From assembly GCA_024137785.1 (NCBI GenBank), contig JAHRHZ010000264.1:16705946-16769945 (forward strand): a stretch of DNA of 64,000 nt, read 5' to 3'. The notes below the pieces were generated by a model that saw only the letters and a list, made by a program, of their open reading frames with translations, was not told the origin of the DNA and made no database searches. The stretch is from Ginglymostoma cirratum. Its lineage: Eukaryota. The stretch's first letter is position 1, and each line of letters opens with the position of its first letter. Of the stretch, positions 1 through 64,000 are shown piece by piece. The translations under genes were made by a program, and so were the position numbers.

Positions 1-290
1 ACAGAGCTTTGGTGAGACCACACGCAGTATACCATGTTTGTTTTTGGCTTCCTTGCCTAAAGAAAGATATACCTAATAATGAAGTACATCAAAGGTTCAC
101 TGGATTGATTCCAAGGGTGGTGGTACAGACTTGATGGGCCAAAGAGCCTTTTCTGTACTATATGATTCTGTGATGAGTAGGCTGTCCTATGAAGAAGATA
201 TGGAGTAGAATGAATTTTTATTCTCTGGGACTGAGAAGAATGTAGTTATTTAATTGATAGGGATAAAATTCTCAGAGGGCTTGTTTTAAC
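1..290 (+). mobile_element. Degenerate CR1 LINE fragment (RT C-terminal region), with a short CR1 3'-tail piece at ~121-173
   Basis: 'agagctttggtgagaccacac...tttttgg...aaaggttcactggattgattcc' resembles the CR1 ORF2 motif (Y)RALVRPHLEYCVQFW...QRRFTRLIP; 'cagacttgatgggccaaagagccttttctgtactatatgattctgtga' is a typical CR1 3' end. Confidence 0.7.
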
Positions 291-869
291 CAATGGAACT
301 ATGGCACAAGTATTCACTTATGAAAAACGATTCGCAAACTTTATTGCATATAAAACAAGTTAAACAAAGCAAACATAAAAATGATGACACTTGGGTTATA
401 ACTAAGTTCGTTATACCCTCATGTTTACTTCTTACTTTTTTCAGAACTCTCTTTTACAAGACTCAGAAATCCTAATGTTGTTTACTTCTCTAGAGACCAC
501 ACATTACTATGCCACAGATCTCAACTCCGGCTATTCTGAGAAACAGAAATTTCATTTACCCACTCTTGACTGAGGAAGCCTAAGTCCTTTACTTCAGATA
601 CTTCACCAGGACTTTCTTTGCCGCCAATCTCAATGTGATCCACTGTAGATTCTTCCACTAGTTTCAAGGGAAACAATTTTCAAGCTTCCGTTCCCTCACA
701 ACATTCTAACTGAGATTACACCTCATCTACCTTCCACATGCTTAAAGATGAAGTTATTTTGTACTTTGCTTTCATGCCAGGGTTTGCTAACAATCATTTA
801 CGTTGGCTATCTCTCTGTGAGCTACAAGCCACATGAGCTCAAAACTCCAACTCAGCAAACACCCAGACA

Positions 870-1630
870 AATTGAAACCAGAAAACCTCCCTAAGTTCCA
901 AACATCTTCATAATGATATAGGCTGCTCTGGGCTATCCACAAATTTACCTTAAACTTAAACATCACAGTTCCAGTATAAACACAGTCAATATTTTGCACC
1001 TTTTCCTGTGTTTTGAAATCATTTTAAATGACACAGGCCCAGAACTGTTCACAATATTCCACTGCTGTCAAACCGAGGTTACATGCAAGTTGAATATAAC
1101 ATTACTCCATTTCAATTCTATCTCACTAGAAATTAACCCCAATGTTTTGATGCATTTTATGACCTTATTAAATTTATGTTACTACTGTCTGTGATTTGCG
1201 TATCTGTACTCCAGATACCTTTGCTTCTCTACCCTACTTACATAATTATTTTCCAATGTAAGACTGTGATCCTCTCATTCTTCCTACTACAATGTACCCT
1301 CTTATACTCATCCAAATTGAAATTCATTTGCTAATTACATGCTCATTCTGTAACTTAATTAATGTCTGACTGCAATTTTTCGCAGTTCTCCTTTGAATTA
1401 GTGATGACCCCAAATTTTGTGATTTCTGCAAACGTTGGAATTGTACTTCCCATTCATGAGTCAGAAATCATTCAAGAAAATGATGTGGAGCAGGGTCCCA
1501 GTGCTTATTTTTTGTGGGACAGCACTTCCCATTTTTTGTTGGTCTAGTTAACCACTTTTATCCCTCCTTTATGTTCTCAGTAATGTAGTCAGCTTACTAT
1601 CCATTCTGTTACTTGTCTCCTGAATCCATA
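870..1630 (-). mobile_element. Highly degenerate CR1 LINE fragment
   Basis: 'ccagaactgttcacaatattccactgctgtcaaacc' (~1040-1075) is the reverse complement of the LVRPxLEYCxQFW motif; 'aaattgaaattcatttgctaatt' and 'tgtgatttctgcaaac' match antisense WQMxFN and FADD RT motifs. Confidence 0.6.
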
Positions 1631-3166
1631 TGTTTCTTCAAAGGACTTTGTATGGGAGTTGGAACATAGAATCAAAACTTCTACCTGAATGTTGAGTGAA
1701 GTTAGGAAAATGGTGTCTTCATCCATCCTGAATCTTTGGCTGTCCTTCCTTAATTATGCTCCTTAGATTTGTGATCCCATTTAGCAGGATAGTTTCACAA
1801 ACACAAATCCTGTGGTGACGGCTTTCTGTCAAGGTATATGATCCGCCAGTCACAAGGATCACTGACTAGTTCCTTCTTTGCTGATTCACACAGTGTGACT
1901 GAAACAATTTAAAATTGGAGTACCTGAGTGCAAAACAAAGAGGGCATTAATATTTCAATCATTGACCTGAGAGGAAGATAACCAGCTTGTACTCTCAATA
2001 CATTTTTATCAGTTTTGCGTAAGTTTTAGATGTACATAAGATTTCCGAGGATGATTAAGAACTTTTTAAAACTAGTCTTAACACAGCAGATAGTGTCAGA
2101 TCCAGGCAGCACAAGATAGCTCCTTCCAGGAGTTTAAACAAGATTAGGTTTGGACTGAACTAATGAGTAAAAAGGAATGATTTTAACTCTGCTTGCCAGG
2201 TGAACAGTTAGATTTGCTCCAAATAATGTACATTGATATCTCATGTGTTATGATCCAGCTCCTGGCAATACTCATCAAATCAGATCCCAGAGTGAAACCT
2301 GGACTCTTGGGATCATAAGTTTTACTCTTGCAGTTTTGTTACTTTGGGTGCAATGACTGAATATATACATACAAAGGCTGCAAATATACTTTTAACAAAA
2401 GAACTGACTCTATGACTCTATAATAGAAATTTATCATACAAAAGAAACCTTTGTAATTGATCATTTTGTAAGATCTTACTTTAAACAGCAAGAAAATGAT
2501 CCAGCCTTTTATTCCAGTATTTTGAATTTGCAAACATTCAAATCCAGCAAAGTATCAGACCTATCTTCACTTTAGGATTATTTACACTGATGGAGTTACA
2601 AATATTTCCTTTGAGTGACATTGCATATTTTCAACAATTGTGATTCTCTCTCCTCAAGACAAACAGACATGCTAATTCATTGACTTTTAGTCATTGCATC
2701 CTTCAAAAGAAAAAGACTTTATCCAGCCAAGTCCACTTCGACTGCTAAAATAGCTCAAGACTTCTTTCCAGCTCTGTTAGCCTCAAGGTTGCCGAAAGCT
2801 CAACTACCCTTCTGCCAATATGGCTATTTCCTTCTAAATACAACTTATTGTGGCCTCCTCTTATTTGGTTGTAAAAACTCAAGTCAATGGTAAGCAGAAG
2901 CTAATTCACCAGGTAGTTGATCTTGACCACTTGTTGATCCTTTCTTAAGATAAAAGATCTGACTTTTATACAACTAGAAACCAAAACCCCATTTTCTGCC
3001 CCTTGAGAAGCCAATTTTCCAAATAATAATGACATATTATAAACTTCCATTTTTATCTTTCGTGGAAAATTCAAACTTGAACTTTTACTTTCAGCAAGTG
3101 CAGACAGGATGCAGCTGAGAATTTTTTTAACCCACTTCCTGAGAAATTCAACAGCCTAAGGAAACT

Positions 3167-3266
3167 TTCTGAAGAAGGGTCTAGGCCCGAAACGTCAGCC
3201 TTCCTGCTCCTCTGATGTTGCTTGGCCTGCTGTGTTCATCCAGCTCTACACCTTGTTATCTCTTAA
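3167..3266 (+). mobile_element. ~100-nt Penelope-derived short element with a minimal hammerhead-like core, flanked by a 12-bp TSD
   Basis: CTGAAGA-A-GGGTCTAGGCCC-GAAA-CGTC starts at 3169; direct repeat cctaaggaaact at 3155-3166 and 3267-3278; near-identical antisense copy at 50273-50366. Confidence 0.8.
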
Positions 3267-3436
3267 CCTAAGGAAACTATTGTTCCTTGCCTACTAAATC
3301 AATGAAGCAGGAAGGGGTACTGGGCAAGAAGAATATTAAAGAGATCCAAATCACCTCTGTATGACTTGATGAGCTTTAGGGACTTTCCTAAGATGACTGG
3401 TGATGGCCTCCTGCAATTTGGTATTGCAACCACCAC

Positions 3437-3455
3437 CAGTCAGTCAGTCAGTCAG
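3437..3455. repeat. (CAGT)n microsatellite
   Basis: cagtcagtcagtcagtcag seen directly. Confidence 0.8.
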
Positions 3456-6400
3456 TTAATGCTTCCTGCTAGTTATAGATAAGGAACTGAACACATTCAA
3501 GTGAAGTCCAAGTGTTAAAATCTCCCAGAGGTCAAACTAGCAAAGTCAGGATGGTTTACCACCAACCCCAGCTGTTATGGTTTGATTCTCACCCAAAGTT
3601 GAAATCAATTTTGTGTTAGCAAAAAGCGGAATATTTTCACAACAGCACTAAAGTTGGTTTGGTAATGTTTCACCTACATTCCTAAATGCAGTCTGGTGCA
3701 TTTCTTCCTCAAGTTTAAATTTGTTTTTTTTAGGGAAACATGCAGCTCCTATGTAATACTGCACCAAAATTAATGGCAATATACTTCCAATAATTTCTAT
3801 TGGGACTGCATCCATAAACAAATGTGTAGCCCACACCAGTATAGAGCCACATCTGTACAAACCCAAATTGCTCGAGTCACTATTATCAGATTAACATTAG
3901 TGCAGCTGGAGCTGGTGTGAAGCAGGCAGTGCAATTGTCCATTATGAAATAAGCAAAGCCAGGTAAATGGAACTTGTTGGGCCACTTTTAAAATATTTAA
4001 ATTGGTCTCCTACACAAAGCGTAAAGGAAGAATTTAAGATTTCCCGAGAGAAGTTGGGCCAAGATGATGAAGATTGTGGGGAGGAGAAGTGAGGCTAGGC
4101 TTGGAAAAACTATATGCCTGCTCTTCCTGATCAAAAAAGACTCCAGATCAAAACAAACTCACAAACGTGTCTTGGCCTTTTCCAGCCACTATGACTCCTA
4201 TCATGGCTTTAAGGGTTGGTCACAAACGGATCTCCCATACATTAATGGGAAAATGCTGCATTTTAGGTTTTAGTATTTAAACTACACTCCAGCCTGTCTG
4301 AAAAGGAGCCTCAGTCAGCTTCAAAGTAAACAAAAATAAATTGTCATAAGGAGGGAAGGGCTGGTAGGTAAACTATTTAGCCCCAACCTTGCATTGCACC
4401 TGCCAGACCACAACTGGGGTCAAAATCCATCTGATAACTTCCCAAGTCTGAAAAAAACTATTCACAGATACAAAAACAGTACAGTCAGAATTTTAACTGG
4501 CAACAATGAAAGAGAAACAGCACAAAGTACTTGTGAACACTAACTAAAACCTAGAAGCACACACTTAACAAAGCTCTAAATAACATATAAAATTACAACA
4601 TAGAACATTGTCAGAACCATACAAACCACATCTCTAATGATACATAGCTCTGTTGTACAAATCAAAGTGTGATGCAGTAAACTATTTGAATCATTTTTAC
4701 AAATATATTTAAGTATGAAGATGCATCAGCTAGAAACATTAAAAGTGAATCAGTGCAACTGTGAAACACATAGAGGAACATACAAAACTGTCTATAGAGT
4801 GCCACAATCATGCGTAGATACATTAACATACAATAGTCTCACAATCACATGTGTAGCAGAGACAGGCATGACTGTCAGGAATGTTACATGAATAATTAAT
4901 GCAAGGTGCATTTAAATGGATGAACATCTCTGCTAAAGTAGTAGAGTGTAATTTTATGTGATCCTGTATCACTTAGATTATAAGCTATTGTTTCACACAT
5001 ATGCATGAGCACCGATATACATAAACAGAAGAACATTGGCTGATACATATAGTGACTTTCATAAATTTAACCATAAACTGTCACATGCACTAACACACAG
5101 ACCTCGGATTTCCTGGAAAGCTTCAATGTAATTATGAATTAAGAAGGGATTTTTTTTTTGGCAAATTTGCCCACGACTGGTTTACTCAGATTTTATGCTC
5201 AACATCATGCCACATATATTTCATCATTCATTTTCTCAACCTACATAAACCCCAGTTAGCACATTAACATGACTCCGCAGCACCATGTACAGGATTGCAG
5301 TATTTCATGTGGAGCCCATTTATCCAGTACTAATTAGATGTAAATTCATACCAGACTTCTAATTCTGGTATTCAAAACTATTTTTAAAGCAATTTTCTAG
5401 ATTTCTTCTTATTGGGACCTGTATTATATTTTCTGTATATTTGAATGGTTTATTCATCATCAAAATCTGTTATGCTAATAAAGAAAGACTTGGAGCATTG
5501 CATTTTCTAAATATATAGTGCTACTGTACACAAATTATATGTTTACTTCACTATTGTAAAAATCAAAATTTGGTGGCTTCAAACTTCAATTTTCATGATC
5601 AATAAAATATGAATGATTTAAAGATGAATAGTATGAATTCTGCACTTTTCTTGGATTCTGACGTTTATATTGATTTCAACTTGTTCTACACTAGCAGTTT
5701 ACCCTAATAGTTCTCAGATTTCAGCTAATGTGTCATCAAAGAAAAATATTGTAGATTTTGGTATTATTTAGTAAATTGAGGAAATTTCAGATACCGTTAT
5801 GGACATGTGCTTGCTCAGTAGTCACATTTACATACAATCACTGGTTAAAACATAGATATCCAGATACAATTACAAAAATTCCCTACATACTTCATTGTTG
5901 CTGATAATAATTTGGCAGAGGCTTCCACTGATGTCACAAAAGCAAATAATATGTTACAACCATGACCTATAGATTGTGCCTTCCAAAATTAGAACTATCC
6001 ATATGGAAAAACAAATAGAAAGTCATGCACAAATATTTAACTCATACTCTGGCTGATCATACAACTCATCCAGAAATCTCTCCCTCAAGTACACACACAA
6101 TCCAATCACACTCACAAGTACTGACTGATGCTGTGTAAGTGAAACACATAAACATAACTATTCTCATAGAACACATGTCAAGAACATTAATGCACTAGAA
6201 ACATTATTATGTGAGAACACTAACAGCCAACATCCAATCTAATCACATCTAACCAAACCGCTAAGCGTTGATATACGCAAACCTGCATACAAATGTTAGT
6301 TGTAGTACATCTCATTTAAAAAATATTTTCATTCTTTCCTCACCCATTTGTTGATATTTTATTTCTGATTCTATGTCAAATGTTTCCAGAAATCAGTCAT

Positions 6401-9159
6401 CTTGGAGAAAATTTCTGAATACAACATCTATTCCACTAACATGTTTTCTATGCCTAGATTTGGTTAATTTACTACCTTAATTTGCCTCGTGTTTAGGTGA
6501 TCCATTTTTTACATTTAGATTCTATTGTTGCAAAACTGTGTGCATATTAAGTAAGCAATTGGGTTTTTATATCTGATTCACTTTGGTGCTGTTAGTCATC
6601 ACGTTGATTTATGGTTTATGGCAGAGACACATAAAATCATAAGTTTTCTGGTAAGAAAAATATAAACACATAAAGCTATAAACTTGCTGAAGGTCAAATG
6701 GTGAAAACTCCAATTAGAAAAGTTCACAAGCTAACACCAAATCTATTCATTTTTAACAGGGATTAAATAATTTAATATAAACTGATTGGGGCTTGAGTTA
6801 AAAAAGGAACACAATGATACAACATGAACCAGCTGCTATTATCTGATGTTCATCAAACTGAAATCCTACCCTTGAGAAACTGATCAACTCTGTCCCATAC
6901 TTGGAAAATATTTCCAAATTTCCATGTATTGAGAAAGCAGGATTTCAGTGTTTTATATGGAAATGTTTTGCTTTGAGAGTACTCTTTGAGTATCTGTCGG
7001 TGAGGCTGATCATGCTTAGGTTTTGCAGAAGATTGTGTTATGTTGAGAGGGTTCACCTGAGTGAAAAAATGTATATGTGCTTATGTATGCATACCTGTCT
7101 CAGAGTGTTCGCATGAGTAAGGGAAAAATCTGCGAAAGTTTGAAAGAACTATGATGGCAAAAAAAAGTATGATGAAGTGTTCCTGTACATGTTTTTTGAA
7201 CTGGAATAAAAATCATTTATATTTGAGTTTATGTGGGAGCCTGTGTTCTATTGAAAATTTCTGTGCATATGAGTATGGATAAAGGTTTCCATGTGCATAT
7301 GTTTGCACAGAATTGCCTGTGTATATTTGTGTACTTGTGCATGCTAAAATTTATGTGAGTACACATCTAGGTGTTTGGGATAATTGAAAGTTTATCAAAT
7401 GAGAAAATATTTTCATTTTTCTATTTATGTCTATTTCAGAATACACATGGGAATGTTTTTCTTTGCTGCGATAAAGAATTTATGAGAGAATTTTCTTGGG
7501 TGTAAATCTGTGTTTTTCCAAGTCAGTGTAGGGTGTTGAAAGGAAGGCTAATGTTAATAATGACAATATTGCCTATAACTGTGACTTTGTGTTTCTGACA
7601 AACTATGTATTTTTATATATACAAATTTTCTTTATCTTAGCACATTAAATAGTAGGTACACGGTTTTAATCAGGATTCTGGGAGACAAGCTTTCTATATG
7701 CCAGGGAATATTCCTATATAGCAATAAAGTGTAAATTAGGCTTGCTCTGTGTAACTATATGGCTGCATGTACAAACGCCCATGTGTAGACTGCTTACATA
7801 TTTCAAAATAACAAAGTATTTGCGTCCATGTGTTTCAGTTTCTGGGGTTTTTTTGCAGTGTAAGAAAGAGAAATCATTTTGCAAATCTGCCTGCAGGATA
7901 AGGAATTTTGATTTTGTAAATACTGAAAACTAAGTCATGGGGGCTAGTCTCCCACAATCCGACTAAAAGAACAGCAGTACAAAAGCAGTTTTTGTGTAGG
8001 TCACTGTTCTGAGCATGTGAGGGTCAGTGTGTTTCTATAAGTATTGATGTGGCTTTTAGTCTGAAACATGGTGCTTACATCTAAATCTTTGAAGGTGCTG
8101 CATCTTTACGAATGTTAAATGCGGAGTTACTCATGTGAAACCAATTATGTATTAGGCAAACAATACACAATCATTTTCACAATAGAAATATATGTGTATG
8201 TATATGAATGTGACATTTGTAGGTATAGGAAAGTACATTTGCATGTTTGTTATTCATACTTGTGTTTCTGCATAAGACTGTGCAGCTATGTGCACTTGTC
8301 AGTATTAGTATATGTGTAAATGTGGTTGCATATAAAACTGTTTCTGTATTAAATATTTTCACTCTGTATACATTTTATAAAGACTTGTGCTCATAAGGGC
8401 TGAGCACCTTCATCTCAAAGTGTATATTTCTATAAGGATTTTATCACTTCATTGTTTCGATTACTTTGGAATCTGTGTACATATTTCAGGTTCTGAGCTG
8501 TTGAGGAGAAATGTAATTGTAGTGCATGTTAAATCTTCTGAGAAGGAAGTCTTTTTTTTGCAAATGGAATTCCTTGCCTTGTATTGAATATGTACGGATA
8601 ATTTAGCATGATAAGTGCTTGAAAGAGTAAACATATGCAAAATGAAGGCTTATCAATGATTATTTAAACATGCGATTGTGACGGCTTAGTGTGGGTAGTT
8701 ACATATGAGTGGATATTTGGGTACTTCTTTCAGTGTTTGGGCTTTGATGATGGATATATAGAGTGTCTGTGTGGAAATGGATATCAATGCACATTGGATA
8801 GTGTGTGTAAAGAGCATTTTTCCTTCTTGTAAATGAGTTTGAACATTTATGTGCATTTGTGTAGGTGGGGTTAGACCTTGTAGAGAATACATATATATGT
8901 TCTGGGTGGGTATTAATGCTAATGTCTATGTGTAAATATTGGCCAGTTACCGTAACTGTTAGTGCTTATTTATGTCAGGGTTTATGTTCAACAGCCTGTA
9001 TACAAGTAGTGATATATAAAGATACGCAACTGACTATGAATAAGTGTATGTAACTGTGACTACTTGTACATGAATCGTATGTGTGTATGTGCGTATTGAT
9101 AGTTGGGGGAGTGTTAGTGCAAATGTACTTGTACTTATGTCTAAAATATGCATAGCACC

Positions 9160-9470
9160 TGCCATTTATTGCCCATCCTCAGAAACTTAGATGTTTGCTT
9201 GGTAATTTCAGAGAACAGTTAAGAATCAACATTGTTAGTGTGAGATCAGAGTCCCGTGTAGGTCAGAACAAATGAAGACAGCGTGTTCCTTTCCCTAAAG
9301 GACATGAGCCGACCTGTTGAGATTTTTGTGACATTGCTTTATAGTCATTTTTACTCACACCTACATCTTATTTTCAGAGTTTTAAACTAATACAAATTTG
9401 TAAATTGTATTGTGGATTTTGAGCGCACATTCTTTGGATTATCTGACCAGTAATACATCGAATATGCTGC
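9160..9470 (-). mobile_element. Degenerate tRNA-derived SINE (same family as 45700-46055)
   Basis: Shares the blocks 'tttattgcccatcc', 'cagttaagaatcaac' and 'ttccctaaaggacat' with the copy at 45.7-46.0 kb. Confidence 0.6.
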
Positions 9471-10039
9471 TGAACCTTTCCCATTTGTAAATGCTTACCC
9501 ATATCAGATATAATAGTAATGCAACTCAAAGAATCAGTTAAATCCTCAAAGGCACTATGTTCTAAAATTGGAGTAATCTCCAAAACTTAAATTATTGTTC
9601 CTCGCTATCTTATCCTATCATTTTCCACACTCTTCTTTGTCAGTTGCCTTCTCTCACATTCAGTGTCCAACCTCTCAATTAATTGTAACTTTCATTGTGA
9701 CATGTCCTTCATCAGTGCTGCACTGGTTTGTGTTCCTCTGAACTTTCATCTCTCTCTTCTCGGATGTGTTACCCTACACACATCCTCCTTATATCTCTAC
9801 TGTGTTGAAACCAAAGTGGTAATTTCGTGTTTTGGCATTCCAGAAAAGTACTGAATCAAGCAATCACTTCTCAAAATTCAGCAGACCATGCCCTATCATA
9901 CTTCATTCTTTCCACTACCTCCAAACTGTTCGGAGTCTTAGCTCCTTCGGCCTTATCTTTTCACTGCAAGCTTAGAACTTTTTTAAACCCAAACTTACTA
10001 TCAGCTAATCTCTACCTCTATTCATTTGCTGTGTAATTC

Positions 10040-10145
10040 TTTCGACTAACTGAAACGTTAACCCGAACTTCCTCTCTCCACAGATGCGACCTACACTGAT
10101 GAGATTGTCCAATATTATCCATTTTTGTTTCAAATTTCCATGATC
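10040..10145 (+). mobile_element. Old Penelope-like terminal-repeat fragment (remnant of the hammerhead 3' half)
   Basis: 'ctgaaacgttaac...ctctctccacagatgc...atttttgtttcaaatttcca' matches the arms at 34345-34550 and the copy at 63943-64000. Confidence 0.6.
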
Positions 10146-11648
10146 AGCCTTTAAAAGAAATCCCATATGCTAATTCGATTGTGGTTCAAATTTCTGATGC
10201 CAGGCGAGGCGTCGGTACATTTCTGAGTCTGTTCTCTCGGAGTAGAAATTCAAACAATTGTGCACCTAAATTTGTTCTCTCTTTTGAATGCCCTTAAATT
10301 CGCTGCTATTTATTTCATCTGCGTAGTACTGTGATCCAAGTACCTGTCCCTCGTGTCGGTGAGATGTTGGATTATGTTAAATTCCAAAGATGTAAATCCA
10401 TAATTTCCCCGAGCTGGGCTGTGAAGAAGACTTTCATTTTTATTGTAAACTCTTGCTGTGTCACCTGCTCAGAGCACGGGACTGGTTTAATGTATGGCCG
10501 GGCCTTCAGTCTATCTTAATGCAGGTTTGTAAATGGCAGACAATAGGGTTGGTGCCTTTCCCTATAGCACTTTTGATGTTTTTGTTACTGGTTGTAAGCC
10601 TATCTTGCTCTACATCCCAATGATTGTGACTCAGTGCTCTTCATCCAGCCCACCGATTCCTGGCTTGGTCTTCTGGGGAAGGCTCAACTCTTGTGTTTCC
10701 GTGGCTGACGTTCTCCCAATCCTCACCGCAGCCACTGCTTGGAGTGACTGTCTGACACAGACTGCCCTGACAAGCCTGCGGGGTTTGCAAAGGTCTCCTC
10801 CGGATGTAAAATATCCTCATGCCGTGGTTGCCCTTAACAGTTTTGGTGTGGCTCCAACATCTAGATAATGTGGTTTTAGTGGTTATCTGAAGAGAACAGG
10901 TTACTTTGACTTTCCATTTCTCACCAATCCAATTTTATTAGGATTTACTATCATTTGTGCGCGGGAATCCCTCGGGAAATAATGCTTTGATTAATGTAAT
11001 CCTAGGCAGGGATACGCCACATGCCCCGCTCTCAAGGGGCGAGCCCTATTTGACAAACAAAAACACAGCAGCCACACCGAGTGCAACTATTACAATCCGC
11101 ACCCACTCCCCGAGACGCAGTCGTACATTTCCACACTACGCAGAAGACCAGCTACTGAGGCTACAACTGCTGCACCCAGACAAGCGGACTGTATGTCGTC
11201 TCTAACCACTCACGCAGACTTTTCCGGTCCTCGAACAAAAATAAAGCAACCAAAAAAAAGTATCGAATTAATGGACGTTTGACATTTCTCAAAGGCTACG
11301 GTGTAAAAATGACCGTATTTGAATATTTGCAATGATAAAGAACTTTGCAACCACTTTAAAAATCAAATACCCAAGATCGATATATAAAGCGATCCGTATT
11401 TAGACAATTATGTGTATATTTCAATGCCATTCCTGGACAGTCTCAAATAAAACGTGACAAGCAGCAGTCACATGGTAGGTAACGTGCACGTTCCAATATC
11501 AAATCGATGTGAAGGTTTCAAAAAGAAGTAAAATTAACTGGGCATGTGTTACAACAACCGTCACTTGCAAGTAATTCAGGTGCAAAATACCAAAAAGAAA
11601 CGCATTGCTATAATTGTTACACAACGCTACTGTCTCTGAGGTAAACAC

Positions 11649-11674
11649 CACACACACACACACACACACACACA
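11649..11674. repeat. (CA)n microsatellite
   Basis: About 13 CA units seen directly. Confidence 0.95.
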
Positions 11675-14600
11675 AATGTAATTCAAACTATGTAAAATGC
11701 ACAGGGCCTCTGGGAGACATAATACGAATAGGTGACATACACATCCTGATCTTGAAACAATTGAAATATGTCCCCGGATAGATGTTATCTAGATTCTACT
11801 ATCATCGTATGTAAACCCTAATACAAAACCAAAATAAATACAGCCAAGACATGGGGATGAATGATAAGCATTTTCTAGCATGAAGCCAATACACAACAAA
11901 GCACCCGGAGCAGTCACACTGTGAAGTAGCTACTGCCATCTACAAGCACGGCCCCATTCTTCAAAATAATGTTCACATTTTCTGTGGCATAAACACCTTT
12001 TGCTCGCCATATGTATCCCCTATAATATATATCATGTGCACACTGCTCTATGTGATACAACATGGTTATTATCAAAAACTACAGCCATTCAAATTAAATC
12101 CGAACATGCTTAGATCCATGTCTGTGTCGACCATTCGCGGCCCTAATCATTTATTATTTAACACCAAAATAATCTTTCAAAAAGACTTGGCAGCTACACA
12201 GTGCATGTCCGTGTTTGACTCGGTTTAATCTTCTTTAAGATTCAAACCCAAACGGTGGGAAATGGATGTGATGTGCATATATTGGGGTGTTGGGGGGGAG
12301 GGGGTGCTGGGGAGAGGAGGACCACTATGTTAACTTCTATAAAATGCAGACAGATGGAAAACCGTGCGCCCCTTCGGCCGATAACTGATGCACACTTCCC
12401 AGCTTAGCAATTAATAAAATGTACTGATATTGGAAACATTTGGACTAACATTCATAGGACAGGTATTACACACAAAGGGATAGTCTGTCCGGTAGTTTGT
12501 TTTCTAAATATTCTGTAAGTAGCTTTCAAAGTTTCAAATATAGCATTACGCAAAATATAGTTGATTTAGCATAAGGAGCTTCCGAAGTCCATTATAAATG
12601 ATTCGGTCCAAATTTATCACGAATTTACAAATTTGTATTTTCGTTTAAAAAGGTTCCCCAGAAAACATGCCCCTAACTTGTACCACTACACGTGAAAGCA
12701 ACGATGAACATTTTGTTTTATATTAGAATCCTGCCTTATGTCAGTTCATAAAACTATAATAAACTTGAATTTCACTATAGTCAGCAGTCAATGTAATCCA
12801 GAATTCCAGTTAAATACACACGGTTGGTGAATCAACAAGTATAAGTTACATTTATGTAGCGACATTTCTTAGTAAGTCACAAAGCTCGTGGAAATGTTTT
12901 ACGTACTGGCGTTTCAGTAAAGTGAATAATGCAACAATGCAATAATCAGCGCAATAATGCAACGTCCAGCTCTTGATTTCACTGGAAGCCAATTCAAGCT
13001 ATGAAAAGTTGCGGATTCAAAAGAAAGTTTGTCTTAATATACACTTGCCATAAATGAACGTGTGGTGCTTGTGACACTTAATCTTTCAGTCTTAGAATAT
13101 ACTTCTGAAAATGCAGTACGTATATACGTGAGCTGACCCTAGTGAAAAGGCCAGTACTTCTCTACACGCTGACGTCAACAGAAAGCGAATATAAATGTTG
13201 CATGAGGCTTACTGCCAAGTCTGAGGTTGTTTTAAAATGGTCACCTGATAAGCAATCAGAAACTGCAGCAGTAAATTCAACACGAGTTTGCACCTTAAAA
13301 CAATATTTTTAAAATGCTGAATAAAACGTAATTTAAAGAGAACGATACATTAAGAAACACAAAGCAGGGTGTTCCGTGCTATCTCACCCTTAAGTGCAGA
13401 GTCATGCAAACACTGTTGCAGGAGCCCGGTCCTGCATAATTTTTACTCCACCAATAAGTAATACAGCAATTAGCAATGGTAAATGACCAAATCATTTCTA
13501 TTGTAGAGTACACTCGTGAAGTCAGATATTGGAGTGGTAACGAGTTAAATGGGAACAGTAGCGAAGATAAAACAACAGAAATTGTACCGTTTGGAAATGT
13601 GTGTGTTTCTAGAGAGTAAAGCTTTCATCTTCAACAGTTACTGACGCACAGCCAAGCGCTCTTGGGCACCTATACACGGCTCACCAAATCTTTAGAGGAT
13701 ACCATTCGATTCTGTGTTATTTTCACTTGGAGTTGTGTAGGACGCCTATTTCTTTTTTTAAGTAAGGCTTCTTCTAACGTAGAAGATTTGTTGTCATGCA
13801 CACAACAATGGAAATGTTCTTAGACTCAAGGAAAATATTTAGCCTTTCTTTGAACAAAGTCTAAAGCAGACAACTAGATCTCGCAGACGTATCACCGTCT
13901 AAGCAATAGGGAGAGGTCGTGCAAATGATGAACAGCCCGAAAAAAAAAGATAACTGAATTGTAGACGGCCGAATCTTGCCTCGTTACACATCGCTGGGTC
14001 TTTCAATAGTTTCGAACGCAAGGTGATCCTCGTCATTTTCCTCGCAAACATATTTCACGTATCATTTCTCCTCTTCAATTCTTCGTGTTATATCAGTGTT
14101 TTGATTTGATCATTTAATTCAGTAAGGGGTCACATGCTGAACAAATCTTTATCAATCCTTGAGCTTCCTTCAAGTCCACTGGTATAAAACAAGAACTCTT
14201 TGCCCGGTTTTCATCTTTAGAAGTGAGAAGAGTTGCCAGCCAGGCGATTGCTTCTCGTGTCGAAATTAAAGTGTTAAATTGGATTTTTCACAAAACTATC
14301 GCCATATTCTTACGGTGGGATATCAGAAAACACTTCAACGTGGACCTAAACTCATCCGTGAACGTTCTATATTTCTGCAATATTCAGGTCAACTGTTACA
14401 AACTTAATTGAAGGCGATTTAAAAAGGTTAGGATGAGTTAGGACTGAGGAAACAAAAAGGTACTTTTCGTCACTTTAAAAACTTTAGACTATATGACAAA
14501 ACAGAGGTCGAGGATTACTAGCAATATTGACACCAATGCCCATATAGTAAAGTTGCAAAACAACTAAACTATTGCTGAATTATTGGTTTGTTGTTCTAGT

Positions 14601-17600
14601 CGGATACTTTTCACTAGCAGTTGCATGCAAGTGCTCAGTAAGTTCCGGGGATTTCGCATGGGCTACAGACGTTTGTCAGCAATTCTCCCGCCTGGGCTTT
14701 TGCATCTCTTACGTTCAACAACAGAGGTCATTTCAAACATAATACTTATCCTGCGACGCACTCCCCCGCACATATAATTTCAACACCACTTATATTAAGT
14801 TTTTAACTTATATTTGTATATCGTGGCACATAATTTTGTTTTGAAACGGGATTAACTAAAACTTCTCTGAGAAGTGGCAGACATTACAGAATTCAAATTA
14901 GAGGCTGGAGTTTTGCTATTGCATTGACTGTAATATAAATGGTTAGTACTTTTACTTTTTTAAGGCATAACATTCTTAAATAAAACTGATTCTGTGCCTT
15001 CTCTTTTTCTCTCCCGTCTTCAAGACTTGTCTCTAAACTCCGTTCATTTCTTGCGCTGTGCGCTCTTTCCCCGCACGGCAGTGCTCCCTACCGCCCTCAG
15101 CGTGCAATAGCAGCGTCTTTCAAACTCCCCAAATTTGCATTGTGTGTTCCAGACTCCGCGACTTACAAAATTAACAGCAGCCGGAAAAAAATTATAAACT
15201 ATACGTTTTAAAATGTCATAATTGGGAATAGAAGACGGCTACCTTTATTGAGACTATATAGAGAGCTCTATACACTGACTTGGGCTCCCGAGCGTTCTTC
15301 CTGGCTGAAATGGAGTCCTTTATCTAAACCCGAGTGCACAAACATATAGGTTAATGTGACTACTGTTCTTTCCTTTTATTTGGTTCTCTATGGCAACGAA
15401 AATGCTGTGCGCAGAAATGCACCCCGTCAAGAAAACAAATGATCTTCGGGGAGCAGCTCTACATGGCATCTGTTCCAAAGGGGCACAGAGGGAAGTTAGG
15501 AAGGTAAGAGTGAAAATGTGTGAGAGAGGGAGACAGTGTGTTTGGGGAGGGGGGGGGTGGGGGGAAGTTGGATATTATGTGAAATAGAAAGGGCTCTTGA
15601 TGTGCTCGAAGGAGAAAGGATTACGTACGTGTTTGAAAGAAAAAATACAGAAGACAGCGTGCGAGATGTAACAGTGTAAAAAATACTCTTTTAAAAACTT
15701 GACTTTTGTTACTGATTTTTTTCGACCTGATGCCATTATATAATGAAATTGAGAGCACACGGGCTCAGATAAAGGCCGTTATTGCAGCAAATCTACATTA
15801 TCTGTACAAGATAAAGAATTTTTGTATAAAAATCAGTCGCGCTGTAAAAATGGACATAAGATGCCTGTATCAAAGTTGAAAACGGTGCAAAATTATGTCC
15901 TGTTATACCTTTTATTCAATGCACACGCACACGTGTCTCTGTGCGCGGTTACATACAAATGGCTGTGTGTATTTAAGTAAGCTTGACATTCACATTAATT
16001 CTATTCGTCACTACGTGAATCTTTTTTTTTCTGTATTCAATAATATGAAGTGCCTGGATTTAAAGATGGGAGCTGCGGAGGAGGACAAGACAGTATGAAA
16101 TGTCATATTTGGAAGATTTCTTTTACACTTGACCTTGACAATCGAAGTGCTTCCGGTGTGCACCGAATGTTATCTTTGTATTATCAATGGAAGGAAAGTT
16201 GCAGAAAATGTTTTAAACGTTGGGACATGGCGGCCTGTTATTTTATGCCTGAAGCTTGCACCATACACCCTCTCAGGAGAGCTCAGCCAAGTTCTCGTTA
16301 GTTCTGATTGATCGTGAAACTGTGGACCGACTCCCACGAACCACAGGGCTGGTTTTCAGTGTCTGTGCTATCGGTGCACGGTGTGCTGCAGTGTGCACCT
16401 TTATTTCTGTGAGATCATTTAAAACGTTTTCGCTCCTCTAATTCATGTTAGAATCTCCTACTAATTGTGACCTTGCCCGGTCTTCTCCACTGCGCATTTC
16501 CTCGACAGTAATGGTAAAGCGCCGAGCAGCAAATCGATTTAGCAAAATTTAGCACAAAAGAAAACGAGCCCACCGTCACCGATGCTCAAATACCCCAAAT
16601 CCTAACGATCCAACTGAACCTGTTAATAAAACCTTTTGAGATAGGATACGTGACTTACCAATGGCTTGTTCGCTGTTCAAACCATAAAGAGTGTTGAAAA
16701 GTTTGGTATATTTGGAATATTTGCTTTGCTTTTTACGTTCGTTCCGGGTTGTTCCCCGTCGATCCTCTCTAAGATGTACCCTTGTACTGGCACCACTGAG
16801 CCCGGCACTCACTATTATTTTCACTAAAATATATGAAAATTTATGCAAATGTAAATCAGTACAAATTGCTCTCTGATGTTTTACTTTTTTTCTTGGTTGG
16901 GAAACAAGCTACTGAAGATGTTTATTTTTTAAGACAAGATATAGTTTAGGTGTCTATCCGTCATAATAATTGGCTTTTAAGGGTTTTAATGGAGAGAAAT
17001 GTCGTTCTTTTCGGCGGCGCAATCACATTTCATCAATCCACCTGAAACGCCTTTAAATGCGTTCACTGTGAAATTCGTAGCAGTAATTTAGACAAAATCC
17101 TCACTGTATATTAATGAAAGAAGGCCCCATGGCACCGCTCCTATATTCCCCATTCAGTGTAAACAAAACCACGAGACTCGGTTTGAGAATGGTCCAAGGA
17201 AAATCTGCTGGAAAGGAAACATGCTGCTGCGGCTCTGGCACAGACTATTCAGCGTCTGCACCTGGAGATCAGAGATTCAAATGAGATCTGTGTTACATCT
17301 CTGAACTCTTCAGCAGTCGCGCGTAGGGAAGACATTCTTACGGTTGCGGGGGGTGGGGGGCGTCCATACAGGTTTAGGCTTCCAGATATAACAAGTCTGC
17401 TATCGCCAGGAAATGGGTACTGTATAAAAAAAATCGTGTGTCTACCGCCGTCCAATATTTGGTCCCCATCAATTTTTGAACCTCAGGACTCTGCGCTAGA
17501 CGGAGTTTATTTTTGCAATGAATCGCGAAGATGGAAACTGGCGCATTCGAAGTTTATGTTTCCAGTGCGAAACGAGTCGGTTGCATTTCTTACTCTCAAA

Positions 17601-17859
17601 CTTGCAAATTGAGGTCTAAGTTTATTTCAGTTTTTATTTCTGGCTCCCTCAGGAATGATCAACTCGTCCTTGTTTTGGGTTGCTACTTTTTTTGTGTGCG
17701 TGTGTGTGTGTGGTGTATCAAAAAAAATCCACGCAGTCTCTCGATTCACCCAAGCTGGGCTGTTTTGCAGCTTTTCTGCTTCAGTGCACCTCCTCGTCCC
17801 CCCGCCCCCATCCCCCAAAACACACCAAACCCAAAACCTTACAACAGCGACGTTCCCCT

Positions 17860-18050
17860 AATTAAAAAGCAGCCAATCGGAACCGCCGGAAGGAAGCGGC
17901 GCGGCCGAGTCTCTCGGTCGGAAGGTGTCAATCACACAGCGGGTAGCCAATCCGCGGGAGCCTCTGGCTGAACTTCCTCCTTTTTTTGCTGTGGTGTGCG
18001 GGGAGAGCGCGGCGAGGTAAACACTGGCTATGTGAGCGGGGAGCTGTCAA
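17860..18050 (+). promoter_or_regulatory. POU3F3 proximal promoter (CpG-rich, TATA-less)
   Basis: Two AGCCAATC (NF-Y) boxes at ~17871 and ~17945; CCGGAAGGAAG ETS-type site at ~17886; GC-rich tract directly upstream of an A-rich leader and the CDS. Confidence 0.65.
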
Positions 18051-18248
18051 AGAGCAGCTTTCCCAAGTCCCACCAGCATCCCATACATAACAACAAACTC
18101 TCAGCAACAACAACAACAACAAAACTGAGCAAAAAAAAACAAGAGGAACTTTAAACAAAAACAACTCACTTTATTTATATTTATCTCTGGCAATCAGACA
18201 ACAACTACAAAAAAAACAGACGGGAGAAAGAGAGAGAGGGAAAAAGCC

Positions 18249-19442
18249 ATGGCGACAGCGACGTCCAATCCCTACATGCCGAGCAATAGTATTCTGTCGT
18301 CCAACTCTATCGTGCACAGCGACTCAGGCGGCATGCAGCAGGCGACCACGTACCGCGATCCCTCGAAAATGGTGCAAAGCGACTTCATGCAGGGGGCCAT
18401 CGCCAGCAACGGCCACATGCTCAGCCATGCACACCAGTGGGTGACGGCGCTGCCGCACACCGATGCCGGCTCGCCTTGGTCCTCGGCCATGGCAGGCAGC
18501 CCCTTGGGTCAGCAGCAACAGCAACCGCCGCCACCGCCGCAGCAACAGCAGCAGCAGCAGCAGGACGTGAAGCCGTCGGTGCAGGTGGTGAGCCGGGACG
18601 AGCTGCACACGGGAGCCGCTCCCTTGCACCACCACCGCCCACCCCACCTGCCGCCTCACCAGCCGTCTCACGGCGGCCACCCGACCGCCTGGGGGGCGAC
18701 CACCACGGCTCACCTGTCGTCCATGGGCTCGGCCGTCCAGCCACTCATCTACTCGCAGCCCGGCTTCACCGTCAACGGCATGCTGAGCCAGGCGGGAGGG
18801 CAGAGCCTGCACCCGGGGCTGAGGGACACGCCGGAGCTGGTGGACCACGGGCAGCAGCACCACAGCCACGAGCACTCGGACGAGGACACGCCGACCTCGG
18901 ACGACCTGGAGCAATTCGCCAAGCAGTTCAAGCAGAGGCGGATCAAGCTGGGCTTCACCCAGGCCGACGTGGGCTTGGCGCTGGGCACCCTTTACGGCAA
19001 CGTCTTCTCCCAGACCACCATCTGCCGGTTCGAAGCGCTGCAGCTGAGCTTTAAAAACATGTGCAAGCTCAAGCCCTTGTTAAACAAGTGGCTGGAGGAG
19101 GCCGACTCGTCGACCGGCAGCCCGACCAGCATCGACAAGATCGCCGCTCAGGGCAGGAAGCGAAAGAAGCGCACTTCCATCGAGGTGAGCGTCAAGGGAG
19201 CGCTGGAGAGCCACTTCTTGAAATGCCCCAAGCCCTCGGCGCAGGAGATCGCCAGCCTGGCTGATAGCCTGCAGCTGGAGAAAGAGGTGGTCCGGGTTTG
19301 GTTCTGCAATCGGAGGCAGAAAGAGAAACGCATGACGCCGCCGGGAGGAGTGCAGCAGACGGACGATGTGTACTCACAGGTCGGCAATGTAAACGCCGAC
19401 ACACCGCCCTCTCATCACGGACTACAAACCGCCGTGCAGTGA
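18249..19442 (+). CDS. POU3F3: POU domain class 3 transcription factor 3 (Brn-1), intronless, 397 aa
   Basis: POU-specific domain ([30 protein letters not shown]..., ~18885-19109) and POU homeodomain ([10 protein letters not shown]...[12 protein letters not shown], ~19155-19334). The N-terminus ([36 protein letters not shown]) and C-terminus ([21 protein letters not shown]) fit POU3F3 rather than POU3F1/2/4. Strong Kozak context gccATGg. Confidence 0.96.
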
Positions 19443-20644
19443 AAGCAAAACGTAAAGCATAGGCTGTTTAGATCGGATTTTTTGTAAAAAAAAAATAAAA
19501 AAACATAAACAAGGACAAAACGAAATCAACAAGTCCAGGACTATCGCATTGATAGCAGGTTTTCTACTGTGATTGTGAGGCTGGCGATTGCATAGAATGA
19601 GTGCACCAAAACTGCAGATGTCTTTTCATAAAAAAAAACAAATATTTCTGAACCCCCCCTGGCTTGTGGTGATCGACGGGTGGACCCCAGATACTTCCAG
19701 ATAAGTGTGGCTACATTTAGTCTGCTGTTTCAGAAAGACTGGTTTATGAAATAATTTCAGATTTGGTCCAGCGAGCTCGGATCGGCCGTGGGCGCTGGAC
19801 GGTGCCTGGTGTACTTCCAGAGGCTGGCTTTTCTTGGCTATATCAGGTGCATAGACAACAACACTGAGATAGAAAACCGTTCATTCTGTAGGTTGAAATA
19901 CTGAAGACTGTCCCTTATGTAAAACACTGTAATCTGCAGGAGAAAGGGAGCTAATCCGTACTGACTATCGAATAAAAAAGACCGGTAAAAGGGGGTCTTA
20001 AAAACATGAAACTTCAGAGCAACATTAAACCTGCAAGGCAGGGGAAATTTCAAGAGAAAACAATTAAATGGGTTGATCCAAAAATAATGACAGATGGAAC
20101 TTTCTGCAGCGAGGTTTGTCGGAAAAGGCAAGACAAAAGAAAGACTAGGGGATTTGGGCGAGAAATTGTCCCAGATGTGGCTTTGATGATTGGTTCATTA
20201 TGTTGTCTTCGACCTCATTCTTCCCACCCGCCTTCCCCCCCAAAAAAAACTTAGCCCGAATGTTTTCTAATTTCATCTCCAGCCCATTGGAGTAGAAGCA
20301 TTTTTTATATAAAAAAAAAGAAAAAAAAATCTCCACCATCTGCAGCTGCACTTACTGAACTTATCCTCTTAAAAAAAACATTGCCAAGTTGAATGAATGG
20401 GTGCTGTGGATGCGACTGTATAAAACTGCCATTTCCAAGCAGTGTTCTTGGTAGGTTTCAATATAGACTTTTCAAAGACGCAATATAGAGTCAGTAGATC
20501 AGTTACTGATCTAAAAATATTTACTTTATATTTTCATCAGAATTGACTTCTTTTAATATTTTATTCAGAATACCTATGAACTGCTGCAAAACGGTAATTT
20601 ATTTTTCCCCAGATCTTGTATTAGATGTTTTCAAAACGAGCACA

Positions 20645-20805
20645 AATAAATGCGATGAAAAAATGGACAGTTGTTAGGTAATAAGGGTATCTTTTGATGT
20701 GATAATTTGATTGTAATTTAATTTGAGTAGTGATTCCGTAAAAGATAATTCAAGAAATAAATTTGTTAGAGTCAAACGATTTTGTGGTTCGTGTGTCTGG
20801 TGTAC
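20645..20805 (+). terminator. Probable POU3F3 polyadenylation region
   Basis: AATAAA at 20645-20650 and 20756-20761; the second is followed by a GU-rich element 'tttgtggttcgtgtgtctggtgt' (~20781-20803), implying a 3' UTR of about 1.3 kb. Confidence 0.55.
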
Positions 20806-23800
20806 AAAGACGGTGCTTCAACAAAATGCAAAGAAGTGTCAGTCTGTTAAAGACGTAGGTAGAGCATTTAATATGAACCTTAAATTAATTGCCATATAAT
20901 TGAATTACGCTTTAATATCTAATGTCGTCGTGCCCTTAATTCCGAAAGTAGTATATAGGTTAAAATTACATAATGAATTTTTAAATTAAATCATATTTTG
21001 TGTAATCTATGTATTATCAGAAATAGCTAAACTCCTAACGCTTAACTCCCGTGTTCAGTTTGGATGTTGGTCCTGTGTCTGCTTTCAATTTTTAAGGACT
21101 CTCCAAAATTTTAAGCCTTTGCTTCTGTCTGTTTGAATTTACACATTTTCTTTCAAATAATTAGCTTTCTTTATTTCTGAGAACATAAATTAACTTTATC
21201 AAAAGAAAATGCTGGCCATTAATCAGTCAGTTTGAAATTGAGTTTTAAAATGTTCCAACTGTTTGGGGGGAAGATAAAGGAAATTTGAACAAGTTCAGGC
21301 GCAGGTCACAGCTTCGTTGAATGGGTTGTGTTGATATAGTTTGAACTGGTTTACTCTGCATTTCTATAAATAAGACCCAGTGGAATAAGGCCGTCTGGAT
21401 GTATATTTTTTAATCAAAGATGTCTTGTCTAATAACTCCCTGTACAGTTTTGCTGGCAAACTGCGTTTCTTATTTAGGGAATATATTAAAATGGAGAAAA
21501 AGAAAAACAGATATCACAAATGAGTTTATTGGCATTTAACATTTCACTCACCAAGGGCGAGGATTGTAAGCCGCGTATTTGAGTTGCAGCAAGATTCACT
21601 GCTGTTCAGGGTATTTTTTCCACAAATATCTTTACACGATTTATTCCAGCAGCATCCCACTAAGAATGTGGCCATTGGAATCAAAACTGCATATTTTCAT
21701 TTTGTATTATTATTCAAGAGTACAGGGTGAATAAATGAGAAATCGGTTTTGAAGTATTCAAAAAGACCAGTACCTAATCCAGTTTATTGATATATTAGCG
21801 TTCCCCACAATTTGATGGTTTATTGTTGTTTACAAATGACTAGCTAACACTGAAGTGCGATATTATTGTTGTAAACCCACCCTGTTTGTATTTTCTGGTC
21901 CAGCATGTTTAATCTATTGCAGATATTTTCCACTGTCAAAACGAAGCTGGGTCTGGGGAGGCTGATACGGTGAGATGCGAGGCGCATAGAGATCTGCTCT
22001 TGTTTTAAAATATAAATAAACCACGAGAGGTGATAAGGCATGTTAGATTGTTGGCACATTCTGGGCGGATTTTTTAACAGCTCGGTATGTGACGTTGCTA
22101 AGTGTTATATTACAAATTGATCTTGGAAAATCTGATCATGTTGCCGTTATTGTTATTATTAATGTTGTTTTCCGCCGCTGCGTTGATTTTTTTCGGTTAA
22201 ACTGTATGTGCAGTGTGTATCAATAGGAAGCTGTGCGTCAGCGCAGCGTCGCATTGGTAATTCTTGATCCGAATACCAGAAATTGATAGGTGGAGGTATG
22301 TTGGCCAAGTGGGCGATTTCTCGGCAGCTGCGTTTACCAAGAACTGTGCCGATAAAGAAATACGGCGGCACTAATGCAAAATAGGGGCTGAGCGAGCATT
22401 AGAGTTGTTGGTAAGATAGAGAGCTGTAGCACATAAAACACGTGATTCCTGAAATTCTTATTCTTACATATAAAATGTGCTGTTGGGTAAACAGCGGTGA
22501 GGACTCAACAAACCAGCCGGCTGGATGTTGATTCCTGCATCTAGCACAGAGTGGAACCCAGAATGATTCACATTCGAATAATAAAAACAATGTAGTGAAG
22601 CCCAGTCTAGTGTTTAATTTTCTAAGTTAGAGGTTTTTGGTGGAATGAAGTCAGATAATAATCCTTGTTGCATTCGATACCAGGAGAGTCACTTGAGAGA
22701 ATTACATGATACAGGAAACATTATTCTGTTGTTTTTCATAACAGTTCAGTTTAATCTGGAGAAGTTGCTTGTAAGGCCTGGTTTGAACCAAATCCCTCAT
22801 TGTATTCTATTCCATTAAGTTCCACCGGAAAAATGGTTGAAATATGTGGGGGGAAAGGCAGATGAGAGTTAAAGTGTAATGAGATTATAAACAATATATC
22901 TTGAGCTGGTACATTTTGATTTGTTTAACTTCATTATTGCAGCCTGCATGCGGCTATTTAGTTCTCCCGTATCTCATATTTTTCGAACTTATATTTTAGT
23001 AACTCATTTCCTTAGAACCCACTTTCCTTTCTACTTATTAATTCTTATTTCCGCTGTCCAAAAGCCGCGTCAGTTTACAGTGAATTAAATTTGCTGGTCG
23101 GGAAATCCCTGCTGTGGGGATATCAAGCTGCATTAATTTCTGTCTCCTTTATCTATATCTTTCAGTGACACCTTTAACTACTGCCGGTTACCAGCGGTTC
23201 ATAGGTTCTCAGCTACCTCGCCCATGTTTTGTCTCTGATAGTGCAGAAGCTTAATTGTCATTCTTTACACTTGCAAAACTCTCATTTATATACAGGATGC
23301 ATTCGCGTAGTAAAGTGCTTATGCAAAACCTGGAGGAAACGTGACATACACATAAGTATGTGTTCTGTATTCATATGTGCATTTCAATCATACTTTTTAA
23401 ACTTATTACTAAGTCTATATCTGTTTAGTTCTTGTTCCATTCAACGAAACATTGTGATTATGAAAATTCTGTTTCAGTCTTTGCTGCCGCTTTCATCTGT
23501 TGAAATCCATTCGCTTTTAAGTACAATAGTCACAGACAGGGCAAGGATTTACTCAAAAGAGCACGAGGTGGCGAGGTAAATTTTAAAATAATTGGCGATT
23601 GTTTAGAACCAGGCGATCTTCCAAAACCCTTTCCCCATCAGTCTTTGAGTGGTGTTTGGCGTGATTAATCTTTCAAGTAAGCAGTAAGCAATAAAAGCAT
23701 TCTGAGGTCATCTGAACAACCCTTGGTTTATGTAGAAGTTGCGCTGCCAACTTAAATGTTAATTCATCAAAACTCGCTAACTGGTGCAACAGGTGTATTT

Positions 23801-24677
23801 TGCTCTGAACTTCTTCAGTTCCAGTTGTATTAATTGTACAAGGTTTCCATGTCATATCTGCGTTTCCGTTAAAAGAAAAACTTGCGTTGTTGTATTTTAA
23901 ACACATGTCTTGGACACGTTTTTTCTTCTAAGCTTTCTTTTTTTATTCGACTTGGATGGACTACAGACCAATATGCGATGCTGACGTCTGGCTGTAGATT
24001 GTATTGTTTTATAGATAGGACAGAAGCGGCGCCCAATACAAAGGTAGCTGGCGATTGGAAAGCTCAATACACTTTAATGTTTGGGGTTAGGATGATATAA
24101 GCAAAGCAGTTCCTAGTTGATTACTTTGCGTTAACAAGGTGTGCAATAACTTAACCTATGCAACAGTTTGACAGCATGTCACACGTCAGTGGCAGAATGC
24201 ATTGTGTAACCCTAATTTCTAAAAGCTTGACTAAGCGAAATTGACCGCTGCGTGCTCCCATAATCGATCTTAATTATTATCAACATACAAAATTCATCAT
24301 ATGTATCCTTAATACTGTGAAAAATTATCTTGCTTCATATCAGATGAAATGGATTGCATTTTATTTTAAAGTGCACTGCATTATAACGGTGAACACTGAA
24401 AATTGAATCCACGTGATGCAATGGCGCTTTTTGTCGGATTCTTTATCTGTTCCAACTCAAACTATGTTTGGGACGATGTTAAGTACAAAAATGGTCACAT
24501 TTAAGTCGCAGGTGTATATTTGGATATTCGTCAATCGAATCTGCATTTTAATTATGAGGCGTAGAGACCCATTTTGTTTCAAGTCAAAAGTGCTTCCATT
24601 CTGCGGAGAGTGCCCCTTTCCCATTGCAAAAAGGCTGGTAGTTTCAGCTGTCACAGTCTCCCACTGATTCACCCACA

Positions 24678-24715
24678 CCCTCCCCCCCCCCCCCCCCCCC
24701 CCACCCCCAACCCCC
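24678..24715. repeat. Poly-C tract (G-run on minus strand)
   Basis: About 21 consecutive C plus flanking C-runs. Confidence 0.9.
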
Positions 24716-25054
24716 ATAAAGGCAACATTGCAATTCACAGCTTTATACGTCCAAATTATTTCTGGAGGCAAACTCCGATACACAGGTAGAAAAACAAACG
24801 TTTCTCACAGAATGTTCGAGCCATGCCAGCTCAACACTGTTTGTATTCCTGCAGTAAGTGAGAAGGCCTTGATTTTGGTTGTCAGTCTCAACCGCTGATG
24901 ACGGATTGCAGGGGATTTTGTGAAAGTGCAGACTGCATCGAACGTAAGGCAGGCCCATTTTACAAGTTGTATTCCTGGTGTCGACCATTCACTAAAACGC
25001 AGCAGTCTATACGGGGGGAAAAATCACATTTCTCGGGTCGATTAGCCAACACCG

Positions 25055-25067
25055 GTTGCTTAGCAAC
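25055..25067. promoter_or_regulatory. Palindromic RFX X-box-like site
   Basis: GTTGCTTAGCAAC. Confidence 0.45.
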
Positions 25068-28000
25068 GGCATTCAAGTGGAGATGAAAGAATATGCATTT
25101 TGTATTATTTATTGGTAAAACAATAGTAATAGAATAACTGTTTGCCTGGTTTACTTGATTGAGTGATTCTTTTAAAAACAGAAATCAAACCTTAAGATGT
25201 TTTCAGAAGTTGGGAACCGGATTAAGTTACAGGTCTCATAGATAAGGGAGATAATGCAGAATCTACAAAAAATTCTGCTGGGTTACGCTCCAGTATTCAG
25301 TAGCACATCAAATCGTGGGTATTAAGTTGGTGTCCATTCGCATTAGATTTATTTCCAAAAGTGGATTGTGGATGTGATTTCTGGTATGCTTGATGAATTC
25401 AGATAGTGTCGATCTCTCTCTGGTTGTTCCTTCCTATGCAACGTGTGTGTTGTTCAGACGCTTGCCTCTGCAAGGTTGTTGCAGATAAAACGATGAAAAG
25501 GAAGCGTGTGCTTGGCCAGACTGGGTGGGAATTGAACAGGTCACTCCATCTGGTGGGCCATCGTTTTTACTTCGAGCCTGAAATCTGGGTGTTTTGGGTA
25601 ACCTCCAGAATTGGACCAGTGAGATTTTGAAATAAAGCACTTAAAGTGATCGTTTCCGCTTTGTGATTAATCTATTTTTGCAATTCCTAAATTGCAGCGA
25701 CCTCTTTTTTACTGACTCCACCGTTCCTTCCCCTAAGTTTCAGAATGAGTGCTAAAGCCAGCATCAGAGTGAATGTCATTGATTACATAGCAACTTTTTA
25801 AAGATCCGGATTTAATTTGCCACATTCAAAGTTGAGTCATTGTGAGTGCATAGCTTATATTGTTGATGGCTCGGGCATGTAAGAACGAATGCCCGGCTGT
25901 CTATAAATTTAATAACTAAATTACTTCCTGTAACCATGAGATGCTACCTCAGTTATGTCGACTTATTCTGTTGCAAACATCATTAAGGTATACAACAGAA
26001 GTTACACGATTAATTTGCACTTTTCATTTTATGGCCAGGAATGTTTACTGGTTCTCTTGATTTATTTGCATCTCTGTCGTCTTCAAGTAATTATTAGATG
26101 GGATAGTGTAATCCATCTAGGTCTGAAGTGATACTGTGCAATTATACTCTTACAAACTACTTTCAAGAAAAAAAATTGTTGGAGTTCTTAGCGAATTAGT
26201 CCGCGGCTACTGTGGGATCAGCCGAGTCTCAAAGCATTTCCGCAAAGCTCTCTACAAAGGTAGGGAGTCCATTGTTCAGTATACACTGTTGCACCAGAGG
26301 GGAGTCAAACTGACCTTATACAGACTTTATTACAGACATTTAAGATATGATTCCGCACTCTATTGCTTGAATTAAAAGGCAATCTCATAATATTGATGCG
26401 GTGTATAGAGTTTCCGCTTCCAGTTTCGTAAAACCACATGGTTGGCTTTTAGTATCAAGCTGGCTCGTGTGGTTTCCACAACCATAATGTAAACCAAAAT
26501 CCTTAATGTTTCTTTTATCGTACACACCATCGATGGGTTACATCTGGACTATTTACCCAGTGGTCAACTTGACTTCAAATTATTATTGAAATAGAACAAG
26601 AAATGTTTTAAACATACGTTTTATAAATACTCCTCAGTTATGCTTCGCAGAGTCCTGATAGCTTATTTTTGTTGTAGTTGACTTTGTCCAAATACTTACT
26701 GAAACTTCATCAGTCAAATCATTTATTTCACCAAACAGAAAGGCACTTCAATATTTTTGTTAGAGCTAATTGTTCGATGGTGAGGTTAATTATCTATGCA
26801 GCAGAAATAATGGGAATCGGTTGTGTGAATATTCAATTATTTGCTGGTCTCCTCGGAGTAAACGCTGGTTATTTGGTCGATTTGGAAAATGGTGAGAAGG
26901 ACTAATATAAGGAGGACAAAGGTATCAAAGTTAAAACAATTCTGCCGAGAAAGACAAACGTGGCAGAATAAAGGCTGGGGGGATGAGAAGTAACATTTGA
27001 AACATCAAACCAACCCCGGGGAGGATTAACCCTTTTAAACAGAGATCTCAATTACAAATTAAACCATAAATGTTATTGTTTCAATGTTTCAGGGTGCCTT
27101 CATATGTTAAGTTCATCACAAATAATATTTTCTTCATGCAATGAAGAACTGGAAGGAAAATACTTTTACTTTTTATTGACCAGTAAATAAAATGCAAGAT
27201 TTGTATTTATAACACTTTACGCAAACAGTGGGTACTATCTGTTGGTGTTCTAATACGCATTATTCAATATGCACTAAAAAGGTGGATCTGGAAGTTTAAA
27301 TAGTCAAATTCATATATTGTTTACGATAAAATAAATGTCAATGTCTGTGATCACTACACCCTGATGATGTGTAGGGTTTGTGGAATGTGTTGTCCGGCAG
27401 AAATGCTGTCCTTAAATTAATGAGGTAGGTGAGCTTAGCATTGTTGCTGTTCGTCGTATTTGGCGGTTTTGTTTTGTATAAGCAAGAACTGTTATGAGGC
27501 TGCTATTTGTCAAATTGGAAAAGGTAACTTCGAAGTAAAGCGCATTTATTACTGGACAAAATAATTCAACAACGCAAATTCTTTCCAAAAATACATGTAT
27601 GCCACTGAATATAGTGCAGCATTCAACAACATATTCATGTGAATAATATGAATGCGTAAGCGTTTGATAATGCGTATGTATTCTTATATATAGTTGGACG
27701 TAACGTATGCAATAATAATCAGTAGGCCAAATTGTGCAGACACCTTAAGTGCATTCAAAAACATGCCCATTAATACAGATGTGGTACATATGAAAGCGAT
27801 ATGAAACACAGTGTAGTTACACACAGTTAGATGAGTCTGAAATCTTGTGTTTGCAATGGCATTGAGTGTAACAGTATGAAATGTATGAACAGATGTTGAA
27901 CAGCGCACTTTTTTCTTAGATTGTTCTTCGCCACAAGTCACACATGCCCTTTGCTTTTCCGTTCTAAGCTATTGAATTTCAGGTGACACCGTATGATTGG

Positions 28001-29179
28001 TCAAGTCTGAGTTGAACAGGTATGTGTAATTTTAAAAAGCATTTCGGAGTTACTTTGAATTTGGCTAGCCATATCCTCTAGGTTGCTTAATCTCAGTACA
28101 AAAAAGACTTAGGAATGAGTTGAATAGCAAAGTAGTTTTTGAGTGCAACCGAACTTATTCAGGAAATCATTTTGTTCGCAAGAAATTTAGCGATGAATTT
28201 GGATATGGGTAGTCAACACTGTTTCCTTAGCTTTGAATCGAAAACACTTCCAGTCTCTGACAGCATTACGTCTGGTTAGCACGAATGACGATTTTAGTTG
28301 TAGCTTAAATATACAAGAATCTTTCATCTGCTATGACTATAGTCCACAAATTGTTTTTAACAATTCTGTCAGCGCTCACGAAATCAAATGTGTTGACTGT
28401 CTTTATATCATTTCGGTTTTAAAATTAATTTGCTAGCTACACTCTTCACCTCGCTACATGTACTGTGCATCTAAACGATAAGCTATGGGAAGAAGCATTC
28501 CTCCGAGAGCTGACCCCTCCTCCGCCTTCTAGTTATGTATCTCAATTACAATGTTATTTTCCCAGTAATATTCTACTAATTAAAAATGTGCCAATTTCCC
28601 CTTTTCAACAAATCTTCTTTACTAATATTCAACGCGCCAGAATTTGGAGATTATATTTTATCCCTACTCGTTTTAAAAATTGTTTCAAATGGAAGAAGTA
28701 TCAGTATTTTCATAAGTTAATAGGTATCGGAATTAACCGTGATTGGTTGATGTCAATAGTTGGGATGTGAGCTGACAATTTTTATTTGCATTTTAACTCA
28801 ATTACTTTTACCAGCAGAATCACATAGCTAGTGTTTATTCTGTACGTACCAGATTACAGCACACGCAAGTATTCGGAAAAAATGGGTTTTACTCAGCCGG
28901 TAGTCCACGATCACATGTGAGTTTATCCAGGCCAGTAATCTCTGGCCTCTAAACCAAGCTGCGAGTTCAACCCTATGCACAGTTGAACTGATTGTGTCTC
29001 TGCTCCAGCGATCCCAGCAAACCTACAACACCTACACCTATCTAAAAATGTAGAGAATTGTTTAGGTATGTCCTGTTTTGACAACAACAAAAAAAAAACT
29101 CCAATCCATCGACAACTGATCCATCATGAATACCCTGAATTATCAACAGAAAAAAAAACTGTGACGGCAGGGACCACTA

Positions 29180-30135
29180 ACTGTGCAATCAACTCGCCAA
29201 AAACCTGGTCATCGATGCTCAGTTTGTGTTCCATTGGGTACACTCGGCTTCAAACCTCACGACAACCTTTGTCCAATCATGGAAAAAAGAGCTGAAGTCA
29301 AGAGGTGAGGTCAGAGTGACTGTCTTCACCATCAAGGCAGCATTTCATTATGTATGGTGTCAATGAATTCAAAATAAAACTGATATTTGAAAAAATTAGG
29401 GAGAAGTTCTGAACTGATTGGAATCATGCCTACCTCAAAGGTAAATGATTGTGTTTGTTGGATGTTAATCATCTAATTCCAAGGGCATCAGTTCCCTTGG
29501 ATAATGTCCTGGTTCCAACCATCTTTGGCTATTGCGTCAAAACCCTCCATCGCAAGCTCGGAGGTGGGAATGGTCCCTGGTAATTGTTGTGCTCAGTTCA
29601 ATTCACAGTTTCTGACATAATGTTGTCGTCTCTGCCTACATACACCAAGATCTGGACAAATTTTCGGAGGTTTGGACTGAGAGGTGGCAAGTATAATTTA
29701 CACCACAAGTGCCAGGCCATGACAATCTCTAAGAAGAGAGAAGATAACAATTTCCCCTTAACAGCACTGTCATATCTAAAATCCCCACAATCTACATCAA
29801 ACGGGTTATCATTGACTAGACACCTAATGTTCAGTCATACAATTAATAAGCTGCAACAATAAACCAAACGTTGGATATTTTGCAACTCACTTCCTGGAAG
29901 TGCATGGGGATACCATTATCTTCAAGTTCCCCGAAACGTCACACACCATCCTGCCTCAGAAAACTTCTTCATCCTCAGTGAGTCAAAATCTACAACTCCC
30001 TCCTTAACAGCCTTGTGATATATCTGCAGCACATGGACTACATCTGGTGAAGAGAGGAGCTGACCATCTTTCAAGGGCAATTAAAAACGTGCAATTACTG
30101 CTTGTCTTGTCAGTCACGCCGACACCCACGGATGT
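29180..30135 (+). mobile_element. Degenerate, internally deleted non-LTR retrotransposon (RT region plus 3' end)
   Basis: Translates to DAQF.F..G.SA..L...WKKELKSRGEVRVT...IKAAF..VW (RT domains); 'accacaagtgccaggccatgacaatctc' and the 3' end match 43795-44120 and 44951-45350. Confidence 0.75.
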
Positions 30136-31379
30136 TGTTTTTATTTTAAATTCAAGTGGTAGACTGCGCACAGTGTGTGCAGGCCATTTTTCTTTCGAAT
30201 CACCAACTGTATCTCTGTGACAATATCTTACAAAACAATGTCACCAATGACCGTAAACATACCAAACGTTTTAGAGGAAATTAGCGCCATTTAACACAAC
30301 AGCTAACTTGAGATTTTAAGCTCAGCGAGTTTATTTGAGAACATTCTGAATATACATATCTGATATGTGCCATTGGAACCTTGGACATTTCAGAAGGCAA
30401 GAAAATATCTTAGTATTAGCTAAAGTTGAGCATGTAATGATACCGAAGGTCAGCCGTTATACAACTATTGTGTTGTCTTTTTCATTAAATAATGAGTTGA
30501 ATATTATTAGAACGTTCAAACATTTTTTTCTCTTTGAAGAACATGTCGAATCAACTTCCCAATATGAATAGCGTTTAGTGTGTGAACGGAGGAACACAAT
30601 TAACAACTGCCCTTGAAAACAATAGGCTTCAATTCCAATAGCTCCAAACATTGTGACAGTACTCACGGGCACTTGGGTGAGCGTGTTTTGGAGTGTCCCG
30701 GTGATCACTCCGAAAATCTGAGATAAAATGGTTGAAAATCATCGCCCGGAAACCGGCCACATATCAGAAGTCAAGATATTTTGCAGTACGCAAAACTCCC
30801 AGTCAGACTGGTTAGAAACATAACATTCAGAAAGACGGTGTTCGAGGTGCCCTTTGCCCCCCTAGCGCCGCGAACCCGTATTTAGGTTTTATTTCCGATG
30901 GAAATGAGTGACCGGTGGCTCTCAGGAGTATTCAGATTTTCCTTTTCGTACGTAATGGTGCTGCTTTAACATACTGGGGTAACTTGGTTCATTAGCACAG
31001 GATATAAAATGAGGAGGATGGGTGTCTGACTAGATTTGCAGTATTATGTTAATGGAGATTTGTGAAGATACAGGACCAGGTTAATGCGACAGTTGGGCAA
31101 CAGCTTGTTGGGTGACGATGGAGAGCAATAGTCAATACGTTCTTTGTTAAGTCTCTTTTGTCCCATAAAATGACAGCCATGTGACCATAAAACTGACATA
31201 TGAAAACCAGACTTAAATCTGGAGGACGTGAGGCTGAATTGGAACGTCAGGATTTTTTTAAGTAGCATCTCTGCCGTTTGCCTTAAAGCAGAGATGAACT
31301 CAGTCACAAATAACCTACTCTTTTTTGCAGATTATATACGAAAGCCAATAAGGTAAATCTTTGAATCGTGAATATTAGC

Positions 31380-31740
31380 GGCACAGAAGGAGGTCGTTCG
31401 TCTCAAGTGTTATGGCGGCGAACAGTTTTACCCCATTTTCTAGTTCCTGGTTCCTAGCCTTAATGGTAATGGGCAATCCAAGCACATGGCGAAGTAGTTT
31501 TCACGTGTGGTTAAGTTGTTCTGCCTCCAGCCCTGTTAAAGACTTTGCACTTCACATCTAGTCCGCCGTCGGGGTGAAAATCTAGACTCATTAACTCACC
31601 TTGAATCCGTCGACCAATTATTTTACATCTATGCCTTGATATCCTGCTAAGGGAAATAGGTTTTTACTGTCCACTTTAGGCAAACGCATCATAATTTAAT
31701 CAATTAAATTTGCCCTCGGCTTCTTCTGTTCCAAAATCTC
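31380..31740 (-). mobile_element. Degenerate CR1 3' fragment
   Basis: 'gcacagaaggaggtcgttcg' antisense CR1 tail, followed by antisense ORF2 C-terminal sequence. Confidence 0.5.
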
Positions 31741-34063
31741 CACAAATGCAGAACCAGTTGCCAATACACGCTAGATTATCATGAGCCGTGCGCCCTATCA
31801 TAAGTATAATCCGACGAGAACCAATAGACCTTTGAATTGTTGCTAGAAATACAACTCGGTAGTTGGAATAATGGTTGGTTGTTGGTTTCTGTACAATATA
31901 CTTCTATAATCTAAAGAAATAATTGAATCATGAAAATTACACAACATTTATTGTTCAAGAAAAATCGATGTTGCTTTTGAAAAGTGAAGTCGTTTCCACT
32001 TGAGTTTGGAAGAACATAGCTTAATCGCGATCTAAGCAGCTCAACAGCACGTCGAGTAATTGGCAACAGTGAGTCTGGGCTCATTTGTAGGTTGCTGTTC
32101 TTGAATTAATCTCATTTAACCCATCAGTCCAAATGCACTTTGTAATGGGTAGAACCTAATTTAATACAAGATATGTATATGAAAACAAGTACATTTGAAT
32201 CATTCCCTTTCCTCTTCTCTCTCCATGCTTGCTTATGAGGTCTTATTCCAATAGAGAATATGTGCAGAGCGATGGGGGCAGAGTGTGCGTGTCAGTGTGT
32301 ATGTGTTCTTTTTGGGGGGGCGGGGCTTGGGGGGGTGCTGATCTCAAAGCGCTAGCATGGACACGATTTTCCCAATTCTGCTATGTCAACCTATGATTCA
32401 GTCGGTCTATGTCCATGTTACGACTTTGAGAAGGGGGGAGGGGGGGATGGTACAGTCAATGCCCTTCATCTAAGCTGAAAATGACCACTAAGAGAACCGT
32501 GCAAGTAGTCTCGCAGTGATACTTAGACAATTCTATACACCAAGTAACACTCAAGCAAACGATTTCTGAATGTATTAAAACGTGAATTGGTGTGTTCTAT
32601 TAATACTGTATCAAATAGCCATGTGATATAACATCTCAAAAATGTAATTGTTGACATTATTTACAGATTTATTATGTGTAAGAGATGGCTTCCTCTGATA
32701 ATTTGCTTAATTTCATCGATATTAATTTCCACAAGAATTGGTTGGTACATTACACACCAGAACTTTGCAGTCAGAATTGTATCTCGGGTCTGATACTTTG
32801 AGTGCTGTGTGAGGAACAATCCGTCTGTTTTGTTCCAACACTTTGGCGCAGCTATAAATGCAAATCGTTGTCCTGTCCCTAGATCTATACCAACTCTCTT
32901 CGTTCGGGGAAGTATCCAGCGGTGACAGTCACGCAGCGATAATTTTCCTTTCAAATACCCTCCTAGGAATGCGTTTGACCCTCTCGATACAGTAGCACGG
33001 TTGAGATAAAGGAGATGAAAGCTGTATGACAGCACTGCTAAGATTGTACGTGCGCATCATCAGACCATCTGTTTTCATTTTCCCCTAAAAATCCCTTTCA
33101 ACCCAACAAAATGCGATACCCACTAGCAGTGCTCTCATTATCATCAGGCAAACCATCGTGTCCCAAGCAACCGAACAGAAAATGTTCAGCTCCTATGTAA
33201 GATATAAGGTGGGCAATGGGAAGTGGTATTGTGTATATCGTGTGCGGGAAGATGTCGAAACAGTGTGGTGAATGGTTTATCTGTTGCAGGGCAAGTTTTT
33301 CTATCTGGTGTGAGTAATTGTGTTTCATACAGTATGACGAATGGTTTGATGTAGTGTGAAGAATTGCATCATTGATGATATACTTTGTATTAGAAGTACT
33401 GTTTGTACAGGTTCAAAACTTGTATTTGCAATATAGAAACACGTCATTTCGTCTTGATGATAGTCTTTCATATGTGGTGGGCTGTTATATAGTTAATATA
33501 AGATATGATTGTATAAATTGATGTTACAAGATATATGTGGCGAATTTTTTATGTAGTGCATGCTTTTGCATGCTTTTAAATGCAACAATATTACAATGTG
33601 GGCAATTACTTTACCTACAATGCAGGCAGTGATATCATGAAATAAAGTCTTACACAATATGAGGATTGATTTACAGCATGTGGAAATTAATATGTACAGC
33701 CGGTTAACGATGCTCGCTGTGTTGCGAAATTATAGCACTAATGGAAATATGTTATATGGTTTGGGAAACAGAGCTGGATCCATAACAGGGATACACACTG
33801 CATACTATACAAGGATTAGTTTGCGTCGTTGGAATTGCAACATTATGAGATATAATATGAGCAACACAGTAGCATAACTACTACAAAGAGAGAAAGATAA
33901 AGAATAGAAATTGTATTCTGTCTTATTATCACATTTTCTTTAGGGTGCCTGTATCAATCACCATTCCCGAAAGATCAAGTCAATTGGCCCTGTTCCAGTA
34001 TACTGCTAACAACACTGTCGAACATTACTGGAAATATATGCGAACCTCTGACATTATAACTGA

Positions 34064-34079
34064 TAGAGAGAGAGAGAGA
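34064..34079. repeat. (AG)n microsatellite
   Basis: Seen directly. Confidence 0.85.
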
Positions 34080-34344
34080 CTGTGTAACAATACAAATCGC
34101 CAAAAACGAACAATTGGTTAAAGTTCTCCGAATGAAGGGATTGGACTACTGTCATTTTATTCACTCATACATACCTGCTATTGTCCTTAAACTGCAGTGT
34201 GTAAGGACGTTCAACTTAGTATGTTGTGGTTTTGTGAAGTTTCATGAGTATTTTGAGATTTGACGAGTTACTGTGATAACAATGCACCTAAGATAACATG
34301 AAGTACACAACAGATGCGTCGGCAGACATTAGAAGGGGAGAAGA

Positions 34345-34550
34345 AGAAAACAAAGTGCGGAAAATTCACAACCAGTCAGGCAGCATCTGTGGAGTGGAAA
34401 CTGAGTTAACGTTTCAGGTCAATGACATTTAATCAAAACTGATGAAAGATTATCGAACTGAAATGGCAACGTTGTTTCTGCCTCTTCGGGTGTTGTCTGA
34501 CGTATTTTTCTGTTTCTATTTCAGATTTCCAGCATTCGCAGTTTCTTGCT
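34345..34550. mobile_element. Inverted pair of Penelope-like terminal-repeat fragments with back-to-back degenerate hammerhead cores
   Basis: Left arm (minus strand) reads ttgattaaatgtcattgacctGAAACGTTAactc; right arm (plus strand) reads CTGATGAaagattatcgaactGAAA...ttttctgtttctatttcagatttccagcattcgcagt. Confidence 0.65.
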
Positions 34551-37500
34551 TCCACCACCTGCGGGTGGTGTCGGTTGACCTGAACAAGCAACAATCAGTG
34601 CAATACTCAAATGTGTGTTACATTCACCAGTAACTTAGTTACTTCCAATTCATCTGCAAATAACCGGCAAAAATCAGTGCAAACACTAGTTGGAGTAATT
34701 TCACGTGAAATCAACATATTAGCATTGTGTTTTCTCATCAGTTGTTTTTTTATTTCCAACGTGTTTTATCAAAACATTACAACATCTCTGAAATATGTCA
34801 CAGTTGATGAAGGAGTGTTTTACACAAAGGCTCCCGATATATTAGAAGCTGGACACTTTTTCGGTTCTAATCAGTTGAAGGATGTTCGTGTTATCGAACC
34901 ACCCACTCGTCAAAGCCGCCATCTTTCATACCCTCTCAGAGGGATTTTCGTCTTGGGGCCCAATCAATGGAGAGTGTTTGCTGTGGTTTTGAAGACACTA
35001 AGAATCAGTCTGAAAACGATGACAACCTTTCCGAGAAGGCAGTTTATACTCATTAAGCGGTACTTCCGACCTGTCAATCCATGCATGGTTCGATTTCGGG
35101 TTCCGTCGTTTAAAGACCAGTTATTAATACATTCACCACCTAGCAGCCCACTCACCTCAGCCATTGTTCGTTTTAATGGAGTTCTGAACGCAACGACTAC
35201 CGTGTTTGGGCGCATTGCTGCCCCCTGCTGCTGAACGCAAAGTTTAAGCTGTAACAACCTCGTTCGCGATGAAAGGACTATTCGTCAGTCGCAGATGTTA
35301 AATTGATTTTTTTATATATATGTAGAGTATACAATAAGGCGATAGATGTTATTTGCAACACATCTACAAAACAATTTAAAGATATCTGTCATCAAGAGAC
35401 AGGCTCATTTTAAATTCCATTTGAAATTGGAAAATGAAAACAAGGCCAAGAAACAACATATGATTAATTAAATAAAAAGATGTGTAGTAACCAATCTACT
35501 GGGTTTGCGCCAAATAAACAATATTTGGATAGTGTGGTTTGTTGAGTTGGTCATAAACATTCAGTTACCACTTGCCTAATGGGGACTGCACTTTGCCATG
35601 ACATATATGACGGTATCTGCAAGACGACAAAAGCATACATTGGAATGATCTAATTAAGTTACTAAAATACACTGATAGTACACTCATCATATTGGTGGCT
35701 CTGCGTGGCATACAGTCAAAAAACTCGGTGTTGCAATGTTATGTCATGCATTCCATGTTACGCCAAGTTTGTAATGTGTATGTTTATCTTTCAGTCAGTC
35801 TACAAATAAAGCGAGAGTTGTATCACTCCATATGTACTAAATAAACATTACTTTCTGGAGGAGGATGCAAGAGGTGTGAGTTTCAAACAGTTAACGGAAC
35901 CTGAACATAGACTTCGCACAGCGTCACTTCAAAATCATTAATTTGCAACTCAAGTCAAAATCTGAAATGTGTCAGAAAAGGGGAACAAGAGACATTTTCC
36001 ATGAAAAACTCCTAAATATTACAGTGTGTTTAATTGCATGGCCGTGATGTTGAAGTATTGCATAGTCTACCTGAGGGTATTCAAACATCCCAGCAGTTTA
36101 TTAAGACCCACCAATCATTTCCCTTTCTGCTCGTGTTGCTTATGCATATCAGACAAATCAAAAACCCACCGTTTTACTCATTGCTTCCCGGATACATTCA
36201 TCCAGTTTTTGTTAATTCATTCAGTTGATGGTGTATCTATGCCTAGTCCGGTGGCAATGATACATGGGTTGCAATTTTAAAATCTACCTGGAACAAACGC
36301 TGGGAAATGTTTAAGGTTTTGGATTGCTCGGTGACTTAAGTGATATAGTTGATGTTGATCATCGGACTGTCCTCACTCTATTAGTGCTCTCTCCCGAAAG
36401 TATTGGGGAGGAGACTAGCTCAGGCCTCTGGCATGGCTCTACAATGCAAGATGCAAAGCAAACCTTGGCTTGTGCCTTGGCTTGTAAGAATAAAACTAGC
36501 CCTGATGTCAATGAGAGACTGTTTTAGTCCCCGTGCTGCTTTCAATCTTGTTTCAAATCTAATGTTTTAAATTCTATCTCCTTTAGGTTCTATTCGTCCC
36601 TCCCCACTCCAGTAAGTGTTCATGTCAGCCTCGATCATTGTGCTCTGCAGTTGACTTTTGCAGCTTCCCATGAGACTCAGTTCTGCATTCAATTTGCCCA
36701 CGAGCTGGTGCTGGCCATCAGTTGGCCACGGTTTGTGGAGTCGTGGATAAGCTCCACAGAGCACTTTCCACTCCCTGCTTTAAAACACACACGTACGGAC
36801 ACATCAAACCGCGCAGATTAGACCCCTCCGCATGCCTTCTTTGGAATCTCCACCTATCTCAGGCCCACATGTTATCATTTGGAAAACGCCAGTCTTGTAG
36901 CGCACTTATTGCATTGTCTCAAAAAAAATCCCTTTCGATCGCGCGAGAGATGATTGATGGGGACACGCTCATAAAATGCTAGCGGCTGCTCTCGTCAGGC
37001 GCTTGGCAGCGTCCATTCGGGGCGCGCTTGCCATCATTTCAAATAGCAGCGCATAATACTTTCACTTTTAACATATGGGTGATGTCGGTATGACAAGAAA
37101 GTCACGAGGATTTTCCTCCCGAGTCTTTAAATCTTGTCAAAGGTCAAACAAGACGTGTATTCGATTTATAAGGGCGTGAGTGAGCGTGGGGATAAACGCA
37201 GAGGGATTTATATTAACACATAGCATTTTATAGCGTGTCAGAGCAGTTCGTGCAAATCTCTGAGGCTGATAAATAAAGCAGCAGGCAATCAATGTTGTGT
37301 ACAAACAGGGAAGGACATTTTATCACCACTCAGCGCTCAAAGTGGGGGGATTCGGTGTTTTTTTTTAACGCAGGCGTTCAAAAGAACTGCATTGGATCGA
37401 TATTCATCATGAAAACATCGGGAAGTATGCAAATATAATTGCTAAACTGCACCACGTTCACTTGGTTCCAGAAACTGCAGCAACTCTGCTGCCCATTGTA

Positions 37501-40500
37501 CGTGCTGTCAAGGGTAGGGCAAGAATGATTCACACCGGAATATATGCATTAACTGTTCAGTGTAGAAAAAAAACGCGCCATTCCCACCTCAACAAAAAAT
37601 CCTGCACTAGCATTTCTGTCCTAGCTTGCACTATGAATGCCAAATGATTCTCTCGGTCAATGTTTCAAATAGAAGCAGGTTGACATATTCACCTCTACCA
37701 GCACCTCCGTTCTGCCAATGCGGCACCTCGATTGAACGGGCAGAGTGACAGGGCTCTTGGTAAGACTATCTCTTTAGCACACACTCATGCAGCAACCTCA
37801 ATGACAGAGCAAGGGAATAGTCCTCGTTCACCACACGCACAGATCGCCCTACCTCGAACAGGTTCAACGTCAAATTATCTTTTGAAAGGGTAGTTTCAAA
37901 ACATTAACATTCAAAACACATGGCGCTCTCAGCTCTTTTTCAGTTCAACAGTCCGGTCGGCGTTAGAGTTTAGCAGTTTCGCAAATCAAAGTTTCTGAAG
38001 TCCGAAAGAAGTACTTGACGGATTGGTTCGCATGTGTCAATCTAAGTTGCCGAGTAACTGCGTGCAACTAAGGTTTCGTATTGTCCTTGCAACTGGGCAG
38101 AATAACTGGCCCAGCAAACGGGGCATAATAACTGGCCCAGCAAATCAGCAAAATAATAGTACAACGGCCAGGGAAACAATGAGTTAAAGATGCGCAGTTT
38201 AACAACATTAAAATGTCCCGCAAAAAGGAAAATTCTACTTTTTCAAAAAAAAATGCTGCAAACATGCTATTAACTTTCTATCAAAACGACATTCACTTTT
38301 CACACACTTAAATGTGTAAACGAGTGTTCCGGCTCAACGTTCAGTTTATTGGTGTTGAATGTATTCACTGTACGCTTTTTAAAAGTGTTGCTTACTTGAA
38401 TGTTACTATTTGTGACATCGGTGACATTCTCAATACACCATAAAATCAAAAGATGTCCAGTCTAGAAATTGATACTCCAATTGTATGCATTTGGAACGCG
38501 TAAATATTTGGAAGCCTTCGAAAAAGTGCCAGCAGATTAGTGTTGGTCACGATTTGTAGATTATCAGCAATGAGATTTCGGGGGGAACTGTGAAAGACTG
38601 ATTGACTTTGAGCTGAAGGGATTCAGTGCAGAATGAGGTGAAAACGTACAAATCGATGAGCAGGGATTAGAATGGATCTGATGAGAGATTGCAGGCTCTG
38701 ACACCAGCGGCTGATCGTTACCAGTGGATCTCTGACGATTAAAAGACAAATCCATGCTCAGTAGATCTTCACCGATTGATGCCAATCCTTAGAGATTTAT
38801 AGCAGAGAGCTTCCCGGTGTCCGTGGGAACATCGTTCAGTTAAAATACGGTCAATTTAAATCATGCCGCATGTATAATTCAGGCAATGAGCTGCTTTCAT
38901 GTTTTGTTTCCTGGTGATATTATCTCGGAATGTCACCTTTGTTTCATAATTAAGACGCTATAATTTTAAGGAGAACTGCCCAGGCCTGCTATTTATCCTG
39001 TAAATTTGGCATTGAATTCGCCCCGCTTTTCACTTCAATGACCACTAACGAGTTCGTGTACCAAATTGTTTTAGAAGCCAGTGACATCCGCTTTCATTCT
39101 ACAGACTACAAATCCCAAGATCCTTCAGTGTTTCAGAGTGACGAGCGAATCAAGGCTGGCAAGGGACTTGGGACAATCTCTCTGCCTCAGCTCCCACTGT
39201 GCCCTGCCAGGGGGTCACATGACCTTGCAATGCCTCTTTGTCAGAAAGAGTGCTTTGGAAGAAGACGCTAGGCAGTGCAAACCTTCAGTTGCTAAGCGTC
39301 AGAAATATATGTATTTACATTTTAAAAACCCAACAAGGTTTCCAAAGCACAAAACTTATAAGTCCAAACCAAAAAAGATACATTTGGCTGCTCTGTGCGA
39401 AAATCCCTGCTCTGCTGTTTCAAGTGGTTCATTTCAATAGTAAATTTCCTGAATTTCGGACGTTCTTTTAAAAAAATTAACAAGGGCATGTTAACGCTTG
39501 GAATTCTGTATCACTCGAGATTTTCACACTTGTGAGTACATAACGGAAATATCGCAAGAACAACTCACCAACGCACCACATTGTTTGAGTTGATACGCTT
39601 AACGAGAAGGAAGAGAGAGTTTCTCAAAATGATCCTCTGAGGGAGGTCTAATGGTCAAGAATCACATCATTGGCCAACTGAAGTGCCTGCTCACAGATCC
39701 CCGCGGTGTAACCAAACTTCCGTGACCACTGATCCTCAAATGATCTCCCGATCCCAGTTTGCTCGATAGTTTATTGAATTCTATGTAAGAGGATCCCGGA
39801 GACTTAACCCAGGACAACCCCGAAAGGTTGCAGACAATCCACATTTATCTGATGCCACGGTGATCGCCTTTCTGCAGTTGTTCCCTTCCGTGGAGCTTGA
39901 CACTGATCCCATTAAATCTCTACGAGGCCACCATTGTCCACTTTCAGTCTTTATCAGCGGTCTCGTTTTCTATCGGAAATGCTTCGGTGCCGCATCTCGC
40001 ATTTAAACGGGACATCTATATACTCATATGGAGACTACATGTATTAAGCACAAATACTGAACTCAAGCGGCCGTTCTGATTTTTAAACTTATTTTAAACA
40101 AACAGATTGCAAGCAAACCCAAGGCAACAAAAATGAAATTGAGTCATTGTCACTTAAACAAATGCTAAAATAAGTCCCCAATCATTCACACACAAAGAAA
40201 GGTTTATGAACGATTTGGAGAAAGCATCATAATTCAATCACCTACTTTAAAAAGAATCGGCAAACCCGGCTCGCAGGGTTCCTAACTTATTTTAGCTTTT
40301 CTTTTAACAGCACAGAAATGGGGGCAAGAATCATCACAGTTACAAACGCGATTTCTCTCATTCATCTTTAATGATTCTTTTCCAAGTCCTCCCAACTCAC
40401 ATGTCGTCGGAAAAACTGTAGATACAGAAAAAGAAACACTTCACTGAATTAAAAAAAAACTGCACGGTTTTGTATCTCCAATAAAGGCATGTATTATTTT

Positions 40501-43500
40501 AATCGAAGCAACATTCCGTTGTGAAAAAACGATTGGAACACATTATGAACGGTGGGAGCTTTTCACTTGTTAGTCAGTTTTACTGTTAAGGCCCGCATTG
40601 AAAATAAACAAAGCACCTTGTCTAATCTAACTTTTCCCTGTGAAAGGTGAACATTTCTCATTATTCATGTTTCGCGGAGCCGGATCAACAATATCACAGA
40701 AATTACTGAACTGAAATTTTATAGGGCCTCTCAGATGCATGACTTGACATTGAATGTAAAACGCATGTTCTGTGTGGTAAAATTACAGTGGACTGTTACA
40801 GTCTGTAATAATACATTCACTTGGGCAATCCAATTGTGCTTTTAACCGACACAGCGCAGGGCGCATTTTAGCTAGGTGCCAATTTAAAATGCTCATTTAA
40901 CTGTTTCGATTAACTGAGAAGAGATTTATTAAAGATGGACGGATTCCCCCATCGCGTAAGCTGACTTTCTTGTGAAAACTCTCCAATGACGATCGTTGGC
41001 CTCAAATTTCTATTTTTTTAAAAAAATCCAGAGCTCGAAGAAAATCCTCGCTAGTAGCCTGACCCGTCAAAGTTACCGGGTCTGAACAAAATAAGCCATA
41101 TTGTATTTGGAAGAACTAAAGATGACATTGTCCCAGAGAAAGTCTTTGGGAGGTTTAGTTCCACAGTTTTCGCTGTTAACTGAATCGCTGACCTGTTAAC
41201 GCAAAAAAAAATTAGACCCGGGGGAATCTCAAAATGTCCAATCCAGGTACACTGTGAGGAAGCAGAGGTCTCATACTTATCCCGCTGGTTCAGTTGAGAT
41301 TTTACAGTTGATCGTTCCCACTGATTATTAAACGATAAGCGGGCGAGGCTGCAGTTTTTAACTGGCCAACAAGCGATAAACTGAGACTAATGTTTCCACC
41401 CTCAGTCTTTCCGGTAATTACATGCTGAGTTAAATAGAACTGGGAGAAAAAAATAAATTAAAAAAGAAACCGTCCGGACATACAGTTGCTCTCGTCTGTT
41501 GACTCACCGATTGTAGGACTGCTCAGTGCACAGCAGCTGCGGACTTTAAAATGTTTTAGCAGATATCCCAATCACCCAACCTCACAATAACCGCCCTAAC
41601 AAAGTAAAATGAGAGTCACTACATTGGCATATAACGAAGTCCGGCTGAAAATTCCGTTTGCTTTATTTAAATTGGCTCTCAGTGACTACAACAGGTTCTT
41701 TGGCGATCCTGCAGAAAGAAGGGAGTTCTGCTTTGTTATGGAAACGACAAATCTGCTCAAACTAAGGAGAAGCGGGGATACTGGATAGAAGCGTCTAATT
41801 AATATTATGCAAGATCAAGTCGAAATTCGTTGCAAGAAACAAAACAAGTGCAAACCTTTCCTGTTTACATTTTAGTGTGAATGTGTATTATTTGTATGTT
41901 AACGTCAGTCCTCTTTAATTTCTTTTTGAGACGTCATCGAAGCTGCGGGTATAGCTTTAAATATTCATACGGAAAGACGGAATTCTTAAAGGAGAACGCG
42001 CTACAATTACAGGTTTACCTTAAAGGTGCTCTTTTATATTTTGGTAATTGCATTTTTTTATCACGGACAGTGGTGCTTTTCACAACGTTTCTCTCATCGT
42101 ATCTTTTCCTTCTTGTTTGGTCTGATCCGATACATACGAATGTAAATTCAGACCCATCAATCATCCTTAACGATCTAGTCTGGTCTCACTTACAAAACCA
42201 GCCCCCAGAGACCGGGGAAGCCTTTGCTGCGTTTGGAGCAATTGCCTTAAAAAGAAGCAAATTAAAAAATTAGAGTAAAGACTAAATCTCCAATTCGAAG
42301 CACAATTATTACAGATGATGCAAGAGCTACGAATATTTGAACAAAATATCCAATTAATAATTAATAAGTGGTCATGTAAACTGGAAACAAAGTTTTGCAA
42401 ACCGAACTTATTTTTAAAAGACTTTTTTAATTAATAATCTCTTTATTAGGCTTTATTCTTTACTGGAAGCCTAAAATGGTAATCACATCACGCGTTTGAG
42501 TACAACAAACTCATAGATATGTAAGTTTACTTCTTTTGAATTTTTTTTCTGCTTAGAAGATAAATTTAGTAATTGTGTGTGATTTCTTTTAAGAAATCAA
42601 ACTACAGGTGTTGCTCCAGTCCGGTCAAACTAGCGTTTATTCGTGTTACTAGGATGCTCACATTATCGCAATGGCGATTAATCAACGGTTTGAGTTTTCT
42701 ACAAAAAAAGTTCACTATTGCTACCGCTTTATACATGCAAATAACATTTTCCCAAATATCGCCCCCCCCCCCTTCCAGATTTGTTTGGAAAAGGAACCGA
42801 GGATCTCAAAGGCCATTTGCCAAAGCCTTCAGCGCCATCTAGTGTTAATTTACGTATTATGTGGGATCCGAATCAATGATATCCCGGTTATTTCGCTTAA
42901 AGTCCAAAACGTTCCGTGTGCTGAGAAACGAATGAATATTTGTACATATTCTGCTTCAATGAGATACATAAGAATACTTAATGGTCCACATCTCGGGGTC
43001 AATGGTGAAGTGATTATGTCCGCGGTTCACATCTATGGAGGCTGCCCACAAGACCTTGTAATTTTCGAGGCATTTATTCCTCCTTTCTTGGCATTAGTTT
43101 GATTTTGACACCAAGTTAAAAAAGGATCTTAAGGGGTCAAGCAATTATCATGTCATAAGGTATGGTGGGCAGCCAATCACATTCAACTGTTCTCACAGAC
43201 AGCAATCCAGGAAATTAAATGCACCGATTATCTTTTGCATTTTATTACCTTTTAGAGAGTGCGAAACATATATTTTGAGCACGCGCATAGGGTTAAGGCC
43301 AATGTTTAAATATCATAAGCAAAATTTTTAAACAATAAAAAAAGTGTTCTATCAAATGGAGAAATGTTAGGTTTCTCAAAAATAAAATTAGTCTTCCAAG
43401 ATTTTTTCATTCTGATCATGAACTTGATACCCTGTTAAAAACCCAGTAGCACTTCATCCAAAAGTATGTAACATCTTCAAGTGTTGGTACAATGAAGCAA

Positions 43501-43794
43501 TACCCTTTCAGACCAGCATCTGCAGTTCTCACTATCTCTGAGTGAGTTATAACCCTTTCAATTCATTCATTTCATCATGATTCCAGCCGCAAGGCATGGA
43601 CGGCAAAGCCTTTTGAGAATTGTAGAATCTTTGATAGCAACTGCTGAATTTCTGCATTTAACTGCAATTGTGCACACACCCGAAATTGCTGTTGCATTCA
43701 GAAGCATCATGATGGAGACTGCTGGTAGTTTCAACTTTTCTTTACCAACCAGAATCTAGTCCAGGATATCTTTGAAACCTTTTGATCACATCAC

Positions 43795-44120
43795 ACAAGT
43801 GCCAAGCAATGACCGTCTGTAACAAGAGAAAATCTAACCATCATTCTTTGTCATTCAGTGGCATAATGATCACACTGGGGTTACCACTGACTGGAAAGTC
43901 AACTGGACTATTCATAGAAATACTGCAGCTACAAGAGCAGCTCAGAAGCTAGGAATCCTGCAGCAAGTAACTCACTCTTGACTCCCTAAAACCTGTACAC
44001 TATCTACAAGGCACAAAACAAGAGTATCATGGAATACTCTCCACTTACCTGAATGGGTGCATCTCCAACAACAGTCAAGACACCATCCAGGACAAACAGC
44101 CTGGTTGATTTGAACCACAA
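43795..44120 (+). mobile_element. Non-LTR retrotransposon 3' region, left part (interrupted by CR1)
   Basis: 'actatctacaaggcacaa...atggaatactctccactt' encodes TIYKAQ.R..MEYSPL; same family as 29.2-30.1 kb. Confidence 0.75.
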
Positions 44121-44950
44121 AGGAAATTGGCAAATTTAATCTAAATTTGGCTGCATGGCAGGAGGAAAGTGGTCATGGTCAAAGGGAATGGAATACATGA
44201 TGAATGGAAGAACCCTGGGAACCATCAAGGATCAAAGGGACCTTGATGTATATGTCCACTGTCTCTTAAGGTAGCTGGACAGGTAGATAATATTGTTAAG
44301 AAGGCACAAGATTGCATGCCTTTATTTTCCAAAGCATAGAGTTTAAGAATGGGGCAGTTCTGCTGGAACTACACGAAACATTGGTTGGGCCGCAGCTAGA
44401 CTGTTACATGTAGTTGTGGAACACACGTTATAGGAGGGGTGTAGCTGAACTGGAGTGGTGCAGAGGAGATCTACTAGGATGCTGCCGGGGCTGGAGAGTT
44501 TTAGTTATGAAGATAGATTGGACACACTGGGATTGTTCTTCTTGGTGGAGAGAAGACTGAGGGGTGACATGATTGAAATGTATAAAATTATGGGAAGCAT
44601 AGAAAGGTTAGACAGGAAGGAACCTTTCTCCTTGGCAGACGGATCAATGACAGGGATTTAAATGATAGATTTAAAGTAAGGGACAGGAGGTTTCGAGGGG
44701 ATGTGATGAAATTGATTTCACTGAGAGGGTGGGGGGAATCTCAAACTCCTTGCCTGAATGGGTGTAGAGGCAGAAATGCAAATAATAATTAAGAAGAGTT
44801 TAGATGTACAATTGTGATGCCAAGGCATACAGACTATGGGACATGTGCTGGAAAATTGGATTAGAACTGTTAGCTGTTTGTTTATAATCAGCACAGACTT
44901 GATGGACTGAATGGCCTCTTTCTGCACTGTAGACCTCTATGACTCTATGA
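44121..44950 (+). mobile_element. 5'-truncated CR1 LINE nested in an older LINE
   Basis: ORF 44455-44661 VQRRSTRMLPGLESFSYEDRLDTLGLF..RRLRGDMIEMYKIM is the CR1 ORF2 C-terminus; ends in a (CTCTATGA)2 tail at 44935-44950. Confidence 0.9.
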
Positions 44951-45350
44951 CATTCACTCCCTCCATCACTGATGATCAATAACAATAATGTGTCCATTCA
45001 AAAATGCGCTGCAGAAATTCATTAAGGCTCCTTAGACAGCATGTTCCAAATTATAACCACAGCTGCTTCCATCCAGAAGAAGAGGGCAGTAGGTACCTGG
45101 AGACACTACTTCCAGCAAGATCCACCTCCCTCCCCCAACTGCTCAACATCGTGAGTTTGAAATATTTTGCCGTTCCTTCAGTGTCACTGGGTCAAAATCC
45201 TCCTCTGGATCTCCCTTCCTAATAGCATTGTGGGAGTACCAACAACACATGGAGTGCTGCAGTTCAAGATAATAGCTCACCACCACCCTCCCAAGAGCAA
45301 TTTGGGCTGGCCTATAATTGATGGCTCAGCTATAGACACCCACATCCATA
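44951..45350 (+). mobile_element. Non-LTR retrotransposon 3' end, right part
   Basis: 'gggtcaaaatcc...ccttcctaatagcattgtggg...gctcaccaccacc...gacacccacatcc' matches 29980-30130. Confidence 0.75.
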
Positions 45351-45699
45351 ATACCATCTATCAGTACGCTCCATGACTTATGTACTATGGGCTGAGCTCC
45401 AAAGCAGTACTAGTTGGGTGTCATCATAATTGGAAGTGCCCTGGCACACAGGCACAAGGTTTGATAAGAGCACCAAAAACAGGGGCTTCATCTTCCCTCT
45501 ATGCAATTAAAGGAATTTCTTTTCATCCAGTATGGAAAATCAGATAGGGAGACAGATATTTTCACAGTAATGGAGGAGTCAAATGAGAGAGGGTTCACTC
45601 TGTATCACAGCCACAACATTTCCCATTTAGCAGTACTTTGATGATGATGCCAGGTATTAATCTCCATTCCATGAAATTGGAATGTTTGTGTTCTTTATT

Positions 45700-46055
45700 T
45701 TTTTCATGGGATGTGGGAGTAGCCATTTGTTATTGTCCATCTCCAATTGCTCTTGAACGGAATGATGTAGTAGGCCGTGTCAGAGGGCAGTTAAATATTA
45801 AGCACCTAACTGTGGTAACTGGAATCACATGTAAACCATACAAGATGAGGATAATAGATTTTCATTCCCTAAAGTACATTATTGAACCAGATAGGTTTTA
45901 TGACAAATAACAATGGTTTCATGGCTAAAATTAGACTAGATTTTAAAACAAAAAGTCTAGCTTATTAATTCACCATTTGCTTTGGTGAGGTTCAAATCCA
46001 TGTTCCTGCAAGTATTAGCCAAGACTACTGATCTAACACCACTACGCCACTGTCT
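45700..46055 (-). mobile_element. tRNA-derived SINE
   Basis: The minus strand starts gtggcgtagtggtgttag (A-box-like) and has a degenerate B-box further in; the tail resembles the 3' end of the adjacent LINE family. Confidence 0.65.
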
Positions 46056-46157
46056 GTCATAGGACTCTTCATTTAGAACATCTACCATCCTTAGAAAGCA
46101 GTTCATCAAATCTAAGTCCAATCTATGTATAAAATCTTGTAAATTCAGGAGTGAATG

Positions 46158-47815
46158 AGAGAAAACAGCCATTGAAATGTCAAATATATAAAAGTTAAAA
46201 GTGAAATTCCACCCTTTGTTTTTCAGATCATCCCTGATTACAGATAACTCTGAGATAGTCATTGTTCCTTAGACTATTGTCCTTGTCACATTCCGATGTG
46301 GCCATGCATGGCCACTTGCACTCCCAAACCTCTCTTCAGAAGCATCAATACACCATCTTAGAGCTCTCCTGATCGTCAGGTTCATTTTATTCTTTGCCAC
46401 CTTTGAAGTTTGACTAAGAACATTGAGTAGAATTTTCCACTTCCTTGAGCGATGTGACCAGTGGTGAGAAATATGGGAAAGTATTGTCAAAATGAAAATC
46501 AGAATCTTAATGTTACAAAAAGTTCAGATTTCTCTGTGACATTCAAATGGTGAACCTCACGAAAGAGCAGCAAATACTTTATCTCCATCTCCATCTCCAT
46601 TTCCATCATTAGCTCAAATTTCTATGCAGCTTCCAATTCTGTTCTTCTTTGAGAAGCTAGATGGTGCCAATTCCCAAAGTGAAAACCAGAAGGCTTTCCT
46701 GTCAGCAGCAGTTTGCCACTTGCATTTCCAGGCCTTCATCTAGCACCCCTGTATGCTTCAATGTTCTCCTCCACTGTTCATCTAAGCAAGTTTAGAATGG
46801 CAAACCACCAGCTTCAACATGACAAAACCATTATGCCTGGACCAAAAGATGTAACTGTTCAGCCCTTCAAGATTTCACTTTGGAGCTCAGAGACAATTGC
46901 AAAATGCATGCTCTCTCAGATCACTTTGCTGCAGGGACCTACATATATCTTACGCATCTTATGACTCTAATTTTTGATTCTTTGCATGTACCCTCTTTAT
47001 ACATATTTGGGGACTGTCAGCTCTATGGCTTACATTTTTTGTGAAGAAAAAGAGATTGGCAGCTTGCAACAGTTCAGAGCATTGAACTTTCAAAGGTGTG
47101 GACATGTTGGTATGCAGTAGTATGCTACATCAATGTCATATCTATAGCATGCAACAGCAGTTTGCACTGCAAGCACTGCATCTGCCTCAATTGATTAGCC
47201 ATGTGTGAAAATCGAGGGGAACTTATTTTTGTGGGGTGAAGGGAGTCTATCAGCAATTAGGAGGTAATGATATATTCACTCAAAGTGTTCATTTGATTCC
47301 AATTTCAGCTGTTGGCTATAGTCAGTGCTGCAGATCAGTCCAAATATTACAGGTGCAGAGTCGTGGTGCCGTGGAGCCATCATTCCAAGGTGTGGGCCTT
47401 TTGTTTCTGTAATGAGACAAAGGAAGGGAATGAGTACGATGATAGTGGATGAAAAATCATTCAGTGATAATGCAGGAGCAGGAGAAGTGATACAGTGTCC
47501 CCGGTGAATGAGTCGGAAGTGCAGAGGGAAAGGAAGGTTAGTAGTTTGGGAGGATGAGGTGGGCGAGACCCACTGAATGGGTATCATGCATGCAAAAATG
47601 AGTAACAGAGTTCGAGTAAGTGATGGCCCAGTGACCATGGGATAGCAAAGTGAATGTGAAGCAATTACCTTTTCAGAGTGTGGAAGGTCACTAACCTTTT
47701 CCCTGAACTGCTGTGTGTTACATTTCACCTGGATACAGCACAGAGAAAACAGCCGTTGAAATGTCAAATATATAAAAGTTAAAAGTGAAATTCCACTCTT
47801 TGTTTTTCAGATCAT
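46158..47815. repeat. ~75-bp direct repeats (~46158-46232 and ~47743-47815) flanking a 1.5-kb segment
   Basis: agagaaaacagcc(a/g)ttgaaatgtcaaatatataaaagttaaaagtgaaattccac(c/t)ctttgtttttcagatcatc occurs twice with 2 mismatches. Confidence 0.9.
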
Positions 47816-48329
47816 CATTATGTCAGAACAGGCTGGCTGAGTCTATTGATGTGACCTACTTTGCCAGTTAGCAGGAGAAGGTGCTGCCCTCTTTTCCACC
47901 ACCTTTTCCACCAGTATTTCCAAGTTTCTGGGGCCAGTGAACCAAAGAGCTAACATGCCTTTATGGGCCATTTCCTTCAGGATTACAGTGCAGGACGTCA
48001 GTGTAAAGGGCAGTTCCTGGCTTGCAGCATCTGATGTGGCGCAAGGCTGAGGTTTAATTATGATGGCATGTATGTTACAAAGTCCTGGCAGCCATAAGTA
48101 CCCCCAATTCGCCTGCTGAATGATACCATGGCACAAAGAGGCCAGTTGCATAATTATTGAGGTGTACAATAGAAGATTGTGTAAGAAATGTCATCAGGTA
48201 AACTATGCCCCAGAATCTCCCTCAAGAAAACACTTTGTCAAAAAACTTTTATTTCTCTTTTCAGGATTGAAGTATGTTAGAAATGTTAAAAGATGTCATT
48301 TTACAAAGAGCAACTTAAAACGTTAAATA

Positions 48330-48530
48330 TAAAGTCACCATAGTTCTACTAGGGCTGCTCACTCACTGTAGAGAGATGACTGGTGGTGGTTTAACCTGAG
48401 GACCAACACATGTCAGGTGACGGGAGAGGTTGAGGAGGAGAGTCCTCATGTTAACCTCAGCCAGAGAGGGAATTGAATCTAGACTGTTGGCATCACTGCA
48501 TTACAAACCAGCTGTCCAACTAACTGAACT
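48330..48530 (-). mobile_element. tRNA-derived SINE
   Basis: Minus strand reads agttcagttagttgg (A-box-like)...gattcaattccc (B-box-like)...cctcaggttaaaccaccaccagtc...ctatggtgacttta. Confidence 0.6.
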
Positions 48531-48739
48531 GTCTAAATGCTTAAAATGTTAAATTTATGCTCAAAGTAAAAATTAGGAAAATGTCTATTAAGGTTCTAGA
48601 CTAATGGAATAAAAGTGTCATTAATACTTCTACAACTCATGCAGTGATGACCTTTAAGATGTTTATTCCCCTTCACTTCCCTCTATCTCTTCTTTTAATC
48701 TTACTCCTTGTCTATTCACAAGGCATTCACAGTGCCCTT

Positions 48740-49570
48740 TAACATTCACCTCTCTGATCCTGAATAATTTCCCCTTAGTGAAAGCTTCAACTTAATCTCC
48801 CTATGCTTCTACCCCAATGGATTTCTGCATACAATGCTGAGCTGTCTTCCATTGCCTTCTGGACCCACATCTTTGGCAATGAATTCTGCACCAGACCGGA
48901 TCCCTTTTGCTTGACACCAGTATTTTCCCTCAATCTACACATGTCCTTCTCGCCCCTTACTCTCCTTTGGTCCACTTCTTGACAACTCCTAGTGCAAAAT
49001 GAACCATTTCAATCTCTCTCTGAACTAGTCATGCTCTGTTTTCTCAAGTAAAACCCTAACATTGTCATCAAGTACTTGAAGATGGTGTTGCTGATAACTG
49101 CTCAACCAACTGGGAACTTGTAGAGTCAGATTATCAACCCGCTAACTTTCCTCCTACTTACCATGGCTTATGACCCCACCATTGAACATCAGTCATTTCT
49201 ACATCTAACATTGGCCTCACCTCCTCTCGAAATCTTCCTTCAATCGCCTCATAGACCTTCAACATGAACTGTCTGCATCGACCTTCTTCTCAAGGATCAC
49301 AACCATAACTTCTGACTGCATATTATTTACTTTTCCTTTGCAGGTTTTACTTTTATTCTAATTTTGCTCATGTTTTCACTTTCACACAGCAGCTGTTGAT
49401 CATTCTGCCAAATGTACTTCCTCTTATTCCGTTTCTTCACTTTTCCCATTACCATTCTCTTTGGTCCTGACCAATCACTCTTTCATCATTTGCTCTTTCC
49501 TGTCTTCCACTCAAAAATGATCTTTTCTGTTTATCTTTTCTCACCCTCCTCTTTTTTCACTGGCTTAAAT
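48740..49570 (+). mobile_element. Degenerate Penelope-like element (N-terminal RT region plus pyrimidine-rich 3' part)
   Basis: 'aaccctaacattgtcatcaag' = NPNIVIK (PLE motif NPDIVIKPADKG) at ~49052; 'cttctcaaggatcacaac' resembles LPKIHK; frameshifted. Confidence 0.55.
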
Positions 49571-49579
49571 CCTTTATGA

Positions 49580-50272
49580 CATACAAACAGAAGCAGAATT
49601 AGACGCATTAAGTATGTTCAGTCATTCAATAAGATGTTTGTGTTTCAATTTCCTCATTCCCATCTACCCTCAATGGTCTTTGATTTCCCTTCCTAACAAG
49701 AGTCCCTCAACCTGTATCTTAATAGTACTCAATGATGTTGCCTTCACTGCCTACACTATCTTCTGAGGTCGAGATGCCTAGAGTCGCACAGCACTATGAG
49801 AGAAAATATTCTCCTCATCTCTGTCCTGAAAGAGCAACCCCAAATTTGAAAGAGTATCCCTTGTACTCCATTGAATAAAATCATAACTGATTCACCCTCT
49901 TCTCAGATGTCAGTCCTGCCAACTCAGGAATCAGTTTGGTAAACCTTTGCTGCACTCTCTCTATAGAAAGAACATCCTTCCTCAGATCAGGAGACCAGAA
50001 CGGTACGTAATATTCCAGGTGTGGTCTCATCAAGGCCTTGTACAATGGCAGCAAGACATCCCTGTACCCGTACTTGAATCTTCTTGCTTTTAAGGCCAAT
50101 ATATCATTTGCCTTCTTTACCGCCTGAGGCACGTGTCTACCTTCAGCGACTGGTACACAAGGCACCTAGGTTTCATTGCAGACTCCCCTCTCACAATTTA
50201 TAACCACGTAGATAGCAATCAGCCTTCCTGTTTTTGCTTCCAAAGTGGATAACTCGACATTTACCACATTAT
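49580..50272 (-). mobile_element. 5'-truncated CR1 LINE
   Basis: ORF 49881-50165: AVKKANDIL...DVLLPLYKALMRPHLEYYVPFWSP.LRKDVLSIERVQQRFTKLIP. Confidence 0.9.
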
Positions 50273-50366
50273 AGATAACAAGGTGTGGAGCTGGATGAAC
50301 ACAGCAGGCCAAGCAGCATCATAGAAGCAGGAAAGCTTGACGTTTCGGGCCTAGACCCTTCATCAG
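50273..50366 (-). mobile_element. ~95-nt Penelope-derived short element with an intact minimal hammerhead-like core
   Basis: Minus strand reads CTGATGA-A-GGGTCTAGGCCC-GAAA-CGTC-aagctttcctgct...ccttgttatct; same ends as 3169-3261. Confidence 0.8.
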
Positions 50367-50395
50367 ATGGCATCATCCTTACAGCTCACCATTAG

Positions 50396-50470
50396 ACATA
50401 AGACCGTAAAATCTAGAAGCAGAATAAGGCCATTCAGCCCATTATATCTGTTCTGCCATTTGATCATGGC
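50396..50470 (-). mobile_element. Short CR1 3'-end fragment
   Basis: 'cataagacc...agaagcagaataaggccattcagccc...ctgccatttgatcatggc' antisense CR1 tail. Confidence 0.65.
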
Positions 50471-51108
50471 AGTAGTAACTTCACTTTGTGCCTTAATGGG
50501 ATGACTCAAAAAATTTTGGTTCACTCTTTTCAGTATCACATCATTTTTGTTGTTGCAGGAGGAGAACACCAACATTTCAGAAATACAAGTTTTCCAATTG
50601 TTGAAGTGTCCAAAATTGAGTCATCAACATATTGGCTCAGTCCATTTCTTATTTATGAGGCCTAGATTCTCCAAGAGACTAGTACAAAGGCCAAAATGTC
50701 TATTTTAGATCACTCTTGTTCACATCCCTCAATGTCTATATTTTGAGATGATACAGCCACAGACGCAGCTTTTCATAATCCTTCGGTGAGCTGCTCACTC
50801 CTGACATTAACTGCTTCTACCTCAGCCAGGATTTTCTTTTCAGACAAGAGCAGACTGGTATCCTTGCAAGACCTAACTGATTTACATCTTGGTGGACAGT
50901 TCCTTTCATATACACATTTGTTTCTTCTCCAAGGACATTTCTCACTGTTTTTACACAATTGTTTTGTCTATTCCCAATTGACTAGGAATGAAGCACTCAG
51001 AAAATGAATCCTTTAGAAATTTATTGAGAATATCTTGGGATTGTCCTAGCCTGTTAATTGGGATGTCCCATTCTGACAAAGGCCCAACAAAACTTGTGAA
51101 ACATTAAG

Positions 51109-51466
51109 TCAGAGATAGTAAGAACTGCTGAAGCTGGAGTCAGAGATAACACAGTGTGGAGCTGGAGGAACACAGCAGGCCAGGCAGCATCAGAGGAGCA
51201 GGAAAGCTGATGTTTCGGGTCGGGACCCTTCTTCAGAAATGGGGGAGGGGGAAGGGAGCTCCGAAATAAATAGAGAGAGGAGGGGTGGAGCTGGAGAAGG
51301 TAGGTGGTATGGTGGTAGGTGAGTGCAGTAGGCAGTGGTGGGGATTGGTCAGTGAGGCGGGAGGAGCAGATAGGTGGGAGAGAAGATGGACAGGTCAAGG
51401 AAGTGGAGATGAGAGGGGCTGGGGAAGGTAGGTGGGATGGCAATAGGTGAGTGCAGGTAGGCAGTT
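51109..51466 (-). mobile_element. Penelope-like terminal repeat (pseudo-LTR) fragment with hammerhead-like core
   Basis: Minus strand has a C/T-rich leader, then CTGAAGA-A-GGGTCCCGACCC-GAAA-CATC (51236-51209), a tail shared with the 95-nt unit, and an extension 'ccagcttcagcagttcttactatctctga'. Confidence 0.75.
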
Positions 51467-51770
51467 GGTTGTGTCCATACATGTTAGAACTACTGATACT
51501 GATCTCCTTCTTTACCGTGACTATTATTATTTTCTCCAAAATTAAGAAAATCCCAAGAAGTGTTGAAGGCCTGCAGGTATTGGCAAGCCCAACAGCCTAA
51601 CAGGCCAACTGTGAATCATAGCTACGTCCAGCATTGCAATTACTAGATGCAGGGTGATTTAGTTGCCATTTCATTTTGCTTTATTTGATATGCAACTTGC
51701 AGAATGGGATATTGCTGAGGTAAGAGAATCTAAAAAAGGAAATTTTGTTCAGCATAATAAACACAAACAT

Positions 51771-52049
51771 TTTAGGGTGAGAGGAGAAGATTTAAAAGGG
51801 ATCTGAGGAACAGCTTTATCAAACAGAGGGTAGTTCATACATGGAATGAACTGCCAGAGGAAGTGGTAGATACAGGTACAGTTACAACATTTAAAAGATA
51901 TTTGGACAGGTACATGAATAGGAAAGGATCAGAGATAAATGGGTCAAATGCAGTCAAATGGGATTAGTTTGATTTGGGCAATTTGGTCAACATGGACAAT
52001 TTGGACTGAGAGGTCTGTTTCTGTGCTGAATGACTCTATGACTCAATGA
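51771..52049 (+). mobile_element. CR1 3' fragment
   Basis: F.QRVV..WNELPEEVV..GTVTTFKRYLDRYM motif and a 'tgactctatgactc' tail. Confidence 0.85.
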
Positions 52050-52505
52050 AATGTATTCATTTACACTGGCTGACATAGATTTTAAAGTTTCTAGACTGGT
52101 AACATGAATAAAAATCTGTATTTTTATACAAGATTTAAGAGCACTAAAATAAACTATTGGTTTGAGGTATCATGCCATTATACTTGACAGCATTGAAGAC
52201 AAAGGGCATTTAGTGCAACAAATTTTAAATCTCACACATTTTGCAACAAACATTTATTTTCAGCACTGGTGCAAATAATTCATCTGGCTAAAGGAAATGT
52301 AATCTTTAAAGCATGATGGATTTGAGTGGGAGGAAGGAGTTTAATCCCATAAAACTGACACTGGGTCCAGATCCCTACATCATCCCATCATCTTCTAGAT
52401 TTCACTGAGGCAGGATTGAAAGTGAGCAGGGAACCGTGTGCAAATGTTGGTTGTTGTGACTCCCTAGGATAGTCCACTGAAAGTCTAGCTCACTATTCCC
52501 AGAGT

Positions 52506-53399
52506 TGTCACAAAACTTAAAGATTTTAAAATGTACACAATGTTCCCCAATTTACCTGACTTTCAGACCCAGATTGATAAAAATTCCAGACCAGGTTTTG
52601 GTACTGAATAGGAATCACTGTTTTACAAGTAATTAGACTATACCAACAGGCAAACAATTATAAATATCAACATGTAATACAACCAATCAAAACTCTAATC
52701 CCCTTATACGTTTACCCTCACATGCACAGACAAATAGCCAGGGTGAAATAGGTTGTGGACAGAGGGAAAAAAGTGGGAAAAATAATTCAGTAGTCTGTGT
52801 TCTAGCTTCTGAGTTTGAGATGATCTTTACGAATCTTCTGCTACTGACCAGCTTCAGTTCTCTTTCTCCAGATGGTCCCACTGGTTGATAAGAGACACAC
52901 AGTGGCTGATTTAGTTATAAAAAGTCTCTGGGTTATCAGTTAAACATCACAGCTTTTTGCAACTGTTGCAGGAAGGACAGACTAGTTTTCTTCAGGTTTA
53001 CAATAAGTTTTGACTGCAAGAAAAGAGAGATTACACTCAAGCTGGGCAACAACGTAACACATCTCCTTCTGTTTGTTAATTTGATCCCAGCTCTGAGTTG
53101 TTCAGTTAACTGAGAACCAACCACACAGTAGCTGGCAGGAAAAAAGGTCTCTGTCATTGATAAGTGGTCACTGGTCCAGAGACAACTCAATTTTTTATTG
53201 CCAGCAAAAGCTGTATCTGTACACCAAAATGTCTGCAACTCAGTTCTTCAATTATTGCTTGTTCAAACAGTGGTTCACATGCTGCCTGGTTATTTGCTTT
53301 CAAACTGCAACTACTCTGAATCAGTGGTTTATAAAACAGCTCTTTCTCATTTCAGTCCACAGTTTCTACAAACATGAAATAAAAAGTCATGGCCTTACA
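52506..53399. mobile_element. Possible old solo LTR
   Basis: Bounded by TGTCACA...CCTTACA (TG..CA with imperfect inverted ends); no TSD found. Confidence 0.3.
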
Positions 53400-54203
53400 T
53401 GGCTAAGTAATTAAAATAATCAAATAAATGATTAAATACTGATGTAACACCAAATTTTGCATTCAACAGCAGGAGCAGCTGATTCCTGAGCAACTTGTTA
53501 GGGTCACTGAGATAAGTGCCCAGTGGGGTGAATATTCTTAACAAGCTGGAAAAACTTCGATCAGTGGAACTAAAGTGCACCAGCTATGGATGTTGAGAGT
53601 ATGCTATTCAAAACACAGCCTTTTGGAACAATACCTCGTTCCCAGTGTAACAGGCAGGAACACATTGCCAATGGCTGTCACATCAAAGTGCCTGTCACGA
53701 GAACTGCTTTCCCCACACTCCCTCCCCCAGTGCCAATAACTCTTTCTTTTGTCAAGTTCTGAGCTATCTTCTCCTGTGAGGAGAGAAACAGGCAGGTGTA
53801 AGTGTTTAAAATTATGTGGAGAGAAAGGAAGGATCAAACTTTGGAGGAAAACTATAATGCATGGGCGTGTGTATTAGTATAACGGTGAGTGAGTCTGTTA
53901 GCTGCAAAGGTGAAGATAGTAGATGATGGCTGCAGAGAGAGGAAGCTGTGTTGTGCTGAGGAGTTCTGTGTTGGAGAGTCAGTGTAGAGGAAAATGCTTT
54001 GCCACTCATCTTTCCCACTCCTTTCAGGTCCTAGATCCCATTGGGCCACTGTCTCCAGTTTTCAGGTGCCACGCTTCTGCTGTTGAGTTCCTTGTGCTTG
54101 CTTGTTGAAAAGGCTATATGTTTCTTTCTGTCTGTAGAAGACCTCACTTCACTGTGGTCCATCAGATTCCCTAGTAAAACTTGCATGTAAGAGCAGATAA
54201 GAT

Positions 54204-54244
54204 TGTCTGTGTGTCTGTGTGTGTCTGTGTGTGTCTGTGTGTGT
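54204..54244. repeat. (GTGTCTGTGT)n simple repeat
   Basis: About 4 units seen directly. Confidence 0.85.
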
Positions 54245-54889
54245 TGAGGGTGGGAGAGTGTTGAGGGTGTGGGTGATCATGGAGAGTTACAATTTCCCAA
54301 GTGTCCCCTCTGTTTGGTGGTTGAATGCTGCTCAGTCTCTTTAACACATGGCAGGATTTCTTTAATTTGAAATTATTTCCTACGACAGAATGAAAGCATC
54401 ACCTCAATTGATAGCTGTTTCTTTACCAGTTGGGTTCTGAGCCACAAGTGGTATCACTGCTCCAGCAGGAATGAAGTTGATTAAATTCTGCCCATCAGAC
54501 CAAATGAATGATGTTTTGTTTTCTCAAACTTAATTGCTGCATAACTCCGTTTCTACACAAGCGAAGTATTTCCCAGCAGTTCTTCCACAAGATCTCTGGA
54601 CTCATGAAAAGAGTTTGCTGGTTGCATTTTTATGGTGCATACGTACCACGACATACACTGGGCTGTACTGTTATCTATGGCCTTATCAAAGTGTATTTCA
54701 GAAGAACATGGGTTTCCTTCAAACACTTCTGAAGGAATTATTCAATAGTAGTGATCAAAAAAAATAAAGAGACAGATTTAATTTTGATAGTGAGGAAATA
54801 ATGACGTCAAATTACACATCTCCCTCCAAAACAGGAGTGTTTATTGTTCAAATATGGGATGTTTGAGATGTCCTCAGAACCTAACAAAG

Positions 54890-55260
54890 TGCTTTATTAA
54901 ATTTCAAAAGCGAATTATTTTAAAGTGCAAGGCTGTTGTTAGCACAATATTTCACACAGCAAAATCTTGTAAGCACTGATGTGTTGTTCCTAATTGGGCA
55001 GTATAGGTTAAAGGAGTAATATTGGTATATATTGACCAGGACACCATTCCCTTTTTTAAATGGTGCTCTGTCATCCTAATCATCCACTTCAACAAGCCTC
55101 AAATAGGTATCTCATAGGAAGGGTACTACATCTCTGACTTTAGAACATTATTTCAGTCCTAAACTACAACTTGAGCGTAGATCACAGTGTTCTGTAGGGA
55201 GTGGAACTTGAACCCTGATCCTTGTGAATCAGGGAGAAAATATATTAACTGAGTCAAGCT
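54890..55260 (-). mobile_element. Degenerate Deu-domain-type SINE
   Basis: tRNA-like head on the minus strand (agcttgactcagtt...gggttcaagttccactcc); 'tattgaccaggacacc' resembles the antisense Deu core. Confidence 0.5.
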
Positions 55261-56308
55261 AACTCTAGAAAAACAATGTGATTTTACTCGATTGCTTCAG
55301 GAGTCTATTGTTGAGATATTCTTGTTAGCAATATTAGTTGTCAAAGACTAGCATTACAAACAATTTTATTCTCAGGAGCTCACTATTTTAATGAAGAATT
55401 TATTATTTTCTCTGTCCACTTTTCTTGGAGAATAGCAGCCATACCATCACTGGCCAAAGGCTGAGGGCATGATCAACAATCAACCTTTGTCAATTGAGTT
55501 CTAAAACCGGTTTATAGCAAGTGAACATTAGATTATATTCCCTTTCAAAGGGGGTAGTCTGATTCCTGTGCAACATCTTTTCTCAATGATATGCTTCCAA
55601 TCATGGATGCCAACAAAATTTTGTTCTGCAGGTTGTTGTCAGTGCAAGATGGAAATCATGTGCTGCAGCTATTTGCCACCAGAGATATGAATAAACGGGC
55701 TAAGTAATGGTCCACTTAAATCACCGCTGACTCAAATATTAATGAACAATCATGAGAAAGAGAAAAATGCAACATGAAGAAAATGTTACAAAAATAAATC
55801 TCTAACATGGTTGAAATGGGAAAAAAGTGAGAGCTCACACTTGCGATAGCTTTTAGCGCCAGAGACGTTTACTGGCAATAACTAAAACATCTGACTTCCA
55901 GAATGGTAATGTGTCTTGAGTGATTTCATTTAACTTGGTGTGGAGAGATTATTTCATATCTACCACGTATGTAAGAGAACTTCATCTGCTCAATGCATAT
56001 AAATGGAGAGAAAGGCAGTGAGATGCCTTTCTCGTCAAACTAACTGCAGACCTCCAACAAAACATTTTGACTTTCACATTTAATTCACATCAGCCCTTTC
56101 CTGAAGTTACTGTGCCATCTGCAAATAAGTAGCAGTGAGTATTATTAACTTTGCCATTATTTTGACAGAAAGGTTTATGTCAATAGCTTGGTGAAGACAA
56201 TAATCTTAAAAAAAACATACTCATTTAGCACTGAGTGCATTGCATTATATTATTTCATGCAATACCTGTGCATATGTTCATGATCTGCCTGCACAACACC
56301 ATAATTCA

Positions 56309-57531
56309 TGGCCCAGATTTCTTGATGGCCAGACAGCAATTTTTGCAGCATAGATAGGAGCTGCAAATTGGGACCCTGTGGAATCTCCGATGTAGTGGAC
56401 TCTGAGGGCATTCCCTGTTAAATTGAAAATTCTGAGTAGCAATTCCCCTACACTTGGAACTCCCTGAAACTCTCCATTTAAATTGGAGAATTTGGAGGGT
56501 TCAGCTGTTGTTAAATAAATAGCTAATCAGGAAAACTTAGATGATTAAAAACCCAGTCTAATTCAACTGACTCCCAAACCTCCCACAAATGTCCCCAGCT
56601 ACACTTCACCGAGACCTCTTACACTCCCCAGACTCTGATTCAACACTCCCTGTTCCCCCTGGACTTGGCTACCACCCACCACTAACCATCACCCACCTTT
56701 AGCCCTGGACCCAACACCATTCTTCTCCAAGGCATCCAACACCACACTTTTTGCTTCAGACATGACACCTATCACCCTCTTAACCCACCCCAACACTCCA
56801 ACACTACTTCTCCCTACCACCAGAGCAGCCAAATCCCATTCTTTCAGAACCCAACAACCCTCCCACCAATAGAATTCCTTAACCTGTCTCCATGGTAACC
56901 TGACCCAATGGGTCTGACACCCTCCAGCCCCCAACTAAACTGAACTCCCTTAAACACCCATCATTTAGTTGTTCTTGTTCCCACCTTGTGCCCTAACACC
57001 CTATCTACCTGTGACCCTGGCCCTGCCAGCTATCTACTTGGCACCCTACTTCCCTGGCATACACTACCCACCTTCCACCCTGTCCCTATACCCTCCTGGC
57101 ACCCTAGCCCCACACTTACCTTACATGCTTTCCTTTTCACAGAAGTTGGCTAAACGGCTGCCTATAATGCTGAATGTTTATCCTGCACATAAAGTACCTC
57201 TGCATTTCTGATGGAACCATTATCAGAATCTCCTATCAGAAATGTGGACTGCTTTCATAATACAAAAAGGAGTGGTATGGCAATCTGAGTATGATTGGCT
57301 TTCCTTAGAAAATCCAACCCCATGTTACCACAGCCATTGTTACTATGCATTGTATGCTTTTCTGTTGTTTTGCAAGCTAATAACTCAGCAATGTCACACT
57401 ATTCATTTACATACCAAAGTAGGAAACTGGGGTTTTCCACAATTGTTTATTTGCACTTCATAGTTAAAAATAAATTCTAGTCTGCCATTTCCCCTTCCTA
57501 ACCAACTTCCCTTACTGGGGAAAACCAGCCC
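56309..57531. mobile_element. Possible non-autonomous DNA transposon with C-rich low-complexity interior (56570-57130)
   Basis: Imperfect inverted ends ggcccagatttc ... gaaaaccagccc; abrupt change in composition. Confidence 0.3.
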
Positions 57532-57576
57532 TTAAACACATACCGAGAGTATACCCTGGTTCATTAATGGCTCTTG

Positions 57577-57675
57577 GGCTGTTGTGATACAGTCCCTACC
57601 CCTGATGTAGGAAGACCTGGATTCAAGTCCCCACATGTTCTGGTGCATAATAACATCTCTGAATGTTAGAAAATA
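57577..57675 (+). mobile_element. Short tRNA-derived SINE fragment
   Basis: B-box-like 'ggattcaagtccc' after a degenerate A-box. Confidence 0.4.
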
Positions 57676-59354
57676 TATATTATAGTTCATTTTTAAACAG
57701 GTCATTATTGACAAGATTCTCAAGCAACAGTGATCGTACCAATTAATATTTTTGGTCATTAACATTGAAATTCTAGATAGAATATGAAGAATATCAGAAA
57801 GTTACATAATTATCATGCAACACTTTAAGACACAGTGGCACATTTCAGTTCCTTTTAAAATTTGGGCCCTACAGGCTTTAGAATTGATAGTAATTAATTT
57901 GTTTGCATTTCTTAATTTATGTTACATATGTAAATACAACATGGTAAAGAAAGTTAAGTGCTTAAGACATCATTGCATTCAGACTTACATGAATGGAAGC
58001 AAATGTCTTCAGGTTGTTTAGAGACTAATCAGCTGTTAAAAAGTGTAAGTTACGGGTGATTTAAAGCATTTTCAGGTAGGTATGTAACTGTTATTGTGCA
58101 TGGCTCAAGGTATTAAGGGATTAGTCATCCAGGACATCAGCAGAGTTACTAACTTTACTGCACATATATATTACATAACATATGTAGAATTCAAATCACT
58201 GTGAGAGCAGCCTTGACGTACAGAGTAAAACACAGTTTCTTTTGTCAGTCAGACATCAAAGTGATGTTAAATCTACATCCTTATTAAAAGTCATGCCAAC
58301 AGAGAACTGGAAACAATCTAATACAACCGTCGGATGACTGTAATTGGATTTTTACATTAAAAATAAAAGCAAAATGATCAATTCGTCATTTAATAATAAT
58401 TAAACAAGGTGTTGATATCTCATCAATTTTTCTAAGTCGACATAATATTTTACATGTAAAATTGGAAGAGAATTATTGCACAGAAAGCATGAGTATTTTA
58501 AATTCACAAAGGTTATTCAGTACCCAAAGGGTTTTTATAGAGTAATGCATGCTTGCATATTTACAAAACAACTTTTTCAGTCAAAGCCTGTAATTACAGG
58601 CCAATCACTCAACACAGAGCTCTTGAACCCATTAAAGTTTGGGCATGGTTGGTCAAAGATTTGGGTCAGATGTCAAGGTCACATATTTCACCAAGTCTGG
58701 TTGCAGGCATTTTTCAAACTGTTCCAAAGCTAAACTTTGTTTCAAATATAATGGATACCTGGAAATGATTATAAAGCAATAATCTAATTGAGGGGTTCAG
58801 ATGATATCATAAACCAGGAAGACCAAAGCTCCAAGGTTTTATAATCACAATGAGAACCCCAAAATTTGATTGCAATTGTAATACATGTTGATAGCGTATT
58901 TTTCTTTAAGCATTTACGGTGTATTTTCAGATGTGTGTGTGGATGGAGACGTCGGGTGTGAGCGTTGTGGTGGAATTGAGGGGTTTGATAGGGAGGGGTG
59001 GTTGAAGGGGTTAAAGTATACTGTTTTTGTTCTGTTTTAATGTTGCACCAGCTGTCAGTAGAGACAGCAATGTTACTGTGCTGTAAGTCATTGATACATG
59101 ATGGTATTCACATAAGAAGATCATAATTGTGACATAATCATTACATAATTATTTGAAATAATGTTTAAATAATTCTTGGGAAATTTAATGTCCAGTATCT
59201 ATTCATATTAAAAATATCGTGGCCCTGAAATCAAGTAATAGATTTTCCTGGGTTAAATTTCCAACTAAAATGATTAAATATTCAGACGGTAGTACTGCAC
59301 AGCTTTGTCTTAGGATCTTTATCTTTCAATGTTGTATATCAGTGAGTCTATGCA

Positions 59355-59890
59355 AACTCAAGAACGAAAGTCGGCCATTCGACCTCTACTGTCCGATTCA
59401 GCATCTCATTAGACCTCCGCTCATTTCTTCCCCCGTGCTCCATTTATTCCTTAATATCCTGCCCTCACACAAATAATACCAATTGAATATTTCAGTTGAT
59501 CCCGCATCTAAAGCTTCTTGAGGTGAATGTTTGTGAGTTCCGTTTTGTGTGAAAAAGTCCGTCCTGATTGCAATGCAAAACTGCCTCGCTCTGTTTTAAG
59601 ATTGTACTCCTTTGCTTTGGATACACCTCACTAGAGAAAACTTTCTCCGTGTCTGCTCAACCAATTTCTTTTATCATTTTAATGATCTCAATTCATTCAG
59701 AGAAACCGCCACTCACCTCAGTTTCCAGAACTTGTTATATAAATTAGATCACGTTTATTCAACCTGTCCTCAGCTCTTTTATAATTTTGATGAAGCCCTC
59801 TGTGAATCAATAAGGCCAATATATATTAGCTAAGGTTATAGATCTAAAACTGAATGTAGACAAGGTCTAGTCAAGTCTTCATAGAACCAA
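59355..59890 (-). mobile_element. Degenerate CR1 3' fragment
   Basis: 'ggccattcgacctct' antisense tail; 'gtgtgaaaaagt', 'ctctgttttaagattgt' and 'aaaactgaatgtagac' match antisense ORF2 C-terminal sequence. Confidence 0.6.
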
Positions 59891-61599
59891 AATATTATTC
59901 ATTTAATATTACTGGAAATTTTTTGCATTGCTGACAATTTATCATATAGACAAATTCCACAAGAATACAGAGGAAGGTCATTTTCCACTTTAATTTTTAG
60001 CTTTTTATTTTTAATTACCTTTAGCATTTTACTCTTTTCTAAATTAGCCAAAGATCTGCCTGACCCAAGTCTCTTTTACATCTTCCAAGGACATAGTTAC
60101 TTCACTCTTTTGTTGAAATCATTTTGATTTTTACTTGCTCTTTTAACTCTGCCTTCCAGTTTAAGGCGGAGTTTTTGGAAAGACTTTGAATAATGTGGGC
60201 GGGTCCTGGAATTGAAGTTCTGCCCCCATTTTTAAAGGTCCCCAATTTTGCTGCGAGGGGAAAGGCAGGTGATTAACATATGCGGGAAATTTATACTCAG
60301 CAAGGCCATTTGAACTTAGTGATGAGTGCAAACAAATTTTGACTGTTACAGAACGTTACTCTATGTGAGAATCATAGTTTGATGGAGTAAATGTAAATGC
60401 ACTTGTAGGACAGATAGGGTGTGCATAACTGCCATGATGTGAAATATCTTTAATCCCTCTACACTTTAAACAGTAAAGGATTGGCGATGTTAGTAAACAT
60501 TAAATGGAAGTCCCAGCTGGACTGCTTTGATTCACAAGCCAGCCACTATAGTATCTGTCTGAGCAGTTTGGGTGGAGCTCCTTGTTGACATTTCCCTAAT
60601 TCATTTAGAATGCTTGGCTGAGTTTCAGAAAAAAAGAACTCAGCTATCTTAGCAGGGGTTTCTGAGCTGTCAGTTGATGACATCTTAAAAAGGCTATCAC
60701 ATGAATTAGGGGTTTTAACAGAGGCATTTTTAAATGAGAAATTAAAGACTTAAGAAGATTTAAGAGTTTTAATGCTTTAGTGAATGGGAGACTTTTTCAG
60801 CACCAAGTCTGTAAGTGACACATTAGATTTTTAATTTGCTTCTTTCATTTTCACATCGCTCCTGTGGCCTACCCAAGATGAATACCAGGTGAGTTGAGAT
60901 TGAATTAATATTGGGACCTGAGGGAACATGTGTGGGGCAGGGCATGTTGGCGACATGAGTTAATATTGAATTAGCATGGGGGCATGAAAGGCCATGGAAG
61001 AGGGTAAAGGGAATGAAGGAAGTGAGGGATAGAAAACTTAAAATCTTCCAGAACAACCGTGACCAAGTTGTAGAGAACTAAGGCAGACTTTCTCATCGGC
61101 TTGCCGTGGCATCCTCATGCCCTGTGTCCACCTATGCTTTACTTCTTTGTCATGATATTTCATTTTCCACCGTTTTTGTTCCTGCTCATCTCCCCTTAAA
61201 TTGAAGCATAAAATAATTGAACTGCTGATGCCCTCATTCCATTAAACAGACTCATGTGCTTAGTATGACAAATTAATGGTTAACAGATTCTTGTGAATCA
61301 TTAAGGCCAATATATCATAAACGTTTAGAAAGCTTTTAGCATGTATGTGCAGACAAATATAATAGATCAAACCCAGATCTCTGCATGAGTTTCTAAGCTC
61401 CAATCACTATGGCATTTTAAGAAATTTATTATTGTTCTATTTAGTAATTTTGATAGTCAAGGATCCACTAGTTTTGATGGAAAATTTCTGGGGAGGTAAC
61501 ATTCATTGGGCCAAATTATCCCTCGCTGTCAACTGCAGGGTAAAAAATATTGGGGAAAAGAATTGACAATTTGAACAATGACAACATTGTACATTAATA

Positions 61600-62230
61600 C
61601 AATACCTTTAAGGTGGCAAAATATAAAATGTAAGTATTTCAAGATACTTCACAGGAGTGTTACCAAATAAAATATGACACAGAGCCACATAGGACAGCTA
61701 AGTAAAAGCTCAGTGGTTTACAAGGTATCTTAAAGGAGGAAAGAGAGCTAGAGAGCAGAGTGCTCGAGGGCCACAAACGACAGGGTGTGTAAAATCAGGG
61801 ATTTGCAAAAGATCAAAATCGGTGGAAAACAAATATCTCAAGGGATTGCAGGTCTGGAGGAGGTTGAAGACACAGGGATGGACAAAACCATGGAGAAATT
61901 CAAATAATTTGAAATCAAGGATGAGAATTCTAAACTTGGGTATTTGTGTAATGGGAATTGCGTAATGTAGCTCTATGAGCTTGGGATTGAAAGTTGTACA
62001 GAATTTGCGCAAATGAAGATGCACGTCAGAGTTTTGGAAGAATTGATACTTATAAAGGAAAGAATGGGGAAAGTTGGCCAGGAGTGCATTAGAATACTCA
62101 AGTTTAAAGGAGTTGTTGTGGGTTTTGGCAGCAGACGAGCTGAGACAGGGGAGATGTTGTGCAAAGATGAAAATATAAAGTCTTAGTGAAGGCATGGATA
62201 TATGATCAGAAGCTTATCTTGATTTCATGA
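61600..62230 (-). mobile_element. L2-type LINE 3' fragment
   Basis: ORF 61710-62195 KLEYSNALLANFP...QNS...LH...FRILILDFK..LHG..P...NLLQTCNPLRYL.S matches L2 ORF2 RLDYCNSLL.GLP...QNSAAR...LHWLP...LAP.YL. Confidence 0.75.
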
Positions 62231-62944
62231 CACAAGTGGATGTGGTTTTGAAAGAGTTAGTTTGGGCTCATTATGCCCACTGTTTTAATTATTTAACCCT
62301 TTAGATTCTTTTATTTCAAAAGTAAATATGTTACTGAAGTTTCTTATGCTAAATTTGTAGGAGATTATTTCAGGATTCAAATTTTAAAAATGAGGGAAAG
62401 GGCTATACTTTGAAAAAAGGTACCTTTTTAGTAACCATCTGCCAATTTTAAAAAAAATCTTAAGGGCTGATTTTACTCTTATAACCTGTCAAAAATAGGT
62501 AACCATTAAAATAGGCCATGTAACTGCCTGATACAACTGCTATCGCATTAACGAGAAGTTGAAAGGAGCACTCACACAAGACTGTGGAGTCTTCCTTTAA
62601 ATGTGAAGATCTGGTTTGGATGCTGTCATGGAGGGCCCATTCCAGCTGCAGTATTAATTGAAGGCATGTGTTGGGGAAATTGTTGCTTCCGGCGGCTTAA
62701 TATCCCGCACCTGTCTACCAAACAACTATTGCATCCAGTTGGGTTTGTTTGGGAAACTGAAGCAGCCAATGCAGATGAATACTGGGAATTAAAATCTCTT
62801 GGGGTTTATCGTACAGAGGTCCAGGCAATTTGTCAACTACTTTGTTCTCACCCATGTCATCTCCTCCCAACCTACTTCAAATGGTGACTCATTTCAAGTT
62901 AAAATCAAGATTGGTGTTCTTCAAAGTCAATCGACAAATATTTC

Positions 62945-63179
62945 TGAAAAGATTCCACAGTGGCTGGTATCCCTTCGTCAAGTCGTCCTTTATTGACACG
63001 TGGAGAGTCCTTGACACTGATCCAGCTCTGTCAAAGCCAGCTCTCAGAGTGACAGGATGTCTGATGCTCCTGTTTATGTCTGTCAGCCAGGGTTCCCTGA
63101 TTGGACCAGGTTAACAGCCCCAGTCAGGGAATTCATATTTTATGAGGTCCACCTGACTGACCTTATTACATTCACTACA
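62945..63179 (-). mobile_element. Solo LTR (235 bp) with 5-bp TSD
   Basis: TG...CA termini; ATTTC at 62940-62944 and 63180-63184; the minus strand carries CCAAT (~63100), a TATA-like ACATAAA and AATAAA (62989-62994) in LTR order. Confidence 0.8.
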
Positions 63180-63942
63180 ATTTCCTATTGTACATTCTCT
63201 CTATGATGGTTGTAAAGGCCCTCAACCAATTGAACACATGGAAAAATGTGTTTAGTGTGACAGATATTGGGAAAAGAACTTTAGTATTGAGTATATTTTA
63301 GTGCACCATAAGAAAAGCATAAGCAAACTTTTGGAAAGTTTTTACACAATGTGTACAGATGAGTATGGCATATATCACCCATAATATTTTGTAAAGGAAG
63401 AGCACAATTTTTTTTAACAATCCATTACCTTGTTCACACAATATCTGTAGTTTCACTCTGTTAGTATTTTAATAATCATACTAGAAGGGCCCCCAGTCCA
63501 AACGTCAGGGCAATAAACTTACATATGAAGTGGCCTCTAATTAACCTCTAATTAAATGCAATGTGATAAGGTTTTGAAATGGAAATTTTCCTGAGCTCTG
63601 AATTGAATTATTACTCTATGGTTAGACAATGAATAAAAAATTAGACTTTATGAATAATAAATATTTTTGATAATATAAATTTTGGGAAAAATGTTTTAGT
63701 ACATTTGCACTAAAAATAAAGGTTTAATTGTGGCCTTAATTATGTGCAGACAATTGAAATTGACTAGTTTCCTAGAAAGAAGAGTGTTTCCTCATTTTCT
63801 GTCTGTAACGCGTACTGTGGAGGAATATCAAAGGCTGGATCAGTTGTACTTTGCGTGGATAGTCTTCATTTATTGCTGTGGAGCTTCAAATGTACTGTGC
63901 ATTTCCAGTGACCAGCAAAAATGGTAAGATCATCTGGGCACA

Positions 63943-64000
63943 AGTGAGACAAAAATGGAAATTTCTGGAAAAGCTCAGCAGGTCTGGCAGTATCTGTGGA
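63943..64000 (-). mobile_element. Penelope-like terminal repeat fragment cut by the window end
   Basis: 'ctggaaaagctcagcaggtctggcagtatctgtgga' matches 34360-34392 and is antisense to 10075-10130. Confidence 0.6.

What the first reader, a model, noticed from the sequence alone, without database searches (positions are those of the whole stretch)
3155..3278. A ~95-nt hammerhead-like unit that appears to move as a discrete mini-element
Seen: the insert begins 2 nt before CTGAAGA, ends just after ccttgttatct and is flanked by a 12-bp direct repeat (cctaaggaaact). An antisense copy 47 kb away (50273-50366) has essentially the same two ends. Known: Penelope-like elements carry minimal type I hammerheads in their terminal repeats, and non-autonomous hammerhead retroelements (retrozymes) exist. 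Inference: this is a very small non-autonomous retroelement mobilised in trans. Both copies start at the 5' edge of the core, not at the GUC cleavage site, so self-cleavage alone does not explain that end.
Basis: partly seen in the sequence, partly recalled or inferred. Interest (0 to 1): 0.7.

Follow-up and report, generated by a model that had tools for sequence, protein, structure and literature searches.

The report
Penelope retroelement end-stub with hammerhead
This 98-base insert with a tiny self-cutting-RNA motif landed as one piece, but it is the end-stub of a very abundant Penelope-type jumping gene, likely copied from the front of that gene's own RNA rather than being a separate mini-element.

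Summary
A 98-nt insert (3167-3264) with an intact minimal hammerhead motif sits between two 14-bp target copies (one mismatch). Two related organisms carry the empty site. The unit is the terminal repeat of a 3.5-kb Neptune-type Penelope-like element, with roughly 700,000 segments in this genome (extrapolated). Its ends are discrete: 3' ends fall at two sites 34 nt apart (141 of 169), matching the published tail and internal priming sites. 5' ends pile up at the ribozyme's 5' edge (45 of 130), not at its cut site (1 of 130). Copies that continue into the ORF start share that boundary, and so does a sister family with different sequence there (22 of 30). Short copies form no lineage of their own. 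Best reading: run-off cDNAs from the 5' end of the autonomous element's RNA, probably its transcription start (inferred; RNA starts untested). Head-to-head pairs almost always join one short and one tailed arm (38 of 43). This scan noted the same pattern before on other DNA. Known kind, with a useful mechanistic clue.

The parts
3153..3166 (+). Left copy of the target-site duplication (14 bp with one mismatch; 12 bp exact at 3155-3166)
   Evidence: single copy at the empty site in organisms B and C
3167..3264 (+). Inserted unit, 98 nt: short-type (tail-less) terminal stub of a Neptune-type Penelope-like element; the last 1-2 T are not in the element reference
   Evidence: absent with one target copy (112 nt skipped) in contigs of runs X5, X10, X16; 99% identical to the family reference
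3169..3196 (+). Minimal type I hammerhead motif: CUGA-N-GA, one extra base, 5-bp helix II, GAAA, ACGU palindrome in place of helix III; predicted cut after 3196; helix I only 2 bp
   Evidence: read from the sequence against the description in PMC4209133; column variation; activity not tested
3265..3278 (+). Right copy of the target-site duplication
50273..50367 (-). Second short-type stub, inside a LINE-like repeat, with about 61-63 host bases missing and no target duplication
51109..51417 (-).

Best explanation
The insert is the terminal, hammerhead-bearing unit of a 3.5-kb Neptune-type Penelope-like retrotransposon, and it was likely made when the element's enzyme started reverse transcription at a fixed internal site and ran off the 5' end of the element's own RNA about 97 bases later. 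Shown: the parent element (unit, RT and GIY-YIG ORF, unit); two fixed 3' ends, 94 and 128 nt from the first core base; one sharp 5' boundary 3-4 nt before the core; target duplications; and the empty site. Inferred by analogy with the anole Poseidon protein: the two 3' ends are internal priming sites, and both target strands are primed. Each strand appears to use a different site, which gives head-to-head pairs with one short and one tailed arm; lone stubs such as this one would keep one arm. Inferred, untested: the boundary is the RNA's 5' end, likely a polymerase II start at the A of an initiator-like motif 4 nt before the core. After run-off the enzyme sometimes appears to jump to another template, which would build composites and pseudo-LTRs. 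The ribozyme motif is a passenger in the stub, because the copied RNA was uncleaved.
For: Parent: L113 is unit-ORF-unit with a period of 3515 nt; RT motifs with YIDD, a CX4CxxC linker and GIY-YIG. 3' ends: 68 and 73 of 169 unselected copies at the two sites, as in PMC11167929. 5' ends: 45 of the 86 copies that reach +2 stop at -6..+2 (5.8% per nt), against 0.08-0.39% per nt further upstream. 24 of 30 ORF-start-bearing copies begin at or inside the unit, 11 of them at -7..+1 (3 of the 30 have N nearby). Composites of [unit + ORF start][unit] reuse the boundary twice. The sister family with AGTT instead of ATTT has the same boundary: 22 of 30 stop within 8 nt, mode 3 nt, against 55 of 81 in this family. 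Extra T at the junction: 17 of 44 lone stubs and 11 of 46 inverted arms, against 0 of 73 long copies, as expected at a template end. No sorting of short from long copies (p 0.52-0.88). 38 of 43 pairs are short+long, and 36 of those 38 have a target duplication, against 0 of 5 same-type pairs.
Against: No RNA 5' end was observed: only assembled contigs were available. In D. virilis Penelope the start lies 46 nt upstream of a 75-nt intron whose end meets the ribozyme, so the start is not at the core edge there. The modal boundary is -3, one base short of the initiator-like A. A cap-derived G could not be shown (most cases explained by target or partner arm). The initiator-like match is recalled, short, and overlaps helix I, so it may be conserved for the ribozyme. 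The 94-nt unit gives the lineage test little power. 33 of 50 lone stubs lack a target duplication of 10 bp or more. The priming model comes from another clade and from in vitro work, which saw no strand difference in start site.
Confidence: 0.62

Rival explanations
1. Same parent and same priming sites, but the 5' boundary is not a transcription start. The RNA is longer, and reverse transcription halts, or the RNA is trimmed, at the 5' edge of the folded or protein-bound ribozyme.
For: The boundary sits at the 5' strand of helix I in both families. The stop rate already rises across the core (0.86% per nt at +24..+13, 1.7% at +12..+3). The anole ribozyme is protein-assisted. In D. virilis the intron end maps to the same edge.
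Against: A hairpin should stall the enzyme at its 3' foot (about +20), not after it has been copied. Helix I here is only 2-3 bp. 41 of 86 copies pass the boundary and then stop rarely, which fits two kinds of template better than one obstacle. This family has no AG at the boundary, and no copy stops at the acceptor-like site near -25 (0 of 40).
Confidence: 0.2
2. One reading: a self-propagating, non-autonomous ~97-nt element that carries its own internal promoter and borrows the Penelope protein in trans.
For: Discrete ends, target duplications and the empty site. About 78,000 lone stubs genome-wide (95% range 38,000-144,000, from 10 copies in 557 kb). D. virilis Penelope has an internal promoter, and pseudo-LTRs alone can direct insertion in trans in a rotifer.
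Against: No short-only sequence variants or clustering; same divergence (median 8.5% against 8.6%). ORF-bearing copies share the boundary. Stubs end at the priming site, whereas the anole protein needs RNA downstream of it. Core integrity is no higher in stubs (8 of 21) than in long copies (14 of 38). The one shared flank found (L027, L028) is a host repeat, not a carried flank.
Confidence: 0.12
3. Ordinary 5' truncation, focused by endonuclease cleavage at, or microhomology with, the ATT just before the core.
For: The anole protein prefers ATT. 5 of 17 target duplications end in ATT. Some junctions share 1-4 letters with the target.
Against: Upstream ends are not enriched at ATT (3 observed against 3.9 expected among 62). 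0 of 40 unselected copies stop at the two ATT motifs at -34 and -30. The sister family has no ATT there and keeps the boundary.
Confidence: 0.04
4. A retrozyme: tandem units self-cleave to a ~97-nt monomer that circularises and is copied back.
For: Head-to-tail joints from the 3' end back to the boundary occur in contigs of the laid runs. Animal retrozymes are related to Penelope repeats.
Against: Only 3 direct neighbours among 313 segments, one of them a unit-unit dimer; no arrays. Ends are not set by the cut site and are not permuted. The motif is minimal, not the canonical type of retrozymes.
Confidence: 0.02

Closest known systems
Endonuclease-positive Penelope-like elements, Neptune/Nematis type (Craig et al. 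2021, PMC8557442; passages read)
   Same: RT, CX2-5CxxC linker, C-terminal GIY-YIG; pseudo-LTRs; heavy 5' truncation; inverted 5'-truncated copy; optional 30-40 bp tail at one end
   Different: The passages read describe 5' truncation without a fixed boundary. Here about half of the copies that reach the core stop within 9 nt of it.
Anole Poseidon PAc (Frangieh et al. 2024, PMC11167929; parts 1-2 of 4 read, supplement text searched, figures not seen)
   Same: Two internal priming sites bracketing the tail, downstream of the hammerhead; both strands cut and extended; uncleaved RNA as template; AT-rich targets
   Different: Different clade. In vitro the two strands did not differ in start site, while here pairs are short+long in 38 of 43. 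In PAc the ORF starts inside the ribozyme; here the first long-frame ATG lies about 165 nt downstream.
Minimal hammerheads of metazoan PLE repeats (Cervera and De la Pena 2014, PMC4209133; parts 1-2 of 4 read)
   Same: Core, extra base after position 9, G10.1-C11.1 pair, palindrome instead of helix III; mostly single motifs ascribed to truncated PLEs
   Different: Helix I only 2 bp (as in the D. virilis variant) and helix II 5 bp; end positions were not analysed in the parts read
Adineta vaga Penelope insertion units (PMC3846280; passages read)
   Same: Inverted repeat, tail on one arm, short target duplication around the whole unit, solo repeats
   Different: Solo repeats there lacked target duplications and were ascribed to recombination or deletion; inversions were ascribed to self-priming on an antisense template. 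Here lone stubs carry duplications.
Animal non-LTR retrozymes (PMC7229834, passages; bioRxiv 10.64898/2026.07.22.740005, parts 1-3 of 5)
   Same: Short non-coding unit with a type I hammerhead, related to PLE repeats
   Different: Retrozymes are tandem repeats, with canonical hammerheads in PMC7229834, expressed as circles. This unit is dispersed, minimal and mostly single or head-to-head.

Membership tests
EN+ Penelope-like element (parent) | ORF with PLE-type RT followed by GIY-YIG endonuclease | tested here: met
   YIDD-type RT motifs and GIY-YIG in natural frames of several copies, all copies broken; Pfam RVT_1 only weak, E 0.0093, below its cut-off, 1 of 8 proteins; motif names recalled
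EN+ Penelope-like element (parent) | Pseudo-LTR repeat on both sides of the ORF, with a hammerhead | tested here: met
   L113 has the unit at both ends, 3515 nt apart
EN+ Penelope-like element (parent) | Optional 30-40 bp tail and inverted 5'-truncated partner | tested here: met
   3' ends at 94 and 128; 60 head-to-head pairs
Neptune clade | CX2-5CxxC motif between RT and endonuclease | tested here: met
   CX4CxxC intact in 5 of 9 long copies examined, broken by a stop in one more; shared with Nematis
Neptune clade | Placement in an RT phylogeny with reference PLEs | not testable with these tools
   No reference PLE proteins were in hand; PDB search gave nothing
Minimal type I hammerhead | Conserved core, extra base after A9, G10.1-C11.1, palindromic 15.2-16.2 | tested here: met
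   All present at 3169-3196; subfamily variation falls at N7, the loop and a U-A/U-G position; no two-sided compensatory change seen
Minimal type I hammerhead | Self-cleavage (as dimer or with protein help) | not testable with these tools
   Needs an in vitro assay; free-energy folds do not give the hammerhead; no Rfam match
Non-LTR retrozyme | Tandem repeats with two or more hammerhead units | tested here: not met
   One unit-unit dimer among 313 segments, no arrays; some head-to-tail joints in other runs
Non-LTR retrozyme | Monomer delimited by ribozyme cleavage, expressed as a circle | tested here: inconclusive
   DNA ends do not follow the cut site (1 of 130); circles could not be examined
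SINE-like non-autonomous element | Own source copies and diagnostic subfamilies, separate from the partner element | tested here: not met
   Nearest-neighbour label test p 0.86, 0.88, 0.52; low power on 94 nt
SINE-like non-autonomous element | Inserts as a unit with target duplication and empty orthologous site | tested here: met
SINE-like non-autonomous element | Internal promoter that lets copies be transcribed from their own first base | not testable with these tools
   Only a recalled initiator-like match at -4; no RNA starts available

The most novel reading that the evidence does not exclude
The ribozyme-headed unit is itself the element's internal promoter and first transcribed sequence, so some of the ~80,000 stubs are re-transcribed from their first base and re-copied in trans: a ~100-nt, SINE-like hammerhead retroelement born continuously from the 5' run-off products of its Penelope parent.
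Probability: 0.12. Interest if true: 0.7.

Novelty: new member of a known kind. Interest (0 to 1): 0.4.

Why it matters
How Penelope-like elements replicate, and what their hammerhead is for, is still open. If the reading holds, this genome records the steps in bulk. The template starts at the ribozyme's edge and is copied uncleaved, so cleavage would remove the first ~32 nt with the cap: a regulatory or disposal role rather than making the template. The two target strands are primed at different fixed sites, and run-off followed by a template jump would explain pseudo-LTRs. Each step can be tested with 5' mapping and the existing anole in vitro system. For annotation: such TSD-flanked ~97 and ~131 nt units should be filed as Penelope stubs, not as new SINEs or retrozymes.

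Tried and rejected
Rfam scan of the window: no match. DNA search of the own genome with the 97-nt unit returned nothing, because very common words are skipped; an exact pattern was used instead. Splicing as cause of the boundary: no AG at the boundary in this family, no ends near the acceptor-like site at -25, no shared upstream exon in the sister family; junctions of internally shortened composites vary and show no common splice letters. Cap-derived G before the first A: ambiguous. 5' transduction by a stub (L027/L028): the shared flank is another repeat. Expression: no RNA holder listed as on record; four runs laid on a unit-ORF junction were contigs, cannot show starts, and gave no verdict. 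The run of organism A did not bridge the window site, so polymorphism is untested. Pfam: 7 of 8 frames without a hit, 5 or more of them probably off-frame; PDB: none. A tree was built but not displayed or used; the nearest-neighbour test stands in for it. Rows dropped: 12 of 415 segments lay in re-fetched loci; segments with N or a locus edge within 30 nt of an end were left out of that end's count; 3 of 7 unselected stretches read N throughout, so the unselected sample is 557 kb. One search printed stop rates 100 times too large under its label; the report gives percent per nucleotide. A paper on dimeric cleavage of small Penelope hammerheads (recalled) is not held. Literature searches surfaced no description of the fixed 5' boundary or of the strict short+long pairing in the passages read; subscription papers, repeat databases, supplementary figures and the preprint's supplements were not seen and may hold it.

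Full report
Coordinates for the family are counted from the first base of the hammerhead core (C of CUGA = 0; window 3169). The predicted cut lies after position 27. The host looks like a cartilaginous fish; that label is recalled from the repeats and from earlier notes, and no call established it.

Observation. The repeat is 12 bp exact and 14 bp with one mismatch. Contigs of three runs from two related organisms cross the site in one piece and join window 3152 directly to 3265. That removes the 98-nt insert and one target copy (X5, X10, X16), so this is a true insertion, younger than the split from those organisms. Copy 2 has no duplication and replaces about 61-63 bases of a LINE-like repeat. 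A third copy at 51238-51142 continues upstream and has a longer 3' end.

Family. An exact 31-mer of the core occurs 7135 times in the 4.36-Gb genome. In 557 kb of unselected sequence there are 93 segments, which extrapolates to about 730,000 (590,000-890,000), of which about 78,000 are lone stubs (regional variation is not covered). Upstream flanks of many copies are shared for up to 2.4 kb or more. A search with the sequence that follows the unit in one copy led to a whole element, unit-ORF-unit with a period of 3515 nt (L113). Natural frames show RT motifs, a CX4CxxC linker and a GIY-YIG domain, the layout given for Neptune and Nematis elements. All copies seen are broken.

3' ends. Among 169 unselected segments (contiguous stretches plus bystanders in fetched loci) with a readable 3' end, 68 end at 89-99 and 73 at 123-136. 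The 34-nt difference is the known tail. In the anole Poseidon element, reverse transcription starts at two internal sites that bracket the tail, both target strands are extended, and uncleaved RNA is the main template. The 3' ends are therefore explained by known chemistry, by analogy.

5' ends. Of 130 unselected segments with an intact 3' end, 44 stop inside the unit, 45 at -6..+2 and 41 further upstream. The stop rate is 5.8% per nt at the boundary and 0.08-0.39% beyond it. One copy stops within 3 nt of the cut site. Four results bear on the cause. (a) Copies that run from the unit into the ORF start, chosen without regard to their 5' end, begin at or inside the unit in 24 of 30 cases, 11 at -7..+1. 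Several are followed by a second unit that begins at the boundary again. The boundary is thus a property of the autonomous element's template. (b) Ends upstream are not enriched at ATT, and none of 40 stops at the two ATT motifs 30 nt further on. (c) A sister family (1190 exact core matches; 53-77% amino-acid identity over matched stretches) has AGTT at this place. It shows the same boundary, 22 of 30 within 8 nt with the mode at 3 nt, against 55 of 81 here. (d) Junctions at the boundary often have extra T: 17 of 44 lone stubs and 11 of 46 inverted arms, against 0 of 73 long copies. Part of this can come from targets ending in ATT, but not in the inverted arms. Together these fit run-off at the RNA's 5' end. 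Both families have a pyrimidine-A step 4 nt before the core that matches the initiator consensus (recalled). This is suggestive only, and in D. virilis the start lies further upstream.

Insertion structure. Lone stubs have duplications of 10-19 bp in 17 of 50 cases (0.3% in shuffled pairs); lone long copies in 4 of 23. Of 60 head-to-head pairs, 43 had both 3' ends classed: 38 short+long, 3 short+short, 2 long+long. A duplication of 8 bp or more surrounds 36 of the 38 mixed pairs and none of the 5 others (control 1.3%). Each pair is therefore one event in which the two target strands were likely primed at different sites. The architecture is described; I did not find this regularity quantified in what I read.

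Is the stub its own element? Short and long copies carry the same subfamily variants at similar frequencies and have the same divergence. They are not each other's nearest neighbours more often than shuffled labels predict, and they do not differ in core integrity (8 of 21 against 14 of 38). Stubs end at a priming site, while the anole protein needs RNA beyond it. Tandem units are rare. The one apparent carried flank is a host repeat. The test has limited power on 94 nt, so occasional re-copying of stubs is not excluded.

Ribozyme. The window copy keeps every core base, a 5-bp helix II and the ACGU palindrome, but has only a 2-bp helix I. Such motifs are thought to work as dimers with low activity. 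Activity was not tested. In a lone stub it is most likely a passenger.

Verdict. A real, young insertion; a stub of a Neptune-type Penelope-like element, most likely a run-off copy of the front of its RNA. Known kind. The fixed 5' boundary, its conservation in a sister family and the short+long pairing are the parts worth following. Earlier notes of this scan, read after my analysis (one search found none by sequence), reached the same reading on other DNA; they are not independent support.

Noticed in passing
L111, L112, L113, L116, L127 (unit and ORF start): A short reading frame starts at an ATG inside the unit (about +44) and ends at a TGA at the end of the tail, in frame with the main ORF in all 5 copies translated; it could be an upstream ORF or a read-through stop.
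   Followed up: no
L093, L095, L108, L110, L117, L119, L120, L124, L130: Composites of unit + 230-600 nt of ORF start joined to the last 60-130 nt before a second unit, with variable junctions. In L095 both inverted arms carry the same junction, so an internally shortened template may have existed as RNA.
   Followed up: partly
L027, L028, L214: Three insertions of the unit at the same position of another dispersed repeat, which reads like the start of the unit there: a possible insertion hot spot.
   Followed up: partly
L221-L250; also L125:5760, and two places in the unselected stretches: At least three further hammerhead-bearing repeat families in this genome. The sister family examined has a branch-point-like motif and a CAG just before helix I, like the intron end reported for D. 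virilis Penelope, and its own short and tailed 3' ends.
   Followed up: partly
joints (window 3166 with 3200-3201): Among inverted joints listed, the partner arm most often ends 3-4 nt after the predicted cut site. This could be a minor class of copies made from cleaved RNA; my own sample had only 3 ends at +27..+32 among 130.
   Followed up: no
window 49800-50480 (-): LINE-like repeat fragments (CR1-like by recall) that host copy 2; related fragments occur at window-adjacent and other loci.
   Followed up: partly
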